Source: a virus. Taken from it: a stretch of 64,000 nt of DNA. Shown here in pieces: positions 1 to 64,000 of the stretch. The stretch is from IMG/VR virus record IMGVR_UViG_3300025158_000005; one strand, given 5' to 3'. The notes below the pieces were generated by a model that saw nothing but the letters and a program-made list of their open reading frames with translations, was not told the origin of the DNA and ran no database searches. Position numbers and translations under genes: made by a program. How positions within the stretch are numbered: position 1 is the stretch's first letter; every line of letters starts with the position of its first letter.

Positions 1-7
1 GTAAAGA

Positions 8-376
8 ATGACAATTACATATCGTCAATCAAAAGGTTCTCCGCTATCATTCGCTGAAATGGACGAGAATCTTACGGAGCTGGCCGCGGGCATTCTACAT
101 TGGGCAGTGAAAACTGGCGCAGTAACTGCGACTCATACGGATCAAATTGTGGCTGACGTAACGTCCGGTTCATTCACGATTACGCTTCCGGCAGCCCCAA
201 CGAATAATCAATGGGTATCTGTCATGCTTTGGTTGGGTGGCACTACAAATACAGTAACCATCGATCCTGGTTCTGTAAAAATCATGGGTATAAACAGTAC
301 CTTTGGCATGAGCACTGGAAATGCGGTCGTTACGTTAGTTTATATCGATTCAACTAAGGGATGGATTATCGCATGA
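8..376 (+). CDS. Short virion/baseplate-associated fibre adaptor protein
   Basis: N-terminal KGSPLSFAEMDEN attachment motif (shared with 13536). C-terminal TLPAAP...KIMG...LVY...GW domain (shared with 9035 and 10360). Confidence 0.6.
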   Translation: MTITYRQSKGSPLSFAEMDENLTELAAGILHWAVKTGAVTATHTDQIVADVTSGSFTITLPAAPTNNQWVSVMLWLGGTTNTVTIDPGSVKIMGINSTFGMSTGNAVVTLVYIDSTKGWIIA

Positions 377-621
377 GTCATAAAATAGAAGAATTTTTTA
401 GAACGAGTTCCAGCGGCGGTGGAACAACTATGGGTGGTTCTGCGGGCATTGATATTGGTGGAATTATGTTTTCTCCTATCAACGATACTTACTTGATTAT
501 AGGCGATAGGGAATATCTAAAGGTGGGAAGTCTCGTTGAGGATGATGGGGTTCGTATGTTGGAAAAAGAAACAATAATTGGCTCTGGTAGAGCATCACAA
601 ATACTCTCAACCAGAGCATAA
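373..621 (+). pseudogene. Collapsed adhesin/chaperone fusion remnant
   Basis: ATGA-coupled start MSHKIEEFF resembles MSTLSQFF (10734). End GSGRASQILS resembles ASGRAAQILA of the chaperone at 11744. Confidence 0.45.
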
Positions 622-652
622 ATACTAAGATATAAACAAGGAGTTTTACACA

Positions 653-2092
653 ATGAGTGCCATTATTACAAACAAATTTAGAGTGAAGAATGCTTCTTCA
701 TTCATCGGCTCTACTGATTCATACTACATGTTCATCGGAAAGCCCGCCACATGGACCAGTGACTATGCTCCTGATACTCCTGTTGATAATATTGACAACG
801 AAGCACAAATATGGAATGACATGATGGCTATGAAGAAGATCGATTCTTCAAACATGTCTCATGGTATCACTAAGCGCATGTGGACCTCCGGTCAATTCTA
901 TGACATTTATCGTCATGATTATGGTTCAGTTGGCGTCACGGGTCTTGATATCAACACAGGAGCAGCAACTACTCCGGCTACTCTGTTCGATACAAATTAT
1001 TTTGTCGTTGATGGTGACTTTTCAATATGGATTTGTATAGCTAATCCTCATGGTGTTGCTAGTACAGTTGACCCTAGCACCATGACTCTAAATTCGACCA
1101 CAAAATTAACGTCAGGTTCAGCCGACGGTTACGTTTGGAAAAAGATCGCTGTTACTTCTGCGTCAGATATAATCAACTTTTCAACCTCTGATTTTCATCC
1201 AGTAAAAACTCTAACATCTGCTCCTCTTGCTGGTGATGTATATTATGAACAGTGGGGACTTCAAACAAGTTCTGCGGCAAATGCTGGTGCAATATTCAAT
1301 GTGGTAATTAATACTGCTGGTTCAGGATATGGTGCTAACCTATCAGGAAGCACGACCATTGCGAGCATCGTTGGTGATGGTACCGGAGCAACTGTTTCTG
1401 TTGACACCAACGGTTCTGGTGCGATTACTGCAATTAACGTAACCAACGTAGGCTCAGGATACACCTGGGCAAATGTCGTGTTGGGCGGTACCGGTACGCT
1501 TGCTACTGCAACCGCGATCATGACTCCTCTACTGGGTCTTGGTGCTGACCCAATCAATGATCTATGCGCTTCCAACGTTATCGTAAACGTGAAGTTCCAA
1601 TATGCAGATGGCAACGTGTTCACTGTACAAAATGATTATCGGCGCGTCGGGCTGGTTGTGAATCCTCTCCAATACGGTTCTTCAATTCTGTTGTCTTCCG
1701 CTGCCGCAACAACCATGACTACGATCAAGGTTACTGGCACCGTTGCGTTCCAGCCCGAGATGGTTGTGAAAGACTCGACGACCAATGCATATGGTTTTGT
1801 TGTTGACGTAACCGCAGGAACGGGTGGCGATGCAGATAAGACTATCGTTCGCGTAGTAAGAACCCGTACCGAAAATGCTCTCGTTGGAGCCAATGCTAAT
1901 GCATCATTCGGTGTTGGTAATACATTGACTGCCGTTTCTGGTGGTGTTGCCTCTGGTGTGATTGCTACCGCTGGTGTCGTATCTTCTGACGTTCAACCAT
2001 ACAGTGGTACATTGTGCTATGTTGAAAATCGTCGCCCAGTTATGCGTAGCGTTGACCAAGTCGAAAGCATCTCCGTAGTCTTTGAATGGTAA
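653..2092 (+). CDS. Baseplate wedge subunit, gp8-like
   Basis: MSAIITNKFR start, YDIYRHDY, DGYVWK and the YVENRRPVMRSVDQVE terminus typical of T4-like gp8. AGGAG RBS. Confidence 0.85.
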   Translation: MSAIITNKFRVKNASSFIGSTDSYYMFIGKPATWTSDYAPDTPVDNIDNEAQIWNDMMAMKKIDSSNMSHGITKRMWTSGQFYDIYRHDYGSVGVTGLDINTGAATTPATLFDTNYFVVDGDFSIWICIANPHGVASTVDPSTMTLNSTTKLTSGSADGYVWKKIAVTSASDIINFSTSDFHPVKTLTSAPLAGDVYYEQWGLQTSSAANAGAIFNVVINTAGSGYGANLSGSTTIASIVGDGTGATVSVDTNGSGAITAINVTNVGSGYTWANVVLGGTGTLATATAIMTPLLGLGADPINDLCASNVIVNVKFQYADGNVFTVQNDYRRVGLVVNPLQYGSSILLSSAAATTMTTIKVTGTVAFQPEMVVKDSTTNAYGFVVDVTAGTGGDADKTIVRVVRTRTENALVGANANASFGVGNTLTAVSGGVASGVIATAGVVSSDVQPYSGTLCYVENRRPVMRSVDQVESISVVFEW

Positions 2093-2101
2093 TAGCCAAG
2101 C

Positions 2102-2121
2102 GGGAGAACATAGGTTCTCCC
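2102..2121 (+). terminator. Hairpin GGGAGAAC-atag-GTTCTCCC followed by a late promoter CTAAATA
   Basis: Perfect 8-bp stem in the intergenic region; no clear U-tract. Confidence 0.45.
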
Positions 2122-2166
2122 TGCTAAATATTATCATAGTAACACCCATATAAAATCAGGAAATTC

Positions 2167-5100
2167 ATGACCACGAACTTCAATTTAAGTCCTTATTTCG
2201 ATGACTTTGCAGACTCAAACAACTACTATAAGGTACTGTTTCAGCCTTCGCGCCCTGTTCAAACTAGAGAACTAAACCAACTACAATCCATTCTACAGAA
2301 TCAAATTGCCAAGAACGGCGATTTCATGTTCAAGAATGGAGCGATGATCGTTCCTGGCCAAATATTCTTCGATAATACAGTCACTTATATCACTGTAAAC
2401 TCAGTAAACGGAGTCGGTGTTTCTGCTGACGTTCAATTGTCTTCTGCTGTTGGTAAGACTCTATCGAACGGTTCAACTACCACAGCAATCGTTGTGTTTA
2501 CGGAAGCAAGCACTGATGCTGATCTAACCACGTTGTTCATTCGTTATACAGGTGGTAACGGTACGTTCTCTGCTGGCGATACGTTAACAGCTACTGATTC
2601 GTCTGTTTCGTTCACCGTGTCCGCTGGAACCTCCGCTGTTCCTTATACAGGAACAGGTTCTATCGTTACGATCAATGATGGTGTCTACTACGTAAACGGA
2701 AACTTTGTCAACGTTTCCAAGCAAACTATTTCGCTTGACAAATATTCTAATACTCCTACGTGGACAGTCGGTCTGAACGTAGTTGAGACAATCGTTACCG
2801 CTAACGATGATTCAAGTCTATATGATAATGCTCTTGGATATCCCAACTACGGTGCACCTGGCGCAGACCGTTACAAGATCATGCTAACACTGGGTAAGAA
2901 GGATTACTCAACGACTCGGGTTACCGGTTCCGATCTTCAGTTTATCGATCTTCTTCAAGTTCAGAATGGTGTTATTACCTTTGAAGTAGATGACACCGCA
3001 TTCGCATCGTTTGAACGTATGATGGCAACCCGCACGTATGATGAAGCGGGAGACTTCTTGGTGAATCCGGTTACGTTCTCTGTGACGGACTATCGTTCGA
3101 ACAATCGTGGAAACTGGGCATCGAATACAGCATACCTCGTTGGTGACGTAGTAAAGACTGTGGATGGATCATACTGGGAAGCAAACTCGTCTGGTGTTTC
3201 AAGTACAACAGAGCCGACCACTCTAACGAATACCCAATGGGCTGTTACCGATGGCGACGTAAATTGGGCGTATACGAATACTCCAGTTTATAACAACGGT
3301 ATCAACGTTGATGGTAACACGGTTACCCTTGATACGATGCTTGCTAACGATCAACAAATGGTATACAAGGTGTCTCCAGGTTCTGGTTACATCAAGGGAT
3401 TCCGTGTTGTCAAGCAAGGTCCATCATTCGATGCAACAAGCAAAGCAACTGATCATGTTTATCAACCAGCAGAAATCGTTTCGATCAACGCTGGTAGCAA
3501 CATGCAGGTCACAAACGTATCTGGTATACCAGACATTCACACGTATGAACTACTAAATGTCTATTATACCCAACAAACGGAAACCTGGGCTTCCTTGAAG
3601 CGCACCGCAGTTGGTACATGCAACATCGTTGGCGGTGTCATTGTAAACTCAAGTATTCAACTAACAGACTATGGTTTCGGTTACGATCCACAGAATCCTC
3701 CTACCGTAACGATTACCTCTGGCTCACCATCGACTGCTGCCACGTTCAAGGTCAACATGAGTCTGGACGGGCAGATTCAATCAATCGTGGCAGTAAATGC
3801 CGGCGCAGGCTACACAAACGGAACTGGTCTTTCTCTAACGATTGATGCACCTGGCGCAAATGCTCCCGTTATCGGAACATGTCGTGTTCGCTCAATGGAA
3901 TATTCACAAGGAACAATCGGTATCAGTTCATGTGTATATGACGTTCAGGTATTTGATGTGAATCTGAACCCTGGTTATAACTTCCAAGAACATGCATTCT
4001 CCCTACAAAACGCATCTGGTTCGTTCAAGTGTGATATCAACCGCACTTACACAACGCTTCTTGGTACGGTAAGCATTACGTCCGGTTCGAAGTCTGTTTC
4101 TGGTGTGGGTACAAACTTCATGGCTTCCCTGAATCCTGGGCAGTTGATTCGGATCGGCGGTGCATATTACAATCGTGTTGGTATTGACAATTACTCTAAC
4201 GTAGCATTCACATCAAGCAACAACTTTACCGCCAGTCTTTCAAATACTCTGATTGAATTGGTGACGAACAGTTTTGTCTCGACAGGCGCATTGATTCAAT
4301 CGATGCCTAAGCCATTCGTGCGTAGTCTTCGTGCGGCTGATGATGCAACCTCTACGATGCAATATACCATAGTTCGTCATTACACGACCACAGTAACGTC
4401 AAATAACGCAACGATCACGCTATCGGTTCCAGGCGAAACGTTCACGAATCCTTTGACTACCGGAAACTATCTGGTTGCGATTCAGAATGGTGCAATCTAC
4501 ACGACCGCACAATACACCGTCACACGCACTTCAGACACACAAATAACAATCAACATTCCATCGTTGTCAAGTGGCACGATTGAAGTTCTGACAAAGATTA
4601 CTAAGAACGTCGGAGCGTCTAAGGAGAAGCAAAAGACTCTCAAGATTGGTACCTTGTCAATTACTAACGTGAGTCAGGTTGCTGCTTCTACGATTACCCT
4701 ACCTAACGCAGATATCTACCGTATCGTCAAGATCATGCAGTCAAACGGTATCGGTACCGTAACAGGTGGAAACTACCCGGCTTTCGTTGCCGCTAATGCA
4801 ACCGATCTAACGAATAACTACACGGTGTTTAACGGGCAAAATTCGTTCTACTACGATCTAGGTTCTATCACGTTGAACAAGGGAGCACAAGCACCTAACA
4901 ATACGTTGATGATCGTATATGAGTATTTCCAACATTCAGCGGGAGATTACTGTTCTGTTAACTCATATGGCAATCTTCCATATGAAAAGTTGACTCCGAT
5001 GCAAACGAATACAATTGACTTCCGCCCAGTAAACGGAACAACCGATTTCACTACCGGGCAGATTACCGAACCTCTTGTTTACGGTTCAGATTTTGTGACC

Positions 5101-8100
5101 GACTATTCATACTATCTACCTCGTGCAGACTTGTTAGAGTTGAAGTCTGACGGTTCTATCGTTGTTCTAAACGGAACATCTGGATATGATCTAGTTACTC
5201 CTTCGGCTGATGCTGATGCCATGGGAATTGCAACCGCGGTTGTTGCTCCTGGTAATATTGATATCAACATCAACACTGTTCAGATTACTCCAATCGGGAC
5301 AAAGCGTTACACGATGAAGGATGTTGGTTCTCTTGATCAACGTATCTCCGATCTTGAGTATTACACTCAACTGTCCGTGCTTGAGTCACAAACTTTGAAT
5401 ACCAATGTTACCGACCAAAACGGGCTAGATCGATACAAAGCAGGTATCTTGGTTGATTCCTTAACGAATAACCCTGATTCTGCTGTTGACTCAACGAATC
5501 CGGATCATAACTGTACTGTAGACTATACAAAGGGTATTGGTCGTGCTTCTGTTGACGTAAAGAACATCAACATGAACGAGTTCTTTACCGTTGATTCACA
5601 ACGTTTGACAAACAATTACCAACGTACAGGTAACACAATCACACTACCATACACGAATCAAGTTGCCATTAGTCAAGTCAACGGCAACGCACATTCATTC
5701 GTTAACCCGTTTCAGATTATTTCGTACAACGGTTTCGCAACGCTTTATCCTAACAATGACGTATGGGTTGACCAAACTGTTATCTCCAACAATACAGTTT
5801 ATTCATCAACCTCTGCATATAATGCAGCTATCGCTGCCGGGCACACCAGCGGAACATGGGACTCATGGACTGTCAACTATCAATCCTATCTAACTGGATA
5901 TCAGAATCGTTGGTTGAAAGGAGTCACAAGTGGTTCATTTACGTCTTCCGGTCTTTCTGGTAACACAGGCACAGTAACGCTGTTTGCCGGGCAAGCGAAT
6001 GCGGGTGGAGGTTCATCGAGTTCAAATAACTGGCTGACTGCTGCAAATGCTCAACTATATGCAGCCAACGGTTTGCAACTCGGAACAATGATCGGTAATC
6101 AAGGTGGTAACACTGCTGTCCTTTCTCCTTGGGGGGATGGCGCATCACAATACATTTACAACTTCCAAGGCACGAATACTCGGTATTCTCTGACACAAAA
6201 CGTATCTACCTCAACCAATGTTGTCAATGAAGTTCCTCTAGGATACACACGTACCCGCCCAATCTTCTTCAAGATTGAGGGATGCATGCCTAACACCACG
6301 ATGAACACGATTACGTTTGGTAATACCACGTTACCGATCGATCAGTCTGGTGATATCGAACTCGCAATGACCGTTAGAATTCCGGGAATTGCTCCAATTT
6401 CATCACTAAGAACGTTCTATGATACAAGCGTAGTCTCCGATGCGGAAAAGATAAATCAAGCGTCTGGACGCACTGTGTCTACTAGCGTCCTCCAGAAATA
6501 CACTGACAATTCACCTCTGACGACCATCGTTTGGGACAAGGGCGGATACGTAACCAACAACTATGGCGGTACTGCTGTTCTAGGTGACGTTGTTCAATAT
6601 AGCAATTACTATGAATTGGAGTGTGTGAACGCTCAAGGTACATGGAATACCAGTTGTTATGTCGCATCTGATGGATACAATCTAGGATATCCGACGGCTG
6701 TTGTCGCAGGCGCTGTGTCGCATACGATTACGTTGAATGCATCCGGTCGCGGTTTCGGTGTGTTCTATCCAATCTGCAACAAGACGAAGCGTTTCCCATC
6801 TGGAACAAATAAACTGACGTTCTCTAACAATACAAATCCGCTTGATGCAACTTCTACAGCCTCAGCCACGTATTATGCAAGCGGATTGTCACAACAAGTC
6901 AATCAGACAACCAACGTAACGAATGACGTAACAAGTCAAGTCATTGGTTATAACTACTTCAGTGAAACTGTCGATTATCATGAACCAATCGCACAGACTT
7001 TCTTGATCGACAAGTCTGTTGATACCGGTTATTACATCACAGGTATTGACTTATTCGTGGCTGTCTCTGATTCAAATACCCCATTGATCGTGAATATTGC
7101 AACTGCTCTGAATGGTTATCCAACTCAGAATTATATCGCAACCAAGGTAGTTTACTCGAGGCAAGTTATTGCTAACGCAACGACTCCTGCGGCTTCATAT
7201 ATCGCATTTGATAATCCTGTGTTCTTGGCATCCGGTCAAGAATATGCGTTGGTTCTAACGGCCGCACAGAGCATCGTGTGGAAGACATGGGTGAATGATC
7301 TTACGATTCCTGGTTCCGTGAACAGTAACACAACTCCTTCGATTGGTTCATTCTTCGAATCACAAAACAGTTCAACATGGACTGCCGATCAAACTAAGGA
7401 CCTAACGTTCAATCTATATCGGGCAAAGTTCAAAACAGCTTATCCTGCTGATGTTACATACGTGAACAACGCATTGACTCCGATTCTATTGGCGTTGAAT
7501 CCTCTTTACAGTATCTCTGGTTCAAGCATTGTTCGTGTACGTCAACCATCGCATGGTTTTACTATTGGTGACAAGGTTACAATGTCTTCATTCTTGCCTG
7601 GTTCGTTTACTACTCTAGGAAGTTCTGCCGTAACAAAGACCTTGACTGTTATCGATACCAAGTATGATTCGTATCTAGTTGATTTCTCTGAGATAGCTGG
7701 TGGCACAGCAACATATACGGGCTACTTTGGTGGTTCTGCCGTGACAGCCACTACTCAGATTCAATTCTCGACAGTGATGCCAAGTGTTGACGTTCAATCG
7801 TTCTCTGGCACAGATTACACAATTGGAATGACTCCAGTTTCATACGTAATGACTCCGACAAAGCAACTAACGGCTCAAGCAGAAGTTATTGCAATCAACA
7901 ATCAGACCGTTGAACTAACAGAATCATGTATCGTTCTCGCTCCTGCTAACGAGGTCGCTTCTTCATCTTACGCTGGCGGCAAGTCATTTAATCTTCGCGT
8001 TACCATGACAAGTACCAAGGATAATCTATCTCCTGCACTGAGAGTGGATCGTGCCAATCTTGTTCTTGTTCGTAACAGAATTAATAGCCCTTCTTACGTA

Positions 8101-8832
8101 TCCTCTGCGGCTGAGCAAGATCATGGTTTCGATGATATAACGTTGTTGACAACACAGACGGTAACGTATGATTATAATCAAGCAGCGCCATCAAACAGTT
8201 CTATTACTATATCCGCCGGATTCGACGCTAATCTGTTTAGCAACGTTGCCGTGGGCAAGTACATTGTCACAACTGGTGGCACTACTGCTAACGTGAACCG
8301 CGCATTCTTGATCAACAACGTGACAAATAACGGAACGAGCATGATCATTGGTGTTGATGGTACTCAAGTTATCAACACAAGTACAGGACTTGTTGTCTCG
8401 AACTTCACGGATGAACTGGCTGCCGGAGGCAAAACAACAACTCTGGTTCTCAAGAATGCGTTGAGTCTAGATGTTGCTCCGTATTACTCAAGTACCCTAA
8501 GCAACTACGTTTCTGCGCCAATGACGCTATCTGTTCCTTCTACTGGAGTTCGCGTTACATTGGATATCAACAACCCAGTTGGAACGTACCTTGAAGTCTA
8601 CTATCGCGGGGTTCAACAAAATGGATTCAATTTCTTGAGCCAGACTCCTTGGGTGAGAATTTCAGATCCTGCGATAAGTAACACCAACGATCTTCTGACG
8701 TTCAAGGAAACGACCTGGGAAGTTTCTAGCGTACCTTCATTTGACAAAGTTCAAATCAAGATCGCCCTGAAAGCGGATGTCGATTCGAATACCCCCAAGT
8801 TCAAGAACGTTAGAGTGATGGCACTAGCATGA
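2167..8832 (+). CDS. Large virion structural protein (DUF4815/VrlC-like)
   Basis: NLSPYFDDF, VQTRELNQLQSILQNQ, APGADRYKI, RYTMKDVG..RI..LEYYT and PIAQTF motifs; 2221 aa. Confidence 0.85.
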   Translation: MTTNFNLSPYFDDFADSNNYYKVLFQPSRPVQTRELNQLQSILQNQIAKNGDFMFKNGAMIVPGQIFFDNTVTYITVNSVNGVGVSADVQLSSAVGKTLSNGSTTTAIVVFTEASTDADLTTLFIRYTGGNGTFSAGDTLTATDSSVSFTVSAGTSAVPYTGTGSIVTINDGVYYVNGNFVNVSKQTISLDKYSNTPTWTVGLNVVETIVTANDDSSLYDNALGYPNYGAPGADRYKIMLTLGKKDYSTTRVTGSDLQFIDLLQVQNGVITFEVDDTAFASFERMMATRTYDEAGDFLVNPVTFSVTDYRSNNRGNWASNTAYLVGDVVKTVDGSYWEANSSGVSSTTEPTTLTNTQWAVTDGDVNWAYTNTPVYNNGINVDGNTVTLDTMLANDQQMVYKVSPGSGYIKGFRVVKQGPSFDATSKATDHVYQPAEIVSINAGSNMQVTNVSGIPDIHTYELLNVYYTQQTETWASLKRTAVGTCNIVGGVIVNSSIQLTDYGFGYDPQNPPTVTITSGSPSTAATFKVNMSLDGQIQSIVAVNAGAGYTNGTGLSLTIDAPGANAPVIGTCRVRSMEYSQGTIGISSCVYDVQVFDVNLNPGYNFQEHAFSLQNASGSFKCDINRTYTTLLGTVSITSGSKSVSGVGTNFMASLNPGQLIRIGGAYYNRVGIDNYSNVAFTSSNNFTASLSNTLIELVTNSFVSTGALIQSMPKPFVRSLRAADDATSTMQYTIVRHYTTTVTSNNATITLSVPGETFTNPLTTGNYLVAIQNGAIYTTAQYTVTRTSDTQITINIPSLSSGTIEVLTKITKNVGASKEKQKTLKIGTLSITNVSQVAASTITLPNADIYRIVKIMQSNGIGTVTGGNYPAFVAANATDLTNNYTVFNGQNSFYYDLGSITLNKGAQAPNNTLMIVYEYFQHSAGDYCSVNSYGNLPYEKLTPMQTNTIDFRPVNGTTDFTTGQITEPLVYGSDFVTDYSYYLPRADLLELKSDGSIVVLNGTSGYDLVTPSADADAMGIATAVVAPGNIDININTVQITPIGTKRYTMKDVGSLDQRISDLEYYTQLSVLESQTLNTNVTDQNGLDRYKAGILVDSLTNNPDSAVDSTNPDHNCTVDYTKGIGRASVDVKNINMNEFFTVDSQRLTNNYQRTGNTITLPYTNQVAISQVNGNAHSFVNPFQIISYNGFATLYPNNDVWVDQTVISNNTVYSSTSAYNAAIAAGHTSGTWDSWTVNYQSYLTGYQNRWLKGVTSGSFTSSGLSGNTGTVTLFAGQANAGGGSSSSNNWLTAANAQLYAANGLQLGTMIGNQGGNTAVLSPWGDGASQYIYNFQGTNTRYSLTQNVSTSTNVVNEVPLGYTRTRPIFFKIEGCMPNTTMNTITFGNTTLPIDQSGDIELAMTVRIPGIAPISSLRTFYDTSVVSDAEKINQASGRTVSTSVLQKYTDNSPLTTIVWDKGGYVTNNYGGTAVLGDVVQYSNYYELECVNAQGTWNTSCYVASDGYNLGYPTAVVAGAVSHTITLNASGRGFGVFYPICNKTKRFPSGTNKLTFSNNTNPLDATSTASATYYASGLSQQVNQTTNVTNDVTSQVIGYNYFSETVDYHEPIAQTFLIDKSVDTGYYITGIDLFVAVSDSNTPLIVNIATALNGYPTQNYIATKVVYSRQVIANATTPAASYIAFDNPVFLASGQEYALVLTAAQSIVWKTWVNDLTIPGSVNSNTTPSIGSFFESQNSSTWTADQTKDLTFNLYRAKFKTAYPADVTYVNNALTPILLALNPLYSISGSSIVRVRQPSHGFTIGDKVTMSSFLPGSFTTLGSSAVTKTLTVIDTKYDSYLVDFSEIAGGTATYTGYFGGSAVTATTQIQFSTVMPSVDVQSFSGTDYTIGMTPVSYVMTPTKQLTAQAEVIAINNQTVELTESCIVLAPANEVASSSYAGGKSFNLRVTMTSTKDNLSPALRVDRANLVLVRNRINSPSYVSSAAEQDHGFDDITLLTTQTVTYDYNQAAPSNSSITISAGFDANLFSNVAVGKYIVTTGGTTANVNRAFLINNVTNNGTSMIIGVDGTQVINTSTGLVVSNFTDELAAGGKTTTLVLKNALSLDVAPYYSSTLSNYVSAPMTLSVPSTGVRVTLDINNPVGTYLEVYYRGVQQNGFNFLSQTPWVRISDPAISNTNDLLTFKETTWEVSSVPSFDKVQIKIALKADVDSNTPKFKNVRVMALA

Positions 8833-9038
8833 TACCTGTAAAAGACAATCCAAATTGGTTTCGTGATGCCTCCGGCGCAATCGTCAATCATGATAAGAAT
8901 ACGTACATGGCTTATCAAGAGAAAAGACAGATTTCGGCCGCTAACATAGACAGAATTGATCGCTTGGAAGTTGGTTTTGCAGAGATAAATAATAAGATGA
9001 ATCAACTCATTTCACTCTTATCAGGTAGCAAGCAATGA
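8829..9038 (+). CDS. Conserved small T4-like protein (RD.SGAIVN)
   Basis: Coupled to the DUF4815-like gene; the motif is commonly seen at this position. Confidence 0.7.
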   Translation: MIPVKDNPNWFRDASGAIVNHDKNTYMAYQEKRQISAANIDRIDRLEVGFAEINNKMNQLISLLSGSKQ

Positions 9039-10363
9039 CCGATTTCGTAACAGTCCAAAGAACAGACACATTCGACACGTGGAGAGCGCAAACAAACGTT
9101 CTTGGCACAAACGTCGGAGCAATGTCTGGATTGAGCGGTGCGTTTTCTGGGCATAATTCTAACCTTGTTACCGCCATGAACTATCTTCAAACGTCCGCTG
9201 GTGTTTCTGCCGGAGGTATTGAACAACAAACTGCTAGTTCCAGTCAGACGGTATTCACTTTAACAACTCTGTCATATTCGGTTGGCACTGGTTCATTGAA
9301 GGTCTATATTGATGGTATTCGTCAGTTCCCAGGAACATACACGGAAACCAATAGTACCACGGTAACGTTCTCTGCTGGTTTGTCTGCTGCTTCTGTTGCA
9401 GCGTTTGAAGTTGCCGGTTTGCAGCCGATGGAGTTCAATGCGAACGCATTATCTGGAGCTACTCTAGCATCAAGCGTTGTTACATCAAGTCTAACGACCG
9501 TTGGAACGATTGGTACAGGTGTATGGCAAGGTTCTGTTGTCGCAGGTCAATACGGCGGCACCGGTGTAGCAAACACGGGCAAGACGATCACTCTAGGCGG
9601 TAATCTTACAACGTCTGGAGCATTCGCAACCACATTGACGATTACCGCTGCAACCAACGTCACGTTGCCGACAAGCGGAACACTAGCTACAACTGGACAA
9701 CAATTCTACATTGGAACGACCGCGATCGCAATCAATCAAGGTTCGGGAACGGTTACCCTTCCTAACGCGGCGTTAACTAATAGTTCTGTTACGATTGGTT
9801 CGACTGCTGTTTCACTCGGTTCGACAGTCACCGCATTCTCAGGATTGACTACATTGAGAATGTCTGGCCAGTTGACAAGCACTCTAGCTACAGGAACTGC
9901 TCCATTTGTGGTTGCTTCAACAACCAACGTAGCCAATTTGAATGCATCAAGTTTAAAAGGTGCGACATTTGCTGCTCCCGGCGCGATTGGAAGTGCCACC
10001 CCAGCGTCAGGAACATTTACTACACTAACCGCGACAGCGGCAGGAACATTTACTGCACTAACCGCAACTGGTGCGTCAACAATCGAAGGATATACCACAA
10101 GAATTATCAGTACGACCACAACAGCCACGGCTGGCACAACGTATGTAGCTACGGCTTCACTTGCATTCACGTTGCCGGCTTCGCCTGCTGCTGGTGATGT
10201 TGTTGGTTTCGTCAACGCATCAGCAACGACTACATGCACGATTAATCCGGGATCAAATTATATTATGGGGGTATCTGGAACAATGACAGTCGATTCTCTA
10301 AACGCGAATTTCAATCTGCAATATTCTGGCAACAGTACGGCTCCGGGATGGGTGTTCATATGA
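9035..10363 (+). CDS. Tail/fibre protein
   Basis: DTFDTWRAQTN N-terminal fibre motif, Thr/Gly-rich shaft, C-terminal TLPASP...IMG...GW domain. Confidence 0.75.
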   Translation: MTDFVTVQRTDTFDTWRAQTNVLGTNVGAMSGLSGAFSGHNSNLVTAMNYLQTSAGVSAGGIEQQTASSSQTVFTLTTLSYSVGTGSLKVYIDGIRQFPGTYTETNSTTVTFSAGLSAASVAAFEVAGLQPMEFNANALSGATLASSVVTSSLTTVGTIGTGVWQGSVVAGQYGGTGVANTGKTITLGGNLTTSGAFATTLTITAATNVTLPTSGTLATTGQQFYIGTTAIAINQGSGTVTLPNAALTNSSVTIGSTAVSLGSTVTAFSGLTTLRMSGQLTSTLATGTAPFVVASTTNVANLNASSLKGATFAAPGAIGSATPASGTFTTLTATAAGTFTALTATGASTIEGYTTRIISTTTTATAGTTYVATASLAFTLPASPAAGDVVGFVNASATTTCTINPGSNYIMGVSGTMTVDSLNANFNLQYSGNSTAPGWVFI

Positions 10364-10737
10364 TGCAACTACCTAAGCGAAGTCATGAGTTTTTGATAAA
10401 GCGGATTGACAGAACTAAGAAATTCACCACGGTTGATCTAACGGTCGAGTCGGGTGACGAATATGATTATACGTATGTCGTTGATGGTGGTTCGTATTCT
10501 GCAAACACCTTCATGAAGAAGGGTGTATTAGTTCTTCCTACGAAACCACACGTAGGATTTCAAATTTTTGTGAGTGATCAGTTTGGGTCATGGAAATGGT
10601 ATCCGCTGATGATTCATCGTAACGGGCAAAGAATAATGGGTATAGAAGAAAATATGGAGTGCGACATGGAATACGCAGTATTCAAGATGATATATGTAAA
10701 CCCTAGTATTGGTTGGAAAGTGGAGGATGGGCTATGA
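10360..10737 (+). CDS. Stand-alone fibre-tip/adaptor domain protein
   Basis: LPTKPHVG...IHRNGQRIMG...MIY...GW, paralogous to the C-termini of 8..376 and 9035..10363. Confidence 0.6.
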   Translation: MMQLPKRSHEFLIKRIDRTKKFTTVDLTVESGDEYDYTYVVDGGSYSANTFMKKGVLVLPTKPHVGFQIFVSDQFGSWKWYPLMIHRNGQRIMGIEENMECDMEYAVFKMIYVNPSIGWKVEDGL

Positions 10738-11747
10738 GCACTCTGAGTCAGTTTTTTAGTGGCGGCGCATCTGCTATATTGACACATGCCATTATCGGAA
10801 TTAGCAGGACTTATGTAGTTCCCGCGACTGGAAAGTATGTTGCTATAGTTTTGGGCGCAGGCGGTTCAGGCGCTCTTGCATATTACCCAGGTAGCGCTTC
10901 TGCAAGTGGTGGCTCTGCTGGTGGATTAGGAGTAAAGCTATTATCTCTTACTGCTGGTGCATCGCTAACAGCTACAATTGGCGCAGGTAGCGCAGGAAGG
11001 GCGGCATCAGCACAAAATGGCGGCGCAGGAGGAGCAACAACACTAGCAGGTTCTGGATTTTCAACAGTGACTGCATATGGCGGCGCAGGAGGATTGTATG
11101 CAGTATCAGCGGGAGTAGCAGGAGTTGCTGGCGGCGGAATTCTAAATTGTGATTTTGGGTTTACTGGCGGCTCTAGCGGATCGTGTTCGTGGACTAATGG
11201 AGGAGGGGCGGCAACTGGAGGAGGGGCGGTAAATATAGGATATAACACTGTTTCTGGCAATGCTACGGTTGTAAGTTCTAGTACCCATGCTGCGTCTGGC
11301 GGTGCTGGCATGGGCGGTTCTAGCGGTAACGTAGTTCTCACTGGCAGCTCTCAAAAAGGTGCATCAGGAGGAGGAGGAACTCATCCGGTATATGGCACTA
11401 GTGGTCAGGTAATCGGCGGGGCAACATCAGCTGGTGGACTTCCTATGTGTACTAATGATTCTGTCTATTATCCTCCTTGGTTAATGTTTCCCGGAATTGC
11501 TGTCGGCGCAGGAGGAGATGGAATGAGTACAGCCACCATCACTCCCGGAGGTATTGGCGCAGGAAGCGGAGGTATAGCTAACAACGGCGCCCTCGGCGGC
11601 GGCGGAGGTGGTTTATCCGCATCTAAATCAAACAACGCTGCCTCTGCTGGCAATGGTGGGCTAGGAGCAGGCGGCGGCGGTGACACCGCTTATAACTATT
11701 CAGGCGCTGGTGGCAATGGGTTAATTATTATCTATAGGATTGCATGA
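10734..11747 (+). CDS. Glycine-rich adhesin/receptor-binding protein
   Basis: MSTLSQFFSGG start, many GGxGG repeats, GAGGNGLIII end. Confidence 0.7.
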   Translation: MSTLSQFFSGGASAILTHAIIGISRTYVVPATGKYVAIVLGAGGSGALAYYPGSASASGGSAGGLGVKLLSLTAGASLTATIGAGSAGRAASAQNGGAGGATTLAGSGFSTVTAYGGAGGLYAVSAGVAGVAGGGILNCDFGFTGGSSGSCSWTNGGGAATGGGAVNIGYNTVSGNATVVSSSTHAASGGAGMGGSSGNVVLTGSSQKGASGGGGTHPVYGTSGQVIGGATSAGGLPMCTNDSVYYPPWLMFPGIAVGAGGDGMSTATITPGGIGAGSGGIANNGALGGGGGGLSASKSNNAASAGNGGLGAGGGGDTAYNYSGAGGNGLIIIYRIA

Positions 11748-12115
11748 TGAGATATAACATATTAGATAACACAGGAAATGTTATCAACAGTATTATTGCT
11801 GATCAGTCTTTTGTTGACTCTGCCTATCCGGGAAAGTATGAACTAGTAGAAACTTTCCCCCAACCGGCAAGCATAGTTCCACCAAAAACTGCCTTCACTC
11901 ATCTTGAGATCATGGCCCGATTCACCATGGAAGAACTAGCATCCATATATACCGCAGCAAAAACAACTGCTGACGTAGAAGTTTGGCTAGACATGTTTAA
12001 ACTTGCTCAAGAAATAAATGTGACCGATCCGCAGACTATCTCTGGATTGAATTCTCTTGAAGCTGCCGGATTGCTTGCGTCAGGGCGTGCTGCTCAGATT
12101 CTTGCGACAGCATAA
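11744..12115 (+). CDS. Putative tail-fibre assembly chaperone
   Basis: RFTMEE...DPQT..GL..L...GLL..GRAAQIL pattern, directly after the adhesin. Confidence 0.6.
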   Translation: MMRYNILDNTGNVINSIIADQSFVDSAYPGKYELVETFPQPASIVPPKTAFTHLEIMARFTMEELASIYTAAKTTADVEVWLDMFKLAQEINVTDPQTISGLNSLEAAGLLASGRAAQILATA

Positions 12116-12146
12116 ATAATTGTAATATTAACAACATCTTATTCAT

Positions 12147-12755
12147 ATGGCTAACGAACAACCTGCACTTGATTATGTGATTGATCGTATGGACAAAATT
12201 GAATCTCGCCTTGAACGATTCATCGAAGAAAACACCAAGAGACTCAATACCCTGATTGAATTGACTCGTCATATGTCCGCCATGAATGAGCGTCAACAAC
12301 GACATTCGGATGATATCTCTGACATGAAAGCACGACTAGCTCAGATCGAAACCGATTCAAATGCGTCAGTTGTAAGGATAAATACACGGGTTGATGATAT
12401 CGCCAAGGAATTCGGTAAGGATATGGATGTGATGAAGACTTCCATGATCGAAAAGATGGCTAAGGTATCTGCTGAATGTGAGACTAAACAAAACAAGATT
12501 ATACATGATTGTGATAGTAAATTTGCTACTGCCAATATGAAAAATACAGCAACCGAGAATGAATTAACAAAGTGGTTGAATCGTGGTTTTGGTGCATGGT
12601 TTGTTCTTGCCGCAATCGCAGGTGGGGTTGAGTGGTATATCAAGATATCCATGGATGAACACCATTCCTTGATCACAGAACTTCAACAATCAAATTCTCA
12701 ACTAAGGCAGGCTGTAGATCGCTCAACAATCGCCATCGACAAACAGTCAAAATAA
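12147..12755 (+). CDS. Coiled-coil protein with one transmembrane segment (possible holin-like)
   Basis: Heptad-rich sequence; hydrophobic GFGAWFVLAAIAGGV; late promoter CATAAATA upstream. Confidence 0.45.
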   Translation: MANEQPALDYVIDRMDKIESRLERFIEENTKRLNTLIELTRHMSAMNERQQRHSDDISDMKARLAQIETDSNASVVRINTRVDDIAKEFGKDMDVMKTSMIEKMAKVSAECETKQNKIIHDCDSKFATANMKNTATENELTKWLNRGFGAWFVLAAIAGGVEWYIKISMDEHHSLITELQQSNSQLRQAVDRSTIAIDKQSK

Positions 12756-12818
12756 CACAGTATAAATATGGCGTAACTCATGTTGAGTGACTTTTAACTT
12801 TAAGATGGAGAAAATATT

Positions 12819-13022
12819 ATGACGAATGAAACGCCTCTGATTTGGACAACCAAGGGCAATTTGCCTGTTGAGAGTTTGGAATATTCCGCACAATGGTATG
12901 AGACCTCTGATTTTATCAAATTGGTCGAAACCTATGTTTTGGAAGGTGAAGTAGTGAAACAAAACGCACACATCAAGCTAAAAGAGGGTGCTAGTACTAA
13001 CGCGATTCAAGGTGGGTTTTGA
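12819..13022 (+). CDS. Small conserved phage protein (LIWTTKGNLP)
   Basis: GGAGA RBS and TATAAATA promoter at about 12761. Confidence 0.6.
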   Translation: MTNETPLIWTTKGNLPVESLEYSAQWYETSDFIKLVETYVLEGEVVKQNAHIKLKEGASTNAIQGGF

Positions 13023-13055
13023 TCCTACTAATCTAAATTTTAAGGAGATTTAAAC

Positions 13056-13532
13056 ATGGCTAATGTCCAAGGTATTTGTAATTCATTCAAGTCAGAATGT
13101 CTATCTGGTATTCATGCACTCGGCACTACAGTAACTCGTGGTGCCACAACGGCTGATGACGTCATGGCAGCACTTTATCTGACTACGGCTAACATCAGTG
13201 CAACCAAGGCAACCTATGGTGGTACTGTTGGTTCAGTTGCTGATACTGGTGAGGTTAGTGGAACTGGTTACACGGCTGGTGGTGTAGTTGTTACTAACGC
13301 AACGCCGCCTTCGATTTCAGGCACGACTGCAATCTGGACACCTTCCGCTTCAATTGTTTATTCGTCTGTTACTCTGGCAACTTCGTTTGATTGTGTGTTG
13401 TTGTTCAATTCAACCCAAGGAAACAAGGCAATCGCATTATATACCTTCGGCGCTCAGAGGGTGACTGCTGGTACGTTGACGCTGACGATGCCTACCAATG
13501 ACGCATCTAACGCTCTGCTACGTCTTGCCTAA
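13056..13532 (+). CDS. Virion structural protein (CNSFK family)
   Basis: AAGGAG RBS; EVSGTGYTAGG motif. Confidence 0.65.
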   Translation: MANVQGICNSFKSECLSGIHALGTTVTRGATTADDVMAALYLTTANISATKATYGGTVGSVADTGEVSGTGYTAGGVVVTNATPPSISGTTAIWTPSASIVYSSVTLATSFDCVLLFNSTQGNKAIALYTFGAQRVTAGTLTLTMPTNDASNALLRLA

Positions 13533-13535
13533 TAC

Positions 13536-14156
13536 ATGGCAATCGTAACACATGCATCAAAAGCGGCTGCGCTAACTTATGCGGAGATGGATAACAACTT
13601 CGCAGAGTTAGACGACCGTACTGCAACTAAGTGGCAAAACCTTCGTGCTCAGATTGATGTTTCTGGCACAACAACGCCCCCACTAAAAACTTCATACAAG
13701 GGTGCATTCCAGATAAACACGTTCGATGCTAACTCGGTACAGGAATGTACTGCGTTGTTCCATATGCCCCGTGATTTCGTGATTGGTTCAGATTTTTATC
13801 CTCATGGGCATATACTTCAACTAACTGCCAACTCGGGCACGGTTAGATGGGGATTCGATTTCATCTGGGCTAATGAGTTTGGTGATGGGGATTTGGGTGT
13901 TACTTCTGATATGAAGTTTAGTTCGATCATGACAACGTATGTTGAGGTCGCTCTCGACGGAACGACTCAGGATGTAAATTTGGTGGCAGAGACAACAACA
14001 CCGATGAATATTCCAAATATGGGACCAGATGCCGTTATCATGTTGAGAGTATTCCGAGATGCGGGTCATCCAAACGATACATACCCTGACCCGATTGGTC
14101 TGTTGTTTATTGACGCATATTATCAATCTCAGGGATTTGGAACGGCGGAGAGATAA
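13536..14156 (+). CDS. Virion protein with an LTYAEMDNNF attachment motif
   Basis: N-terminus paralogous to 8..376; beta-rich C-terminal domain. Confidence 0.6.
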   Translation: MAIVTHASKAAALTYAEMDNNFAELDDRTATKWQNLRAQIDVSGTTTPPLKTSYKGAFQINTFDANSVQECTALFHMPRDFVIGSDFYPHGHILQLTANSGTVRWGFDFIWANEFGDGDLGVTSDMKFSSIMTTYVEVALDGTTQDVNLVAETTTPMNIPNMGPDAVIMLRVFRDAGHPNDTYPDPIGLLFIDAYYQSQGFGTAER

Positions 14157-14872
14157 TACCATACATAGTTGATAGAGTATCAGACACCACAACGAGCACC
14201 GGAACTGGTCCTATTACGTTAAACAACACCCCACCAGATGCGACGTTTCAGACGTTCGCTGCGGGTTTCGGAACTGGTGTTCGGAAGGTTTCTTATTGTA
14301 TCGTAGATGCAACCAACGTAGCGACAGTGTTAAGATTATACATCAACAACGGCTCTGGTCGAATGTCTTCTGTCATTTCTCCTGTTTCAGGTACGCCAAC
14401 TGGCACTCCGTCTAGAAGTGGTGAAACACTTCTAGCCCAATCATATTTCGCAAAAATTGTTGCTTATGACCAGTTTGATGCTCCAACAACAGTATCTACA
14501 GAAACTGCTGCTGTGACTACAACCGGAACAACAAGTTCAATTGTATGGAACTGGACTGATGCCACGGGCGCCGCTTCCTATCGTATTTACGTTGGTAACA
14601 CAACAGGTGGACAACACACATACTTCTCCGCGACAACTAACACTTTTACCCAAACTGCTGCAGTGGGTACTCGCAACTCATTATCTGGATCACTGTTAAA
14701 TAATTTGTTCTTCGGTGAAATATCTCTCCCTGCTACGACAGCAACGACCTCAACTGTTGATGTTGAGTATCCTATTAATATGGCATTACCTCCCGGATAT
14801 CGTATTATTGACGGATTCGGCACGACAGTTGCTGCTGGTTGGTTTATTACTGCATATGGTGGCGACTATTAA
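14156..14872 (+). CDS. Chimeric structural protein; frame open from an ATA codon at 14156
   Basis: The frame is open 57 codons upstream of the listed 14327 start: (I)PYIVDRVSDTTTSTGTGPITL...YCIVDA then TNVATVLRLYINNG. Confidence 0.5.
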   Translation: MPYIVDRVSDTTTSTGTGPITLNNTPPDATFQTFAAGFGTGVRKVSYCIVDATNVATVLRLYINNGSGRMSSVISPVSGTPTGTPSRSGETLLAQSYFAKIVAYDQFDAPTTVSTETAAVTTTGTTSSIVWNWTDATGAASYRIYVGNTTGGQHTYFSATTNTFTQTAAVGTRNSLSGSLLNNLFFGEISLPATTATTSTVDVEYPINMALPPGYRIIDGFGTTVAAGWFITAYGGDY

Positions 14873-15069
14873 TGCTTGTTATCTGCAATCTTCCATCAAA
14901 CATAAATGCTGATCAACAGTTCTTCGGAGCAAACTCCGCTGCTGCTGGTGTGTTGGCATACATGGAAGAAGCCGCTGGAGGCGGCGGAACTGGTGGATCA
15001 GATACTGGCTCCGTTGCTTATCCAGCAGGTAACGGCGGCGTTGGTATCATAATAGCAACTTCATGGTAA
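14872..15069 (+). pseudogene. Internally deleted Gly-rich adhesin
   Basis: The start and the GNGGVGIIIATSW end are retained, but the ORF is only 65 aa. A WHTWKKP motif lies out of frame near 14954. Confidence 0.55.
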
Positions 15070-15079
15070 AAGAGAAAAT

Positions 15080-15499
15080 ATGATTTTATATGATTTTTCA
15101 AGTAAACAATGGTGCCTAAGACAGACTGATCCGTCTGAATGGACCTTGCAAGATGCAATCGCACATATACTCACGATGATTAATCAGTTTGCATATGATT
15201 TGAGGGACTTTTATTGCTCTACAGCATCTCCATATGAAGCATCTTCATGGTCATTAAAGAAAAATGAAGCAAACGGATTCTCAATTGGAAATCCTACACC
15301 AATGTTAGATATTGAAGCACAAGCGAGGGGTGTTACTACGGCTGATTTGGCTTCCAAGATTCTAGCAAAAGCGACTGCACTAGCACAACTTGAAGCAGTT
15401 ATCTCCGGCACATGTGGAAGGCATCAGGATATAGTATCACAACTGACAGACATAAGTAGTGTATTAGACTACGATTGGTCAGTTGGCTGGCCCATCTAA
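15080..15499 (+). CDS. Putative tail-fibre assembly chaperone
   Basis: E..SW..K..EA...TPML..EA.ARG.T..DLA.KIL.KA pattern. Confidence 0.6.
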   Translation: MILYDFSSKQWCLRQTDPSEWTLQDAIAHILTMINQFAYDLRDFYCSTASPYEASSWSLKKNEANGFSIGNPTPMLDIEAQARGVTTADLASKILAKATALAQLEAVISGTCGRHQDIVSQLTDISSVLDYDWSVGWPI

Positions 15500-15508
15500 G
15501 GAGCTTAG

Positions 15509-17611
15509 ATGCCTTCCAAATCAGTACCCCCAGGAAAGCGAAAAAGAGGCGTAACTGTTTCACTTACTGGTGTTGTATCTACGTTTGCTGCTGGCGCACT
15601 TGCTCTAGGTCTGGCGCTAGGTGTTGTTGGTTCATCAGAAAATGCTTATGCAGGGACGATTACTGCATCTGCTGCAACTAACATATCAGTAGCACTCACT
15701 GGTCAACAAAAGACATTCTCGGCTGGTTCTATCCTAGCCAATCGATCTGTTTCAGCAACGGGTCTGCAAGCTACATCTTCATCGGGAACAATCACACCAT
15801 CAACATCAGTTGGTGTGATCGGTCAAGCATTATCAGGATCGTTCGGCTCAACATCAGTTAACGATTCTCTTGCCCTACTTGGGCAATCTCTTACGACCAA
15901 CTATGGCTCACTTACTCCGTCTGCCGACTTCGGTATAACTGGTTATCAGAGTACATTCACCGCAGGCACATTGTCTGCAAGCACGGTTTCAAACGTCACG
16001 ATTAGTATCAGTGGTTCTTTACTTACGTCATACACCGGTAACGTAAGCACCTCTCAAGCTGATTACGCTGCGATCACTGGAACATCTTCGACGTTCCCGT
16101 ATGGTAATGTTGTTGCAACTACCACACTACCATTGCTTGGTCAACAGGTTGTATCAAATTCAGGCACAATTGTACGCAAATTGGATACAACTGTAACGGG
16201 TTACCAAAGTACCTTTGCTGCTGGTACTCCAACAGTTTCAAGTAGTTCAACGGTTGGTCTGACTGGGCAATCTACCTCATTTAATCAGGGAAACCTTGGT
16301 ATAACTGAGTCTGATAACGTAACGCTGGCTGGGCAGGCATTAAGTTCATATGTTGGTAACATTACACCGAGCAATACATTAGGATTAAGTGGTCAATCAA
16401 ACACAATTTCTAGTGGCAGTCTAACTAGAAACGTATCTGTTGGATTAACTGGTTATCAGAGTACGTTTGCCGCTGGGTCAACAATTGCGACTTCTGCAAC
16501 AAATATTGATCTAACGGGTAAATCATTCACGTCATCAACAGGTTCCGTTGGTGCATTTGCTCAAGATTACGCCCAACTAAACGGGCAATCGATCACAACA
16601 ACAAGTGGCAACGTAACGGCTGGAATGGCTGTTGGTGTTACTGGGCAGTCTGTATCGATCATGACAGGTAACGTCGGGCCGAATGATTCGGATGCCCTAA
16701 GTGGTATTGCGCTAACATCTTCTGCGGGTAATCTAGTTGCAATCGTAAGTACCACCGCTAATCTTTCTGGTCAATCTACATCGTTTGGAACTGGTTCGAT
16801 TGGTGCGACCGTCGTTGACAATATCTCCTTAGCGGGGCAACAATCGACGTTCAGCACAGGATCGATTGATAAGGGTGTCTCGATTACACTAATGGGAGCA
16901 GGTATTGTTTCCACGACAGGCGCCGCGAATGCTACCGTTAGAACTACCCTTACTGGCTCACAAATCTCGGCCAGCCAAGGTAATTTTGTAAGTCAAAATG
17001 TTACTGTTGGTCTATCTGGCGCTCAGTCTAGTTTTGCCGCTGGGAACATCAAGGAATTCGATCAGGATTATCTAACTGGTTCTAGCATGACCGCTAGTAC
17101 CGGCACAATCACGACCGGTATTAGTTGTGTAATCGGTTTGACTGGATCACAAGCAACCACTAGTACCGGAACGCTGTGGCAATCACTGTCTGCATTCCAA
17201 GACTACTGTTGGGAAGGTTACTTTGTTACGGGTTACGTATCCGGAACTCAAGTGGCGATGCCTAACGGATTGACTGCGACACAAGACGCATGGCTGGAAG
17301 CAATCGCACGTATTCATGGTGCGGTTGATGGTTATACGATTACGACAACAGATACAACTAGAAGCGATGGCGTATTAACTCAGAGCATCATAACCACAGA
17401 TACCTACACCACGCTTGCCCCGATTACGTTACCAGCAGGAACATCATCAATCACGGGCATTACTCCAAGACAACTTCAATTGCTTGAATCCTTAGCCCGT
17501 GTTCATGGGCTGATCGATCCTTTGACCACGTCAATGACGACCAGAAGCGATGGTGTCTTGAATCAGAGCATCACTTCGACCGACGTTGTCTTCACGATAA
17601 CCAAAGTATGA
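15509..17611 (+). CDS. Repeat-rich (about 19-20 aa, VxLTGxxxTxxxG) structural fibre-like protein
   Basis: Many LTG/LSG/LAG repeats; duplicated C-terminal LE.(I/L)AR(I/V)HG...TTRSDGVL.QSI unit. Confidence 0.65.
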   Translation: MPSKSVPPGKRKRGVTVSLTGVVSTFAAGALALGLALGVVGSSENAYAGTITASAATNISVALTGQQKTFSAGSILANRSVSATGLQATSSSGTITPSTSVGVIGQALSGSFGSTSVNDSLALLGQSLTTNYGSLTPSADFGITGYQSTFTAGTLSASTVSNVTISISGSLLTSYTGNVSTSQADYAAITGTSSTFPYGNVVATTTLPLLGQQVVSNSGTIVRKLDTTVTGYQSTFAAGTPTVSSSSTVGLTGQSTSFNQGNLGITESDNVTLAGQALSSYVGNITPSNTLGLSGQSNTISSGSLTRNVSVGLTGYQSTFAAGSTIATSATNIDLTGKSFTSSTGSVGAFAQDYAQLNGQSITTTSGNVTAGMAVGVTGQSVSIMTGNVGPNDSDALSGIALTSSAGNLVAIVSTTANLSGQSTSFGTGSIGATVVDNISLAGQQSTFSTGSIDKGVSITLMGAGIVSTTGAANATVRTTLTGSQISASQGNFVSQNVTVGLSGAQSSFAAGNIKEFDQDYLTGSSMTASTGTITTGISCVIGLTGSQATTSTGTLWQSLSAFQDYCWEGYFVTGYVSGTQVAMPNGLTATQDAWLEAIARIHGAVDGYTITTTDTTRSDGVLTQSIITTDTYTTLAPITLPAGTSSITGITPRQLQLLESLARVHGLIDPLTTSMTTRSDGVLNQSITSTDVVFTITKV

Positions 17612-17976
17612 ATTTCAAACGTTTCGCCCTGATGGGAATGTTCCCTAAAGCCAATCCACTGAATATCTCAATGATGGGATATCACGTTGTCATTAGTATC
17701 GTTCCTGTTGCCCGTGGCGGCGGAGCAATGGGTCCGTCTAGAATACCCTATGACGAACAGACATATAAGATCGTCGTGGTAATATCTAGAAAAGGTAAAA
17801 CGTGGAGAGAAGAACGAGAATTAAGTTATCTCCAATTGAAATCTCTTGAAAAGGTTGTTGCTGCATACAAAGGAATGACAACTTTTGTTAACAAAATCAA
17901 AGTACAAGCGACACATCTTGGATATACGATTCTAGAATCACTTCGTATAAATATAAGATCAAAGAACAAGGAATGA
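17608..17976 (+). CDS. Hypothetical basic protein
   Basis: Coupled ORF of 122 aa. Confidence 0.55.
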   Translation: MNFKRFALMGMFPKANPLNISMMGYHVVISIVPVARGGGAMGPSRIPYDEQTYKIVVVISRKGKTWREERELSYLQLKSLEKVVAAYKGMTTFVNKIKVQATHLGYTILESLRINIRSKNKE

Positions 17977-17980
17977 CATA

Positions 17981-18526
17981 ATGATTTTAGCAAACTTGAA
18001 ACTGGATGAAGAATCCGAACTTGAATTTTCGATGGATATCTTCGGCACAAGTTCGGCTGCATCTGATACCCGATTAGTGATTGAAGGAAAAGACTTCGAT
18101 ATTGTCTGCCATGGTACATACGCAAACGGTAATCTGAAAGTCAAAATTCCTAAGCTGAAAGGCATCATTGAGTCCGGGCAACATGAATGCAAGATCGAAT
18201 GTCTTATTGATGGCAAGATTTTCTCTCCACTGAATGAATCGATTGAGTTTGAACCTCTCGTAGAATTCGACGTGAAGAAGACCAAGGCTGCTATCATGAA
18301 GGAAGAAGTGAAAGTTTCTCCCGTTAAGGTAACCACCAGAACCACAGAGAAGAATAAGATTGAAGAAGCATTCGCTGCCGGTTATACCATTGCAGAATAT
18401 GCCGGTTATAACGTGCTCAAGAAGAATGACAAGTATCTTGGATTCGTGACAGAATCGAAGATGGTTCTAGCTGACGACACATACGACTCTATCGCCGAAC
18501 TAGTTGATGCTCTAGGAAGTAAGTAG
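17981..18526 (+). CDS. Hypothetical protein
   Basis: 181-aa ORF with AAGGA RBS. Confidence 0.65.
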   Translation: MILANLKLDEESELEFSMDIFGTSSAASDTRLVIEGKDFDIVCHGTYANGNLKVKIPKLKGIIESGQHECKIECLIDGKIFSPLNESIEFEPLVEFDVKKTKAAIMKEEVKVSPVKVTTRTTEKNKIEEAFAAGYTIAEYAGYNVLKKNDKYLGFVTESKMVLADDTYDSIAELVDALGSK

Positions 18527-18527
18527 T

Positions 18528-18867
18528 ATGACAGATAAGATAAATCAGGGAAACCTTTAGACATACCTTCTTATGGCGTCAAACAGACGGGGTAACTCCT
18601 ATCGATATCTCGAACTATACCGCTAGAATGCAAATTCGAGCTAAGATCGATGATGTCACACCTAAATTGGAATTGAACACTACCAATAATCGAATCACTA
18701 TCGCCAATCCAATTGCTGGCGAAATACAACTTTATATATCAGCAACAGATACCTCAACCATCAACTGGGTGTCTGGCGTATATGATCTTGAATTAGTTTC
18801 CCCGAGTGGTGATGTTACAAGATTGGTAGAAGGAACAGTATCCATTTCTAGAGAAGTTACCAGATGA
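18528..18867 (+). pseudogene. BppU-like virion protein, frameshifted near its start
   Basis: MTDKINQG in one frame, then TFRHTFLW...IDISNYTARMQIR...GVYDLEL...RLVEGTV..SREVTR in the +1 frame. Confidence 0.55.
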
Positions 18868-19161
18868 GAACATATCGACAAGTAGGTCCAGCCGTTGCAA
18901 CAGGAATGAATATTGCTGTTAATGAGATTCTTCGGGGCGGGGGGGTCTACCGCAGCACAAGATTCAATACAAGAACTTCTGCACCAAATGGTAGCATTAA
19001 TGAAAGTAAATAATCATTACTTATACGAACTTATGTCATCATCGAGTTGTAGTTCTAGAGACATTGTTTATAAGTATGATAATGTTGATGTGATTTATAA
19101 GTATAACTCATCTGACATAATAACGAAGCAACAATCCATCAACATTATCATATCTGAGTAA
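18864..19161 (+). pseudogene. ORF interrupted by a G7 tract
   Basis: ATGA-coupled start; G6 instead of G7 at 18939-18945 would join it to the 18913..19161 frame. Confidence 0.5.
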
Positions 19162-19165
19162 TATA

Positions 19166-19723
19166 GTGCCAACATTTCCGAGTTACCCTGACGTAAATGC
19201 CACTTACACCGATTCTTTGACCGGGGTAACGTACAAGTACGACGGTTCGACTTGGTTAGTGCAATATACTGTTGATCCAGTTTTAGTTACACCCACTCCG
19301 ATTCTAACTGACGTTCCGGTTGGACCTGTTACAGGAACCCCATCACACACAACTGTTTTATTAGGTGATGGTACATGGGGAACATATACCACAGGCGGTG
19401 GTACGCTCGATCTTAGCAGCACATTGACAGGATTTAGTTCAATGACTGGCACAGTCACAGCATCAGATTCGATATTGACTGCACTTGAGAAACTTAATGG
19501 TAACGTAAATCAGGTTGTTTTCTCGGCATCAATCAGTTACACACATACGCAGGTGTCAGCACAAAATACATGGACGATTACTCATAACTTGAACAAATAC
19601 CCATCCGTAACCGTTATTGACTCATTCATGAATACTGTAATTGGGGAGATCGTTTATAATAACTCTAATACATTAACAATCACGTTTACTGCATCGTTTT
19701 CTGGCACAGCATATCTAACATAA
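19166..19723 (+). CDS. Virion structural protein
   Basis: FPSYP...YKYDGSTW N-terminus; TWTITHNLNKYPSVTV...FSGTAYL C-terminal domain. Confidence 0.65.
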   Translation: MPTFPSYPDVNATYTDSLTGVTYKYDGSTWLVQYTVDPVLVTPTPILTDVPVGPVTGTPSHTTVLLGDGTWGTYTTGGGTLDLSSTLTGFSSMTGTVTASDSILTALEKLNGNVNQVVFSASISYTHTQVSAQNTWTITHNLNKYPSVTVIDSFMNTVIGEIVYNNSNTLTITFTASFSGTAYLT

Positions 19724-19741
19724 TAAACAGGGAGTAATCTT

Positions 19742-21700
19742 ATGCCAAAATACCTAACCAACATAGACCTACAAAACAATCAATTATTGAATGCCAAAAT
19801 TGGTCTAACGGGAACTGATCCCTCTACTTCTGCAAGCACAGAAGGTCTTATCTGGTGGAACAGTTCGACTCACTTATTAAAGGTTAGCGATCAAGCTGGA
19901 ACAGTTCAAGTCGTCGGTTGGTTGGGTTCATCAACCGCATCATTAGCAGCTAACGGAACAGGCGCAGCCGGTACTGCGACAACAGCCGCACGTTCGGATC
20001 ACACCCACACGTTGCCTGCCAATACGGCAGCATCAACACTTACCGTCGGGGGTGCAGCAACTATTGGTTCAAGTACGGGCGTTGCTCGCGCTGACCACGT
20101 TCACGCTATGCCCGCGGTCGCAACAACTTCTGTTGCTGGTTTCATGTCTGCTGCTGATAAGACGATGTTGACTAATGCACAGGCGGCACAAACAGCTAAT
20201 GCATATCTCGTTCTTCGTGATGCCGATGGTCGATTCCAAGCAACCGATCCTTCTGCTCCCCAAGACGTTGCAACCAAGAATTATGTTGACACCACGGCAC
20301 AAGGTCTAAATGCGAAGTCGTCTGTTCGTGCTGCAACAACCGCAGCCCTAGTCATTACCGCAAGAACATCTAGCACGTTGACGATTGGTGGCACGTCATT
20401 TGCTCTTGATGGTATTACACTTGCAAATAATGATCGTGTTTTGGTTAAGGATTCCACTACTGGTTCTGGTGCTGGTGCGTGGGATAATGGTATATACACT
20501 GTTGGTGGTATTGGAACTTCAGTAGTTCTTACACGCGCCTTAGATCAAGATTTATCATCAGAATTCCCTGCTGCTTATGTATGGATTGATGAGGGTGCGG
20601 TAAACAACGACCAAGGTTGGTTGTGTACTAACACCACAACAGCAGGCGTTACGGTCGGCACAACAGCGATCACATGGGTACAATTCTCTGGTGCAGGTCA
20701 AATTACCGTTACTGCACCGATTCTGAAATCTGGTAACTCTCTGGCTCTTGGCTACGATAACGCCACGATCGGTGTTTCTGGTAATAATATCTACGTCAAG
20801 AATAACAGTATCTCATCAACCCAGATGGCAACATCGTTTACTGCTGCTAACATCTACTCGATTCTGGGCGGCACGTCAACATACGCAACTGGCACCGCAG
20901 GTAAGCTAGTATTTGATACTAGCCCGACTCTTGTTACTCCTACGCTTGGTGTTGCTTCTGCTACCACGATTAACAAGGTAACGATTACTGCGCCTGCTAC
21001 AGGCTCGACATTGACGATCGCCAACGGTAAAACGCTAACTGCAAGTAACACGTTAACATTTACCGGTACAGACTCTTCATCTGTCGCTTTTGGTACTGGT
21101 GGTACGGTTGCTTATACGGCAAACAATTTATCAGTCTTCGCCGCAACTACTTCTGCTCAGTTGTTAGGGGTTATATCAGACGAAACTGGTTCTGGTTCGT
21201 TAGTATTCGCGTCAAGTCCTACTCTAACTACCCCGATTATTGGAACAGTTTATGGCTCAACCGCAGCCTCTGGAACATTAACTCTTTCATCAACAACCCA
21301 TGCGACAAAAGGAACAGTCACTGTAGGCAATTCTAACGCCGGAACATTGACTATGCAAGCGGCAACCATTAATATCAAGGTTGGCGCAGCAGCAACAGGT
21401 GGATACCTCAAGGTAGATGCAACAACTGGACTGTTAAGTATTGACACTACGACCCACGGTGGTGTTAATAAATATGTGACTAGTATTGGTGATGGAACAA
21501 CAACGCAGATTGTTGTGACTCATAACCTTGGTACTGCTGACTTTGTTGCAGAAGTTTATAACAACAGTTCTCCATATGATCGTGTTTATCCTGATATTTG
21601 GCATGCTGATACTGGAGGTATAAATGCAACAACAAAGGCAACATTCGTATTTGCTGTTGCCCCTACATCTAATCAATATCGTGTTGTTATAACTGGTTAA
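19742..21700 (+). CDS. Tail-fibre-like structural protein
   Basis: DVATKNYVD, VRAATT, DRVLVKD, NGIY and THNLGT motifs. Confidence 0.7.
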   Translation: MPKYLTNIDLQNNQLLNAKIGLTGTDPSTSASTEGLIWWNSSTHLLKVSDQAGTVQVVGWLGSSTASLAANGTGAAGTATTAARSDHTHTLPANTAASTLTVGGAATIGSSTGVARADHVHAMPAVATTSVAGFMSAADKTMLTNAQAAQTANAYLVLRDADGRFQATDPSAPQDVATKNYVDTTAQGLNAKSSVRAATTAALVITARTSSTLTIGGTSFALDGITLANNDRVLVKDSTTGSGAGAWDNGIYTVGGIGTSVVLTRALDQDLSSEFPAAYVWIDEGAVNNDQGWLCTNTTTAGVTVGTTAITWVQFSGAGQITVTAPILKSGNSLALGYDNATIGVSGNNIYVKNNSISSTQMATSFTAANIYSILGGTSTYATGTAGKLVFDTSPTLVTPTLGVASATTINKVTITAPATGSTLTIANGKTLTASNTLTFTGTDSSSVAFGTGGTVAYTANNLSVFAATTSAQLLGVISDETGSGSLVFASSPTLTTPIIGTVYGSTAASGTLTLSSTTHATKGTVTVGNSNAGTLTMQAATINIKVGAAATGGYLKVDATTGLLSIDTTTHGGVNKYVTSIGDGTTTQIVVTHNLGTADFVAEVYNNSSPYDRVYPDIWHADTGGINATTKATFVFAVAPTSNQYRVVITG

Positions 21701-21703
21701 TAA

Positions 21704-22039
21704 ATGCAGTTTTTAAATGGTCTTCAACTTACCAACAGTCAGGTAACTATCAGCGGAACCACAGCGGTATCGCTGTTCAGTTATCCAACATCAACATTGG
21801 TTGGTGGTGAGTTGATGATTTTAGCCGAACAAGGTTCGGCTAAAATGATTACGAAACTTCTGTTCATTACTGATGGTACTGCTACAGCAATAACCGATGA
21901 ATATGCGACGATCACTATAGGAACATTCACAGACGTTCCGACGTTCTATGCATCGTATCTATCCGGAACATGCACAGTCTTCGCAAACTGTCCAACGTCA
22001 ACAACATATAAAACAACTTACTCGATTGTGACAAACTAA
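21704..22039 (+). CDS. Small structural protein
   Basis: Beta-rich 111-aa ORF between the fibre gene and gp13. Confidence 0.55.
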   Translation: MQFLNGLQLTNSQVTISGTTAVSLFSYPTSTLVGGELMILAEQGSAKMITKLLFITDGTATAITDEYATITIGTFTDVPTFYASYLSGTCTVFANCPTSTTYKTTYSIVTN

Positions 22040-22040
22040 C

Positions 22041-22967
22041 ATGGCAATATATTCAAGACAGGATTTGGCTGATTACGCACTTAGAAAATTAGGTGCTCCG
22101 GTAATCAATATCGAGGTTGCTGATGCACAATTATCTGATGCAATTGACGACACCATCCGAATGTTTCAAGAATATCATCCAGACGGTATCACTCGTGACT
22201 ATGTGAAGCACCAGTTCACCGCTACGAAAATCACTGTTGACTCCGTTACTGGAATTTCTGTAGGAATTCAACTTAGCACGAGTGGTGGCAGTGCTTCCGT
22301 GCTATCGATTTCGGGAAATGACGTATACGTAGCAAAGACTACGGGCAACCTTTTCTTAGTTAACGATATATTGGAGTTTACTGGTGGCACATGTACGGTG
22401 ACTGCGATTGTGTATGGCGACGCGGATAACAAGTATATTCCTATCGGAAATGATATTGTTGGTATTGAGCGTGTTCTACCTTGGCAGCCATCATACGGCG
22501 ATGGATTGTTTGATATTACGTATCAACTACGCATGAATGATCTAAGAAATTTGGCTGGCGGTAACATGAGTTATTTCACCATGTCAATGGAATACATTTC
22601 AATGTTGGACTTCTTCCTACGTAAAGAGAAGCAATTCAGATTCAATCGTCGTATGGGAAACCTATATTTGGACATTGATTGGAATGCCGAGGTCGTCCCT
22701 GGGCAATATGTCGTTATTGAAGTATATCGTATCGTTGATGATGAAACGTATACCGATCTTTATAATGATATCTGGATTAAGAAGTATGCCACAGAGAAGG
22801 TAAAACTTCAATGGGGAAACAATCTTCGCAAGTACAAGGATCTGGCGCTTCCTGGTGGTGCATATCTAAACGGCGAAAACATCATGATAGAGGCCACGGA
22901 AGCACTCAAGGAACTTGAAGCCGACATGATCAATAACCAAGCTCCATTGCAAATGATGTTAGGATAA
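22041..22967 (+). CDS. gp13: Neck protein gp13
   Basis: YALRKLGAPVINIEV and QWGNNLRKY..LPGG motifs. Confidence 0.92.
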   Translation: MAIYSRQDLADYALRKLGAPVINIEVADAQLSDAIDDTIRMFQEYHPDGITRDYVKHQFTATKITVDSVTGISVGIQLSTSGGSASVLSISGNDVYVAKTTGNLFLVNDILEFTGGTCTVTAIVYGDADNKYIPIGNDIVGIERVLPWQPSYGDGLFDITYQLRMNDLRNLAGGNMSYFTMSMEYISMLDFFLRKEKQFRFNRRMGNLYLDIDWNAEVVPGQYVVIEVYRIVDDETYTDLYNDIWIKKYATEKVKLQWGNNLRKYKDLALPGGAYLNGENIMIEATEALKELEADMINNQAPLQMMLG

Positions 22968-22970
22968 CGA

Positions 22971-23705
22971 ATGGCAGGTCTAGCCAATCCATACTTCAAT
23001 AAGCAACCGGTGAATGAACAGACTCTGTTACAGGGAATCGTAACGGAAGCCATACAAGTCTCGGGGTTCAATGCATTCTATCTTCCAAGACAAACTCAGA
23101 ATCTTGATCTAGTGTTAGGTGAGGATGTCGTTTCAAAGTTTGACAAGCATATCGAGATTGAAATTTATCAGGACTCGTTCTCTGGATTCCAGGGTCAACA
23201 AGAAATGATTTCGAAGTTCGGTCTTGAAATTCGCAACCAGATCGTGTTTCAAATATCGGTTACTAGATGGGCAGTGGAGAAGGATGCGATTGCTTCCGTC
23301 ATGATGAATGGTGGCGATCGTCCGCAAGAAGGCGATTTGATATATGATCCGATTACTAAACGCCTTTATAATATTGTTTATATAGACTTCGATTGGCAAT
23401 TTGTCCAGTTGGGTAAGATGACGTATTCTTACAAAATAACCACTGAACAATATCAATTTGCTAATGACGTTGGCACCACGGGTATTACCGAACTTGATGA
23501 TGCAATCAATCTAGTCAATACAAATCAATATGACTTCGAATTGATGCAGGAAAGTGGATTTAGACTTCTACAGGAAGATGGTTCATCGATTTTCCAAGAA
23601 CATTCAAATGCATCTCCTCTACAATATGATTCGTCGGCAGCACTCAATATCGCGGTTGGACCGATCAAGTTCAACGACAATGATCCGTTCAATAGTCTAC
23701 TATAA
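22971..23705 (+). CDS. gp14: Neck protein gp14
   Basis: YLPR..GED..SKF, SKFGLEIR and RPQEGDLIY motifs. Confidence 0.92.
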   Translation: MAGLANPYFNKQPVNEQTLLQGIVTEAIQVSGFNAFYLPRQTQNLDLVLGEDVVSKFDKHIEIEIYQDSFSGFQGQQEMISKFGLEIRNQIVFQISVTRWAVEKDAIASVMMNGGDRPQEGDLIYDPITKRLYNIVYIDFDWQFVQLGKMTYSYKITTEQYQFANDVGTTGITELDDAINLVNTNQYDFELMQESGFRLLQEDGSSIFQEHSNASPLQYDSSAALNIAVGPIKFNDNDPFNSLL

Positions 23706-24445
23706 TGTTCAAAAATAATCCTTACTACCATAAATCGATACGTAATGCGGTCATTGCATTCGGTAATCTTTTCTCCGGAATTCATCTAGTCGATTATGAA
23801 TCAACAGGAAAGGCTATCAGAAACGTTGAAGTTCCCATTTCATTTGCCAGAAAACAACAGTGGTTACAACGTATTCAAGGTGACCCCGAGTTTCTGAAAA
23901 AGTTCGAAGCGGAGTTGCCTCGAATTTCATTTGATATCATATCAATGGAATATCAAGCAGGAAAGAAAATCGGCAATCACTTCGATCATATGCTTATAAA
24001 CTGTGGAGTACCAAAAACAGTGGGTTCACCTGCACCTTGGAGACTTACATTTGAACTTTCGGCATACTGCAAGACTGTTGATGATTCGCTACAGATTAAG
24101 GAACAAATTCTTCCTTACTTCACTCCATCATTGGCGTTAAATTACTTGCTTCTTCCCGAATACAACTTCTCGATGGACGTACCTGTTACTCTGTTGAGTA
24201 TAACTGATGAAGATAATTATGATGATCTTCATTCAAATAGACGGATAATCGATACATATACGTTTGCGATGGACGTTCAACTGTTCGGACCGACTTCTAA
24301 TAATGTTGGAGTCATTAAGGAAACGATTGCAAATATCAACACGATGGACGGTACTCCAATGGAAACAAATAATTCTGTTGTCGTGCCAAGAACAGCAAAT
24401 AAGACGGATGCTTATACGATTGCTGCAAACTGGACGATACTATGA
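23705..24445 (+). CDS. gp15: Tail sheath stabiliser/terminator gp15
   Basis: YYHKSIR..VIAFGNLF, LPRISF and EQILPYF motifs. Confidence 0.92.
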   Translation: MFKNNPYYHKSIRNAVIAFGNLFSGIHLVDYESTGKAIRNVEVPISFARKQQWLQRIQGDPEFLKKFEAELPRISFDIISMEYQAGKKIGNHFDHMLINCGVPKTVGSPAPWRLTFELSAYCKTVDDSLQIKEQILPYFTPSLALNYLLLPEYNFSMDVPVTLLSITDEDNYDDLHSNRRIIDTYTFAMDVQLFGPTSNNVGVIKETIANINTMDGTPMETNNSVVVPRTANKTDAYTIAANWTIL

Positions 24446-24870
24446 AAGAAATTGAAAAGATGCTCAACATAGTACCATCAGATATTCATTCTGCTGAGCT
24501 AAGTTTGTCTGCGATTATGCCTCAAGAAGTTGAAACTCCAGAGGATCCAGATTTTGCATACGCTCGTCTGAATTTATATTCGATCATGGAACAAGGTAAG
24601 ATGGCGTTAGAAGGTGCCTTGCGCGTGGCCGAACAGTCGGAGAATCCACGTGCATATGAAGTGGTTGGTGGGCTTATTGGTCAAATGGCTGCATTAAATA
24701 AAACACTAATGCAACTAGGTAAGGATAAAGAAGACGTAAAGACCGCTCGGAAGGGCAATAGTTCGCCGACTGCGGCCACGCAAGCCTCAGTAATGAATAA
24801 TACAGCAATATTTGTCGGTTCAGGCAACGATATTAATAAACTAATCGCAGAGAGATTGGGTAATAAATGA
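24442..24870 (+). CDS. gp16: Terminase small subunit gp16
   Basis: DFAYAR.NL, SENPRAYEV and NNTAIFVGS motifs. Confidence 0.9.
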   Translation: MKEIEKMLNIVPSDIHSAELSLSAIMPQEVETPEDPDFAYARLNLYSIMEQGKMALEGALRVAEQSENPRAYEVVGGLIGQMAALNKTLMQLGKDKEDVKTARKGNSSPTAATQASVMNNTAIFVGSGNDINKLIAERLGNK

Positions 24871-25145
24871 AAACATTCAAAGAGTTCGTAAAAGAAGCAA
24901 AATGGGTAACCGACCCGGAAGAACCCGCTACAGGGCTAAAACGCGGAGATTCTGTTTATCATAGGGAAAATGGGCATACGCTTAGAACTGCAACGTATCT
25001 TCAAACTGATACTAAGAATGGTGATCATATTATCAAACACAAGGTACAGGATAAAGATGAACTCGCCGGCGGAATCCGGCGAGTAAAAGCAAAGGACGTA
25101 TTCCGGGACCCGGGTGACGCTTGGAAGAATCCGTATAAAGTATGA
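24867..25145 (+). CDS. Putative internal head protein with a capsid-targeting sequence
   Basis: MKTFKEFVKEA resembles the T4 IP leaders MKTFKEF/MKTYQEFIAE. Confidence 0.6.
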   Translation: MKTFKEFVKEAKWVTDPEEPATGLKRGDSVYHRENGHTLRTATYLQTDTKNGDHIIKHKVQDKDELAGGIRRVKAKDVFRDPGDAWKNPYKV

Positions 25146-25210
25146 AAACATTCATAGAATTTGTTCTTTCAGTCCGAGTTTATCATGGTCTATATGCGTA
25201 AGAAGGATAA

Positions 25211-26833
25211 ATGATAGAATTATCCCAAATTGAGGAATATTTACAGCATCTTTCCTTTAAATCGAACCCCAATCTTAGACCTGTAAATTCACCCATCGAA
25301 TATACTGAGGAAATGCTTGATGAATATATCAAGTGTTCCCAGGACCCGATATATTTTATATGTAAGTACGTCAAGGTAGTTCACCCTGATCGCGGTGTAG
25401 TCCTTATGGAATTGTACGACTATCAGAAAGAGATGGTCGATTCATATTATCATAACAGATTTTCTATCGTTCGAACAGCCCGGCAGCAGGGCAAAACCCA
25501 AACTGCCGCTGCATTTTTCGTTTGGTATATCATATTCAACGATAATAAGTCTGTTGCTGTTCTCGCCAATAAGCAAGCAACCTCCGATGAAATTCTATCA
25601 CGTATCAGAATGTCATATGAGAATCTTCCTAAGTGGTTGCAGATGGGCGTCAAGGTTTTTAATAGAAGATCGATTGAACTAGAGAATGGTTCAAAGTTAT
25701 TCGGTGCTGCCACATCAAGTTCTGGTATTCGTGGTAAAACAATCAATCTTCTGTATATCGATGAAATGGCGTTCATTCAGAATACAGCCTTTGAGGAATT
25801 CTTCACGTCGGTATATCCAACAATTACGGCTTCACGGGATGCCCGCGTAATTCTTACCAGTACGCCTAATGGTTTCAATCATTTTTACAAGTTCTGGTCT
25901 GATGCAGAAAAAGGAATAAACGGTTTCAATCCAGTTCGTGTTCATTGGTATCAAACTCCTGGAAGAGATCAGAAATGGTTCGAGTCTCAGATGGCGATTC
26001 TGGGTGAACAAAAGGGAGCACAGGAAATTCTTGCTGAGTTCATGGGTTCGAGTAGACAATTACTGTCAGCAACAACCATGGCAACGCTTACATATGACAT
26101 TCCAATAAAGACATATGAAGGCGAATTCGCTGGGCTAAAGGTCTACAAAACTCCAGAGAAAGATCGCGTATATACCATGACTGTTGACGTATCAAGAGGT
26201 CGTCATTTGGATGCCTCTGCATTCTCAATATTCGACGTAACCGAATATCCGCATCGAGTTGCCGCAACATATAAGAACAATGAAGTTCCCCCTTTGATGT
26301 ACGCGGGCATTTGTTTCAATATGGCAAAAAATTATAATGAAGCATTTATTCTAGTAGAAATCAATGATGTTGGTGCCCAGGTGGCTGATGAACTCTTTCA
26401 CACCTACGAATATGAGAATCTTTACTGGACCAAATCCGGTGACGTACTAGGTAAGAAAGGTGCCGACCCGTATCCTGGCATTAGAACGACCAAAAAGACT
26501 AAACGGATTGGTTGTGCAAACTTGAAGGATATCGTAGAGAGAAATCAACTTATCGTAAATGATGCCGATACGATAACCGAACTAAGTACATTCGTTCAAG
26601 CAGACTCTGGTACATGGGAAGCCGATGATGGATTCCATGATGATATGGTTGCAACTTTATGGTTATTCGCTTGGTTGGTAACTCAACCGTGGTTCGTTGA
26701 TCTTACTGATAGAAGCATGAGAAATAAGATGTATCTAGCCAAGGAAAAGGAGATGGAAGACTCCTTGACTCCGTTCGGTTTTATACAAGACGGATTATCT
26801 GATGAACTAGAAGAAGTAAATCTCAACTGGTAA
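25211..26833 (+). CDS. gp17: Terminase large subunit gp17
   Basis: RQQGKT Walker A, LYIDE Walker B, STPNG and HDDMV nuclease motifs. Confidence 0.97.
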   Translation: MIELSQIEEYLQHLSFKSNPNLRPVNSPIEYTEEMLDEYIKCSQDPIYFICKYVKVVHPDRGVVLMELYDYQKEMVDSYYHNRFSIVRTARQQGKTQTAAAFFVWYIIFNDNKSVAVLANKQATSDEILSRIRMSYENLPKWLQMGVKVFNRRSIELENGSKLFGAATSSSGIRGKTINLLYIDEMAFIQNTAFEEFFTSVYPTITASRDARVILTSTPNGFNHFYKFWSDAEKGINGFNPVRVHWYQTPGRDQKWFESQMAILGEQKGAQEILAEFMGSSRQLLSATTMATLTYDIPIKTYEGEFAGLKVYKTPEKDRVYTMTVDVSRGRHLDASAFSIFDVTEYPHRVAATYKNNEVPPLMYAGICFNMAKNYNEAFILVEINDVGAQVADELFHTYEYENLYWTKSGDVLGKKGADPYPGIRTTKKTKRIGCANLKDIVERNQLIVNDADTITELSTFVQADSGTWEADDGFHDDMVATLWLFAWLVTQPWFVDLTDRSMRNKMYLAKEKEMEDSLTPFGFIQDGLSDELEEVNLNW

Positions 26834-26976
26834 GCGAACGAAGCGAGTGCGGCGAATTCGCTAATGGTTTAAATTACCATACGCAACGGCAGCGACCGGA
26901 GGGATAGTGCATAAGTAGTAATCAATGGGAGATAATGCACAATCTAGCGAACTTCGTTCGCACTCGCTTCGCTCGT
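26834..26976. ncRNA. Candidate structured non-coding element (long imperfect inverted repeat with internal hairpins)
   Basis: The arms CGAAGCGAGTGCG..TTCGCTA and TAGCGAA..CGCACTCGCTTCG enclose ATGGT/ACCAT and GTGCAT/ATGCAC stems. Confidence 0.5.
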
Positions 26977-27047
26977 AGATTCATTTGGATTTAGATTAGA
27001 ACTTATAAGATGCATCCATGAATTTACCATCTAGCACCCATTCATTA

Positions 27048-27077
27048 ATGCTAACACTGCGCGGTTATTTTTGTCAA
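27048..27077 (-). promoter_or_regulatory. Sigma70-like promoter TTGACA-N18-TAGCAT with an extended TG
   Basis: Minus-strand motif pointing into the 26834-26976 structure. Confidence 0.45.
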
Positions 27078-27234
27078 ATTTATTTGTTACGGTTCATTGA
27101 AATCAATGACATATAAATATTTGACAATTGCGTTTTCTTGTGATTTTGAAGTCTAAATAAGTGCAAAACAAGAGAAGTGCTAAATATATTTGTGAAAATA
27201 TTCACCAAATGTTATAATTTTAAGGAGTTTTAGA

Positions 27235-29232
27235 ATGCCTATCCAAACAAGCCCAAGTGTGGCCATTGTCGAAACCGACTTTTCTCAAATAGTGCCTCTT
27301 GCGGCTACTGGCGCTGGCGCAATCGTCGGTCAGTTCCCAACTGGGCCACTTCTACAACCTGTTCTATGTACATCAACAACTGATCTACAGAATTACTTCG
27401 GAACACCAAATAACGACAACTACAAAGAATGGTTTACTGCATGGAACTTCCTGCAATATTCCGGTTCTCTTTGGGTTACTCGTATCCAAGCCACTGGTGT
27501 AATGAATGCCGCTGCTAAGAAGTCCGGTTCAACATCTGGAATTCTTCTTGGTAATCAAACTGCATATGATATGTCTACTGAGCTAAGTCTAACTACCGCT
27601 GGCGAGTGGATTTGTAAGCAACCAGGTGCTCTAGGAAATGCACTCGAAGTTATCATGATTGATAACGGAACATGGGCAACCTTTCAAGCAGATTATAACA
27701 AGTCTCTGTCATACAACGTTGCTACGGCTGCAATCGCTACCGACGTTGCTACGATTACTGGTTCAGGTTTCCCATTCGCAACCGGGGATAGCGTGACTCT
27801 TGCTGGATTTATCGGCGACGACGCAGTATTCAACGGCACCCATACTCTTGCATCTGCATCTTCAGGGTCGTTGACGTTTGCGATCACTTCGGTTGATTAT
27901 TCGGCAGCAAGTATCTCTACCGCTTGCACTGTAACAGGTAATGCTCTGTACATGAGTGAAAGCCGTCACCTATATTCATATTTGAAGTTTGGTAAACCAA
28001 CAACAACAACGTTCATGTCAGCTACAAATGCCGCTGTTATGGACGAACTAACGGTTTTCGTTATCGATAAAACTGGTGCAATTACCGGTGTTGCTGGTCG
28101 CATTCTTGAGTTGTGGGAAGGACTATCTAAGGTAGCAGATGCAACGAACTATCTTGGTCAAGGTATCTACTACGCAACGTTCATGAACGTAAATTCAAAC
28201 TGGTGTTACTGGGCTTCTGAACCTTCTACCGGAACTGGTCTTGCATGGGGTAACGTATCTTCAACGTATTCTACTGGCGTTGCTCAACAAATGACTACCC
28301 TGTATGTCGTTTCCATGTCTGCCGGTGATGACGGTTCGTTGACTGGACCTGAAAAGATCGCTGCACTACAAAACGCATATTCAGTATACTCCGATAAAGA
28401 ACAGATTCCTCTCGCATACATCATGACTGTTGATTATCCAGCCAACGTTGTTCAATATGCAGTTGATATCGCCGAAACTCGCCGCGATTGTATCGTGTTT
28501 GTCTCCGCTAACAACAGCGGAGTACCATTCACCGCTGCTTCGACCGTTGTTAATGATCTTCAAACCTTCCGCGGTGTGACGCTGAATGTAAACAGTTCAT
28601 ACGCATTCCTAGACTCCGGTTACAAGTATCAATTCGACGGATTCAACCAAGTTTATCGTTGGATTCCTCTGAACGGTGACACCGCTGGTCTATGCGCAAA
28701 CCTAGATGCAAACTATCAATCTTGGTTCTCTCCAGCCGGTTTCACCCGCGGTCAAATCAAGAATGCTGTCAAGATTTCGACTCCATTGAATCAAGCTGCA
28801 CGTGATATTCTGTATCCTCAGCAAGTCAATGCAGTTGTTTCTTTCCCTACCAAGGGTACAGTCCTGTTTGGTGACCGCACAATGCAATCCAAGCAATCTG
28901 CTTTCCAAAGCTACAACATTCGTAGACTGTTTATCATTCTTAAGAAGTCCATTCAAACTGCCGCTCAATATCAGTTGTTTGAGTTGAATACACCTAACAC
29001 CCGTAATAACTTTGTGGGTATGGTGAAGCCATTCTTGGCAAGCGTAAAAGCAAATCAAGGTTTGGCAGACTTCTTGGTTGTGTGTGACAGTACAAACAAC
29101 ACGGACGCAACAATCGCAGCCGGGCAGTTCATTGCTGATATTTACATCAAGCCACTATATTCAATCCAATACGTTGTATTGAATTTCGTTGCTGTGAAGT
29201 CATCGGTGCAGTTCAACACACTACACGCCTAA
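27235..29232 (+). CDS. gp18: Tail sheath gp18
   Basis: SPSVAIVETD, YKYQFD..N..YRWIPLNGD, WFSPAG..RG and LFGDRT motifs. Confidence 0.97.
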   Translation: MPIQTSPSVAIVETDFSQIVPLAATGAGAIVGQFPTGPLLQPVLCTSTTDLQNYFGTPNNDNYKEWFTAWNFLQYSGSLWVTRIQATGVMNAAAKKSGSTSGILLGNQTAYDMSTELSLTTAGEWICKQPGALGNALEVIMIDNGTWATFQADYNKSLSYNVATAAIATDVATITGSGFPFATGDSVTLAGFIGDDAVFNGTHTLASASSGSLTFAITSVDYSAASISTACTVTGNALYMSESRHLYSYLKFGKPTTTTFMSATNAAVMDELTVFVIDKTGAITGVAGRILELWEGLSKVADATNYLGQGIYYATFMNVNSNWCYWASEPSTGTGLAWGNVSSTYSTGVAQQMTTLYVVSMSAGDDGSLTGPEKIAALQNAYSVYSDKEQIPLAYIMTVDYPANVVQYAVDIAETRRDCIVFVSANNSGVPFTAASTVVNDLQTFRGVTLNVNSSYAFLDSGYKYQFDGFNQVYRWIPLNGDTAGLCANLDANYQSWFSPAGFTRGQIKNAVKISTPLNQAARDILYPQQVNAVVSFPTKGTVLFGDRTMQSKQSAFQSYNIRRLFIILKKSIQTAAQYQLFELNTPNTRNNFVGMVKPFLASVKANQGLADFLVVCDSTNNTDATIAAGQFIADIYIKPLYSIQYVVLNFVAVKSSVQFNTLHA

Positions 29233-29242
29233 CATTATAACG

Positions 29243-29270
29243 GAGAGGGAGTAAAATCCCTCTCTAAATA
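29243..29270 (+). terminator. Hairpin GAGAGGGA/TCCCTCTC abutting a late promoter TAAATA
   Basis: 8-bp stem between gp18 and gp19. Confidence 0.5.
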
Positions 29271-29294
29271 AAACAGTAACAAGGAGAAAGCCAA

Positions 29295-29885
29295 ATGGCA
29301 AATTTGACAAGTTTTAGAGAAACAATTGGTGGTGGTGTTCGCCCTAACCAGTTTGAAGTTCAACTTACCGATTTTGGTGGACCAATGTTTATCGACAACG
29401 GGGTGTTCTCATTCCTGTGTCATGCATCAAGTCTACCGGGCAGCACAATCGGACAAGCAACCGCCTTTCACCGCGGTCGTGCAGTACCTTTAGCAGGTGA
29501 GCGTATATTCGAACCTTGGACAGTCACGATTTATGCTGATCAGGGAATGGAAATTCGTACCGCCTTTGAACAGTGGTCCTCATACATTAACGACTACGCA
29601 AATAACTCTGGCGAAACAACGCCTTCGAATTATTCCGCAAGTGGTTACGTTATGCTTCTTGATCGTGCATCGAATCCTATCAAGACGTATCAAGTTATTG
29701 GTATCTGGCCAATAAATATTTCCGATATGCAACTCGGCTGGCAACAAAATGACGTTCTAGCAGAGTTTACCGTAACTTTCGCTGTAACAAGCATTGATCC
29801 AATGGCATCAACTCCTGGTCTGATTACAGCAGGTGACGATCCTACTATGGGTGGTTCCGCGCGAAACAATCCTGCAATCGCTTAA
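29295..29885 (+). CDS. gp19: Tail tube gp19
   Basis: GGVRPNQFEV, LPGS, RGR..LAGER.F.PWTVT and IWP motifs. Confidence 0.95.
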   Translation: MANLTSFRETIGGGVRPNQFEVQLTDFGGPMFIDNGVFSFLCHASSLPGSTIGQATAFHRGRAVPLAGERIFEPWTVTIYADQGMEIRTAFEQWSSYINDYANNSGETTPSNYSASGYVMLLDRASNPIKTYQVIGIWPINISDMQLGWQQNDVLAEFTVTFAVTSIDPMASTPGLITAGDDPTMGGSARNNPAIA

Positions 29886-29904
29886 TTGGAATTAGAATTA
29901 CTTT

Positions 29905-31542
29905 ATGATTAATTTATTTGGATGGCAGTTTGGAAAGAAGACAGCAACCGATGAAATCGAGTCGGTTGCTCATTCTATTGTTGCACCGGATATTGATGAC
30001 GGCACAATGCAAGTTTCCGCGGCCGCATCATATTACGGTTATTATGTTGATATGGATGGTACTGTCAAGGATGAAATCCAAGCCATATCCAAATATCGTG
30101 AGATTTCTCTTTACCCAGAGGTCGATATCGCAATTCAGGATATCGTGAACGAAGCAATACCATACGAAGATGATTCGCCGTTGGTAGAAATCGCCTTGGA
30201 CAGGTTGGAGGTGTCTGATCCCATAAAGGAAATAATAACCAACGAATTTAAGGGTGTCCTTTCTCTACTGAAATTTTCAGAGAAGGCCTCTGACCTTTTT
30301 CGCCGCTGGTATGTTGATGGTAGAATCTACTTTAACGTTCTAACTGGTAAAAATCAAAAAGACGGAATTTTAGAATTGCGTCCAATTGAATCAACAAAGA
30401 TCAAGAAAGTCGCAGAAATATTGAAGGAAAAAGATCCTTCTGGTGTTGAAATCGTCAAGGGTGTGAAGGAGTATTATCTTTATTCTCAGTCGGGTTTCGT
30501 TCAACAGCCTAATTTAGCGCAACAACAAAACAGTGCGCCACAAGCCGGCGCAAGATTATCGCAAGATTCTGTTATCTATATTCCTTCTGGATTCATGGAA
30601 CAGAATACTGGAGTAGTTCTAAGTTATTTGCAAAAGGCACTAAGACCTGCAAATCAACTGAGAATGTTGGAAGACGCGGTTGTTATTTACCGTATGTCTC
30701 GTGCGCCCGAGCGCAGAATATTTTATATTGACGTTGGTAACTTGCCTAAGGGTAAAGCAGAACAATACGTCAAAGATATTATGAATCGTTATCGTAATAA
30801 ACTGGTATATGACACAAAGACTGGTGAAGTACGTGATGATAAGAAATATATGTCTATGATGGAAGATTTCTGGATGCCCCGGCGCGATGGTAATAAGGGC
30901 ACAGAAATTACTACACTTCAAGGTGGACAAAATCTTGGCGAATTGGCTGACGTGGAATATTTCCAAAATAAATTATATAATGCTCTAAATATTCCTATAT
31001 CTAGAATGATGCCAGAAACTGGATTTAGTATGGGTCGTTCTACAGAGATATCGCGTGATGAGGTAAAGTTTCAGAAGTTCATCGGCAAGATTCGTCGTAA
31101 GTTCTCTGAACTGTTCTTTGAAATTCTACGTACTCAGTTGATTCTAAAGGGAATTATTGCTGAGGACGAATGGGACGAAATCAAAGAATCGATTACGTTT
31201 AGATTCCAGAAGGATAATTTCTTCGCCGAACTAAAGAATAACGAGATTTTGTTGCAACGTGTTCAGACCGCACAAGCAATGGACATGATGTTGGGCAAAT
31301 ACTTCTCAGTTGAGTGGGTCGCTAAGAACGTGTTCATGCAATCTGATGAAGAAATTAAAGAAATGCAACAACAGATGGCAGACGAATATGATACGCATCC
31401 TTGGTGGTTTACCGCAGAAGGAATGTATGAACAGCAACAACAAATGGCGTTGCAACAAAGCATGATGTCAATGCCACCAGGGCAAGATGATTCATTACCA
31501 CCGCAACAAGGTCAGGGAATGCCTGATCCAAGTCAACAATAA
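29905..31542 (+). CDS. gp20: Portal protein gp20
   Basis: RAPERRIFYIDVGNLPKGKAEQY and EDFWMPRR.G.KGTEI motifs. Confidence 0.97.
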   Translation: MINLFGWQFGKKTATDEIESVAHSIVAPDIDDGTMQVSAAASYYGYYVDMDGTVKDEIQAISKYREISLYPEVDIAIQDIVNEAIPYEDDSPLVEIALDRLEVSDPIKEIITNEFKGVLSLLKFSEKASDLFRRWYVDGRIYFNVLTGKNQKDGILELRPIESTKIKKVAEILKEKDPSGVEIVKGVKEYYLYSQSGFVQQPNLAQQQNSAPQAGARLSQDSVIYIPSGFMEQNTGVVLSYLQKALRPANQLRMLEDAVVIYRMSRAPERRIFYIDVGNLPKGKAEQYVKDIMNRYRNKLVYDTKTGEVRDDKKYMSMMEDFWMPRRDGNKGTEITTLQGGQNLGELADVEYFQNKLYNALNIPISRMMPETGFSMGRSTEISRDEVKFQKFIGKIRRKFSELFFEILRTQLILKGIIAEDEWDEIKESITFRFQKDNFFAELKNNEILLQRVQTAQAMDMMLGKYFSVEWVAKNVFMQSDEEIKEMQQQMADEYDTHPWWFTAEGMYEQQQQMALQQSMMSMPPGQDDSLPPQQGQGMPDPSQQ

Positions 31543-31556
31543 TTAGGAGTTTAGAA

Positions 31557-32357
31557 ATGACGATTCAAACGATGATTGACAATCTAATGGCTAAGAACAA
31601 GGAAGGGTTTGTTGACTCATTTCTTGCTGTAATGACGGAAAAAGTTGCGGAGGCACTTGACGTGAAGCGCGAAGAAATTGGCGCTACCATGTTTCAAAAG
31701 GAAGGACTAGAAGGTTATTCGAAAGATGACCTTGAAGAAGGCACGAAAGCCGTAATGCGAGTCGGTTTTGACCCAGCCAATCATGCAGAACGACTAATGA
31801 AAGCAGATTATTTCCAGTCAAATCACTTCGATTATGGAGTTCGTTCCGCTAAGAAGCGTCTTGAAAAGGGCACTTTCGATCCTCAGCGGAATTTGAAGAT
31901 GGGAGAAAACCTATCAAAGGTCGGCGAGTTTAGACTTGGTGATAAGACTAAACTGAATGCAGAAGAACACCGTCAGGTTGGTGTACATTTGGCTAAGAAG
32001 ATTGAAGATGCTATCGGTTACAAGCGCCCGACCAATGAAAACTTTGAACAATCTATCACAGCCCGCCAAGGCACTACCGGTATAAAAATGTCGGCCAGAG
32101 ATCACGCTATCAACATGCCAGGTCGTCTAGTCAAAGGTAAGTCTTATGGTGCACAAGTAAAAACTGATGAATTGGGTGATGAAGTTTACGATGAACCAAA
32201 AGCAGAAGCTCCAGTAAAGCGTGGTCGTGGTCGCCCTTCAAAGGCAACCGAACACGGCGGCAAGAACTTTGATTCGTCTGCAATTGCTGACTTGTTGAAG
32301 CAAAAGATGGGCGCATTACCTAAGGTCAAAAAGTCTACAAAGTACAAAGGAGCATAA
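31557..32357 (+). CDS. Prohead core protein, gp67-like N-terminus, with an AT-hook
   Basis: Position after gp20; F..VM.EKV.EAL..KR.EI motif; KRGRGRPSK. Confidence 0.65.
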   Translation: MTIQTMIDNLMAKNKEGFVDSFLAVMTEKVAEALDVKREEIGATMFQKEGLEGYSKDDLEEGTKAVMRVGFDPANHAERLMKADYFQSNHFDYGVRSAKKRLEKGTFDPQRNLKMGENLSKVGEFRLGDKTKLNAEEHRQVGVHLAKKIEDAIGYKRPTNENFEQSITARQGTTGIKMSARDHAINMPGRLVKGKSYGAQVKTDELGDEVYDEPKAEAPVKRGRGRPSKATEHGGKNFDSSAIADLLKQKMGALPKVKKSTKYKGA

Positions 32358-32359
32358 TC

Positions 32360-33484
32360 ATGCCTAAGGCACTTTATGAAACGTTCAACATGGTATCGGG
32401 GGGGATAAGATATAAGTTCTATCATCCTGAACATGGTGGATTAATTACTTCACAACCTGCCGAGTGGGGAAAAACCTCAAATGCAGTTAAGTCTATGCAG
32501 ACTGCTGCAAAAAATCTAGGTAAATCCATCATAGTCAAGGATGTCTCAGGAAAGCATGTTGCAAACATTCATGCAGATGGTTGGAAAGACTTGACTGAGG
32601 AAGTTGAACTTGAGGAAGGTTCCGCTTTCGTCGGTAACGTGTATCGTGATGGTACTTTCCATAAAGCATGGAAAGATGCTAATGGAGAAGTGGTTGTTAA
32701 GAATACAAAAACTGGTGAAGAACATCGTGGTAAGAATCTCGAAGACCTTGAGAAGCATGGTTACTCACAGATGCATAGTGAAGAACATACTCCCGATGAT
32801 GAAAAGAAGAAGATTCTATTCAACATACGCATTGCTTCAACGGAACACTATCCAACAAAACATTTGAATCATGCTGATCCTGAAATTGCGAAAGCAGCTA
32901 AAGAAAAGCTGGAATATATTAAAAATTCCCGCGAAAATTCTGCATATATGAATAACCCAGATAAAGAGTTTGGTATGAATGAATCTCACGTCGGCTTCGC
33001 CACGCTCGCTGCCAAAGTAGGACCAAGGGTCGCTGCATATATTGGCGACAAGAAGTATGGTAAGAAGAAGATGGAAAAGGCTGCTGAAGAATATCCGACG
33101 TTGACTGACTCCATCAAGTCCGCTCTTGCTCTAAAGATGTTGAAGAAAGAACTTATCTCCGAAGGTTTTGCCGAGACAAATACTGTTGTTACCGGCAACA
33201 ATTCCGGCGTTTACTTCTTCAATGAAGAAACAAAGGAAAACGTTGTGATTCGTGGTGGTATTGTCATGTCTCTGGACGAAGCAAAAGAAAAACTCGACTC
33301 TATTACCGCGAAATCAATTCTTAGTCAACATGGTGACAAAGATTTTTATCAACTGTCTTCAAGTGCAGTTCATTCTCTTTTGACACATGCCAAGAAATAC
33401 GGATATCGTAAGTCGAAATATGCTTCTGGTTCCACTGCCAGAATGTTTCATCAACATCTAAAGCGTCTTGCAAACAAGGAATAA
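32360..33484 (+). CDS. Putative prohead core/internal polyprotein
   Basis: Charged modules separated by LTEE/LEEG/MNES/LDEA gp21-type cleavage motifs. Confidence 0.5.
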   Translation: MPKALYETFNMVSGGIRYKFYHPEHGGLITSQPAEWGKTSNAVKSMQTAAKNLGKSIIVKDVSGKHVANIHADGWKDLTEEVELEEGSAFVGNVYRDGTFHKAWKDANGEVVVKNTKTGEEHRGKNLEDLEKHGYSQMHSEEHTPDDEKKKILFNIRIASTEHYPTKHLNHADPEIAKAAKEKLEYIKNSRENSAYMNNPDKEFGMNESHVGFATLAAKVGPRVAAYIGDKKYGKKKMEKAAEEYPTLTDSIKSALALKMLKKELISEGFAETNTVVTGNNSGVYFFNEETKENVVIRGGIVMSLDEAKEKLDSITAKSILSQHGDKDFYQLSSSAVHSLLTHAKKYGYRKSKYASGSTARMFHQHLKRLANKE

Positions 33485-33486
33485 AA

Positions 33487-34035
33487 ATGACTCAATTAGT
33501 TTATTTTACTCAAACATTCACGCCCACAGAGGTTACTCTCGCCGGCGGAGTCCTTACGTTCGGTTTTGCAACTAATCATTTGCTGACTACTGGGCAAACA
33601 ATTAAAGTGCAGTGGATTGGTTCTCCAGTAGCATTCACAACCACTGTTGCATCCACTCCAACAGGGACATCATTAACTGCTAACGTACCATCAACTGGAA
33701 ACGGACCCATTGGACCTAATCCAAAAATCGACTGTTTTGTGACTGCTTCATATTACACAACAGGATTTACTGGTGCTACAGCGGCTGTATCGTATAAAAA
33801 TAATTCTACTCGCCCCGGAGTGGTCCAATCCTACGTTACTGGAACTGGTGGCGCTGCTTATACTCTACAAATTAGTTTGGATGGGTCTCACTGGATTAAT
33901 ATAAATACTATAACACATTCATCGGTTACCGACGATACTCAGTATACGATTATTGACCCTACCATAAATTTTGTCAGAGCATCAATCACTAGTATTGGTG
34001 CAGCAACTCAGTTAACAATAATGCAAGCGTCATAA
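33487..34035 (+). CDS. Thr-rich beta-structured virion protein
   Basis: AAGGA RBS; LQISLDGSHW motif. Confidence 0.55.
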   Translation: MTQLVYFTQTFTPTEVTLAGGVLTFGFATNHLLTTGQTIKVQWIGSPVAFTTTVASTPTGTSLTANVPSTGNGPIGPNPKIDCFVTASYYTTGFTGATAAVSYKNNSTRPGVVQSYVTGTGGAAYTLQISLDGSHWININTITHSSVTDDTQYTIIDPTINFVRASITSIGAATQLTIMQAS

Positions 34036-34050
34036 GAAGGAATATCCATA

Positions 34051-34537
34051 ATGAGTTTACAACAATTTGTTTCAGGAAGTAACTGGTCGCCGTGACTCGT
34101 CCATCCGATACTACAGCATATGCCGCTGGCGACGTGGTTGGCCCGCCTGGTGGTGGTTCTGATGTGAGACGTTTGCGAGCATTGGCGCAGTCAATGGCAC
34201 GTTCATGTGACCGACGTGTTGCTGCGCATTTTTGCCACCTCAGTCCCTAGCGGCATGACTAATTTTCGCCCCCACTTGTGCAGTGCGTCACCCGCGTCAG
34301 CGTATTCGGATAATGCGGCATGGGTTGCCTGATGGCTACGCCGGCTACATCGGCTACATTGACCTGCCAACAATGGCAGTCAACGGCAGTTCGCTGTACG
34401 CGCAAATCAGTCAGATCAACAAAGTTATCGAACTGGATGCGTCTGGCAATTGCTATGGTTATCTGGTCACGACTGGCGATGATTGGGCTGACGAGGGTAA
34501 TACCAAGTGCTGTTCAATAACCCTCGCAGATTACTGA
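34051..34537 (+). pseudogene. Multiply frameshifted, GC-rich foreign structural gene
   Basis: Pieces in different frames: VTRPSDTTAYAAGDVVG, SGMTNFR.HL, YSDNAAW, YIGYIDLPT, YGYLVT. Confidence 0.65.
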
Positions 34538-34624
34538 TCGGGCTGCTGTTCTGGTTCGTGCGGCTAGGCGATTCTCGAACTCACAAGGCTTCAGTGCAAT
34601 AACTCCATAATTAGGTAATTATAA

Positions 34625-35263
34625 ATGAAACTCATATCAGAACTATCAGAAGAAGTACAGACGATTACCGAATCTATCGGCGGTAAGAAAACATATTTTA
34701 TTGAGGGCATCTTTACTGGAACTGCACCAAACAGAAATCAACGTATATATAATGAATCAGTTCTAAATGGAGCTTTAAAGAAGTTTCAGCCGATTATCGA
34801 AGCTAAACGTGCCATGGGTGAATTAAATCATCCTGCTGGACCAACGATTAATCTTGATCGAGTATCCCATCTTATTGAATATATGAAATGGGATTCTAAT
34901 GGTAAAGACGTTCTAGGTCGAGCAAAGATTCTAGACACGCCAATGGGCAAGATTGCTCAAAATCTTTTGGAAGGCGGTGCCCAACTTGGAGTTTCTACTC
35001 GCGGTTTGGGTTCGATCAAACAACTCGGTAATGGATTATCAGAGGTTCAAAGTGATTATACGATGAATACAGTTGATATTGTTGGCGACCCCTCATATTC
35101 CCAAGCACTGGTAAATGGTCTTCTTGAAGGGCGTGAATGGGTAATATCCAAAACAGGTGAGATTGAAGAAATTACAATAGAACAACTGAAAAAGAAAAAA
35201 ATCACAGAAGAACGTAAATTAGCGGCATTCAAATTTTTCGTCGAGTCTTTACTAAGAGAATAG
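34625..35263 (+). CDS. gp21: Prohead protease gp21
   Basis: RAMGELNHP, GVSTRGLGS and DIVGDPS motifs. Confidence 0.95.
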   Translation: MKLISELSEEVQTITESIGGKKTYFIEGIFTGTAPNRNQRIYNESVLNGALKKFQPIIEAKRAMGELNHPAGPTINLDRVSHLIEYMKWDSNGKDVLGRAKILDTPMGKIAQNLLEGGAQLGVSTRGLGSIKQLGNGLSEVQSDYTMNTVDIVGDPSYSQALVNGLLEGREWVISKTGEIEEITIEQLKKKKITEERKLAAFKFFVESLLRE

Positions 35264-35422
35264 AGTAACATGTCCTTATTGCGGCAAGCTTGCGGCAAAC
35301 CAGTTATGATTAGATATCATTTTGATATGTGTAAATATAAGGATGTAGAAAATAATATTGATGAATATAGTGAGCAAAATCGCAGTTGTACTAAATAATA
35401 TTACGAATTATAGGAGTTGTAA

Positions 35423-36415
35423 ATGAGTCTCGAATCAAAAATTAAAGACTTGCTGGAAGGCAAGAAGCTGCCAGGAGTTTCAAACGATGAAGCATCCCAA
35501 GAAGGTGCTGTATCCGATGAATCTGTAGACAAAGGCGCCCAAGCCGCTTCCGACAATGCAAAGGCCGAAACAGGCAAGTCAAAGAAGCTAGATAACGGAA
35601 CTATGGATACAAGTGATCCTGCTGGTGGCGGTCAAGACGGGCAAACAAAGTCCGACAATGCAAAGATCGATGCTGGTAAGTCAAAGAAACTTGGTAACTC
35701 AGTTAAAGAACATATGGACGCACTTTCTTTTGGTGAAGACCTCTCAGAAGACTTCATGGTCAAAGCAGCAACGATCATGGAAGCGGCAATTGCCGAAGGT
35801 GTTGAACAAGAATTGAATCGTCTAGATGAAGAATATGCTCAACGTCTTGACGAGGCAGTAGACGCAGTAAGGGATGAGTTAGTTGAAAATATTGATGGAT
35901 ACATGACCGAGGCAATTAACACTTGGTTGGAAGCGAACGAATTGGCCCTTGAACGCGGTATTAAAGGTGAAATCATTGAAAACTTTATTGATGGATTGAA
36001 GAATTTATTCACTGAGCATTACATTGATGTACCTGAGGAAAAGTTGGACATTCTAGATGAACAAGCAAGCGAAATCGAAGAACTGACCGCTGCCCTTGAT
36101 GAATCTGTTTCTACTATGGCGAACATGGAACAAGAGATTGTTACATTGAAGCGCGCAAACATTGTAGAGAATGTAGGGTCAACACTGACAGCAACAGAGA
36201 AAGACAAGTTTGTTGGTTTGTGCGAAGGTCTTACCTTTGAATCAGCAGAGACTTTTGAACAAAAGGTCAAAACAATAAAGGAAAGTCATTTCCCCAAGAC
36301 TAAAAAGGCAACCGTAATTGCTGAGTCGGATACTCCAGTTCAATCCGTTGAATTGAATAACACGATGGCAGCATACGTAAACGTCCTTTCTGGTCCTCTA
36401 TCATTCAAGCGTTAA
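35423..36415 (+). CDS. gp22: Prohead scaffold gp22
   Basis: LSEDF..KA.TI.EAA, WLE.NELALE.GI and LF.EHYIDVPEEK motifs. Confidence 0.93.
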   Translation: MSLESKIKDLLEGKKLPGVSNDEASQEGAVSDESVDKGAQAASDNAKAETGKSKKLDNGTMDTSDPAGGGQDGQTKSDNAKIDAGKSKKLGNSVKEHMDALSFGEDLSEDFMVKAATIMEAAIAEGVEQELNRLDEEYAQRLDEAVDAVRDELVENIDGYMTEAINTWLEANELALERGIKGEIIENFIDGLKNLFTEHYIDVPEEKLDILDEQASEIEELTAALDESVSTMANMEQEIVTLKRANIVENVGSTLTATEKDKFVGLCEGLTFESAETFEQKVKTIKESHFPKTKKATVIAESDTPVQSVELNNTMAAYVNVLSGPLSFKR

Positions 36416-36445
36416 TTATAAACACAAAGAAAAGGAAGTAACAAA

Positions 36446-37792
36446 ATGAAACTAACTCCTCAACAACTCCAAGAAAAGTGGGCGCCAGTCATTGACCACA
36501 GTGACATGCCCGAAATCAAGGATCCTTACCGTCGTGCTGTTACAGCTATCTGTCTTGAGAACCAAGAACAGGCTATCCGTGAAGAACGCGAAACCCTTAA
36601 CGAAAACGGCACTGCTGGTATTGCTCCTGGTAACATTACCGGTAACGTTGGTAAGTTTGACCCAGTGCTTATCGGTCTAGTTCGTCGTGCAATGCCTATG
36701 CTGATTGCATATGACCTGTGCGGTGTTCAACCTATGAATCTGCCTACTGGCTTGGTCTTTGCTCTGAAATCGCGTTATGGCGATCAAAGCACGATTTCTG
36801 CTGGTACAGAAGCATTGTATCAAGAAGCTAACTCTGCTTACTCCGGTGGTGAATTCGCTGCTCAAGCAACTAGCAATACCCCTTGGGATACTACTACTGG
36901 CTACACCGCTGGTACGTCAGGTATCAACGACGGAACTGGTTCAGGTGTCAATATCAACACAACGTTGGCTATGTCTACGACTGCTGCTGAAGGTGTTATT
37001 CCTGCTACCATGGGCTTCACCATAGAGAAGCACACCGTGACCGCCCAGTCACGTGCTTTGAAGGCTGAATACTCAATCGAATTGGCACAAGACCTTAAGG
37101 CTGTTCATGGTCTGGATGCTGAGGCTGAACTGAGCAACATTCTGTCCCGTGAAATCACCGCAGAAATCAACCGTGAAGTTATCCGTAAGATTTACACCAT
37201 CGCTATGCCTGGCGCTGACTACGGTACTACCAACGCTGGCACATTTGACCTTGACACCGACGCAAATGGTCGTTGGTCAGTTGAACGCTTCAAGGGTATG
37301 CTGTTCCAAATCGAACGTGATGCTAACCGTATCGCAGAAATCACCCGTCGTGGTCGTGGTAACATGCTTCTGTGTTCCGCCGACGTTGCATCTGCTCTGA
37401 CAATGGCTGGTATGCTGGACTACGCTCCTGCTATCTCTGCTAATCTGACAGTTGATGAAGCAAGCACAACATTCGCTGGTGTTCTAAATGGCAAGTACAA
37501 GGTTTATATCGACCCGTACATGTCAAATGGTTCATCGAATCAGTATTACCTAGTTGGTTATAAGGGTTCTTCTCCTTATGACGCTGGTATGTTCTACTGC
37601 CCATACGTTCCGCTGCAAATGCTTCGCGCAGTTGATCCTAACACCTTCCAACCTAAGATCGGTTTCAAGACGAGATACGGTATGGTTGGCAACCCACTGG
37701 CTGGCGCCGATGCAGACTCTCTGGGTAACGTTGGCATGGCTGCTCAGAAGAATGGTTACTATCGCATGACCAAGGTCGCTAACCTGACCTAA
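36446..37792 (+). CDS. gp23: Major capsid protein gp23
   Basis: FDPVLI.LVRRAMP, SRALKAEYSIELAQDLKAVHGLDAE and FQPKIGFKTRYG motifs. Confidence 0.98.
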   Translation: MKLTPQQLQEKWAPVIDHSDMPEIKDPYRRAVTAICLENQEQAIREERETLNENGTAGIAPGNITGNVGKFDPVLIGLVRRAMPMLIAYDLCGVQPMNLPTGLVFALKSRYGDQSTISAGTEALYQEANSAYSGGEFAAQATSNTPWDTTTGYTAGTSGINDGTGSGVNINTTLAMSTTAAEGVIPATMGFTIEKHTVTAQSRALKAEYSIELAQDLKAVHGLDAEAELSNILSREITAEINREVIRKIYTIAMPGADYGTTNAGTFDLDTDANGRWSVERFKGMLFQIERDANRIAEITRRGRGNMLLCSADVASALTMAGMLDYAPAISANLTVDEASTTFAGVLNGKYKVYIDPYMSNGSSNQYYLVGYKGSSPYDAGMFYCPYVPLQMLRAVDPNTFQPKIGFKTRYGMVGNPLAGADADSLGNVGMAAQKNGYYRMTKVANLT

Positions 37793-37820
37793 TAAGTAAA
37801 AGTAGTTTGGATGTATTTGA

Positions 37821-37846
37821 GGGGGAGCCTATAGGCTCCCCTTTTA
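37821..37846 (+). terminator. Rho-independent terminator after gp23
   Basis: GGGGAGCC-tata-GGCTCCCC followed by TTTT. Confidence 0.85.
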
Positions 37847-37847
37847 T

Positions 37848-37876
37848 TTGACAATATTAAACATATGTGTTAATAT
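37848..37876 (+). promoter_or_regulatory. Sigma70-like promoter TTGACA-N17-TAATAT
   Basis: Consensus match; a late ATAAATA follows. Confidence 0.6.
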
Positions 37877-37903
37877 AGACGTGATAAATAAACACTAATT
37901 AAT

Positions 37904-39322
37904 ATGACAGAACATTCTTGGTACACCTCAGTTTATCCAAAAACACCAACTAATTTCCTAGAGTTTTTGGAACGGAATTCGATAACAGAAGAAAACTGCC
38001 CGACTTGTCCTGTATGCGGCAAATATGCATCTTATGACAAGTCGTATTCTGATAAATTTATAAAATACTGCTCCGATGCTTGTTCAAAAAAACATGGAAG
38101 ATTGTCTGATGATCAAAGAACAAAACTTAGCGACAAATCATGGTTATACGAACAAAGAATCACACTTAAAAGAACGTATGACTCAATTGCTAATGAGTTA
38201 GGCTTATCAGTTATTCCGATAAAGAAATACTGTAAGATTCATGATATACCTAAAGTGAGATATAATGAATCTTTATACTCGGTAAAACAAAAAGTTCTTG
38301 ATTATGAATGGTTATATCATGAGCATAAAGTAAAACATAGAACTTTAGATGAGATTGCAAAAGACGTAGGAACAACAAAATCCACCTTGTCGGTCTACTT
38401 AAAAAAACACAAAATTGAAGCAAATTCCCCAAATTCTTATGATCGGGAATTTACCAGAGAATCTAAACAACAAAAAGAAGTCAATGATTTTATCAAATCT
38501 CTTGGATTTTCAACAAAAACTGGAGATAGAAAATTGCTTGGTAATGGTCAAGAATTAGATATTGTCGTTGAAAGTAAAAAGATTGCATTTGAGTTTAATG
38601 GTGTGTTTCATCATCTGTATAGACAAAATGAAAAATCCGTTTCTGCCAGAAAAGACTCTAACTATCATTTGAATAAAACGGTACTTGCTGAAAAGTCTGG
38701 TTATAAATTATTTCACTTATTTTCTGATGATTGGTCATACAATACTAATGTAGTCAAATCAATAATAGCATCAAAGTTGGGTATCTATACCGATAGATTA
38801 TACGCTAAAAATTGTGATGTAAAACAAATAGACAAGCAAACTAAGCAAACGTTTTTAAAAGAAAATCATATTCAAGGCAGTGATTTTTCGTCGTTTTTTT
38901 ATGGTTTATTTTATAAAAATGATCTAGTTTGTGTGATGACTTTTTGTAAATCGAGATATAACAAAAAATTTGATTGGGAATTGAGTAGATTTGCTACCAA
39001 AAAGAACACTCAGGTTGTTGGAGGATTTTCTAAATTACTTCAATCTTTTAGAAAAGACCACTCGGGGTCGATAATTTCTTACGCAGATAGATGTTTGTCT
39101 TTTGGTGATGTATATCAGTCAAATGGTTTTGAATTGATAAAGATTAATCCTCCTAGTTACTGGTACGTCAATATAAAAGAACAACATGTACGAATGCATA
39201 GGGCAGCATTTATGAAGAAAAAAATCGCTCCAAATGATAATCGCCCTGAATGGATTATTTTGAAAGAACGTGGCATAGAGAGAATATGGGGCTGTGGCAC
39301 CCTAACTTTTGGCATTCGATAA
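37904..39322 (+). mobile_element. Hef-like free-standing homing endonuclease (Zn finger, HTH repeats, PD-(D/E)xK-like, GNAT-like C-terminus)
   Basis: CPVC..YCSDAC, ELDI..AFEFNGVFHH, WELSRFA..VVGGFSKLL and SYADR motifs; AT-rich. Confidence 0.75.
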
Positions 39323-39346
39323 ATACACAACATGTGAGGTCAACAA

Positions 39347-39544
39347 ATGAGCATAGACAAATATCTAGATGTATTGAGTAGCACTGACAGAATAAACACA
39401 CAAGAAGTATCAGAAGCAGATATCGCAGCCTTTGCATCATCTTGGTTAGTAGAGAAGGGATATCCGGTCATTCACACCGACTTTCACGATCTTCAACAAG
39501 ATTTCCTAAACAAGAATTATCCAGCGAGACAAGAAAATGCCTGA
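39347..39544 (+). CDS. Hypothetical protein
   Basis: Late promoter ATAAATA and GAGG RBS. Confidence 0.55.
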   Translation: MSIDKYLDVLSSTDRINTQEVSEADIAAFASSWLVEKGYPVIHTDFHDLQQDFLNKNYPARQENA

Positions 39545-39992
39545 TATAGGTTGCGAATACGATTTTAGTCTGTTTCAACAAACTTCTTATCAACTGAATT
39601 TCAGTAAGATTCCGGGTGTACCCTTTTACTGTCATTCTATCGTGTTGCCCGAAATGGTGATGAACAGCGCATATATGGCAACTCGCTTTCACGATATTGC
39701 TTTGCCAGGTGAGAAGATAAAGTTTACTGATCTTACGGTTGAGATTCTGCTTGATAAGAATCTAACAACGTATCTCCAGATTTACAACTGGATGCGAAAT
39801 CTATCAGTTTTGAATTCAATCAAGACAACTGATATGTCTAATTGTAACGTAACTGTTGGACCGAAGTCGTTTATCATGAACGGAGTATATCCAATATCAC
39901 TTCCTTCCATGACACTAAGATCGAATCCAACGGACGCTGATCCAATCACGTTTACGGCCGCATTCGCCGTTGAGTGGTTCGACATTCAGTAA
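39537..39992 (+). CDS. Tail tube terminator, gp3-like
   Basis: IPGV.FYC....LP, PGEKI.F.DL.V..LLD.NL..Y.QIYNW and YPISL motifs. Confidence 0.8.
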   Translation: MPDIGCEYDFSLFQQTSYQLNFSKIPGVPFYCHSIVLPEMVMNSAYMATRFHDIALPGEKIKFTDLTVEILLDKNLTTYLQIYNWMRNLSVLNSIKTTDMSNCNVTVGPKSFIMNGVYPISLPSMTLRSNPTDADPITFTAAFAVEWFDIQ

Positions 39993-39994
39993 AT

Positions 39995-40023
39995 TTGACT
40001 TCACCAAATTCATATAGTATTAT
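39995..40023 (+). promoter_or_regulatory. Sigma70-like promoter TTGACT-N17-TATTAT
   Basis: Located upstream of uvsY. Confidence 0.6.
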
Positions 40024-40052
40024 GGTCATATGTGTAAAACTATGAACATACT

Positions 40053-40493
40053 ATGTCAAAAATTGAAGATATTCTACTAGATTGGAAAGAGGACTCGAAG
40101 ATAAATCAACTCAAAATTGCTGAGGAGATTGCTCGTGTTCCTTTTCTACATTCAAAGTACCTCGCATACTTTGTCGAATTTCGCTCAAAACGGGCGGCGG
40201 CAATTCGTGCACTTAGTGCACTCAAGAATCTGAAACGCAGATACTACCGTGGCGAGTTTACTAAAAATGATCTCATTTATCACAACTGGCCGCAATGGCA
40301 AGGTCTAAAGCCAAACACCACAGAACTAAATCAATTATTTGAACAAGACGCTCAATTGAACGAAAAAGAGGAACGTCTTGAGTATTACAATACTTCATTG
40401 AGTACGATTGAATATATCATGAAGGAAATTAACTCGAGAGGATATTCACTAAAAACATTGTTCGATTACCAGAAGTTCATGGAGGGAAATTGA
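40053..40493 (+). CDS. uvsY: Recombination mediator UvsY
   Basis: W.EDSKI, P.LHSKYL, YYRG and I..RGY.LK motifs. Confidence 0.88.
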   Translation: MSKIEDILLDWKEDSKINQLKIAEEIARVPFLHSKYLAYFVEFRSKRAAAIRALSALKNLKRRYYRGEFTKNDLIYHNWPQWQGLKPNTTELNQLFEQDAQLNEKEERLEYYNTSLSTIEYIMKEINSRGYSLKTLFDYQKFMEGN

Positions 40494-40494
40494 T

Positions 40495-40684
40495 ATGATA
40501 GACGATTCACTAACCGAGAAACGACAAGAAGCATTGCGACAGATTTTTGAAAAAAATTGGTAATGAAAGTTTCAATCGTAAACTACGCAAGGAACTCTTA
40601 GAAATTGAAGAAAGGGAGCAGCGTTATAAATTAGAACAAATGCTTCTTCGGGAAAAACATAGATATGATACTTACAATATATGA
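40495..40684 (+). pseudogene. Small ORF broken by an A7 tract
   Basis: A6 at 40550-40556 would give a 62-aa ORF ending in ATGA at the uvsW start. Confidence 0.45.
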
Positions 40685-42195
40685 CAGATAAACTAACAAT
40701 AACAAAAAAGAACGAGTCCTGGTTGCACCTAGATGCAGAAGTCTGGATGCTTCAAGAATTAGACGATGCATTCAAGTTCCAAATGCCTGGGTTTCAACAT
40801 ACGCCACAATTCAAGAATAAGGTATGGGACGGATATGTCCATTTGATATCCGTATATAAGCAAAAAACTCACGTCGGCATCGCCCGGCAGATTATTGAAT
40901 TTTGCGAATCCCGAAATTATGAGTGCGTTATGAGTGATTCTCAATATGGGCTTCCAATTGAGAAATCGTCTGTGACCGCACCAGAACTTGTTGATTTTGT
41001 AAAGTCATTGAATCTTCATTCTGATGGTAATTTAATTGAATTTAGAGATTATCAATATGAAGCAATATATCGGGCACTCAGAAACTACAGACGACTAATT
41101 TTATCTCCGACAGGTTCAGGCAAATCAGCTCAAATCTATGCGATAGCCAGATATCTTATTGAATCTGATCTTAGAGTTTTGTTGATGGTTCCTACTGTGT
41201 CTCTTGTCAATCAAATGAAATCCGATTTCATTGATTACTCATCGAAGAATGAATGGAACGTCGAAGATAATGTTCATGTGATATATGCTGGACAAGTTAA
41301 AAATTCAAAGAAAAGTTTTTTTATATCCACGTGGCAATCACTTCAAACAAAGTCTAATATACCAGATGAATGGTTTGCTCAGTTTGATGCGATTATTGTG
41401 GATGAAGTTCATCAAGGCAAATCAAAAGAGATTTCTAGTATTGTAGAAAAATGCATCAACGCTAAGTATAAAGTGGGTTTTACTGGATCATTGGATAGAT
41501 CAAAGACCCACAAACAGATGCTCATTTCGTTGTTTGGTGAAGTTTCAAAGGTAGCATCAACAAAAGAACTTCAAGAGAGAAAACTTTTAAGCGACATAAA
41601 AATCAAGAACATAGTTTTCAAGTATTCTGCTGATACCTGTAAAACACTAAGAAAGACCGAATATGCTAAAGAAATGGATTTTATCATTGGTCATGAGAAA
41701 CGTAATAAATTTATTAGAAATCTTGCATTATCTCTATCGGGAAACACTCTTATATTATTCAATTTTATCGAAAAACATGGGGATGTTCTGCATAGACTTA
41801 TTAGCGAGTCTGCCGGCGATAGACCCGTTTACTACGTTCATGGCGGAACTCCACCAGCGGAAAGGGAATCGATACGAAATTTGATTGAGACTGGAAATGA
41901 TGTTATAGTATTAGCATCATCTGGTGTGTTCTCGACCGGTGTGAACGTCAAGAGAATACACAACATCATGTTTACCAGCCCGACAAAATCCCTCATTCGA
42001 GTTATTCAGAGTATCGGTAGAGGATTGAGAATGTCCAAAGACAAGACACACGTTACCTTGTTTGATCTAGCGGATGATTTGCGAATTGGTAAGCATGAAA
42101 ATCATACGTGGGACCACTTTGAAAAAAGACTGGAAATTTACTCCAAAGAGGGATTCGAATATAGTATCATAGACATTGATTTGGAGAATAAATGA
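40681..42195 (+). CDS. uvsW: SF2 helicase UvsW
   Basis: SPTGSGKS, DEVH, GFTGS and QSIGRGLR motifs. Confidence 0.95.
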   Translation: MTDKLTITKKNESWLHLDAEVWMLQELDDAFKFQMPGFQHTPQFKNKVWDGYVHLISVYKQKTHVGIARQIIEFCESRNYECVMSDSQYGLPIEKSSVTAPELVDFVKSLNLHSDGNLIEFRDYQYEAIYRALRNYRRLILSPTGSGKSAQIYAIARYLIESDLRVLLMVPTVSLVNQMKSDFIDYSSKNEWNVEDNVHVIYAGQVKNSKKSFFISTWQSLQTKSNIPDEWFAQFDAIIVDEVHQGKSKEISSIVEKCINAKYKVGFTGSLDRSKTHKQMLISLFGEVSKVASTKELQERKLLSDIKIKNIVFKYSADTCKTLRKTEYAKEMDFIIGHEKRNKFIRNLALSLSGNTLILFNFIEKHGDVLHRLISESAGDRPVYYVHGGTPPAERESIRNLIETGNDVIVLASSGVFSTGVNVKRIHNIMFTSPTKSLIRVIQSIGRGLRMSKDKTHVTLFDLADDLRIGKHENHTWDHFEKRLEIYSKEGFEYSIIDIDLENK

Positions 42196-42680
42196 ACAAG
42201 AACGAACGAGCACCAGTTATCGTAATGTTGGATAATGGAGATACCCTATTTACAGAAACTGATGGTATTGCTGATGAGAACGATTTTATGACACTATATT
42301 TGCCGCATAGGGTAACAGCAAACGAAAATCAAATACTACTAATGCAATGGGTTCCGTTCTCTGAAGATGAAGAATATTTTGTGCATATTTCAAAGATTCT
42401 AAACGTTTGTCATATGGATGAGCAACATAAGCGGCTGTTCGGCAGCGTTGTAGCCACAAACGTCATGCGCAATTTAAAAGATCGAATCGTAACAGCAGTA
42501 AAACTAAACGTTCGTTTGAACGAAGAACTGGATATTCTTCTTAGTGATATGCTAATGTCATTACTAGAAATATCTAATCGGTATAACATGGAGAAACCAA
42601 AACTAAAAGACATTCATAATCAGTTTTATAGTTTAGTTTCTAGCACTTTCCCGGAGCACAAATCAAATTATGTCAACTAA
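42192..42680 (+). CDS. Conserved hypothetical protein upstream of gp55
   Basis: L.NG and WVPFS motifs; synteny. Confidence 0.6.
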   Translation: MNKNERAPVIVMLDNGDTLFTETDGIADENDFMTLYLPHRVTANENQILLMQWVPFSEDEEYFVHISKILNVCHMDEQHKRLFGSVVATNVMRNLKDRIVTAVKLNVRLNEELDILLSDMLMSLLEISNRYNMEKPKLKDIHNQFYSLVSSTFPEHKSNYVN

Positions 42681-42830
42681 ATTATTTAGATGCTTTAGAT
42701 ATTTGTTGAATCCCATCAATGTCATTTCTTTTCTAACAGAGATTCTACAAATGATACGTTCTCTTTTTATTCCTGTCATTGATTTGCGTATTTTATTTTT
42801 ATGATCTTCAGTGATGTATTTATGTAACAT
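42663..42830 (-). pseudogene. Remnant of a NUMOD3-type homing endonuclease C-terminus
   Basis: TEDHKNKIRKSMTG motif; AT-rich; minus-strand CATAAATA. Confidence 0.5.
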
Positions 42831-42842
42831 AAGGAAATAAAC

Positions 42843-43373
42843 ATGAAAAAACAAACAAATCATTATGTTTCGAATGATGATTTTATTATTGCACTTACCG
42901 AACGTAGAGCAATTTTAGCGAAACTTGCTCCCGATGAAGAAAAGCCTGTTATTTCTGATTATATTGCCAAGTGTATATTCGATATTTGTAACAAGTTATC
43001 ATATCGCCCAAACTTCATAGGTTATTCTTTCCGCCAAGAAATGGTTGGCGATGCACTGGAAAATTGTCTACGAGTCGTTGATAATTATGATCCCGAAATC
43101 TCAAAATACGCATTTGCTTACTTTACACAAATTGCTTGGTATGCCTTTGTTCGTAGAATTGGCACTGAACAGAAACAATCCTACATCAAAGCAAAAATTA
43201 TCGAGAGTATGCCTATCAATGAACTTATCAACACTGAAGATGGTGAGATAGGCGCCGTAATCGAAGATATGAGACAGCAATATTACTTTGACACAAAAGG
43301 TTATGAGGCAGCAAAGGCTGCGAAAAAGAAAGTGATAAAGGACTCTCTCGAAGAATTCATGGAAGAGAAATAA
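42843..43373 (+). CDS. gp55: Late-transcription sigma factor gp55
   Basis: HYVSN, LSYRPNF.GYSF..EMVGD and FAYFTQIAW.AF.RRI..E.KQ motifs. Confidence 0.95.
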   Translation: MKKQTNHYVSNDDFIIALTERRAILAKLAPDEEKPVISDYIAKCIFDICNKLSYRPNFIGYSFRQEMVGDALENCLRVVDNYDPEISKYAFAYFTQIAWYAFVRRIGTEQKQSYIKAKIIESMPINELINTEDGEIGAVIEDMRQQYYFDTKGYEAAKAAKKKVIKDSLEEFMEEK

Positions 43374-43374
43374 C

Positions 43375-44433
43375 ATGAAAGTTATTGTATTGGGTGACGT
43401 GCATATCGGTGCAAGAAACGATAGCCAAGTATTTGCTGATTATCATATCTCATTTTTTACGGAACAGTTGTTTCCGTACATGAAAAAGCATAAGATCAAA
43501 CATATAATTCAACTAGGAGACATATTTGATCGTAGAAAGTTCGTAAACTTTGTTGTTCTAAATCAATGGAAGACAAAAGTTTTCGATTATATGCAGGCCG
43601 AGAAAATTACAATGGACGTGTTGCTAGGCAATCATGACGTGTATTTTCGGAATACGAATGATGTGAGTTCTCCTGTTCTTCTTTTGCGCGAATATTATAA
43701 CATAAACGTTTTTGTTGAGCCTACCGACGTAACCATTGGCACCTCAAAATTTATGTACATCCCTTGGATAAACTCAAGCAATCTTGAGTCTACACTGGAA
43801 AAGGTGAAAGCGTCGGAAGCGATTGCCGCATTTGGTCATTTCGAGTTCGCGGGCTTTCAGATGGATAAAGGACAGAAGCATGAGGACGGTCTTTCGACTA
43901 AAGACTTCAAGAAGTTTGATTCTGTATATTCTGGGCACTTTCATCACCGCAATGATGATGGGCATGTTTTTTATGTTGGTACGCCATATCAGATCACGTG
44001 GGTCGACCATGAATCCACAAAGGGATTCCACGTATTTGGCACGTCCACACTGGAAATGACATTCATCGAAAATCCTAATTTGTTGTTCCATCGTATGGTC
44101 TATGATGATCAACTTGACCCAGACAATCATTACAAATCGTTTGATCTTTCTGGTCTAGCAGGTAAGTATGTAAAAATCATCGTTTCAAGCAAAACAAATC
44201 TATATGGATTCGATCAGTTGTTGTCCAAGCTGTACGCGCAAGGACCTGCGGACGTGAAGATCATCGAGAACGTCCAAGAACAGGAACAGTCCGGCGAAAA
44301 ACTTGATCTTGAGAGCACCAAAGAAATTCTTGACAAAGCGGTGGACTCGCTTGATAATGTTCTAGATAAAAAAGTTCTCAAGAAAATGCTCCGCGCACTC
44401 TATACGGAAGCACAACAAATGGAAGTCGTATGA
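43375..44433 (+). CDS. gp47: Recombination endonuclease gp47 (Mre11-like)
   Basis: GDVHIG, LGDIFD, GNHD and SGHFH motifs. Confidence 0.95.
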   Translation: MKVIVLGDVHIGARNDSQVFADYHISFFTEQLFPYMKKHKIKHIIQLGDIFDRRKFVNFVVLNQWKTKVFDYMQAEKITMDVLLGNHDVYFRNTNDVSSPVLLLREYYNINVFVEPTDVTIGTSKFMYIPWINSSNLESTLEKVKASEAIAAFGHFEFAGFQMDKGQKHEDGLSTKDFKKFDSVYSGHFHHRNDDGHVFYVGTPYQITWVDHESTKGFHVFGTSTLEMTFIENPNLLFHRMVYDDQLDPDNHYKSFDLSGLAGKYVKIIVSSKTNLYGFDQLLSKLYAQGPADVKIIENVQEQEQSGEKLDLESTKEILDKAVDSLDNVLDKKVLKKMLRALYTEAQQMEVV

Positions 44434-46145
44434 TCAAGTTTGGTTCAATCACACTAAAAAATTTCATGTCGGTCGGCAATTCGCCTCTCGTTATCGACTA
44501 CAATCAAGCAAAGTCTGTACTTGTTACCGCAACAAATGGAACAGGAAAAAGTTCCATTATGCTAGACTCTTTGACGTTTGCTCTGTATGGTAAACCCTAT
44601 CGAAACATCAATATTCCCCAGATTATAAATTCCGTAAATCAGAAGGGACTTGAGGTCGATCTTACTTTCACTGTGAACAAGGTGAAATATCGCATTGTAC
44701 GAGGCATCAAGCCTAAGAAGTTTGAAATCTACAAGAACGGCAAGTTGCTCAATCAAGACGCGGACACGCGAGACTACCAGAAGGTGCTTGAACAAACAAT
44801 CTTGAAGATGAACTATCAAACGTTCACTCAAGTGGTCATTATGGGTTCGGGCAATTATGTGCCTTTTATGAGACTAAAGGCGGCAGCAAGACGTGAGTTC
44901 ATCGAAGACATTCTTGATATCAAGATTTTTTCTGTCATGAATAACTTATTGAAACAACAAGTAAAAACACACTACGAAGAACTTGACAAGATAACCACAA
45001 ACATCAACTTCTTGAAAGAGAAGATCAAGATGCAGCAGTCGTTTGTGGAAAAGTTGGAGAGCGAAAAAGAGGGTAAGAAATCTGACATTGAGAAGGAAAT
45101 CATTCGACTGAATGAAGAAGTTCACGCACAATTCGTAAAGATAGAAATGTTGACGTTGGGCATCAACGCAGCAGAGTTGGACGATACCGCTTTCGAACGG
45201 ATAACAACCAAGAAGTCCGAATTGCTCAATATCGCAAAGCAGATCAAGACGAACATCGCAAAGCAAGACAAGGACAAAGACTTCTACGCAACCACCGATA
45301 TTTGCCCCACATGTCACCAGAGCATTGAGGAACATCATCGGGAAAATTTGATCAAGAAGTCGACCAGCAAGATTGTTGAGTTCGAAGAAGGTCTAAAGGA
45401 AATCGAAGAACGCATGAAGTCGTTCAATGAGCAAATCACACGTATTAGCGAAACGCAGGATCAGATAAGAAAACTACAAAGCGAAATCGGAACATGCAAC
45501 AGTGCGATTGCTATTGCCAATTCATTGTTATCAAAACATCATCAAGAACTCGGAAACATGTTGCAGGACAACGGTTCCATCGATGATGAAAAGGAAAAGT
45601 TGAGTTCCCTAGCTAAAGATATCTTGTCGGCGTCCGAAACTAAAAAAGAACTGAAGAAACAGGAATCGTACTATGATGCTATCTCTGGAATGCTCAAGGA
45701 CACTGGCATCAAGACTAGAATCATCAAGCAATACGTACCTGTCTTGAACGGGCTGATCAAAAAATATCTTGACCTGATGGATCTGTTTGTTTCATTTGAG
45801 TTGGATGAAAATTTCAACGAAACTGTAAAGAGTAGACACCGCGACACGTTCACCTACGAATCCTTTAGTGCGGGGGAGCAGCAACGAATAAACTTGGCTC
45901 TAATGTTTGTTTTTCGTGACGTTGCTCGTCTAAAGTCATCTGTAAATACGAACCTCTTGATCATGGATGAAATCATGGATCAGTCACTTGATCAAGCTGG
46001 CATCGATGGATTCTTGAGCATCGTTGAATCACTAAAGGACACAAATCTGTTCGTGATCAGTCATCGGGAGAACCTTGGGGATCGTTTCGATGCTAATCTA
46101 AAGCTGACAAAACATGGTAATTTTACAGTGCTTGACAATAATTAA
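44430..46145 (+). CDS. gp46: Recombination ATPase gp46 (Rad50-like)
   Basis: NGTGKS, CPTC hook, FSAGE and IMDE motifs. Confidence 0.95.
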   Translation: MIKFGSITLKNFMSVGNSPLVIDYNQAKSVLVTATNGTGKSSIMLDSLTFALYGKPYRNINIPQIINSVNQKGLEVDLTFTVNKVKYRIVRGIKPKKFEIYKNGKLLNQDADTRDYQKVLEQTILKMNYQTFTQVVIMGSGNYVPFMRLKAAARREFIEDILDIKIFSVMNNLLKQQVKTHYEELDKITTNINFLKEKIKMQQSFVEKLESEKEGKKSDIEKEIIRLNEEVHAQFVKIEMLTLGINAAELDDTAFERITTKKSELLNIAKQIKTNIAKQDKDKDFYATTDICPTCHQSIEEHHRENLIKKSTSKIVEFEEGLKEIEERMKSFNEQITRISETQDQIRKLQSEIGTCNSAIAIANSLLSKHHQELGNMLQDNGSIDDEKEKLSSLAKDILSASETKKELKKQESYYDAISGMLKDTGIKTRIIKQYVPVLNGLIKKYLDLMDLFVSFELDENFNETVKSRHRDTFTYESFSAGEQQRINLALMFVFRDVARLKSSVNTNLLIMDEIMDQSLDQAGIDGFLSIVESLKDTNLFVISHRENLGDRFDANLKLTKHGNFTVLDNN

Positions 46146-46160
46146 CATCTTCTGTAACAT
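46132..46160 (+). promoter_or_regulatory. Early promoter TTGACA-N17-TAACAT
   Basis: Member of the TTGACAATAATT...TG-TAANAT family. Confidence 0.65.
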
Positions 46161-46203
46161 GTAGTCATTCGCTCAATATTAGATTGTAAAGAGGATGACT
46201 ATC

Positions 46204-46320
46204 ATGAAATCGTTCAAAGAATTCGTTGCGGAAGAAGTTGAAAATTATGAACGTTCTCCTTTCAAAGTCATGAAGATCACAATCATGGCATCTGGTGCTC
46301 GTATCAAGGAAGTAGAATAA
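46204..46320 (+). CDS. 38-aa peptide with a capsid-targeting-like leader
   Basis: MKSFKEFVAEE; GAGGA RBS. Confidence 0.5.
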   Translation: MKSFKEFVAEEVENYERSPFKVMKITIMASGARIKEVE

Positions 46321-46324
46321 AAGT

Positions 46325-46353
46325 TTGACAATAATTCGGCACTTATGTAAGAT
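46325..46353 (+). promoter_or_regulatory. Early promoter TTGACA-N17-TAAGAT
   Basis: Near-identical copy at 55435-55463. Confidence 0.75.
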
Positions 46354-46391
46354 GTATTACATGAGAATTACTTTTGATATGGAGTTTTGTA

Positions 46392-48488
46392 ATGGCTAAT
46401 ATGCAAGTGGGTATGGGCTCGGTAGAGACTAACTTGACCAACGCGGTTGAGTTTAGTATGTCGCAAACTAATGGTAAGAAGTTGATTGCCATGCTTTCAA
46501 ACTTCCTTTACACTGACAAGGAATACGCGGTTCTGTCGGAGTTGTCAGCAAACGGTGTTGATGCACACCGTATGGTCGGTAAGGAAGATGAACCTATTCG
46601 AATCACCATGCCAACACCTGTTGAGCCGGACTTGGTAATTCGTGACTATGGTCCTGGTATGTCTGAACCCGACTTGTTCAAGTTTCTGACCCAATTTGGC
46701 GAATCGTCTAAGCAAGATGACGCAAACGCCATCGGCTTTTACGGCATCGGTTCAAAGTCTGTTGCGTCTGTTTCAAGCACGTGGTCGCTCGTTTCCCATC
46801 ATAATGGAAAGATGATCAAACTTGAAGTTTTCGTAAACGGGGAAGGTAGTCTCGCGCTGTCAAAAGTCTTCGAAGGTAAGACCGAAGAAAGCGGTCTTGA
46901 AGTCCGAATTCCTATCGAAAAGAATAAGTTTCATCTGTGGGAGTCCGCTGCTCATAAGGCATTCAAGCACTATCGGGTTCTTCCGAAGTTCAACAGGAAT
47001 ATCGGCATTGTGAAGACCAGCTATAAAAAGCAAACTGAAAAGTATGGTATTCGGTCTGACTATGTCAGCGGCATCAACGTAATCACAACGATGCGCGAAT
47101 ATCCACTTGATGCGAAAAAGTTGGGCGGTTCAATCGATCAACCGTTGATTCTCAGTCTTTTCAAAAACAACATTGACCTGTTCTTCGAAACGAGTTCCAT
47201 TGACTTGGGCATTTCTCGGGAACAGATTCAATACAATACCAAGACCACAACGGCGATCATTAATCGTTTGAAGGAAATTGGTAGTGAAATGTTGTCGGAA
47301 ATCAAGGCTGCAATTTCTGTTGCTAAAAATGGCGTCGAGTATCGCAGTCTCGTAATGACTCAATGGAACAACTATCCTCATGATTTCGTCCGCGAGGCGG
47401 TAAAGGGAAATTCATACGGGGTTGTTGATCTTCCCAACGATTTTCGACGTTATTGTGTGACATGGAAACCTGGCGTAAGTCTGTCAATAGTGCATCGGGG
47501 CGAGTACAAGAACATCAACGACGCCCTCAGGAATTTCAACTGTTGGCGAACTTACGCGGTGAATGTTAGTGAATCGTTTGACCTTAATACTAACAAAGAT
47601 TATCGCACACTTTCCGTTGCGATTGATCAAATCGCACGAGTCAAGGTTGTCTTGCGTGAAGGTGTTCGGGATGCTGCCGCACGTGTAAAACAAGCTTACA
47701 AAGGATCGACCGACTTTTTCGTGATCATGGAAGAAAATCTGCTTGGTCCAGAGTTTCCTGTCATAAATGCATCGTCTTTGCCTAAGGTTCCTCGTACCAC
47801 AAAAAGACGCGGAACGTCTGATGATGATTATTACCTGCTTGATGGACGCATGTTTGTACGTATTACCAAGATGCAAGCAGAAGGATACACAGACAAGGTG
47901 TCATTGAACATCAGGGATGCTCGTTCTCGTGATGCTAATCCAGAATTCACGTCTACCGTCAAATTTCTACATAACCAAGGATATTATGTTATTGGTCACA
48001 AGGGCGAAGTTCTTGCTTTTGATGACCAAAAGACTGCAATGAAAAAGTTCATCGAAAACCTGAAAAATAGTCCAGCTCTTGCAGAGGATATCGAAAATGC
48101 TAAGATTAACTGGTTGGGTTCTGCTGTGCGCAACAATCGAGTGTTCGGCAATTTGACGTTTTACGACATAAAGTCAACTAAACTTGATGAAATCCTTAAA
48201 CCAGTTAAGGATATTATTTGCGTCGTAAAGGCGAAACACATTGATATTACTCGTCAATATGGTTCAACGACTGCAATTTTGGAGACGTTAGAACAAGCAT
48301 GTCGGATTTCAGGAGAAACGCTGGATGTTATTGATATCATTAATTACGAAAACATCGAAAAAATTTGCAAAGAAATCTATCCGATGTTACAATATATTGA
48401 ATTTGACAGGTACGTTGGTGGGACTATTTGGACTGATCGACGCGCGCATATTCAAGAGTATGTAAATCTAATCGAAAAAGGAGTTTGA
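46392..48488 (+). CDS. rIIA: rIIA-like protein (GHKL ATPase N-terminus)
   Basis: LYTDK..AVLSEL.AN.VDAH, IRDYGPGMS and IGFYGIGSKS motifs; adjacent to rIIB. Confidence 0.85.
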   Translation: MANMQVGMGSVETNLTNAVEFSMSQTNGKKLIAMLSNFLYTDKEYAVLSELSANGVDAHRMVGKEDEPIRITMPTPVEPDLVIRDYGPGMSEPDLFKFLTQFGESSKQDDANAIGFYGIGSKSVASVSSTWSLVSHHNGKMIKLEVFVNGEGSLALSKVFEGKTEESGLEVRIPIEKNKFHLWESAAHKAFKHYRVLPKFNRNIGIVKTSYKKQTEKYGIRSDYVSGINVITTMREYPLDAKKLGGSIDQPLILSLFKNNIDLFFETSSIDLGISREQIQYNTKTTTAIINRLKEIGSEMLSEIKAAISVAKNGVEYRSLVMTQWNNYPHDFVREAVKGNSYGVVDLPNDFRRYCVTWKPGVSLSIVHRGEYKNINDALRNFNCWRTYAVNVSESFDLNTNKDYRTLSVAIDQIARVKVVLREGVRDAAARVKQAYKGSTDFFVIMEENLLGPEFPVINASSLPKVPRTTKRRGTSDDDYYLLDGRMFVRITKMQAEGYTDKVSLNIRDARSRDANPEFTSTVKFLHNQGYYVIGHKGEVLAFDDQKTAMKKFIENLKNSPALAEDIENAKINWLGSAVRNNRVFGNLTFYDIKSTKLDEILKPVKDIICVVKAKHIDITRQYGSTTAILETLEQACRISGETLDVIDIINYENIEKICKEIYPMLQYIEFDRYVGGTIWTDRRAHIQEYVNLIEKGV

Positions 48489-48490
48489 AA

Positions 48491-49690
48491 ATGTCGTATT
48501 CTCACATTGTTACAAGCAATTATGTGTCTGTCATGAACTTGGAAACGGGCGAAGTGACGAAGTTTACAAGCGATCATCCAAAGTTCGCTGATGCAGTAGC
48601 AGGAATCAAGTCTGGTAATTACGAAGCCGTTACTAAAATGTCTGTCGCCAAGATCATCACCGATTATGGGTCAAAGTCTGGGGACGTTATCTCCGTCGCA
48701 AATGGGGTCGTTTACTACATGATGCCGAACGGCGAAAAGACGGAATTGCATAACACTATGACCACTCGTGTCTTGGCAATGATTCATGACGGTTTTGATG
48801 CTGCTCCTCTGGTTGCTTTCATGAACAACTTGATGTCCAATCCTTCAAAGGTTGCGGTCGATGAACTGTATTTGTTCTTGGAAGAAACCGAACTTCCCAT
48901 CACATCCGATGGGCATTTCATTGCCTACAAAATGGTTAACAACAATTACACTTCCATTCATGATGGCAAGTTTATGAACGCTGTTGGAACTGTTGTTGAA
49001 ATGCCTCGCAACACGGTGGATGACCGCCGTGAAAATACGTGTTCGCAAGGTCTTCACTTCTGTTCCAAGAACTATCTTGACAAGTATGGCAATGGTGATG
49101 GTGACCGACTGTTGCTGGTTAAGATCAATCCTGCGGATGTGGTGTCGATTCCTTCTGACTATAATAACGCAAAGGGTCGTGCTGCCAAGTATCTGATTTG
49201 GAAGGATATTACCGCACCTGGTTGGAAGCAAAAGTATCTGAACAAGGATTACAACGAGAAGTCTGTTGAAGTCATTGATGCTCCTGTTGAATCCCGCAAT
49301 ATCGAACTAACCAATACAGAATATCGTATTCTTGATTCCATCAACAATTTTATTGTTGATTATGGATATCTTAATGAAGATGAACTTGATACAACTTTCT
49401 TGGATCTTGGACTTGACAGACTTGATCTTGTTAAATTGATCATGAATGTCGAGGAAGACCTTGGTTTTGATGCTGATGATATTGATTGTACCGCATCTAT
49501 CGGAATGACGGTATATGAACTGATCAAAAAGATTACCGAGACTTACAAAAACGTGACTGCACCTCGGGCTGCCGTAGTATGCCCATCTTGCGGTAGTGGA
49601 TCGGTTCATAAGAAGGGGTTCAATTTTGACGGCACCAAGCAACGGTACAAGTGTAATCATTGTGGTCATAACTTCTACAAGGATATTTAA
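48491..49690 (+). CDS. rIIB: rIIB-like protein with an ACP-like and Zn-ribbon C-terminal extension
   Basis: NPS..AVDELY.FL, IT.DG.FIAYK, TCSQGLH and KINPADVVSIPSDY..KGR motifs; tail LGLDRLD and CPSC..YKC..C. Confidence 0.85.
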   Translation: MSYSHIVTSNYVSVMNLETGEVTKFTSDHPKFADAVAGIKSGNYEAVTKMSVAKIITDYGSKSGDVISVANGVVYYMMPNGEKTELHNTMTTRVLAMIHDGFDAAPLVAFMNNLMSNPSKVAVDELYLFLEETELPITSDGHFIAYKMVNNNYTSIHDGKFMNAVGTVVEMPRNTVDDRRENTCSQGLHFCSKNYLDKYGNGDGDRLLLVKINPADVVSIPSDYNNAKGRAAKYLIWKDITAPGWKQKYLNKDYNEKSVEVIDAPVESRNIELTNTEYRILDSINNFIVDYGYLNEDELDTTFLDLGLDRLDLVKLIMNVEEDLGFDADDIDCTASIGMTVYELIKKITETYKNVTAPRAAVVCPSCGSGSVHKKGFNFDGTKQRYKCNHCGHNFYKDI

Positions 49691-49692
49691 AC

Positions 49693-50055
49693 ATGATTAA
49701 AATGACGCACTTCTGTGAGTATTGTGGTGAAGAATTGATTGATGGTGAATACCATATGTGTGAAGGACTTGCTGCTGGTATTGCTAAGTACGTTCGGGTT
49801 GAATTGAAAACTAACACGGCATGTAATGATCCCGTCAACCGTCCTAAGCATTACACGTCACATCCGTCTGGAGTTGAGTGTATCGACATTACGAAACATT
49901 ACAACTTCCAGATTGGAAACGCCATGAAGTATCTATGGCGTCAAGGGCTGAAAGATGAGGTTGGTCTTGATTCTGTCGAAAAACAGATTCAAGATTGTGA
50001 AAAGGCAGTTTGGTACATCCAAAGTTTTATCGACGATTTGAAGAAGGAAGTATAG
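49693..50055 (+). CDS. DUF3310-family protein
   Basis: DPVN.PKHY...VECIDI....F..GNAMKYLWR pattern. Confidence 0.8.
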   Translation: MIKMTHFCEYCGEELIDGEYHMCEGLAAGIAKYVRVELKTNTACNDPVNRPKHYTSHPSGVECIDITKHYNFQIGNAMKYLWRQGLKDEVGLDSVEKQIQDCEKAVWYIQSFIDDLKKEV

Positions 50056-50056
50056 T

Positions 50057-50347
50057 ATGGCGCATACTCGTAACAAAATGAAGCACTGGCGCAAATTGGG
50101 GAACAAGATTGTCATTGACGTTCCCAAGCTCAAGACTGAAACCAATGCAGATGGAGTTGAAACTCGCGTTACTGACGGCACGGATCAACATCGACTGACA
50201 GGTCGACAACTCAAGTCATATACGCAGAACTGGGGCAGCGTCAAGACTCCAACTGGTCTGTTGAAAGATTTGCTTTCTCGTGCCGGGTGTAGTATTATTG
50301 ATGTAGATGAAGTAGTTGTGTCTGTACCAGAACCTGAAGGAGTATAA
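50057..50347 (+). CDS. Hypothetical protein
   Basis: 96-aa ORF with RBS. Confidence 0.55.
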   Translation: MAHTRNKMKHWRKLGNKIVIDVPKLKTETNADGVETRVTDGTDQHRLTGRQLKSYTQNWGSVKTPTGLLKDLLSRAGCSIIDVDEVVVSVPEPEGV

Positions 50348-50350
50348 TAT

Positions 50351-51010
50351 ATGAAGTTGTCAAAAAATACGATGTTGTTATTGAAAAATTTTTCCACAAT
50401 TAACTCAAACTTGTTTGTCAAAGCTGGCTCGACGTTGAGTACCATGTCGATTCAGAAGAACATCATGGCCGAGGTTGAAGTTCCAGAAAAGTTCCCAGTC
50501 GATTTCGGAATCTTCAATCTTTCTCAGTTGTTGAGTTCATTGAATGAACTTGATGATCCTGAAATCACGTTCGGTAAGACCAACGTGGAACTAGCGAAGT
50601 CAGGAATCAAGTACAAGATTACCTTTGCAAGCCCTAACATTCTTGTATATCCTCAGAAGGCAATCACAATGCCTGCGGTGGATGTATCGTTTATGCTTAC
50701 CGCAGCACAATTGATTTCGATTGCAAAAGCTGGTGCCAATCTTGGAATTCAAGACGTTATGATTTCTGGCGACGGCAAAAATGTCACTGTATCGATGGGT
50801 GATCGTAAAGATGCAACCAGTAATGGTTTCACGCTTGAGACTGGCGCAGAGACTAAGGAAACGTTCAATCTAATCATCAAGAATGATAACTTGAAGATGA
50901 TCGAAGATGATTATACCGTCGAAATCAGCAAGAAGAACATCGGGCGTTTCGTTGGTAAGAACAATAAGGTGACTTACTTTATCGCTCTCGAAGATTGCCA
51001 ATTCAGTTAA
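50351..51010 (+). CDS. gp45: Sliding clamp gp45
   Basis: MKLSKNT..LLKNFSTIN, FGI.NL and YFIALE motifs. Confidence 0.95.
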   Translation: MKLSKNTMLLLKNFSTINSNLFVKAGSTLSTMSIQKNIMAEVEVPEKFPVDFGIFNLSQLLSSLNELDDPEITFGKTNVELAKSGIKYKITFASPNILVYPQKAITMPAVDVSFMLTAAQLISIAKAGANLGIQDVMISGDGKNVTVSMGDRKDATSNGFTLETGAETKETFNLIIKNDNLKMIEDDYTVEISKKNIGRFVGKNNKVTYFIALEDCQFS

Positions 51011-51022
51011 GGAGAAAACAAT

Positions 51023-51142
51023 ATGCGGGGAAAAGTTGCTAAAGAGTTGCGGAAGATCGCACGTGGGATTGTTCCGGATGGTGGTAATGCACAGAAGCAG
51101 ATGTACAAGTCATTGAAGAAAGAACATAAGAGTAAGCAATAA
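51023..51142 (+). CDS. 39-aa basic peptide
   Basis: AAGGAGA RBS; MRGKVAKELRKIARG...YKSLKKEHK. Confidence 0.55.
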   Translation: MRGKVAKELRKIARGIVPDGGNAQKQMYKSLKKEHKSKQ

Positions 51143-51153
51143 ATAACTCTTAC

Positions 51154-51229
51154 GGGACTGTAGCTCAGAGGAAGCAGCAGGGTGCTCATAACGCCAAGGT
51201 CGAGGTATCGTAATCCTCCAGTCCCACCA
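51154..51229 (+). tRNA. tRNA with a CAT anticodon (probably Ile2, otherwise Met)
   Basis: GGGACTG/CAGTCCC acceptor stem, CT-CAT-AA loop, encoded CCA; atypical T loop. Confidence 0.8.
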
Positions 51230-51247
51230 TTTTATCATGAGGAAGTT

Positions 51248-52204
51248 ATGTCAGAAGTAACAAGCAATCCCAATGAATTTGTCTGGGTTCAGAAATATAG
51301 ACCAAAATCGATCGATGAATGTATTCTTCCCGAAGAACTAAAAACCACGTTCAAAGGTATCGCACAAAGTAATCGAATACCAACGATGTTGTTGTCTGGT
51401 AACGCTGGTGTTGGAAAGACAACGGTAGCCATTGCTCTATGTGAAACAGTTGGTGCTGATTGGCTTCTTGTCAACGGTTCTATCGATAACGGCATTGATG
51501 TTCTACGTACTAGGATTGCATCGTTCGCCTCGACCATGTCATTTTATGACGCAAAAAAAGTGGTTATTCTTGACGAGGCGGATTACCTAAACGCAAATTC
51601 TGTTCAACCCGCATTGCGTGGATTCATTGAGGAATTTTCGAAAAACTGCACGTTCATTTTCACCTGCAACTATCGCAATCGAATCATTGAACCCTTGCAA
51701 TCTCGTTGCGCCGTGTATGAGTTCAAAATTCCAAACTCCGAGAAGCCGAAGCTAGCCACACAATTCATGAAGCGCGTTTCGTTGATTCTGGACATGGAGA
51801 ACATCGAATATGACAAGCGAGTTGTGGCAGAACTTATCCAGAAGCATTTTCCAGATTACCGTCGTGTATTGAATGAACTACAACGGTATAGTTCGTCCGG
51901 AAAGATTGATACGGGCATTCTCGTCAACTTGTCGGAAGACAATCTGAACAAGTTGGTGACTGCGTTGAAGGAACGTAAATTCAGGGATGTTCGACACTGG
52001 GTAGCACACAATCTAGATGTTGATAGCGTGAAATTATTCTCAGACCTTTATTCTAAGGTGTCCGAACAGATGGAGCCGAAAGCTGTTCCTGATCTTGTGA
52101 CGATTCTTGCGAAGTATCAGTTCCAAGCAGCATTTGTCGCTGATCAAGAAATCAACTCAGTGGCAGCATTGACGGAAATTATGATGACGTGTAGTTGGAA
52201 ATGA
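51248..52204 (+). CDS. gp44: Clamp loader large subunit gp44
   Basis: WVQKYRP, GVGKTT, ILDEAD and SRC motifs; true start MSEVTS after GAGGA. Confidence 0.95.
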   Translation: MSEVTSNPNEFVWVQKYRPKSIDECILPEELKTTFKGIAQSNRIPTMLLSGNAGVGKTTVAIALCETVGADWLLVNGSIDNGIDVLRTRIASFASTMSFYDAKKVVILDEADYLNANSVQPALRGFIEEFSKNCTFIFTCNYRNRIIEPLQSRCAVYEFKIPNSEKPKLATQFMKRVSLILDMENIEYDKRVVAELIQKHFPDYRRVLNELQRYSSSGKIDTGILVNLSEDNLNKLVTALKERKFRDVRHWVAHNLDVDSVKLFSDLYSKVSEQMEPKAVPDLVTILAKYQFQAAFVADQEINSVAALTEIMMTCSWK

Positions 52205-52575
52205 AAACGTTCGACATAAAAAACGCGATTGATAGTAAGACTAAGATCGAATGGGACGAAGAAACCAAACGAGAGTATCTTCCATTCCTAATGAATCGTG
52301 CATTCAGTTATAATCTACATACGATATTTCACGCAAATGAAATGAACTTGAATGCCGCAATTGAAAAGAAATGGCAATTAGATTTTTATTATCATTCTAT
52401 TCCAAAAGGTAAGAGATACGATAATTGGGCAAAAGTAAAATCTAATGATGATATAGCAGCAATCATGGAATATTACTACATAAATAATGACAGAGCCGTG
52501 GAGTATTCGCGGTTTCTGACACCTTCGCAGATGATAGTTATCCGTGAAAATTTAGAACGTGGTGGTAGAAAGTGA
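52201..52575 (+). CDS. gp62: Clamp loader small subunit gp62
   Basis: Y.PFLMNRAFS, ANEMN and terminal GG. Confidence 0.9.
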   Translation: MKTFDIKNAIDSKTKIEWDEETKREYLPFLMNRAFSYNLHTIFHANEMNLNAAIEKKWQLDFYYHSIPKGKRYDNWAKVKSNDDIAAIMEYYYINNDRAVEYSRFLTPSQMIVIRENLERGGRK

Positions 52576-52581
52576 TATTTT

Positions 52582-52965
52582 ATGATAGAAACATTAGTAG
52601 AAGTCCGACTGGATGATCCTGAGGCATTTCTAAAGATCAAGGAAACGTTGACACGAATCGGTATTCCTTCATTCAAAGATAAAAAGTTGTATCAGAGTTG
52701 TCATATATTGCATAAACGCGGGAAGTATTTTATCACCCATTTCAAAGAATTATTTGCATTAGATGGTAAACAATCGTCGTTGAGTGAAGAAGATATTGAG
52801 CGTAGAAATATGATCATCAATCTTTTGGAAGAATGGGGATTATTGTTCATCGTTGATCCGAAAAAGACTGAAAAGGAATCTGCATTGAGTTCAATTAAGA
52901 TTGTTTCTTATAAGGACAAGCATAATTGGGAATTGTGTAGTAAATATACCATTGGTAATAAATGA
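52582..52965 (+). CDS. regA: Translational repressor RegA
   Basis: FLKIKETLTRIG and LYQSCHILHKRGKY.I.HFKELF motifs. Confidence 0.96.
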   Translation: MIETLVEVRLDDPEAFLKIKETLTRIGIPSFKDKKLYQSCHILHKRGKYFITHFKELFALDGKQSSLSEEDIERRNMIINLLEEWGLLFIVDPKKTEKESALSSIKIVSYKDKHNWELCSKYTIGNK

Positions 52966-52978
52966 AAGGTTGTAAATT

Positions 52979-53137
52979 ATGGAAGAAAAGGTTCAACTAA
53001 CAATCGAATTGACTTTGGATGAAGTGAATGCAGTATTGGTTGCATTGAGTGAAAAACCGTTTAGTCAGGTCGCCGACCTGATTGGTAAGATTCGTGGTCA
53101 AGCAATGAAGCAAGTAGCGCCTGCTCCAGCGGAATAA
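52979..53137 (+). CDS. 52-aa hypothetical protein
   Basis: MEEKVQLTIELTLDEVN..L.AL..KPF..V..LI.KI..QA; AAAGG RBS. Confidence 0.6.
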   Translation: MEEKVQLTIELTLDEVNAVLVALSEKPFSQVADLIGKIRGQAMKQVAPAPAE

Positions 53138-53155
53138 ACTCTGTAAGACGTCGAA

Positions 53156-53186
53156 AATAAAAAGGAACTTCGGTTCCTTTTTATTT
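53156..53186 (+). terminator. Terminator with a cUUCGg tetraloop
   Basis: AAAAGGAAC-TTCG-GTTCCTTTT. Confidence 0.85.
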
Positions 53187-53187
53187 G

Positions 53188-53216
53188 TTGACAATAAATA
53201 CACACTTCTGTAGAAT
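53188..53216 (+). promoter_or_regulatory. Early promoter TTGACA-N17-TAGAAT
   Basis: Consensus match with TG before the -10. Confidence 0.7.
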
Positions 53217-53244
53217 GTATTTCATCGTAAACGAGGAGTTCATC

Positions 53245-53394
53245 ATGTCAGTCAAAGGCACAATGTTTTTCGTCGGTCTTGTTTTCGTCATGAGCGCAGT
53301 TGGTTCCGAATCTCTGATGACAATTGCACTGGGTTCTTTCTTTGGATTAGCTTTGATGACACCATATGCACTTCAATCATCTAAGGAACTATAA
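53245..53394 (+). CDS. Small two-TM membrane protein
   Basis: GAGGAG RBS; hydrophobic 49 aa. Confidence 0.55.
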   Translation: MSVKGTMFFVGLVFVMSAVGSESLMTIALGSFFGLALMTPYALQSSKEL

Positions 53395-53492
53395 TGGATT
53401 GTTTCTTCTTTGTGTTTGTATTGATTTTTTGTGGTCGCACTGATCGCCTATGCTGAGTTTAAATTTTTTGGATGGATTTGACGAGAAATAAC

Positions 53493-54260
53493 ATGGAACA
53501 TATCAAGTTTCCTTCTATTGGGCAATTTCGTAATGTAATCAAGGAAGTGCGGTTCTTTCATAAGAACGAGACTTTGCCTACCTTGAAGTTTCGTGGTACG
53601 GTTAAGTTACACGGTACTAACGCGGCCGTTGCTAGGGTTAGCGGTGAACAGTGGTTTCAGTCTCGTTCCAACATTATCAAGGCGGAAGGTCCTGACAATG
53701 CTGGCTTTGCATTCTGGGCAGACGGTATTGACTGGAATCAATTCTTTAACCAGATTCCCGCTAACGAATGTGTAATCTTCGGCGAGTGGTGCGGTGGTAA
53801 CATTCAGTCTGGAGTTGCTATCAACGGGCTGCCTAAGATGTTTGTTATCTTCAAGATTCTGGCGGATGGCGTATGGTTGAACATGGACCAATACTCTTTC
53901 ATTCAACGTCCTGACTTGAACATTTACAACATCAACAATTTCCCTATGTGGGAAATTGATATTGACTTCAACGTTCCTGCTCCTGCTCAAAACAAGTTGA
54001 ACGAGATTACTGAAGCAGTCGAAAACGAGTGTCCTGTTGGTAAGGCATTCGGCAAGATCGGCATCGGCGAAGGTGTCGTATGGACGTGTGTTACTCCGGG
54101 ATACAACTCGCCCAGTTTAGTGTTCAAGGTGAAGGGCGAACGTCATGTTGGAGGAACATGGATAGAGGGTATTGATTTGCCAAGTGAGGACAGACAAAAG
54201 GTAATAAATTTTTGTCTTGCCAATAAAATCAATGAATTTGATTTTGAGTTTTTGGAATAA
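53493..54260 (+). CDS. Rnl2-family RNA ligase, N-terminal adenylyltransferase fragment
   Basis: Motif I KLHGTN, GEW, EGVV and motif V KVK, followed by a 38-aa non-ligase tail. Confidence 0.85.
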   Translation: MEHIKFPSIGQFRNVIKEVRFFHKNETLPTLKFRGTVKLHGTNAAVARVSGEQWFQSRSNIIKAEGPDNAGFAFWADGIDWNQFFNQIPANECVIFGEWCGGNIQSGVAINGLPKMFVIFKILADGVWLNMDQYSFIQRPDLNIYNINNFPMWEIDIDFNVPAPAQNKLNEITEAVENECPVGKAFGKIGIGEGVVWTCVTPGYNSPSLVFKVKGERHVGGTWIEGIDLPSEDRQKVINFCLANKINEFDFEFLE

Positions 54261-54999
54261 ACGAAAATCCATCAACTTCATTCTTACAGTATTTTATTAT
54301 CAAATATCTGGATAACTTGTCAACATTCTTATCACTATTAGAAGCATCGTTTGGGGTGTAAAAACTCCCAAATGGTGTTTTGTAGATGCCATCAGAGATT
54401 GATCTTTTGTGATTTGATATATGTTCCTGTGTCTTGGGTCTTGGAATATTTAACCACCTATTTCGTAAGTCAGTCATACCACTTTCAGTAAAGAACGACT
54501 TAAAATCAACACCTTTCATTCTGTCAGATTGATTTTGTTTGAATGTTTTTCCTTCCTCCGTAAGAAGAAATACTTTCCATTTATCTTTTGCTCTGTCCTT
54601 TATCGTCTGATTATGCATTGGGTTGTTTATAGTCATAGATAGTATGTTTGCCATTCTAGCAGATTCATATATTCTAGAATTGTAATATACATCGTTATGT
54701 GTTTTACTTCTATCGCGCATTCTACTGAATGCTTTTAACATGGACGATTTGTGTTTTATATTAGTAAATACCTTGGATAGTATCCAATGTGCTATAAAAT
54801 GTTCTCTATGGGTTAGCTTTATCACGTTCCATGGATGTTCTTTTATGTTTGAAAACTGAGGAAACATATATTTACTTTTAGGACATATGTGATGATTGTC
54901 CCCTTTAATAGAGTCTTTATTTCTGCTTTCGATAAATCTTATATATCTGGATAGATAGTGTTGATTGTGAGGTAATGTTTCTAAAATAGACTTGTACAT
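54229..54999 (-). mobile_element. MobE-like HNH homing endonuclease, antisense inside the RNA ligase locus
   Basis: HHICPK...LTHREHFIAHWIL, NNPM, NUMOD3-like KTQEH; AGGAGA RBS and TATAAACA upstream. Confidence 0.85.
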
Positions 55000-55051
55000 A
55001 ATTGTCTCCTATGATATTATGTTTATACAAATTTTTAAGGTTAAAAGAGAA

Positions 55052-55444
55052 ATGCTTAAAATTATTTCAAACGGTAAAGAGTACGAAGTTGATGTGAATC
55101 ATGTTAAGAACTCTGCAAAATCTGGTAATGCTAAAATCCATGGAAAATCCAAGGTCAAGACTCTTGCTGCTGTTGATACCGAGAAGGTTGCATCTATTCA
55201 GGAATTCATTGAAAACGTGGTTACCGAGTCACGTCTAAATCAAGGTATTGACTACCTGAAGGAACAGAATCAACCGTTGAATCAAACTTCTACTGGCATC
55301 TTCTTGAAGTGGATCGTCGGTGACGTAATCAAGGAAGAATCTGACACTATGCGTGACTCTTTGATTGAGCCGAAGGATGTAAACGGCTCAATTTCTAAGA
55401 AGGCACGTGAATGGTACTTTTCTCAAGTATTCACTTGGCAATAA
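55052..55444 (+). CDS. RNA ligase C-terminal domain fragment
   Basis: SKVKTLAAVD.EKV.SI.EF....VTE.RL.QG...F.KWI..DV.KEE pattern. Confidence 0.8.
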   Translation: MLKIISNGKEYEVDVNHVKNSAKSGNAKIHGKSKVKTLAAVDTEKVASIQEFIENVVTESRLNQGIDYLKEQNQPLNQTSTGIFLKWIVGDVIKEESDTMRDSLIEPKDVNGSISKKAREWYFSQVFTWQ

Positions 55445-55463
55445 TTCGGCACTCATGTAAGAT
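55435..55463 (+). promoter_or_regulatory. Early promoter, copy of 46325-46353
   Basis: 27 of 29 nt identical. Confidence 0.7.
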
Positions 55464-55490
55464 GCAGTCATAGTCACTTAGGAGCAGAAA

Positions 55491-55652
55491 ATGTTGTATA
55501 CCCACAAGGTAGTTTTCGACAAGGAAGTATGTGGCTTTATCGCCAAAAGCGAGTCTTGCCGCTTTCCGAACTTGCCTTCGGCAAGATCATATGCCAAGGC
55601 GATTGCTAAGAAGTTTGGTTTTCATAATGTGCGAATCGAGGTTTTGAAATGA
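55491..55652 (+). CDS. 53-aa hypothetical protein
   Basis: AGGAG RBS directly after the promoter. Confidence 0.55.
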   Translation: MLYTHKVVFDKEVCGFIAKSESCRFPNLPSARSYAKAIAKKFGFHNVRIEVLK

Positions 55653-55829
55653 CATGCACTGATCTTGAACTATCCTTCTCCAACGGAGACTTGGATGTCG
55701 AATACGCCGAATTCATCAGGCGATCCTGCTGACTGAGTTATTTGTGACGGAGATTCTCTGCTTTGTGCCATGGAAGACGGATATCTTGCAGAAGAATTTT
55801 TGAACTTCATGAAGCAAAAACAATGTTGA
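55649..55829 (+). pseudogene. Frameshifted small acidic protein
   Basis: GDLDVEYAEFI in one frame; VICDGDSLLCAMEDGYL in another, after an in-frame TGA. Confidence 0.4.
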
Positions 55830-56023
55830 TCGAACGAATTAATCCCTTTACCGGGGAAAAGAATGTGCTCGAACTTCCGATAACGGAAGAACACCTCTTA
55901 GCGCGGGAAAATGACGCGCTAATTCAACGAGCTATGCCGAATCTAACTACAGATGAACGTGAATTTATCATGACTGGAATTCCTCCAGGTAAGTGGGAAG
56001 AAATTCTTGGGGACGAAGGATGA
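55823..56023 (+). CDS. Conserved small phage protein
   Basis: PFTG..N...L.IT...LIQ.AMP.L..DEREFI.TGI...W pattern. Confidence 0.7.
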   Translation: MLIERINPFTGEKNVLELPITEEHLLARENDALIQRAMPNLTTDEREFIMTGIPPGKWEEILGDEG

Positions 56024-57288
56024 ACATTCTTGAAATTCTAAACGAGATTGGGGCAAATCCTTCCCGTCTTGCGAAGGAAGCAATTCTCACGCGAGAAAAA
56101 GATAATGAATTGTTGAAGGCTGTTATCGTCGCCGCATATCACCCCTATATCAATTACTGGATCAAGAAGATTCCCGAAGCAATACAAGGAATCTCAACAA
56201 ATATTAGTTTGAGACTAGCCCTTGATGGACTGGAATATTTGTCGGCTCGACGTGTTACTGGTAACGCTGCAATTGAATACCTGGCCAAGATGCTCGGCAG
56301 CATGAATCGTGAAGATGCCATCGTTATTGAACGAATTATTGACCGTGATCTTCGTGCAGGATTCACTGATGGTACAGCTAACAAAATATGGCCAGGGCTG
56401 ATTCCAACTTTCGATGTGATGCTATCTCATAAGGATATCTCTGGTATCAAGTATCCTGCATACGCTCAAACAAAGATGGATGGTGCCCGATGCCACGTTT
56501 ATTTCGATGGCACTAGTGCTCGGGCATGGTCGCGCCAAGGCAAGGAATTCGTGTTGCATGGTGCTCTTGATGAATCTGCAAAAGGCCTGATGCTCCCTGG
56601 AGAAACCTTCGATGGTGAATTGTTATTCTTCAAAAATAATAAACCTCTCGATCGTAAGACCAGCAACGGTTTAGCTAATAAATCGATTAAAGGAACACTT
56701 TCAGCCGAGGCATGTGATGACGTTCGTTTCGTTGTTTGGGATAACGTCGATTTCACTTCTTCTTTGCCTTATACAAAACGGTTTGATATGTTGAATGACA
56801 GATTCAACATTGTGTTTAACCAACAACTCAACTCGCGTTTTCTGCTTGTTCATTCTATCGTTGTCAATTCTGAAGATGAAGCATTCAAGTTTTATAATGA
56901 TCAACGTGCCAATGGTGAAGAAGGCGCGATTCTGAAAAACATGAATTCAGTATGGCAGCCGAAACGCACCAAAGACCTTGGTAAGATGAAAGCCATTGAA
57001 GAAGCAGACCTGCTGGTTACTGGTTGGAAAGAAGGAAAAGGTAAGTTCGCTGGAATGGTCGGTTCTCTTGATTGTCAAACTGCTGAAGGTATTATTAAGG
57101 TTAACGTATCAGGATTTTCTGATGATGTTCGTAAGATCGCATATACTTTTGTTGATAAGATCATCACTGTTCTATATAACGAGATAATTAAAGATAAGAC
57201 AACAGGAGAGTATAGTCTGTTTCTTCCTCGGTTCGTTGAAGTTCGATTTGACAAGACAAAGGCAAACAAATTTGAGGATTTGAAATAA
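56020..57288 (+). CDS. gp30: ATP-dependent DNA ligase gp30
   Basis: KMDGAR, FDGE, EGAILK and SLFLPRF..VR.DK motifs. Confidence 0.93.
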   Translation: MNILEILNEIGANPSRLAKEAILTREKDNELLKAVIVAAYHPYINYWIKKIPEAIQGISTNISLRLALDGLEYLSARRVTGNAAIEYLAKMLGSMNREDAIVIERIIDRDLRAGFTDGTANKIWPGLIPTFDVMLSHKDISGIKYPAYAQTKMDGARCHVYFDGTSARAWSRQGKEFVLHGALDESAKGLMLPGETFDGELLFFKNNKPLDRKTSNGLANKSIKGTLSAEACDDVRFVVWDNVDFTSSLPYTKRFDMLNDRFNIVFNQQLNSRFLLVHSIVVNSEDEAFKFYNDQRANGEEGAILKNMNSVWQPKRTKDLGKMKAIEEADLLVTGWKEGKGKFAGMVGSLDCQTAEGIIKVNVSGFSDDVRKIAYTFVDKIITVLYNEIIKDKTTGEYSLFLPRFVEVRFDKTKANKFEDLK

Positions 57289-57512
57289 TGCAACCACTAC
57301 ATTTTTACTACGAAAAACGCGGTAAGTTTGCCGGAATGGTTCGCCATATTTGTCAATTTCCTTTGTGTACGGAAAAGGCGATGTCAGTCGGCGGAATAAG
57401 GGCGAACGGCGCGCCAGCAGAAAGAATGTATAAAGGTAAATATATAAGCGAAAAGCATCATCTTGAAATGATACGCACAAAAGGTCATGGAACTGCTACA
57501 ATACCAATTTGA
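57288..57512 (+). CDS. Hypothetical protein, possibly truncated
   Basis: TAATG-coupled 74-aa ORF. Confidence 0.4.
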   Translation: MQPLHFYYEKRGKFAGMVRHICQFPLCTEKAMSVGGIRANGAPAERMYKGKYISEKHHLEMIRTKGHGTATIPI

Positions 57513-57537
57513 CTTTCATGTTTTGGTAGTGTATCAT
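57509..57537 (+). promoter_or_regulatory. Promoter TTGACT-N17-TATCAT for gp43
   Basis: Consensus match. Confidence 0.6.
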
Positions 57538-57560
57538 GGTTGCATTACATAAGGAAATCT

Positions 57561-60047
57561 ATGTCAGAGTTCTACACATCCGTACTTCAATACGGTAACA
57601 AGATTTTATACCGAGGTTACAAAAATGGTCGGAGAGTTCATGAAAAACTGGATTTTTCGCCTACGCTTTACATTAATACAAAAAAACCAACAAAATATAA
57701 AACTTTGTATGGTCAATTAGTTGAACCGGTTAGTCTAGGTTCAATCAACGAAGCAAAAGAATATATCAAGCGTTATGAGGACGTTGAAGGTTTTGAGGTA
57801 TTCGGAATGAAACAATTCCAATATCAATATATCGCAGAAAATTTCAAAGGCGACATATCATTCAATATCGATCACATGAAAGTAATGACGATTGATATTG
57901 AAACCTCCGTCGAATTGGGAGGTTTCCCTGATGTAAAAAGCGCTCAAGAGCAAATTCTTCTTATTTCTGCACAAGATAAACTTACGAAAACGAATATCGT
58001 TTTTGGATTCAAACCATACGAAAAGTCCAACGATGATGCCTTCGAATACCGTCAATTCAAGGACGAATACTCGATGCTCAAGGGATTCATTGAGTTTTGG
58101 CAAGGTAATACACCAGATATTATTACTGGTTGGAATATCGGGGGATTCGATATTCCATATTTGATTGGTAGATTGAATCGAATATTAGATGAATCATGGA
58201 CGAAAAAGTTATCTCCATGGAATATTATCAATAGTCGAGAAATACCTGGTAAATTCGGTTCTACTGAAAAAGTAACTAAATGGGATATCGTTGGTGTCGT
58301 TGTTCTTGATTATATGGAACTGTACAAGAAATATGTACAAGCATCTAGAGAATCATATACGTTGGGATTCATTTCTCAATTGGAACTTGGTGACACCAAA
58401 ATGGAATTGGAAGGGTCGTTCAAGGAACAATATACCAATCAATGGAACGATTTTGTAAGATATAACGCTAAAGATACTGCTCTTGTTGATAGACTTGACG
58501 AAAAGTTGAAATTTATCGAAATTATCTGCACTCTGGGTTACACCGCAAAGGTGAATATTGCTGATGGTTTCGGCATGGTGAAGACGTGGGATATCTTCAT
58601 TTATAATTACCTAAAAGCAAAAGATATTGTAATTCCAAATCATACTGGTCGAGCAAAAGGTGATTTCGAAGGAGCGTGGGTAAAAGAGCCAATCCCAGGC
58701 TATTATGGTTGGACCATGTCGTTTGACTTCACGGGACTATATCCTAGTATCATGCAACAATGGAATATTAGCCCCGAAACAATAATGGGAGTAATTCCTA
58801 ATGTAAATGTCGAACGATTCATGAATAGTAATTTTGAACGTCCCGATGGTGATTTTACTATCGCGGCCAACGGAGCAATATTTTCAAAAGAAAAGTTAGG
58901 AATCGTTCCAGAAGTTTCAAAGGTTATAACGGATAGTCGAAAAGTCGTCAAGAAGCAAATGCTAGCACTTGAACAGGAATATGACAAGACTAAAGACAAA
59001 AATCTTTTAATCCAAATTGCTGGTTTGAGTGGTAAACAAAACGCATATAAGACGCTGAACAACTCACTTTATGGAGTTATGACGAATCATGTTTTTAGAT
59101 ATTTTGACCTTCGCGTTGGAGAAGCAGTAACTCTAACCGGGCAGGCTTCTGATCAACATATCGAACTTGTTATGAATCAGTATATGAATAAAATCATGAA
59201 AACTGATAACGTTGATTATGTTATTGCAGGTGATACCGATTCGATTTATCTGAATGTTGATGGTCTTGTCAAGCAATTCTTTCCTAATGAGAGTCTTGAT
59301 AAAACTGTAAAGTTGCTTGATAAAGTAGGAGAAGACCGATTCCAGAAGGTACTCAATGCCTCGATTGATCATATCTATAATATCGGCAATTGCTATAAGA
59401 AAACGATGGCGATGAAGCGCGAGGCCATCGCGTCTAAAGCGATCTGGACCGCCAAGAAAAGATATGCCATGATCGTGCATAATTCGGAAGGCGTCGATTA
59501 TACTCCATACAAGTTGAAGATCATGGGTATGGATTTGATCAAATCATCAACCCCAGTCTTGATACGTAAATATTTGAAAGATGCTCTTACGTTGATTTTT
59601 GAGAGTGATCAAGAAGCACTATATGAGTTTGTTGATGATCTCAAGAAGAAGTTTTTGAAGATGACTCCTGAGGAAATTGCATTTCCTCGTGGGTGCAACG
59701 ACTTGACTAAATACACAGATAATAAGGCTATTTTCAAGTCAGGAACACCGATTCATGTGAGAGGCAGTCTGATTTATAACCATATGAATCGAAATAATAA
59801 AGACGTTGTACCTATCAAGGACGGAGATAAGATCAAGTTCATTTATCTCAAGGTTCCAAATCCTTGTCGTGAAAACGTAATTTCATTCCCATCATTCGGA
59901 ACGTTGCCTCCAGATATGGGTTTACATAAGTACATTGATTATGAAAAACAGTGGGAGAAAGTTTTTATTGCTCCCCTACTTGGCATCACAACTGCGATAG
60001 GTTGGAATCCAGAAAAACGACCAAGTTTAGAAGATTTTTTTATCTAA
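57561..60047 (+). CDS. gp43: Family B DNA polymerase gp43 (uninterrupted)
   Basis: DIET, FDIPY, DFTGLYPS, K...NSLYG, GDTDS and KKRY motifs. Confidence 0.97.
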   Translation: MSEFYTSVLQYGNKILYRGYKNGRRVHEKLDFSPTLYINTKKPTKYKTLYGQLVEPVSLGSINEAKEYIKRYEDVEGFEVFGMKQFQYQYIAENFKGDISFNIDHMKVMTIDIETSVELGGFPDVKSAQEQILLISAQDKLTKTNIVFGFKPYEKSNDDAFEYRQFKDEYSMLKGFIEFWQGNTPDIITGWNIGGFDIPYLIGRLNRILDESWTKKLSPWNIINSREIPGKFGSTEKVTKWDIVGVVVLDYMELYKKYVQASRESYTLGFISQLELGDTKMELEGSFKEQYTNQWNDFVRYNAKDTALVDRLDEKLKFIEIICTLGYTAKVNIADGFGMVKTWDIFIYNYLKAKDIVIPNHTGRAKGDFEGAWVKEPIPGYYGWTMSFDFTGLYPSIMQQWNISPETIMGVIPNVNVERFMNSNFERPDGDFTIAANGAIFSKEKLGIVPEVSKVITDSRKVVKKQMLALEQEYDKTKDKNLLIQIAGLSGKQNAYKTLNNSLYGVMTNHVFRYFDLRVGEAVTLTGQASDQHIELVMNQYMNKIMKTDNVDYVIAGDTDSIYLNVDGLVKQFFPNESLDKTVKLLDKVGEDRFQKVLNASIDHIYNIGNCYKKTMAMKREAIASKAIWTAKKRYAMIVHNSEGVDYTPYKLKIMGMDLIKSSTPVLIRKYLKDALTLIFESDQEALYEFVDDLKKKFLKMTPEEIAFPRGCNDLTKYTDNKAIFKSGTPIHVRGSLIYNHMNRNNKDVVPIKDGDKIKFIYLKVPNPCRENVISFPSFGTLPPDMGLHKYIDYEKQWEKVFIAPLLGITTAIGWNPEKRPSLEDFFI

Positions 60048-60136
60048 CTTATTCAACCATTTCAGTGTTAGAGTCCTTAGGAAGTGCAATTCCGCGAAGG
60101 ACAAGGATATTTTATTTTTGATAAAAGGAGTACGTA

Positions 60137-60877
60137 ATGAAGTTAGTTCTAACAAGTATCGCAGCAGCAGTTATTTTATCAGCATGTAGTGGAGCGCCTT
60201 CCAAGGTAATTGATGCAAATTATTCTGTCTACGTTAAGACAGTCAGTGATCAAAATAAGGCAAAACTGGAAGCGTCTGGACGCCCAATCTTTCAGTTGAA
60301 GGGTATTGCTGGACAATCGATTTCCATGAGTGGTGTATCAGAGATTTCAGTTTATGCGCCAGCGAACGGAGGGAATGAAAACCTAGCGGCTGTGCAACCA
60401 TACGTTGCACCAAAGAACCAGTTTGTTGAAGGCATCAGAGCAGCGGGTGAAGTTGTGGCGCCATGGACAGGCGTGGCAAGTTTATGGGTCGGCGGCAAAG
60501 CACTTACCAACCTAACGAATTCAGTTGGTGGTGCGGCTGGGCAGGGCTATCAATATGTACAAGCCCCCGCAGCTAACATGACGATTGGTGGTCACGGCGT
60601 TATTGGTTCGGGTTCGTTCACTGAAAGCACTTTGTCTGGAACTGGCACCATGGGTGCAGGCGACTACTCAAGTCTTGGTGGCTCTGGAACGCTAGGGTCT
60701 GGCGCTTACAATCCAACTGTGACGAACACTGGTGGTCAAGGTGGCCTGGGTGGAGTTGGTGGTACAGGAGGAACCGGCGGATCAGGCACGACAACTGGCG
60801 GTAACGGTGCATCCGGCGCATCTGGCGGTAACGGTGGCACTGGCGGCGCAGGCACTACGGGTACAGTCACAAACTAA
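60137..60877 (+). CDS. Lipoprotein with a Gly-rich C-terminus
   Basis: Lipobox ILSA-C; GGxGG repeats; own RBS and terminator. Confidence 0.7.
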   Translation: MKLVLTSIAAAVILSACSGAPSKVIDANYSVYVKTVSDQNKAKLEASGRPIFQLKGIAGQSISMSGVSEISVYAPANGGNENLAAVQPYVAPKNQFVEGIRAAGEVVAPWTGVASLWVGGKALTNLTNSVGGAAGQGYQYVQAPAANMTIGGHGVIGSGSFTESTLSGTGTMGAGDYSSLGGSGTLGSGAYNPTVTNTGGQGGLGGVGGTGGTGGSGTTTGGNGASGASGGNGGTGGAGTTGTVTN

Positions 60878-60890
60878 GTCGTATTAGTCA

Positions 60891-60928
60891 AAAAGACCTC
60901 AAGATAAATTTGCGTCTTGAGGTCTTTT
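60891..60928 (+). terminator. 14-bp inverted repeat terminator
   Basis: AAAAGACCTCAAGA / TCTTGAGGTCTTTT. Confidence 0.7.
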
Positions 60929-60991
60929 GCTTTACTATGTAATGTATGCATGGAAAGGACCATGCTTAATCAATCAACCTAAAGGAAAATA

Positions 60992-61960
60992 ATGAACTTA
61001 CTAGAACGCATGACGAAAGCGGGAAATATCGCAGCAGGAACACTATCAACGTCTGTCCTATTCAATGACAAGGACATGATCCCAACCGAAATACCCATCA
61101 TGAACATTGCCCTTGCGGGAAAACTAGATGGAGGTCTAGTTCCTGGTCTAACGGTAATCGCCGGTCCATCAAAACACTTCAAGTCTCTCATGTCTTTGAT
61201 TATGGTTAAAGCTTATATGAAAAAGTATGAAGATGCAATCTGTTTATTTTATGACTCTGAATTTGGTATTACGCCCGAGTATATCAAAGCACAAGGTATT
61301 GACGCAGATCGTGTTTTGCATATCCCCGTTGAACATATCGAACAACTGAAGTTTGACTTGGCTCAACGGCTGGAAGAAATCAAGCGCAACGACCACGTTA
61401 TCATCTTCATTGATTCCGTCGGAAATCTTGCATCCAAGAAGGAAGTAGAAGACGCGAAGAATGAAAATTCTGCTGCTGACATGACACGTGCAAAAGCCAT
61501 GAAGTCATTGTTCCGTATCGTGACTCCACATCTGACGACCCGTGATATTCCATGTATTGTGGTAAATCATACATATCAAACACAAGAAATGTATTCTAAG
61601 ACTGTTGTAAGTGGGGGTTGTATGGTTGCTGACACAAAAATCCACACACTACAAGGTCTAAAAGCTATTCAAGATATTGCAAGAGGTGATATTGTATCAA
61701 CTCTTGAAGGCGAAAAGATGGTTACTCACACCTGGAATCCAGATACTCTTGAAGACGGCGAACCTGAGTGTTATGAAATAGAATTTGAAGATGGTTATGT
61801 CTGTACTGTTTCTGAAACCCATCCATTTTTAACTAAATCTGGGTGGATAACTGCAGATCAACTAACAGTTGGAAGTGAAGTGTCAAAAGTAATAAATACC
61901 TGTATCAATAATAACGAACAGGTATTTATTAATGAACATAGTCTATCTAATACAATTTAA
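60992..61960 (+). CDS. uvsX: UvsX recombinase N-extein plus split intein N half
   Basis: GPSKHFKS, YDSEFG, IDSVGNLAS and VVSGG, then CMVADTKI (Cys210) with block B SETH. Confidence 0.92.
   Translation: MNLLERMTKAGNIAAGTLSTSVLFNDKDMIPTEIPIMNIALAGKLDGGLVPGLTVIAGPSKHFKSLMSLIMVKAYMKKYEDAICLFYDSEFGITPEYIKAQGIDADRVLHIPVEHIEQLKFDLAQRLEEIKRNDHVIIFIDSVGNLASKKEVEDAKNENSAADMTRAKAMKSLFRIVTPHLTTRDIPCIVVNHTYQTQEMYSKTVVSGGCMVADTKIHTLQGLKAIQDIARGDIVSTLEGEKMVTHTWNPDTLEDGEPECYEIEFEDGYVCTVSETHPFLTKSGWITADQLTVGSEVSKVINTCINNNEQVFINEHSLSNTI
61891..61930 (+). promoter_or_regulatory. 13-bp perfect hairpin containing a late promoter and covering the endonuclease RBS
   Basis: AATAAATACCTGT-N14-ACAGGTATTTATT immediately before ATG 61932. 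Confidence 0.75.
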
Positions 61961-62585
61961 TATAGATACGCTACCAAACAAATATATCGGCAGTAAATCT
62001 AACTGTAGTGTAGTTAACAATAAAATTTTAAATTCAAGAGGAAAAGAATATTGTGGTTCATCGGCTGATAAAGTATTCAAACAGTTAGTAGAATCATTAA
62101 TTCCATATGAAGTTAAAGTTTTAGGTACATTTGAATCATATTCTGATGCGTTGATAGCTGAGAGAGATATTCAGATAAACTACGATGTAGTTGCTAGTGT
62201 AGAATTTTTTAATAAATCTATAGCAACATTTTCATCATTCGCTGATCCCAGTTATGCCACATATAAGCATGTTGTAACGGATAAATGTGTTAGATTAAAA
62301 CGAGATCATCCTAAAGTGTTATCTGGGGAATATGCTGGTGTTTCTAAAGGAACAATCCTATCAGAGGATGAACGAAAGAAAAGAGGAAGAAGCGGTATAG
62401 AAAATGGGTTTTATGGAAAAACACATTCCGCTGAAACCAAATCATTATGCGGAAAGAAAATAGGAGATTCACACCGTGGTAAACCAAAAACAGATGAACA
62501 AAGACGAAAAATGTCCGAAGCAAGAAAATTGTGGTGGATTAATCGTAAAAAGAGTAACGAAAGTCGGCAAACAGAAAGTGTATGA
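61932..62585 (+). mobile_element. Free-standing GIY-YIG (Seg-like) homing endonuclease with NUMOD3 repeats
   Basis: IVY...YIG...YCGSS, FFNK, FYGKTHS.ETK and KT.EQRRKMSEA motifs. Confidence 0.85.
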
Positions 62586-63057
62586 TATTACTGTAGCTGA
62601 TAACCACCATTATATTCTAGAAAATGGTGTTGTCTGTCACAATACTGGAATTTACTACTCAGCGAATGCCATTTGGATCATTGGGCGATCACAAGAAAAA
62701 GAAGGTACGGAAGTCGTTGGCTATAACTTTACGATCAATATTGAGAAGTCTAGATACGTTAAGGAAAAGATGAAGTGCCCGTTTACAGTCACATTTGATG
62801 GTGGTATCAATAGGTGGTCTGGTCTAATGGATATTGCTCTCGAAACTGGGCATTGCACGAAACCCAAGAACGGATGGTATCAACGCCAGGGCGACGAAAA
62901 GAACTATCGACTGGCAGACACAAATTGTAAAGAGTTTTGGATTCCAGTCTTGACCGACAAGACTTTCCAGACGGCTGTTCAGCAAAAGTTTCAACTAGGT
63001 ACTGCCGCATTGATTCAAGAACATGCAGAGCACGTAGACCATGATGGAGAAGCATAA
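62476..63057 (+). CDS. uvsX: Split intein C half plus UvsX C-extein
   Basis: VYDITVADNHHYILENGVVCHN|TGIYYSANAIW..IEKSRYVKEK; AGGAG 9 nt before the GTG. Confidence 0.9.
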   Translation: MVNQKQMNKDEKCPKQENCGGLIVKRVTKVGKQKVYDITVADNHHYILENGVVCHNTGIYYSANAIWIIGRSQEKEGTEVVGYNFTINIEKSRYVKEKMKCPFTVTFDGGINRWSGLMDIALETGHCTKPKNGWYQRQGDEKNYRLADTNCKEFWIPVLTDKTFQTAVQQKFQLGTAALIQEHAEHVDHDGEA

Positions 63058-63309
63058 ATGAGTTACAACGTAGGATGGGCATGCCCAAGATGTGGTGCAC
63101 CGAATGCACCAACTAATGTAACGTGTGCGGCATGTTTTGGAACGCCCAATACGGAGAGCATCCCTGAATGGTCTCCGCCCAAGGATGACGGTAGAATTTC
63201 TCTCATGGAAATTGGCCAGAAGTGCCCGGCATGTAATCGTGTCATTTCCGGAATAACGGGTTTCGCATGTGCACGGATTGACTGTCCATCAACAAGACTT
63301 CTTGATTAA
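63058..63309 (+). CDS. Double Zn-ribbon small protein
   Basis: GWACPRCG..C..C and CPAC..C...C motifs. Confidence 0.55.
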   Translation: MSYNVGWACPRCGAPNAPTNVTCAACFGTPNTESIPEWSPPKDDGRISLMEIGQKCPACNRVISGITGFACARIDCPSTRLLD

Positions 63310-63316
63310 GGATATT

Positions 63317-63604
63317 ATGTTTAGAGTTTTAGATGAGAAACACCATGACTTCAACGTTATCGAAATTACCGAAGGTCAATTCAAAGACTTCAAGATTGTC
63401 TACGGAGAAATCAAGTTTGCAGATGCTCCTAACGAGGATGGTACATACACGATCAAATTTGACTGTGACGTTATGAATGATAAAATGGTTACTGATAGAG
63501 ATGCATTTCAGGAAGTGACCGGAGACATATTGGTTGCTCTTATGGAGACAGCCGTGAAAGAATCCGAGTACCTACTGAAAGGCGGCATAGATGAAGCGAA
63601 TTGA
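63317..63604 (+). CDS. gp40-like protein between uvsX and gp41
   Basis: Synteny; I.ITEG.F....YGEIKF...GDILV pattern. Confidence 0.55.
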   Translation: MFRVLDEKHHDFNVIEITEGQFKDFKIVYGEIKFADAPNEDGTYTIKFDCDVMNDKMVTDRDAFQEVTGDILVALMETAVKESEYLLKGGIDEAN

Positions 63605-64000
63605 AGAAGTAATTCTTTCAAACACTGTAAACGATGAATTATATGCAAGACGAGTCTTACCGTTCTTACAAGAAGATTATTTTCATGATCGCAGGGACCG
63701 TGAAGTATTCAAACTGATCAACGGGCATTTCGTACAGTATAACGAACTTCCTAACATAACCACGCTAACCATTGATGCTGACAAGGTTCAATGCAACAAA
63801 GACGAGCATGATCAGATTCTAGAAATCATATCTGGGCTTGATCATGTCTCTACTGACAAGCAACAATGGTTAATTGAACGCACTGAAAAATTCTGTAAAG
63901 AGAAGGCGATTCATAATGCCATTATGCGGTCGATTACGATTCTTGATGGTAAGGACAAACAGTATACAGAAGATGCGTTGCCTTCCCTTCTAGCAGAAGC
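63591..64000 (+). CDS. gp41: Replicative helicase gp41 (5' part, runs off the window)
   Basis: MKRIEEVILSN..YARRVLPFL.EDYF...WLIERTEKFCKEKAIHNAI. Confidence 0.9.
   Translation, partial: MKRIEEVILSNTVNDELYARRVLPFLQEDYFHDRRDREVFKLINGHFVQYNELPNITTLTIDADKVQCNKDEHDQILEIISGLDHVSTDKQQWLIERTEKFCKEKAIHNAIMRSITILDGKDKQYTEDALPSLLAE

What the first reader, a model, noticed from the sequence alone, without database searches (positions are those of the whole stretch)
49310..49690. rIIB fused to an acyl-carrier-protein mimic lacking the phosphopantetheine serine, plus a Zn ribbon
Seen: after the rIIB core comes an acidic ~80-aa segment, LDTTFLDLGLDRLDLVKLIMNVEEDLGFDADD...TVYELIKKI. This follows the ACP pattern F.DDLG.DSLD.VELVM.LEEEF...I.D....TV...I, but DSL is DRL (AGA at 49418, one base from a Ser codon). 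It is followed by CPSCGS..V.K.G....QRYKC..CG..F, an IS1 InsA-like Zn ribbon. Known: rII counteracts RexAB exclusion, and ACP is an interaction hub (AcpS, SpoT, MukB, lipid enzymes). Inference: an unmodifiable ACP decoy that tethers rIIB to, or titrates, ACP-binding host or defence proteins.
Basis: partly seen in the sequence, partly recalled or inferred. Interest (0 to 1): 0.8.

Follow-up and report, generated by a model that had tools for sequence, protein, structure and literature searches.

The report
rIIB with a serine-less ACP-fold module
A T4-like groundwater phage carries an rIIB gene with an extra acyl-carrier-protein-shaped domain that cannot receive its cofactor, followed by a zinc ribbon. 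The extra domain is real, but wild phages delete or swap it, so it is an optional add-on and no evidence shows it is a decoy.

Summary
The ORF at 48491-49690 (399 aa) has three parts: an rIIB core (aa 3-243), an acidic ACP-fold domain (aa ~277-352) and a CxxC...CxxC zinc ribbon (aa 362-399).

- **ACP identity:** Pfam PP-binding scores above its cutoff. A sequence search of solved structures returns only ACPs among its best 60, and nearly all the best fold matches of the predicted model are ACPs.
- **Missing serine:** Arg310 (AGA, 49418-49420) sits exactly on the phosphopantetheine serine. It is the same in every independent assembly that was checked, so it is not a sequencing error.

The decoy interpretation is not supported.

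- **Relatives:** Among about 250 rIIB relatives, 14 carry an ACP domain at this position. Six keep the serine and score 43-57 bits. Eight have lost it (R, D, D, D, E, E, E, L) and score from below threshold to 36 bits.
- **Deletion allele:** In this phage's own population, a 177-nt in-frame deletion (49321-49497) removes helices I-III. Both alleles occur together in one groundwater sample, and rIIA does not change with the allele.
- **Cassette swap:** In a second lineage, only the ACP-like stretch has been replaced between otherwise ~98-100% identical genes.

My reading is that this is a non-carrier ACP-fold module that is dispensable and turns over quickly, sitting in rIIB's modular C-terminal tail. 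I found no such fusion in deposited phage genomes and no paper on it. Its function is unknown.

The parts
46392..48488 (+). rIIA (698 aa, N-terminal GHKL-type ATPase domain). Its stop codon lies just before the rIIB ATG.
   Evidence: PHROG rIIA E 5e-62 and PF13589 E 1.9e-9. The start was placed by comparison with the genes called on L001/L005.
48491..49690 (+). rIIB gene, 399 aa plus stop
   Evidence: The same protein is on record in JGI, Logan and ENA on 13 contigs, and a near-identical variant (P0003) on 25.
48497..49219 (+). Conserved rIIB core (aa 3-243)
   Evidence: phrog_609 E 2e-66. PF26926 Phage_T4_rIIB is precomputed on homologues. Invariant columns are listed. No PDB fold match was found for the core.
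49220..49318 (+). Linker (aa 244-276), with low model confidence around aa 266-270
   Evidence: pLDDT is below 50 at aa 266-270. This region varies in length and is acidic in relatives.
49319..49546 (+). ACP-fold domain without the phosphopantetheine serine (aa 277-352; 19 acidic and 5 basic residues)
   Evidence: PF00550 21.9/24.9 bits against 20.8. PDB phmmer best 60 are all ACPs. Four helices in the model. Nearly all top Foldseek hits are ACPs. Charge count.
49418..49420 (+). AGA = Arg310, at the position of the modified Ser in the ACP DSL motif
   Evidence: Alignment to DLGLDSLD. Conserved in all 9 full-length cluster variants. Unchanged in runs X10 and X21.
49321..49497 (+). 177-nt segment missing in a coexisting natural allele (340-aa rIIB). 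It encodes helices I-III of the ACP-like domain.
   Evidence: 8 protein variants; 15 contigs carry P0265 alone. DNA alignment. In run X18 both forms assemble as separate unitigs, at depth 11.6 (full) and 20.3 (deleted).
49574..49687 (+). C-terminal CxxC...CxxC zinc ribbon of the IS1 InsA / IS1595 type (aa 362-399)
   Evidence: Sub-threshold Pfam hits, best PF03811 at 19.8-21.2 against 26.1. Strands at 372-377, 383-388 and 394-398. Atlas structural neighbours are IS1/IS1595/IS6 ribbons with low TM. Invariant in all 17 population variants. Shared by 29 Zn-only and 3 ACP+Zn relatives out of 242.

Best explanation
This is a true rIIB orthologue whose variable C-terminal tail carries two add-on modules: an ACP-fold domain that has lost the phosphopantetheine serine, and a conserved InsA-type zinc ribbon.

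Shown or nearly shown: with Arg at the attachment site, the ACP-fold domain cannot act as an acyl or peptidyl carrier. It is an accessory module that can be lost, because wild phages of the same species delete it, and a second lineage swaps it as a cassette.

Inferred: the module probably descends from a genuine, modifiable ACP domain of the kind that other rIIB lineages still carry. Whatever it now does does not depend on the serine. My best guess is that it is a folded, strongly acidic spacer or interaction surface between the rIIB core and the zinc ribbon. Its usefulness would then depend on the host or on context, which would explain why it turns over quickly. The core rII function would rest on the invariant core and the ribbon.
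For: Domain identity and missing serine.

Survey of 257 rIIB relatives: 14 carry an ACP domain at the same position.
- Six have DSL/DSF and PF00550 scores of 42.8-57.1 bits (P0105, P0117, P0123, P0139, P0244, P0175).
- Eight lack the Ser. Their scores are 36.0, 33.2, 22.9, 21.9, 21.0 and 17.8 bits, and two score below threshold.
- P0123 (Ser) and P0025 (Asp) share the window's core-ACP-Zn ribbon architecture.

Dispensability: the 340-aa allele lacks 49321-49497 but keeps the helix IV remnant, so it derives from a complete domain. Its flanks are >99.9% identical to the window, and rIIA shows no change that tracks the allele. Both alleles occur in one sample.

After the deletion, the helix IV remnant gained I337N, V341A or I345T in 6 of 8 variants. 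These are the i, i+4, i+8 hydrophobic positions, which are invariant in the full-length alleles. That pattern fits a bundle face left exposed by the deletion.

Variation is concentrated here: 8 amino-acid changes in aa 277-348 against 5 in the other 327 residues (Fisher p = 5e-4). The zinc ribbon has none.

Second lineage: P0044 and P0055 (L007/L008) are ~98% identical in nucleotides across the core and ~99-100% across the tail, but only ~45-50% across the ~240 nt that encode the ACP-like domain.

On a core tree of 242 sequences, the presence of an ACP domain needs at least 12 gains or losses.
Against: - No experiment or partner prediction bears on what the module binds, if it binds anything.
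- Concentrated non-synonymous change, such as 5 non-synonymous and 0 synonymous changes within 57 nt in L005, could reflect positive selection on a functional surface or plain relaxed constraint. The counts are too small to tell them apart.
- The Pfam match covers only the loop, helix II and the start of helix III. Helices I and IV rest on the model and on my own HMM.
- Contig depth is only a rough guide to allele frequency.
- The host is unknown.
Confidence: 0.55

Rival explanations
1. Decaying relic. The domain lost its serine, no longer does anything, and is being eroded and deleted. It persists only because the deletion has not yet spread to all phages.
For: - PF00550 scores fall in step with serine loss.
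- The deletion allele is common: unitig depth 20.3 against 11.6 in X18.
- Amino-acid changes are concentrated in the domain.
- P0122 and P0006 look like degenerate remnants.
Against: - The serine-less domains still give a confident four-helix model.
- They keep the amphipathic, acidic ACP pattern even after 70% divergence (P0044 against P0055).
- That pair shows replacement by another ACP-like cassette with borders that match the domain, not a loss.
- All nine full-length variants keep an intact reading frame.
Confidence: 0.25
2. The domain is an unmodifiable ACP mimic that tethers rIIB to ACP-binding host or defence proteins (AcpS, SpoT, MukB, lipid enzymes) or titrates them.
For: - The ACP fold and strong acidity are retained.
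- The serine has been lost repeatedly across lineages without loss of the fold.
- Fast turnover is what an arms-race surface would show.
- RIIB is known to act as an anti-defence factor and as a trigger of defence (Wein et al. 2023, PMC10312443).
Against: - A mimic of the highly conserved host ACP should stay close to the ACP consensus. Serine-less domains move away from it instead.
- Here the recognition helix carries both R for S and K for E. No other rIIB-ACP has K at that position. From general knowledge of ACP-partner complexes, these acidic helix II positions contact basic patches on client enzymes.
- The module is deleted in a large share of the natural population with no matching change in rIIA.
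- No partner was tested.
Confidence: 0.12
3. Artefact. Either the ACP resemblance is a chance match of an acidic amphipathic helix, or the Arg is an assembly or sequencing error in an ordinary ACP.
For: The Pfam score is only just above the cutoff, and the match is partial.
Against: - Three independent methods agree: Pfam, PDB phmmer with only ACPs in its best 60, and AlphaFold2 with Foldseek.
- Relatives carry textbook ACP domains at the same position.
- AGA is found in many assemblies from different samples.
Confidence: 0.02

Closest known systems
Phage T4 rIIB (Pfam PF26926 Phage_T4_rIIB; PHROG 609)
   Same: The conserved core (aa 3-243) matches. The gene sits directly downstream of rIIA in a T4-like replication-gene neighbourhood with the gp45 clamp and gp44/62 clamp loader.
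   Different: rIIB genes of deposited phages align only to about aa 3-261 of this protein. They have no ACP-like domain or zinc ribbon that these searches could detect (0-1 of ~2,900 records cover 80% or more, and the one is not a fusion).
Type II fatty-acid-synthase acyl carrier protein (AcpP; Pfam PF00550) and mitochondrial ACP (NDUFAB1)
   Same: The four-helix topology, the acidic character and the LGLDxLD-helix II motif are shared. These proteins are the best sequence and fold hits.
   Different: It has Arg in place of the phosphopantetheine Ser and Lys in place of the helix II Glu. It is fused inside a larger protein. It cannot be a carrier.
rIIB-ACP fusions with an intact serine in uncultured T4-like phages (P0105, P0117, P0123, P0139, P0244, P0175)
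   Same: The ACP domain sits at the same position, after the core and an acidic linker. P0123 also ends in the same zinc ribbon. The rIIA-rIIB gene order is the same.
   Different: They keep DSL/DSF and score 43-57 bits on PF00550, so they may be modified by a host transferase (untested). Their C-terminal modules differ: P0105 and P0117 end in a helix-turn-helix-like segment.
IS1 InsA N-terminal zinc ribbon (PF03811) and IS1595/IS6 transposase ribbons
   Same: It has the pattern CPxCxS...KxG...QRYxCxxC and a three-stranded ribbon. These families give the best Pfam hits and are the Atlas structural neighbours.
   Different: The scores are below the Pfam cutoffs. No helix-turn-helix or transposase domain follows. 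The ribbon is the C-terminal end of a phage protein.

Membership tests
rIIB (Phage_T4_rIIB) | Profile match to the rIIB core | tested here: met
   phrog_609 E 2e-66 and four further rIIB PHROGs. Homologues carry a precomputed PF26926 hit.
rIIB (Phage_T4_rIIB) | Located immediately downstream of rIIA | tested here: met
   rIIA at 46392-48488, rIIB ATG at 48491.
rIIB (Phage_T4_rIIB) | Needed for growth on Rex-type (RexAB) hosts | not testable with these tools
   Uncultured groundwater phage; host unknown.
Acyl carrier protein / PP-binding (PF00550) | Profile score at or above the Pfam gathering cutoff | tested here: met
   21.9 bits (whole protein) and 24.9 bits (C-terminal piece) against 20.8. 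The match is partial, profile positions 15-50 of 67.
Acyl carrier protein / PP-binding (PF00550) | Four-helix ACP fold | tested here: met
   AlphaFold2 helices at 275-287, 310-324, 333-336 and 341-355. Nearly all top Foldseek hits are ACPs, target TM 0.56-0.73. This is a prediction, not a solved structure.
Acyl carrier protein / PP-binding (PF00550) | Conserved Ser of the DSL motif at the N-terminus of helix II (the phosphopantetheine attachment site) | tested here: not met
   Arg310 (AGA) aligns with the Ser. Conserved across assemblies.
Acyl carrier protein / PP-binding (PF00550) | Is phosphopantetheinylated and carries acyl groups | not testable with these tools
   Needs mass spectrometry or an AcpS/Sfp assay. 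Without the Ser it is expected to be negative.
IS1 InsA-type zinc ribbon (PF03811) | Two CxxC pairs on a beta ribbon | tested here: met
   C364/C367 and C388/C391, with strands at 372-377, 383-388 and 394-398.
IS1 InsA-type zinc ribbon (PF03811) | Profile score at or above the Pfam cutoff | tested here: not met
   19.8-21.2 bits against 26.1. Several other zinc-ribbon families score similarly. The relative P0025 reaches 24.5.

The most novel reading that the evidence does not exclude
rIIB-ACP fusions may form a real but unrecognised class in which the rII system is physically coupled to the host's ACP, phosphopantetheine or membrane-lipid machinery. In the serine-bearing lineages a host transferase would modify the domain, which would dock rIIB onto acyl-ACP client enzymes at the inner membrane. 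Serine-less versions such as this one would be derived, unmodifiable binders or blockers of the same partners, evolving quickly in an arms race. If so, this would give the first molecular handle on where rII proteins act.
Probability: 0.12. Interest if true: 0.8.

Novelty: new variant of a known kind. Interest (0 to 1): 0.45.

Why it matters
How rIIA and rIIB work is still unresolved more than 60 years after they became a classic genetic system. Recent work shows that RIIB both counters RexAB and triggers CARD/gasdermin defence (PMC10312443).

This analysis shows that rIIB has a conserved core and a modular C-terminal tail that turns over quickly. The tail modules include zinc ribbons, helix-turn-helix-like ends, and ACP domains with or without the cofactor serine. 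Together they point to adaptor functions that could be tested.

For this window the practical message is more modest. The ACP-like module is real, but it is optional in nature and cannot act as a carrier.

Tried and rejected
- Near-identical DNA search in deposited phages: no match.
- tblastn of the tail alone against phages: only a 52-aa zinc-ribbon-like match inside a polB gene.
- Word-based protein search with the 126-aa tail for free-standing relatives: nothing at E <= 0.01.
- Own-genome searches for PF00550 and PF01648 (a phosphopantetheinyl transferase): no whole genome is held. Whether the phage encodes its own transferase is therefore unknown. My ACP HMM finds no second ACP-like ORF in the window.
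- Aligning the short tail with full-length relatives to fold it alone misplaced helix I. That alignment was not used, and the second folding job was not spent.
- Common origin of the rIIB ACP domains: the window's domain scores no better against other rIIB ACP domains (<= 22.6 bits) than against cellular ACPs (26.7 bits). Single or multiple capture cannot be decided.
- Microhomology at the deletion: a TATCG pentamer lies at both borders but one base out of register, so simple slippage between repeats does not explain the junction.
- Metatranscriptome run X23: one contig covers 48557-49320 and stops at the allele branch point. This is not evidence of transcription.
- The complex prediction was not run, because I make no binding claim and no partner is well enough motivated.
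- Literature searches for rIIB with acyl carrier protein, and for RIIB with RexAB, found no description of this fusion.

Full report
**What is there.** The window comes from a T4-like phage found in aquifer and groundwater metagenomes. Contigs carrying this gene reach about 165 kb. rIIA (46392-48488; GHKL ATPase domain; PHROG rIIA E 5e-62) is followed directly by an ORF at 48491-49690 (399 aa). Its ATG has an AAGGAG 8 nt upstream. PHROG rIIB profiles match aa 3-243 (E 2e-66). Downstream lie a DUF3310 gene, the gp45 clamp and the clamp loader.

**The ACP-like domain is real.**
- Pfam PP-binding (PF00550) scores 21.9 bits on the whole protein and 24.9 bits on the C-terminal piece, against a cutoff of 20.8. 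The match covers aa 296-329.
- phmmer of aa 279-356 against all PDB sequences returns only acyl carrier proteins among its best 60 (best E 5.7e-5). The alignment reads DLGLDRLDLVKLIM against DLGLDSLDQVEIIM. This puts Arg310 on the phosphopantetheine serine and Lys315 on the conserved helix II glutamate.
- An AlphaFold2 model built on 98 homologues (mean pLDDT 88, 73-89 across this domain) has helices at 275-287, 310-324, 333-336 and 341-355. This is the ACP topology. A three-stranded ribbon follows at 372-398.
- Foldseek against the PDB finds nothing for the core. Nearly all of its top ~50 hits are ACPs, with probability ~1.0, target TM of 0.56-0.73 and 72-95 aligned columns. The E-values are weak (about 0.01) because the query was the whole 399-aa model.
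- The domain has 19 acidic and 5 basic residues.

**The arginine is not an error.** AGA lies at 49418-49420. All nine distinct sequences in the 90%-identity cluster keep DRL. They come from about 50 contigs in JGI, ENA and Logan. Contigs of runs X10 and X21 show no difference at that codon.

**The zinc ribbon.** C364/C367 and C388/C391 form the two CxxC pairs. The best Pfam family is InsA (PF03811), at 19.8-21.2 bits against a cutoff of 26.1, and several other ribbon families score close to it. Atlas structural neighbours are IS1, IS1595 and IS6 transposase ribbons, at low TM. The ribbon is invariant in the population. It is the typical tail of the window's clade: a well-supported clade of 32 sequences has 25 members with a zinc ribbon and no ACP domain.

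**Survey of relatives.** I collected 257 rIIB homologues and searched their tails with an HMM built from eight rIIB ACP-like segments, the window's own among them. I then checked the hits with Pfam. rIIB tails are modular. After the core comes an acidic linker and then one of several end modules: a zinc ribbon, a recurrent RW(R)D..G..VSR segment, GYxDGKNKK-type repeats, or a helix-turn-helix-like end.

Fourteen proteins carry an ACP domain between the linker and the end module.

| Status of the DSL serine | Proteins | PF00550 bits |
|---|---|---|
| Kept (DSL/DSF) | P0105, P0117, P0123, P0139, P0244, P0175 | 57.1, 50.4, 45.4, 45.4, 43.3, 42.8 |
| Lost | P0040 (D), P0189 (D), P0132 (E), window (R), P0052 (E), P0025 (D), P0044 (E), P0055 (L) | 36.0, 33.2, 22.9, 21.9, 21.0, 17.8, below threshold, below threshold |

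- P0123 (Ser) and P0025 (Asp) have the same core-ACP-zinc ribbon order as the window.
- P0122 and P0006 look like remnants.
- The serine-bearing fusions sit in normal rIIA-rIIB contexts.
- On a tree of 242 cores, the presence of an ACP domain needs at least 12 gains or losses.
- Loss of the serine goes with drift away from the ACP consensus. The window is the only fusion with Lys at the helix II Glu position.

**Population evidence in this phage.**
- A second protein cluster of eight 340-aa variants matches the 399-aa protein except for at most three residue changes and the absence of aa 277-336; 15 contigs were read for one of these variants alone.
- At the DNA level, 49321-49497 (177 nt) is missing.
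- The flanks are >99.9% identical where the gene order is the same. rIIA shows no change that tracks the allele.
- The short allele keeps the helix IV remnant, which still matches the C-terminal part of my ACP HMM. It is therefore a deletion derivative, not the ancestral state.
- In groundwater run X18 the assembly splits exactly at this point into a full-length unitig (depth 11.6) and a deletion-junction unitig (depth 20.3), between flanks at about 39-42. Both alleles therefore coexist in one sample.
- In 6 of the 8 short variants the remnant carries I337N, V341A or I345T. These are hydrophobic positions spaced i, i+4, i+8, and they are invariant in all full-length variants. This pattern is expected if that face packs into a helical bundle in the long form and is exposed in the short form.
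- One full-length contig (L005) has five non-synonymous and no synonymous changes within 57 nt of the domain, and one synonymous change elsewhere in the gene.
- Overall there are 8 amino-acid variants in aa 277-348 against 5 in the remaining 327 residues (Fisher p = 5e-4). The ribbon has none.

**A second lineage shows module exchange.** P0044 and P0055 are 98-99% identical in the core and nearly identical in the tail. Across the ACP-like domain they are only about 30% identical, and both lack the serine. At the DNA level (L007 against L008), identity falls from ~98% to ~45-50% over about 240 nt and then returns to 99-100%. This is a cassette replacement whose borders match the domain.

**Interpretation.**
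- Shown: the fold assignment (by prediction), the missing serine, and the module's dispensability and rapid turnover in nature.
- Inferred: descent from a modifiable ACP domain, and a present role, if any, that does not need the cofactor. That role is most simply a folded acidic spacer or interaction surface in front of the conserved ribbon.

The pure-relic reading cannot be excluded. The ACP-decoy reading is disfavoured for three reasons:
- A mimic of one of the most conserved bacterial proteins should stay close to it, and these domains do not.
- The recognition helix has two charge changes here.
- The module is optional in the wild.

**Novelty.** No deposited phage genome shows the fusion at the sensitivity of these searches. 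No record covers 80% or more of P0105 or P0123. One record does so for the window protein, but that match spans several genes at 27% identity. Full-text searches found no paper describing it. JGI's automatic annotation does call two such proteins 'acyl carrier protein'. The same stretch was flagged once more by this scan's first stage (e1-5826865).

Noticed in passing
rIIB homologues P0005-P0122: rIIB C-terminal tails are modular across uncultured T4-like phages. After an acidic, low-complexity linker come alternative end modules. The commonest are a recurrent unnamed segment of the form W..RW(R)D..G..VSR..V....G.....L.E, and GYxDGKNKK-type repeats. Pfam does not recognise either.
   Followed up: partly
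L007:3830-4065 against L008: Two phages with ~98-100% identical rIIB flanks carry unrelated ACP-like cassettes (~45-50% nucleotide identity). The borders match the domain and both cassettes lack the serine.
   Followed up: yes
L005:3986-4042 (= window 49476-49532): There are five non-synonymous and no synonymous substitutions within 57 nt of the ACP-like domain, in an otherwise nearly identical gene (D329G, T334I, A335T, T340P, I348L). The cause is unexplained: selection, a short imported tract or clustered mutation.
   Followed up: partly
L003 and L004, 4027-5397 (downstream of the 340-aa rIIB): In some contigs the DUF3310 gene and the small ORF downstream of rIIB are replaced by an HTH_17 gene and a DNA methylase. 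Their rIIA also has a two-Asp insertion. The same deletion allele of rIIB therefore sits in at least two mosaic backgrounds.
   Followed up: no
window 48485-48490: The mechanical ORF list starts rIIB at a TTG (48485) inside the rIIA stop region. The real start is the ATG at 48491, which has a Shine-Dalgarno sequence. The listed rIIA start (TTG 46374) is likewise upstream of the ATG at 46392 used on related contigs.
   Followed up: yes
P0105 and P0117 C-termini (L006:7240-7386): Serine-bearing rIIB-ACP fusions end in a helix-turn-helix-like segment (HTH_17, 18 bits, below threshold). Another relative, P0116, has the same end without an ACP domain.
   Followed up: no

Follow-up and report, generated by a model that had tools for sequence, protein, structure and literature searches.

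Homing endonucleases mostly spare their hosts by residing in self-splicing introns or inteins or by occupying intergenic positions, and to our knowledge there are few cases of a gene that goes on functioning after a free-standing endonuclease has broken it. The closest described system is the nrdA-a/mobE/nrdA-b locus of phage Aeh1, one of the 'genes in pieces', where a free-standing endonuclease has entered a functionally critical part of the coding sequence of a T4-like phage gene and turned it into two cistrons whose products must reassemble, with no intron or intein involved (PMC2988022). Further cases are T4 gene 39/60 with mobA and phage 25 gene 43A/43B with a seg endonuclease. 'Fractured genes' (Dassa et al. 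2009) have a related layout in which gene halves are fused to split-intein halves and a free-standing endonuclease gene lies between them (PMC2677866).

The window analysed here (the whole 64,000-nt stretch of viral DNA) contains a locus of this kind, made up of three open reading frames: an RNA ligase N fragment on the plus strand, an antisense HNH endonuclease gene, and a ligase C fragment on the plus strand in another frame (Table 1). As in the 'genes in pieces', the gene is contiguous in relatives, is split by a free-standing endonuclease, and leaves both halves translatable. Unlike Aeh1 nrdA, however, the host gene is an Rnl2-type RNA ligase and the endonuclease is antisense to it. The inserted cassette also differs from that of Aeh1 in carrying a selected, conserved tail and leader together with a duplicated target motif, in occupying one codon of many diverged ligases, and in showing direct evidence of recent transfer. 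Our preferred reading, to which we assign a probability of roughly 60%, is that the HNH cassette split the ligase into a two-chain enzyme whose halves are probably reassembled via the tail and leader.

Table 1 Features of the split RNA ligase locus, in positions of the window.
Feature	Position	Strand	Remarks
RNA ligase N fragment	53493..54260 (start 53493 or 53472)	+	Nucleotidyltransferase domain (218 aa, motifs I-V), 37-aa tail and stop
Motif V coding sequence (F-K-V-K-G-E), left repeat copy	54123..54139	+	Left edge of the L013 high-identity tract
Inserted cassette	54147..55141, 995 nt		Relative to unsplit genes; after the His codon, up to GKS-KVK
N-fragment tail	54147..54260	+	37 codons and stop, cassette-encoded; final 32 nt overlap the HNH 3' end
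HNH homing endonuclease gene	54229..54999	-	Intact, 256 aa; antisense to the ligase
HNH expression signals	55005..55027	-	Shine-Dalgarno AGGAGA 55010..55005; T4-late-like -10 element TATAAACA 55027..55020
Second motif V copy (F-K-V-K-R-E), in frame	55034..55050	+	1 nt before the C-fragment ATG; acts as Shine-Dalgarno region
RNA ligase C fragment	55052..55444	+	Leader, linker GKSKVK..., Rnl2-type all-helical C-terminal domain, stop
C-fragment leader	55052..55141	+	30 codons, cassette-encoded; conserved in at least 7 loci

A profile search placed the two halves side by side on PHROG 548 'RNA ligase' (341 positions), with the N fragment covering positions 1–233 and the C fragment 237–339. Motifs I (KxHGxN), IV (EGxV) and V (FKxK), together with a Pfam score over the curated cut-off, were taken as the marks of an Rnl2-type enzyme. 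All three motifs are present, PF09414 matches the N fragment at E 1e-13 (52.2 bits vs a curated cut-off of 27), and residues K38, H40, G41, N43, E193, G194, K212 and K214 vary little or not at all. The ligase core ends ...FKVKGERH and is followed by 37 more residues. The N-fragment profile matches T4 Rnl2 (1S68/2HVQ, E 1e-10), and the AF2 model of the fragment (mean pLDDT 91.8) superposes with residues 1–218/221 on T4 Rnl2 residues 0–231/234 (VIA Z 16.2 against 2hvq residues 0–234). For the C fragment, model residues 42–130 superpose on residues 247–334 of 2hvr (VIA Z 8.3, rmsd 2.7 over 85 residues), the best match listed yet only ~1 Z unit above unrelated helical proteins, and Foldseek alone was weak (E 0.6). 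As modelled, the C fragment thus has the predicted form of an all-helical Rnl2-type C-terminal domain. The earlier note, made from the letters of the window, had proposed a ligase split at its domain linker with the C half ~1 kb downstream in another frame and starting at the ATG at 55052, and the reading frames, PHROG 548 and the superposition on T4 Rnl2 all bear this out.

The window's ligase therefore shares with T4 Rnl2 (PDB 1S68, 2HVQ, 2HVR) the nucleotidyltransferase fold and motifs and the all-helical C domain, as far as the models indicate, and it is divided between what are, in the T4 enzyme, two domains that can be separated experimentally. Sequence identity is only ~16%, and T4 Rnl2 has both domains in a single chain, whereas in the window two polypeptides are encoded, in different frames with 792 nt between them. 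The best structural match of the N fragment is REL1. According to one account (PMC3413154), the trypanosome RNA-editing ligases REL1 and REL2 and their KREPA partners likewise combine an Rnl2-family catalytic domain with a nucleic-acid-binding accessory module in trans, although in trypanosomes that module is no detached C domain of the ligase itself but an OB fold belonging to another protein. A megablast search of GenBank phages turned up no close relative, and phmmer searches of the N fragment and HNH protein against PDB sequences found no match.

Alignment with uninterrupted homologues fixed the position of the split. In homologues from cultured phages, a single His codon corresponds to both N residue 218 and C residue 30, so these genes are contiguous exactly where the window's gene is divided. 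In 12 unsplit metagenomic loci the end of the N core and the start of the C core are 9 nt apart, reading H-xxx-KVK, and cassette boundaries were taken from a junction alignment of these 12 loci with seven split ones. The ligase is thereby confirmed to be split just past the His following motif V, where the linker to the C-terminal domain begins, and the idea that its homologues are naturally two genes did not hold. Short direct repeats had been put forward as in-frame rejoining points. The CATG at 54144 and 55139 does give the proposed frame, since taking out 995 nt restores ...GERH-GKS-KVK..., but the rejoin at TCATGTT, which is likewise present (54143 and 55099), is supported by no homologue. 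Because other cassette copies conserve neither repeat, both are probably incidental. GC drops from ~0.45 to ~0.30 across the insert.

The endonuclease frame matches PHROG 655 'homing endonuclease' (E 2e-22) and PHROG 12434 (E 3e-10), and a Pfam search with it gave no match. Its motifs HH(I/V)xPK, WN and H.IAH are invariant across seven copies, and its pN/pS is 0.099/0.594. The earlier description of an intact, MobE-like gene with its own ribosome-binding site and late-like promoter stands in most respects: the gene is intact, AGGAGA stands 6 nt upstream of its ATG, and a late-type promoter is present. 'MobE-like' is too loose, however, because the closest cultured relative is EVB91_144 of Rhizobium phage RHph_I1_18, at 35% identity. 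That gene is likewise antisense to an RNA ligase 2 gene, whose 3' end it overlaps, but the ligase there is intact and the endonuclease follows it, in the intergenic position usual for free-standing endonucleases. In relatives, every cassette locus has a single TATAAATA-N(4-25)-GGAGA, confined to the position upstream of the HNH gene, and the window's predicted late promoter, TATAAACA, is a one-mismatch variant of TATAAATA and thus off consensus. Since the gene is antisense and has its own Shine-Dalgarno sequence and late promoter, the endonuclease would not be expressible from early ligase mRNA. The further proposal that a late antisense HNH transcript shuts off the ligase is speculation. A terminator-like hairpin at 53958..53936 on the minus strand does not exceed chance expectation, and it is not conserved.

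The same cassette (type 1) interrupts the same codon in at least eight further distinct phage loci (L012/L026, L013, L014, L015, L016, L018/L025, L027 and L028), which come from differing phage backgrounds and whose ligases are only ~50% identical. The codon boundary is common to the 12 unsplit and at least nine split loci. Comparison of the window with the syntenic phage L013 revealed ~98% identity over 54123–55159 vs 60–70% in the flanks. There are 20 mismatches in ~1 kb of cassette, with an HNH pS of 0.028, while the flanking ligase has a pS of ~0.7 and a nucleotide identity of 60–70%. This difference between cassette and flanks indicates recent lateral transfer, or homing, of the cassette between the lineages of the window's phage and L013, as judged from sequence divergence. 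Presence/absence polymorphism at a precise site and an element more alike than its flanks, which help to characterize a homing endonuclease, are both observed. Two other loci (L029 and L030) carry a second, unrelated cassette (type 2) with a tail and leader of its own. Our searches found no endonuclease-less derivative that keeps the leader as an internal loop.

A degenerate motif V pattern occurs just twice in the 64-kb window (0.00 expected by chance), and relatives also have two copies each, with a spacing that is always 905 nt. The second copy, before the C-fragment ATG, had escaped the first reading of the window, as had the conserved and recently mobile nature of the cassette and the selection on its tail and leader.

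Both halves of the window's ligase had been noted as free of stops, and the same is true more widely, with no stop or frameshift in either half across at least nine diverged loci. In the L014/L015/L012 group, cassette pS (~0.6) is close to exon pS (0.5–0.75), and pN/pS is 0.18–0.30 in the C core and 0.24 in the N core. The value for the C fragment is 0.18–0.33. It follows that neither half was given up after the split, and purifying selection on both argues for a two-chain enzyme, as in the two-subunit ligase suggested by the earlier note, of which we infer the assembly and activity. Two-chain enzymes are already known from split nrdA and split gene 43 (PMC2988022). In P0157, a type-1 split N fragment, motif V is degenerate and its second lysine is lost, so some lineages may have lost activity, and this loss is what would be expected if the ligase were a dead gene decaying after endonuclease invasion. 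We regard such decay as highly improbable for the locus as a whole, given the unbroken frames, pN/pS values well below 1, the intact motifs of the window's ligase, and an N fragment that is present on 63 contigs.

Every catalytic motif lies within the N fragment, and the N domain of T4 Rnl2 can on its own self-adenylylate and seal pre-adenylylated nicks (PMC1807946). The N fragment might thus be all that matters, as a stand-alone adenylyltransferase and a sealer of pre-adenylylated ends, with the C fragment otherwise employed or dispensable. This is unlikely because the C core is intact in all cassette-bearing lineages, is under purifying selection comparable to that on the N core, and is furnished by the cassette with a conserved Shine-Dalgarno region, ATG and leader. 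Once its C domain is removed, T4 Rnl2 still makes ligase-AMP but cannot seal nicks (PMC1807946), which would explain why the C fragment is kept.

Tail and leader are both under purifying selection. The tail is conserved among 14 N fragments with pS 0.5–0.8 vs pN 0.03–0.06 (dN/dS about 0.02–0.08), and dN/dS of the leader is about 0.16–0.21. All 14 tails have an acidic net charge and five of six leaders a basic one, the L016 leader being the exception. AF2 predicts a helix in the tail at N-fragment residues 231–243 (pLDDT 72–83), and for the leader, when folded alone, a hairpin at residues 2–13 with pLDDT ~50. We rejected the tail as a portable tag common to other genes, since a profile search of 1.84 billion representative proteins returned ligase N fragments only. 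A tag common to other cassette types was likewise discarded, as the tail and leader of the type-2 cassette in L029 and L030 go undetected by type-1 HMMs. Comparison of tail and leader with adjoining ligase sequence, of which they might be diverged duplicates, gave hhalign P of about 0.1–0.2. An ungapped profile scan ranked near-native offsets 2nd of 297 and 4th of 301, with all scores negative and a combined p of ~0.05. For the tail, the protein Atlas listed a T4_Rnl2_C cluster at 0.90, a weak lead only.

The ligase could be a two-chain enzyme in which tail and leader are not the glue, its halves meeting by native domain contacts or on the nicked substrate and the peptides being conserved for functions such as surface capping, fragment stability, translation initiation or an endonuclease role. 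No dedicated tag has been described for the split NrdA of Aeh1, which works nonetheless (PMC2988022), the tail already has a model of moderate confidence in the N fragment by itself, and the leader is poorly predicted, all of which would fit. However, the dN/dS of the tail implies stronger constraint than the pN/pS of the ligase core (an uncorrected measure), tails are always acidic and leaders mostly basic, and the unrelated second cassette type also has its own tail and leader. We therefore consider this alternative unlikely, if somewhat less so than one in which the N fragment acts alone.

Covalent rejoining of the product, through an intron that escaped recognition, translational bypass, or a split intein, degenerate or minimal, made up of tail and leader, also deserves consideration. 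The locus has the layout of 'fractured genes' (half, endonuclease, half), and as in these the element gives an upstream stop, a downstream Met, and element-derived peptides on both halves (PMC2677866). The window also holds a true split intein in its uvsX gene. Its presence in the same window, a leader that by eye resembles intein C halves, and an L018 leader that ends ...IN before S, the only leader with that junction, would all favor such rejoining. Neither the leader's likeness to intein C halves nor a similar by-eye likeness of the tail to the N half of the uvsX intein has statistical support, however (best E 1.9). Tails start with V or A and not with C, S or T, the window's leader ends in IH before G, and tail and leader total 67 aa, about half a HINT domain and too short for the HINT fold. 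Pfam Hint/intein searches at E<=10 with whole fragments and with isolated tails and leaders gave no match, the protein Atlas no intein lead, and Rfam on both strands at E<=10 no intron but just two chance matches, in agreement with the earlier note's statement that no intron or intein is recognisable. A group I or II intron is further countered by the cassette's composition: DNA outside the HNH gene consists of tail and leader coding sequence plus a 52-nt spacer between HNH gene and leader, and because all but this spacer is coding, under purifying selection and with saturated synonymous change, no space is left for a ribozyme core. We judge covalent rejoining quite improbable. Unlike those of 'fractured genes', the window's peptides (37 + 30 aa) have neither intein nucleophiles nor HINT similarity, and rejoining of the halves would be non-covalent.

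Returning to the two-chain enzyme reassembled via tail and leader, we hypothesize that a free-standing ~1-kb HNH cassette, still mobile among T4-like and other environmental phages, entered an Rnl2-type ligase gene and limits its own damage there. It would give the upstream half 37 codons and a stop, and the downstream half a Shine-Dalgarno region (the motif V copy), an ATG and 30 codons, so that the ligase would be produced as two chains, one with the whole nucleotidyltransferase domain and the other with the whole C domain. On the opposite strand it would carry its endonuclease gene with a strong Shine-Dalgarno sequence and a T4-type late promoter. Non-covalent re-association, most likely through the acidic tail and mostly basic leader, would then restore nick recognition and nick adenylylation. 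A bolder version, which we advance only tentatively as falling short of an even chance, holds that the cassette brings tail and leader as a dedicated module for heterodimerisation, which would do the work of a split intein without splicing and let a homing endonuclease invade active-site-coding DNA of a useful gene while the enzyme goes on working as two chains, and that the motif V copy by the late promoter is an endonuclease binding site used for autoregulation.

This locus is an added variant of the 'genes in pieces' typified by Aeh1 nrdA/mobE, with RNA ligase 2 as a new host enzyme. The cassette appears to have evolved its own repair kit of a stop, a start, a ribosome-binding site and two selected peptides, and it has reached one codon of ligases that share only half identity. 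Motif V DNA offers a defined target, and the natural cassette-free alleles, among them the L001-L011 type with the site FKVKGEKH|SxSKVK and L020 with a divergent site, suit tests of a new HNH specificity. If the two peptides are an association module, they would represent a third, non-covalent way for selfish DNA to neutralise its own insertion, and the tail and leader could then become a small natural tag pair for split-protein engineering.

The split ligase is a real and well-defined feature. All three open reading frames claimed in the earlier note are present, and its 995-nt insert agrees with the boundaries placed by alignment with uninterrupted homologues, which are contiguous genes in cultured phages and in 12 metagenomic loci. 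Against PHROG 548 (RNA ligase, 341 positions) the N fragment occupies profile positions 1–233 and the C fragment 237–339, Pfam PF09414 matches the N fragment with a score above cut-off, and GC falls from ~0.45 to ~0.30 across the insert. By tblastn, N residue 218 and C residue 30 map to one His codon of the cultured-phage homologues, which are therefore uninterrupted, as are 11 of 12 IMG/VR relatives. Exactly three codons (H-xxx-KVK) separate the cores, the ligase's own part of each fragment, in the 12 uninterrupted metagenomic loci. Junction codons read GE(R/A)H ... GKS-KVK in alleles bearing the cassette (SS-KV in L018) and GEKH-SxS-KVK in most uninterrupted alleles. The closest uninterrupted relative, L020, has an unusual junction, FKAKGSLH-SAT-RTK, and this site may resist cleavage.

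Coordinates of the split ligase gene, its insert and related features
Feature	Position	Strand	Remarks
Ligase N ORF	53493-54260	+	ATG at 53493; upstream ATG at 53472 also open
Middle ORF, 256 aa	54229-54999	-	PHROG 655 match (homing endonuclease family)
Ligase C ORF	55052-55444	+	ATG at 55052; frame differs from N ORF
Insert relative to uninterrupted genes	54147-55141		995 nt
True motif V coding copy	54123-54139	+	
Second motif V copy	55034-55050	+	1 nt before C-fragment ATG, in frame
RHph_I1_18 HNH and ligase region	L023:2489-4253		MN988519.1 83590-85354

Among solved structures the N-fragment profile matches T4 Rnl2 only (E 1e-10), and residues 1–218/221 of its AF2 model (mean pLDDT 91.8) superpose on T4 Rnl2 residues 0–231/234 with Z about 16. 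In the C-fragment model residues 43–128 form a confidently predicted helical domain, and residues 42–130 superpose on Rnl2 residues 247–334 (Z 8.3, rmsd 2.7, 85 residues); Rnl2 is the top match, yet just modestly ahead of unrelated helical proteins. Because the models superpose on separate Rnl2 regions, the cut sits in the short segment joining the motif V strand to the C domain, with all nucleotidyltransferase motifs on the N fragment and the entire C domain on the other. Without its C domain, T4 Rnl2 forms ligase-AMP and seals pre-adenylylated nicks, and loses nick recognition and nick adenylylation (PMC1807946), which gives the phage a reason to keep the C fragment. It is possible that the N fragment works alone, but this leaves unexplained a maintained C fragment and start signals supplied by the cassette.

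Evolutionary evidence supports the two-subunit RNA ligase proposed in the earlier note. In the group of split loci L014, L015 and L012, synonymous divergence is similar in the cassette (~0.6) and the exons (0.5–0.75), so these lineages probably diverged with the cassette already in place. Within the group, pN/pS is 0.18–0.30 for the C core and 0.24 for the N core. The 37-aa tail that ends the N fragment shows 10–18 synonymous against 3–5 non-synonymous differences (dN/dS 0.02–0.08), a constraint that holds also for the 27 codons beyond the HNH ORF, and the 30-aa leader that opens the C fragment has a dN/dS of 0.16–0.21. These ratios indicate that tail and leader are both translated and constrained as protein. 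Although motif V is degenerate in one N-fragment protein, P0157, selection and intact motifs contradict a decaying pseudogene. In P0157 (a type-1 split N fragment of 279 aa, the cassette kind found in the window) motif V reads FKSVGEKF, with the second lysine and the His lost, and ligase activity may have disappeared from this lineage once the gene was split. Tails are net acidic in 14 of 14 cases and leaders net basic in five of six; the tail is modelled with a helix at residues 231–243 (pLDDT 72–83), and the leader folded alone is poorly predicted, which is weakly indicative of a segment that folds on its partner. We hypothesize that tail and leader act as adaptors. The main alternative is that the two chains assemble without a role for either peptide.

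The earlier note's reading that no recognisable intein or intron is present is borne out. Within the reach of these tools a self-splicing intron is ruled out, as Rfam gives no match and, save for a 52-nt spacer, all cassette DNA outside the HNH gene is coding. An intein formed by tail and leader would have only 67 aa, about half a HINT domain; the tail begins with V or A, the window leader ends IH|G, and no HINT match was found in fragments, tails or leaders. The uvsX gene, at 60992–63057 of the window, is interrupted by a true split intein (Cys1 ... VVCHN|T) whose halves are separated by a GIY-YIG-like ORF; this intein served as comparator only.

The same ligase family is fractured by a second, unrelated means (type-2) at L029:1646-3959 and L030:1706-3971. 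There the N fragment stops just upstream of motif IV and carries a novel ~55-aa tail; next come a 319-aa sense-strand homing endonuclease (phrog_10820/314) and a C fragment in which a novel ~28-aa leader precedes motifs IV and V and then the C domain. This tail and leader are conserved between both loci, and type-1 HMMs detected neither. On L030 the ligase is in three pieces (395–2488): piece 1 ends ...GTVKLHG and continues into a canonical split-intein N half (Cys start, TEDHKF block), a 281-aa ORF follows, and an intein C half, whose end reads ...GILVHN|SNAA, opens piece 2. Further downstream lies the non-intein cassette.

The type-1 HNH protein is under purifying selection (pN/pS 0.10/0.59), with HH..PK, WN and H..IAH invariant. 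Its nearest cultured relative (35% identity) comes from Rhizobium phage RHph_I1_18, where it converges on an intact RNA ligase 2 gene and the two 3' ends overlap by 8 nt. Such a layout may be the ancestral free-standing one, and it suggests that the cassette HNH derives from an ordinary ligase-associated free-standing endonuclease. Upstream of the HNH ATG, on the - strand, lie AGGAGA and then, in the window, TATAAACA. The composite TATAAATA-N(4-25)-GGAGA, in which TATAAATA is the T4 late-promoter consensus, occurs exactly once per locus in L012, L013, L014, L015, L018, L027 and L028, always at the HNH start; the roughly 190 kb of loci contain no further instance. Because a T4-late-type promoter and Shine-Dalgarno precede it, the endonuclease appears set up for late, antisense expression. 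The ligase mRNA cannot be the template for its translation, and antisense shut-off of the ligase is a further hypothesis.

Only two sites in the 64-kb window fit a 17-nt codon-degenerate pattern for F-K-V-K-G/R-E (chance expectation 0.00), and relatives carry both motif V copies, always spaced 905 nt. The second copy provides a Shine-Dalgarno-like AAGG/AAAGG and adjoins the endonuclease promoter. It may have arisen by duplication of the target site, survive from an older allele, or serve the endonuclease as an operator. Recombination between the copies would fuse the ligase into one chain and leave the leader inside it as a loop; a search for such an allele found none.

Protein searches with the N fragment recovered other short N fragments (45–74% identical) sharing its end position and a similar 37–38-aa tail. 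The architecture was the same in all of their contigs (L012, L013, L014, L015, L016, L018, L027 and L028): the tail overlaps an antisense ORF of 253–256 aa by 23–32 nt at that ORF's 3' end, and a 22–64 nt spacer precedes the C fragment with its ~30-aa leader. Genomic contexts differ among these loci. Since the tail profile, run against 1.84 billion representative proteins, recovered only ligase N fragments besides three unrelated weak matches, the cassette is specific to this ligase site. Compared with the syntenic T4-like contig L013, the window shows 60–70% nucleotide identity over clamp-loader, regA and ligase exons and ~98% over 54123–55159 (20 mismatches), with identity dropping directly beyond; pS is 0.028 for HNH and about 0.7 for the ligase exons. 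Such a cassette between diverged flanks is the mark of a recent lateral transfer in which co-conversion reached only a very short way into the flanks. Other pairs, too, show a cassette better conserved than the ligase around it (L015 against L028: HNH 86%, N core 67%), and the sequence evidence for ongoing spread is clear.

The closest precedents are the endonuclease-split genes Aeh1 nrdA, T4 gene 39/60 and phage 25 gene 43 (PMC2988022), and 'fractured genes', which carry split inteins (PMC2677866). Full-text searches of a limited literature collection returned no account of a split RNA ligase 2. This system differs from these precedents in its host gene, an RNA ligase; in the antisense orientation of the endonuclease; in the duplication of the target motif; and in a cassette that brings adaptor-like peptides under selection and whose continuing movement among phages is clearly evidenced.
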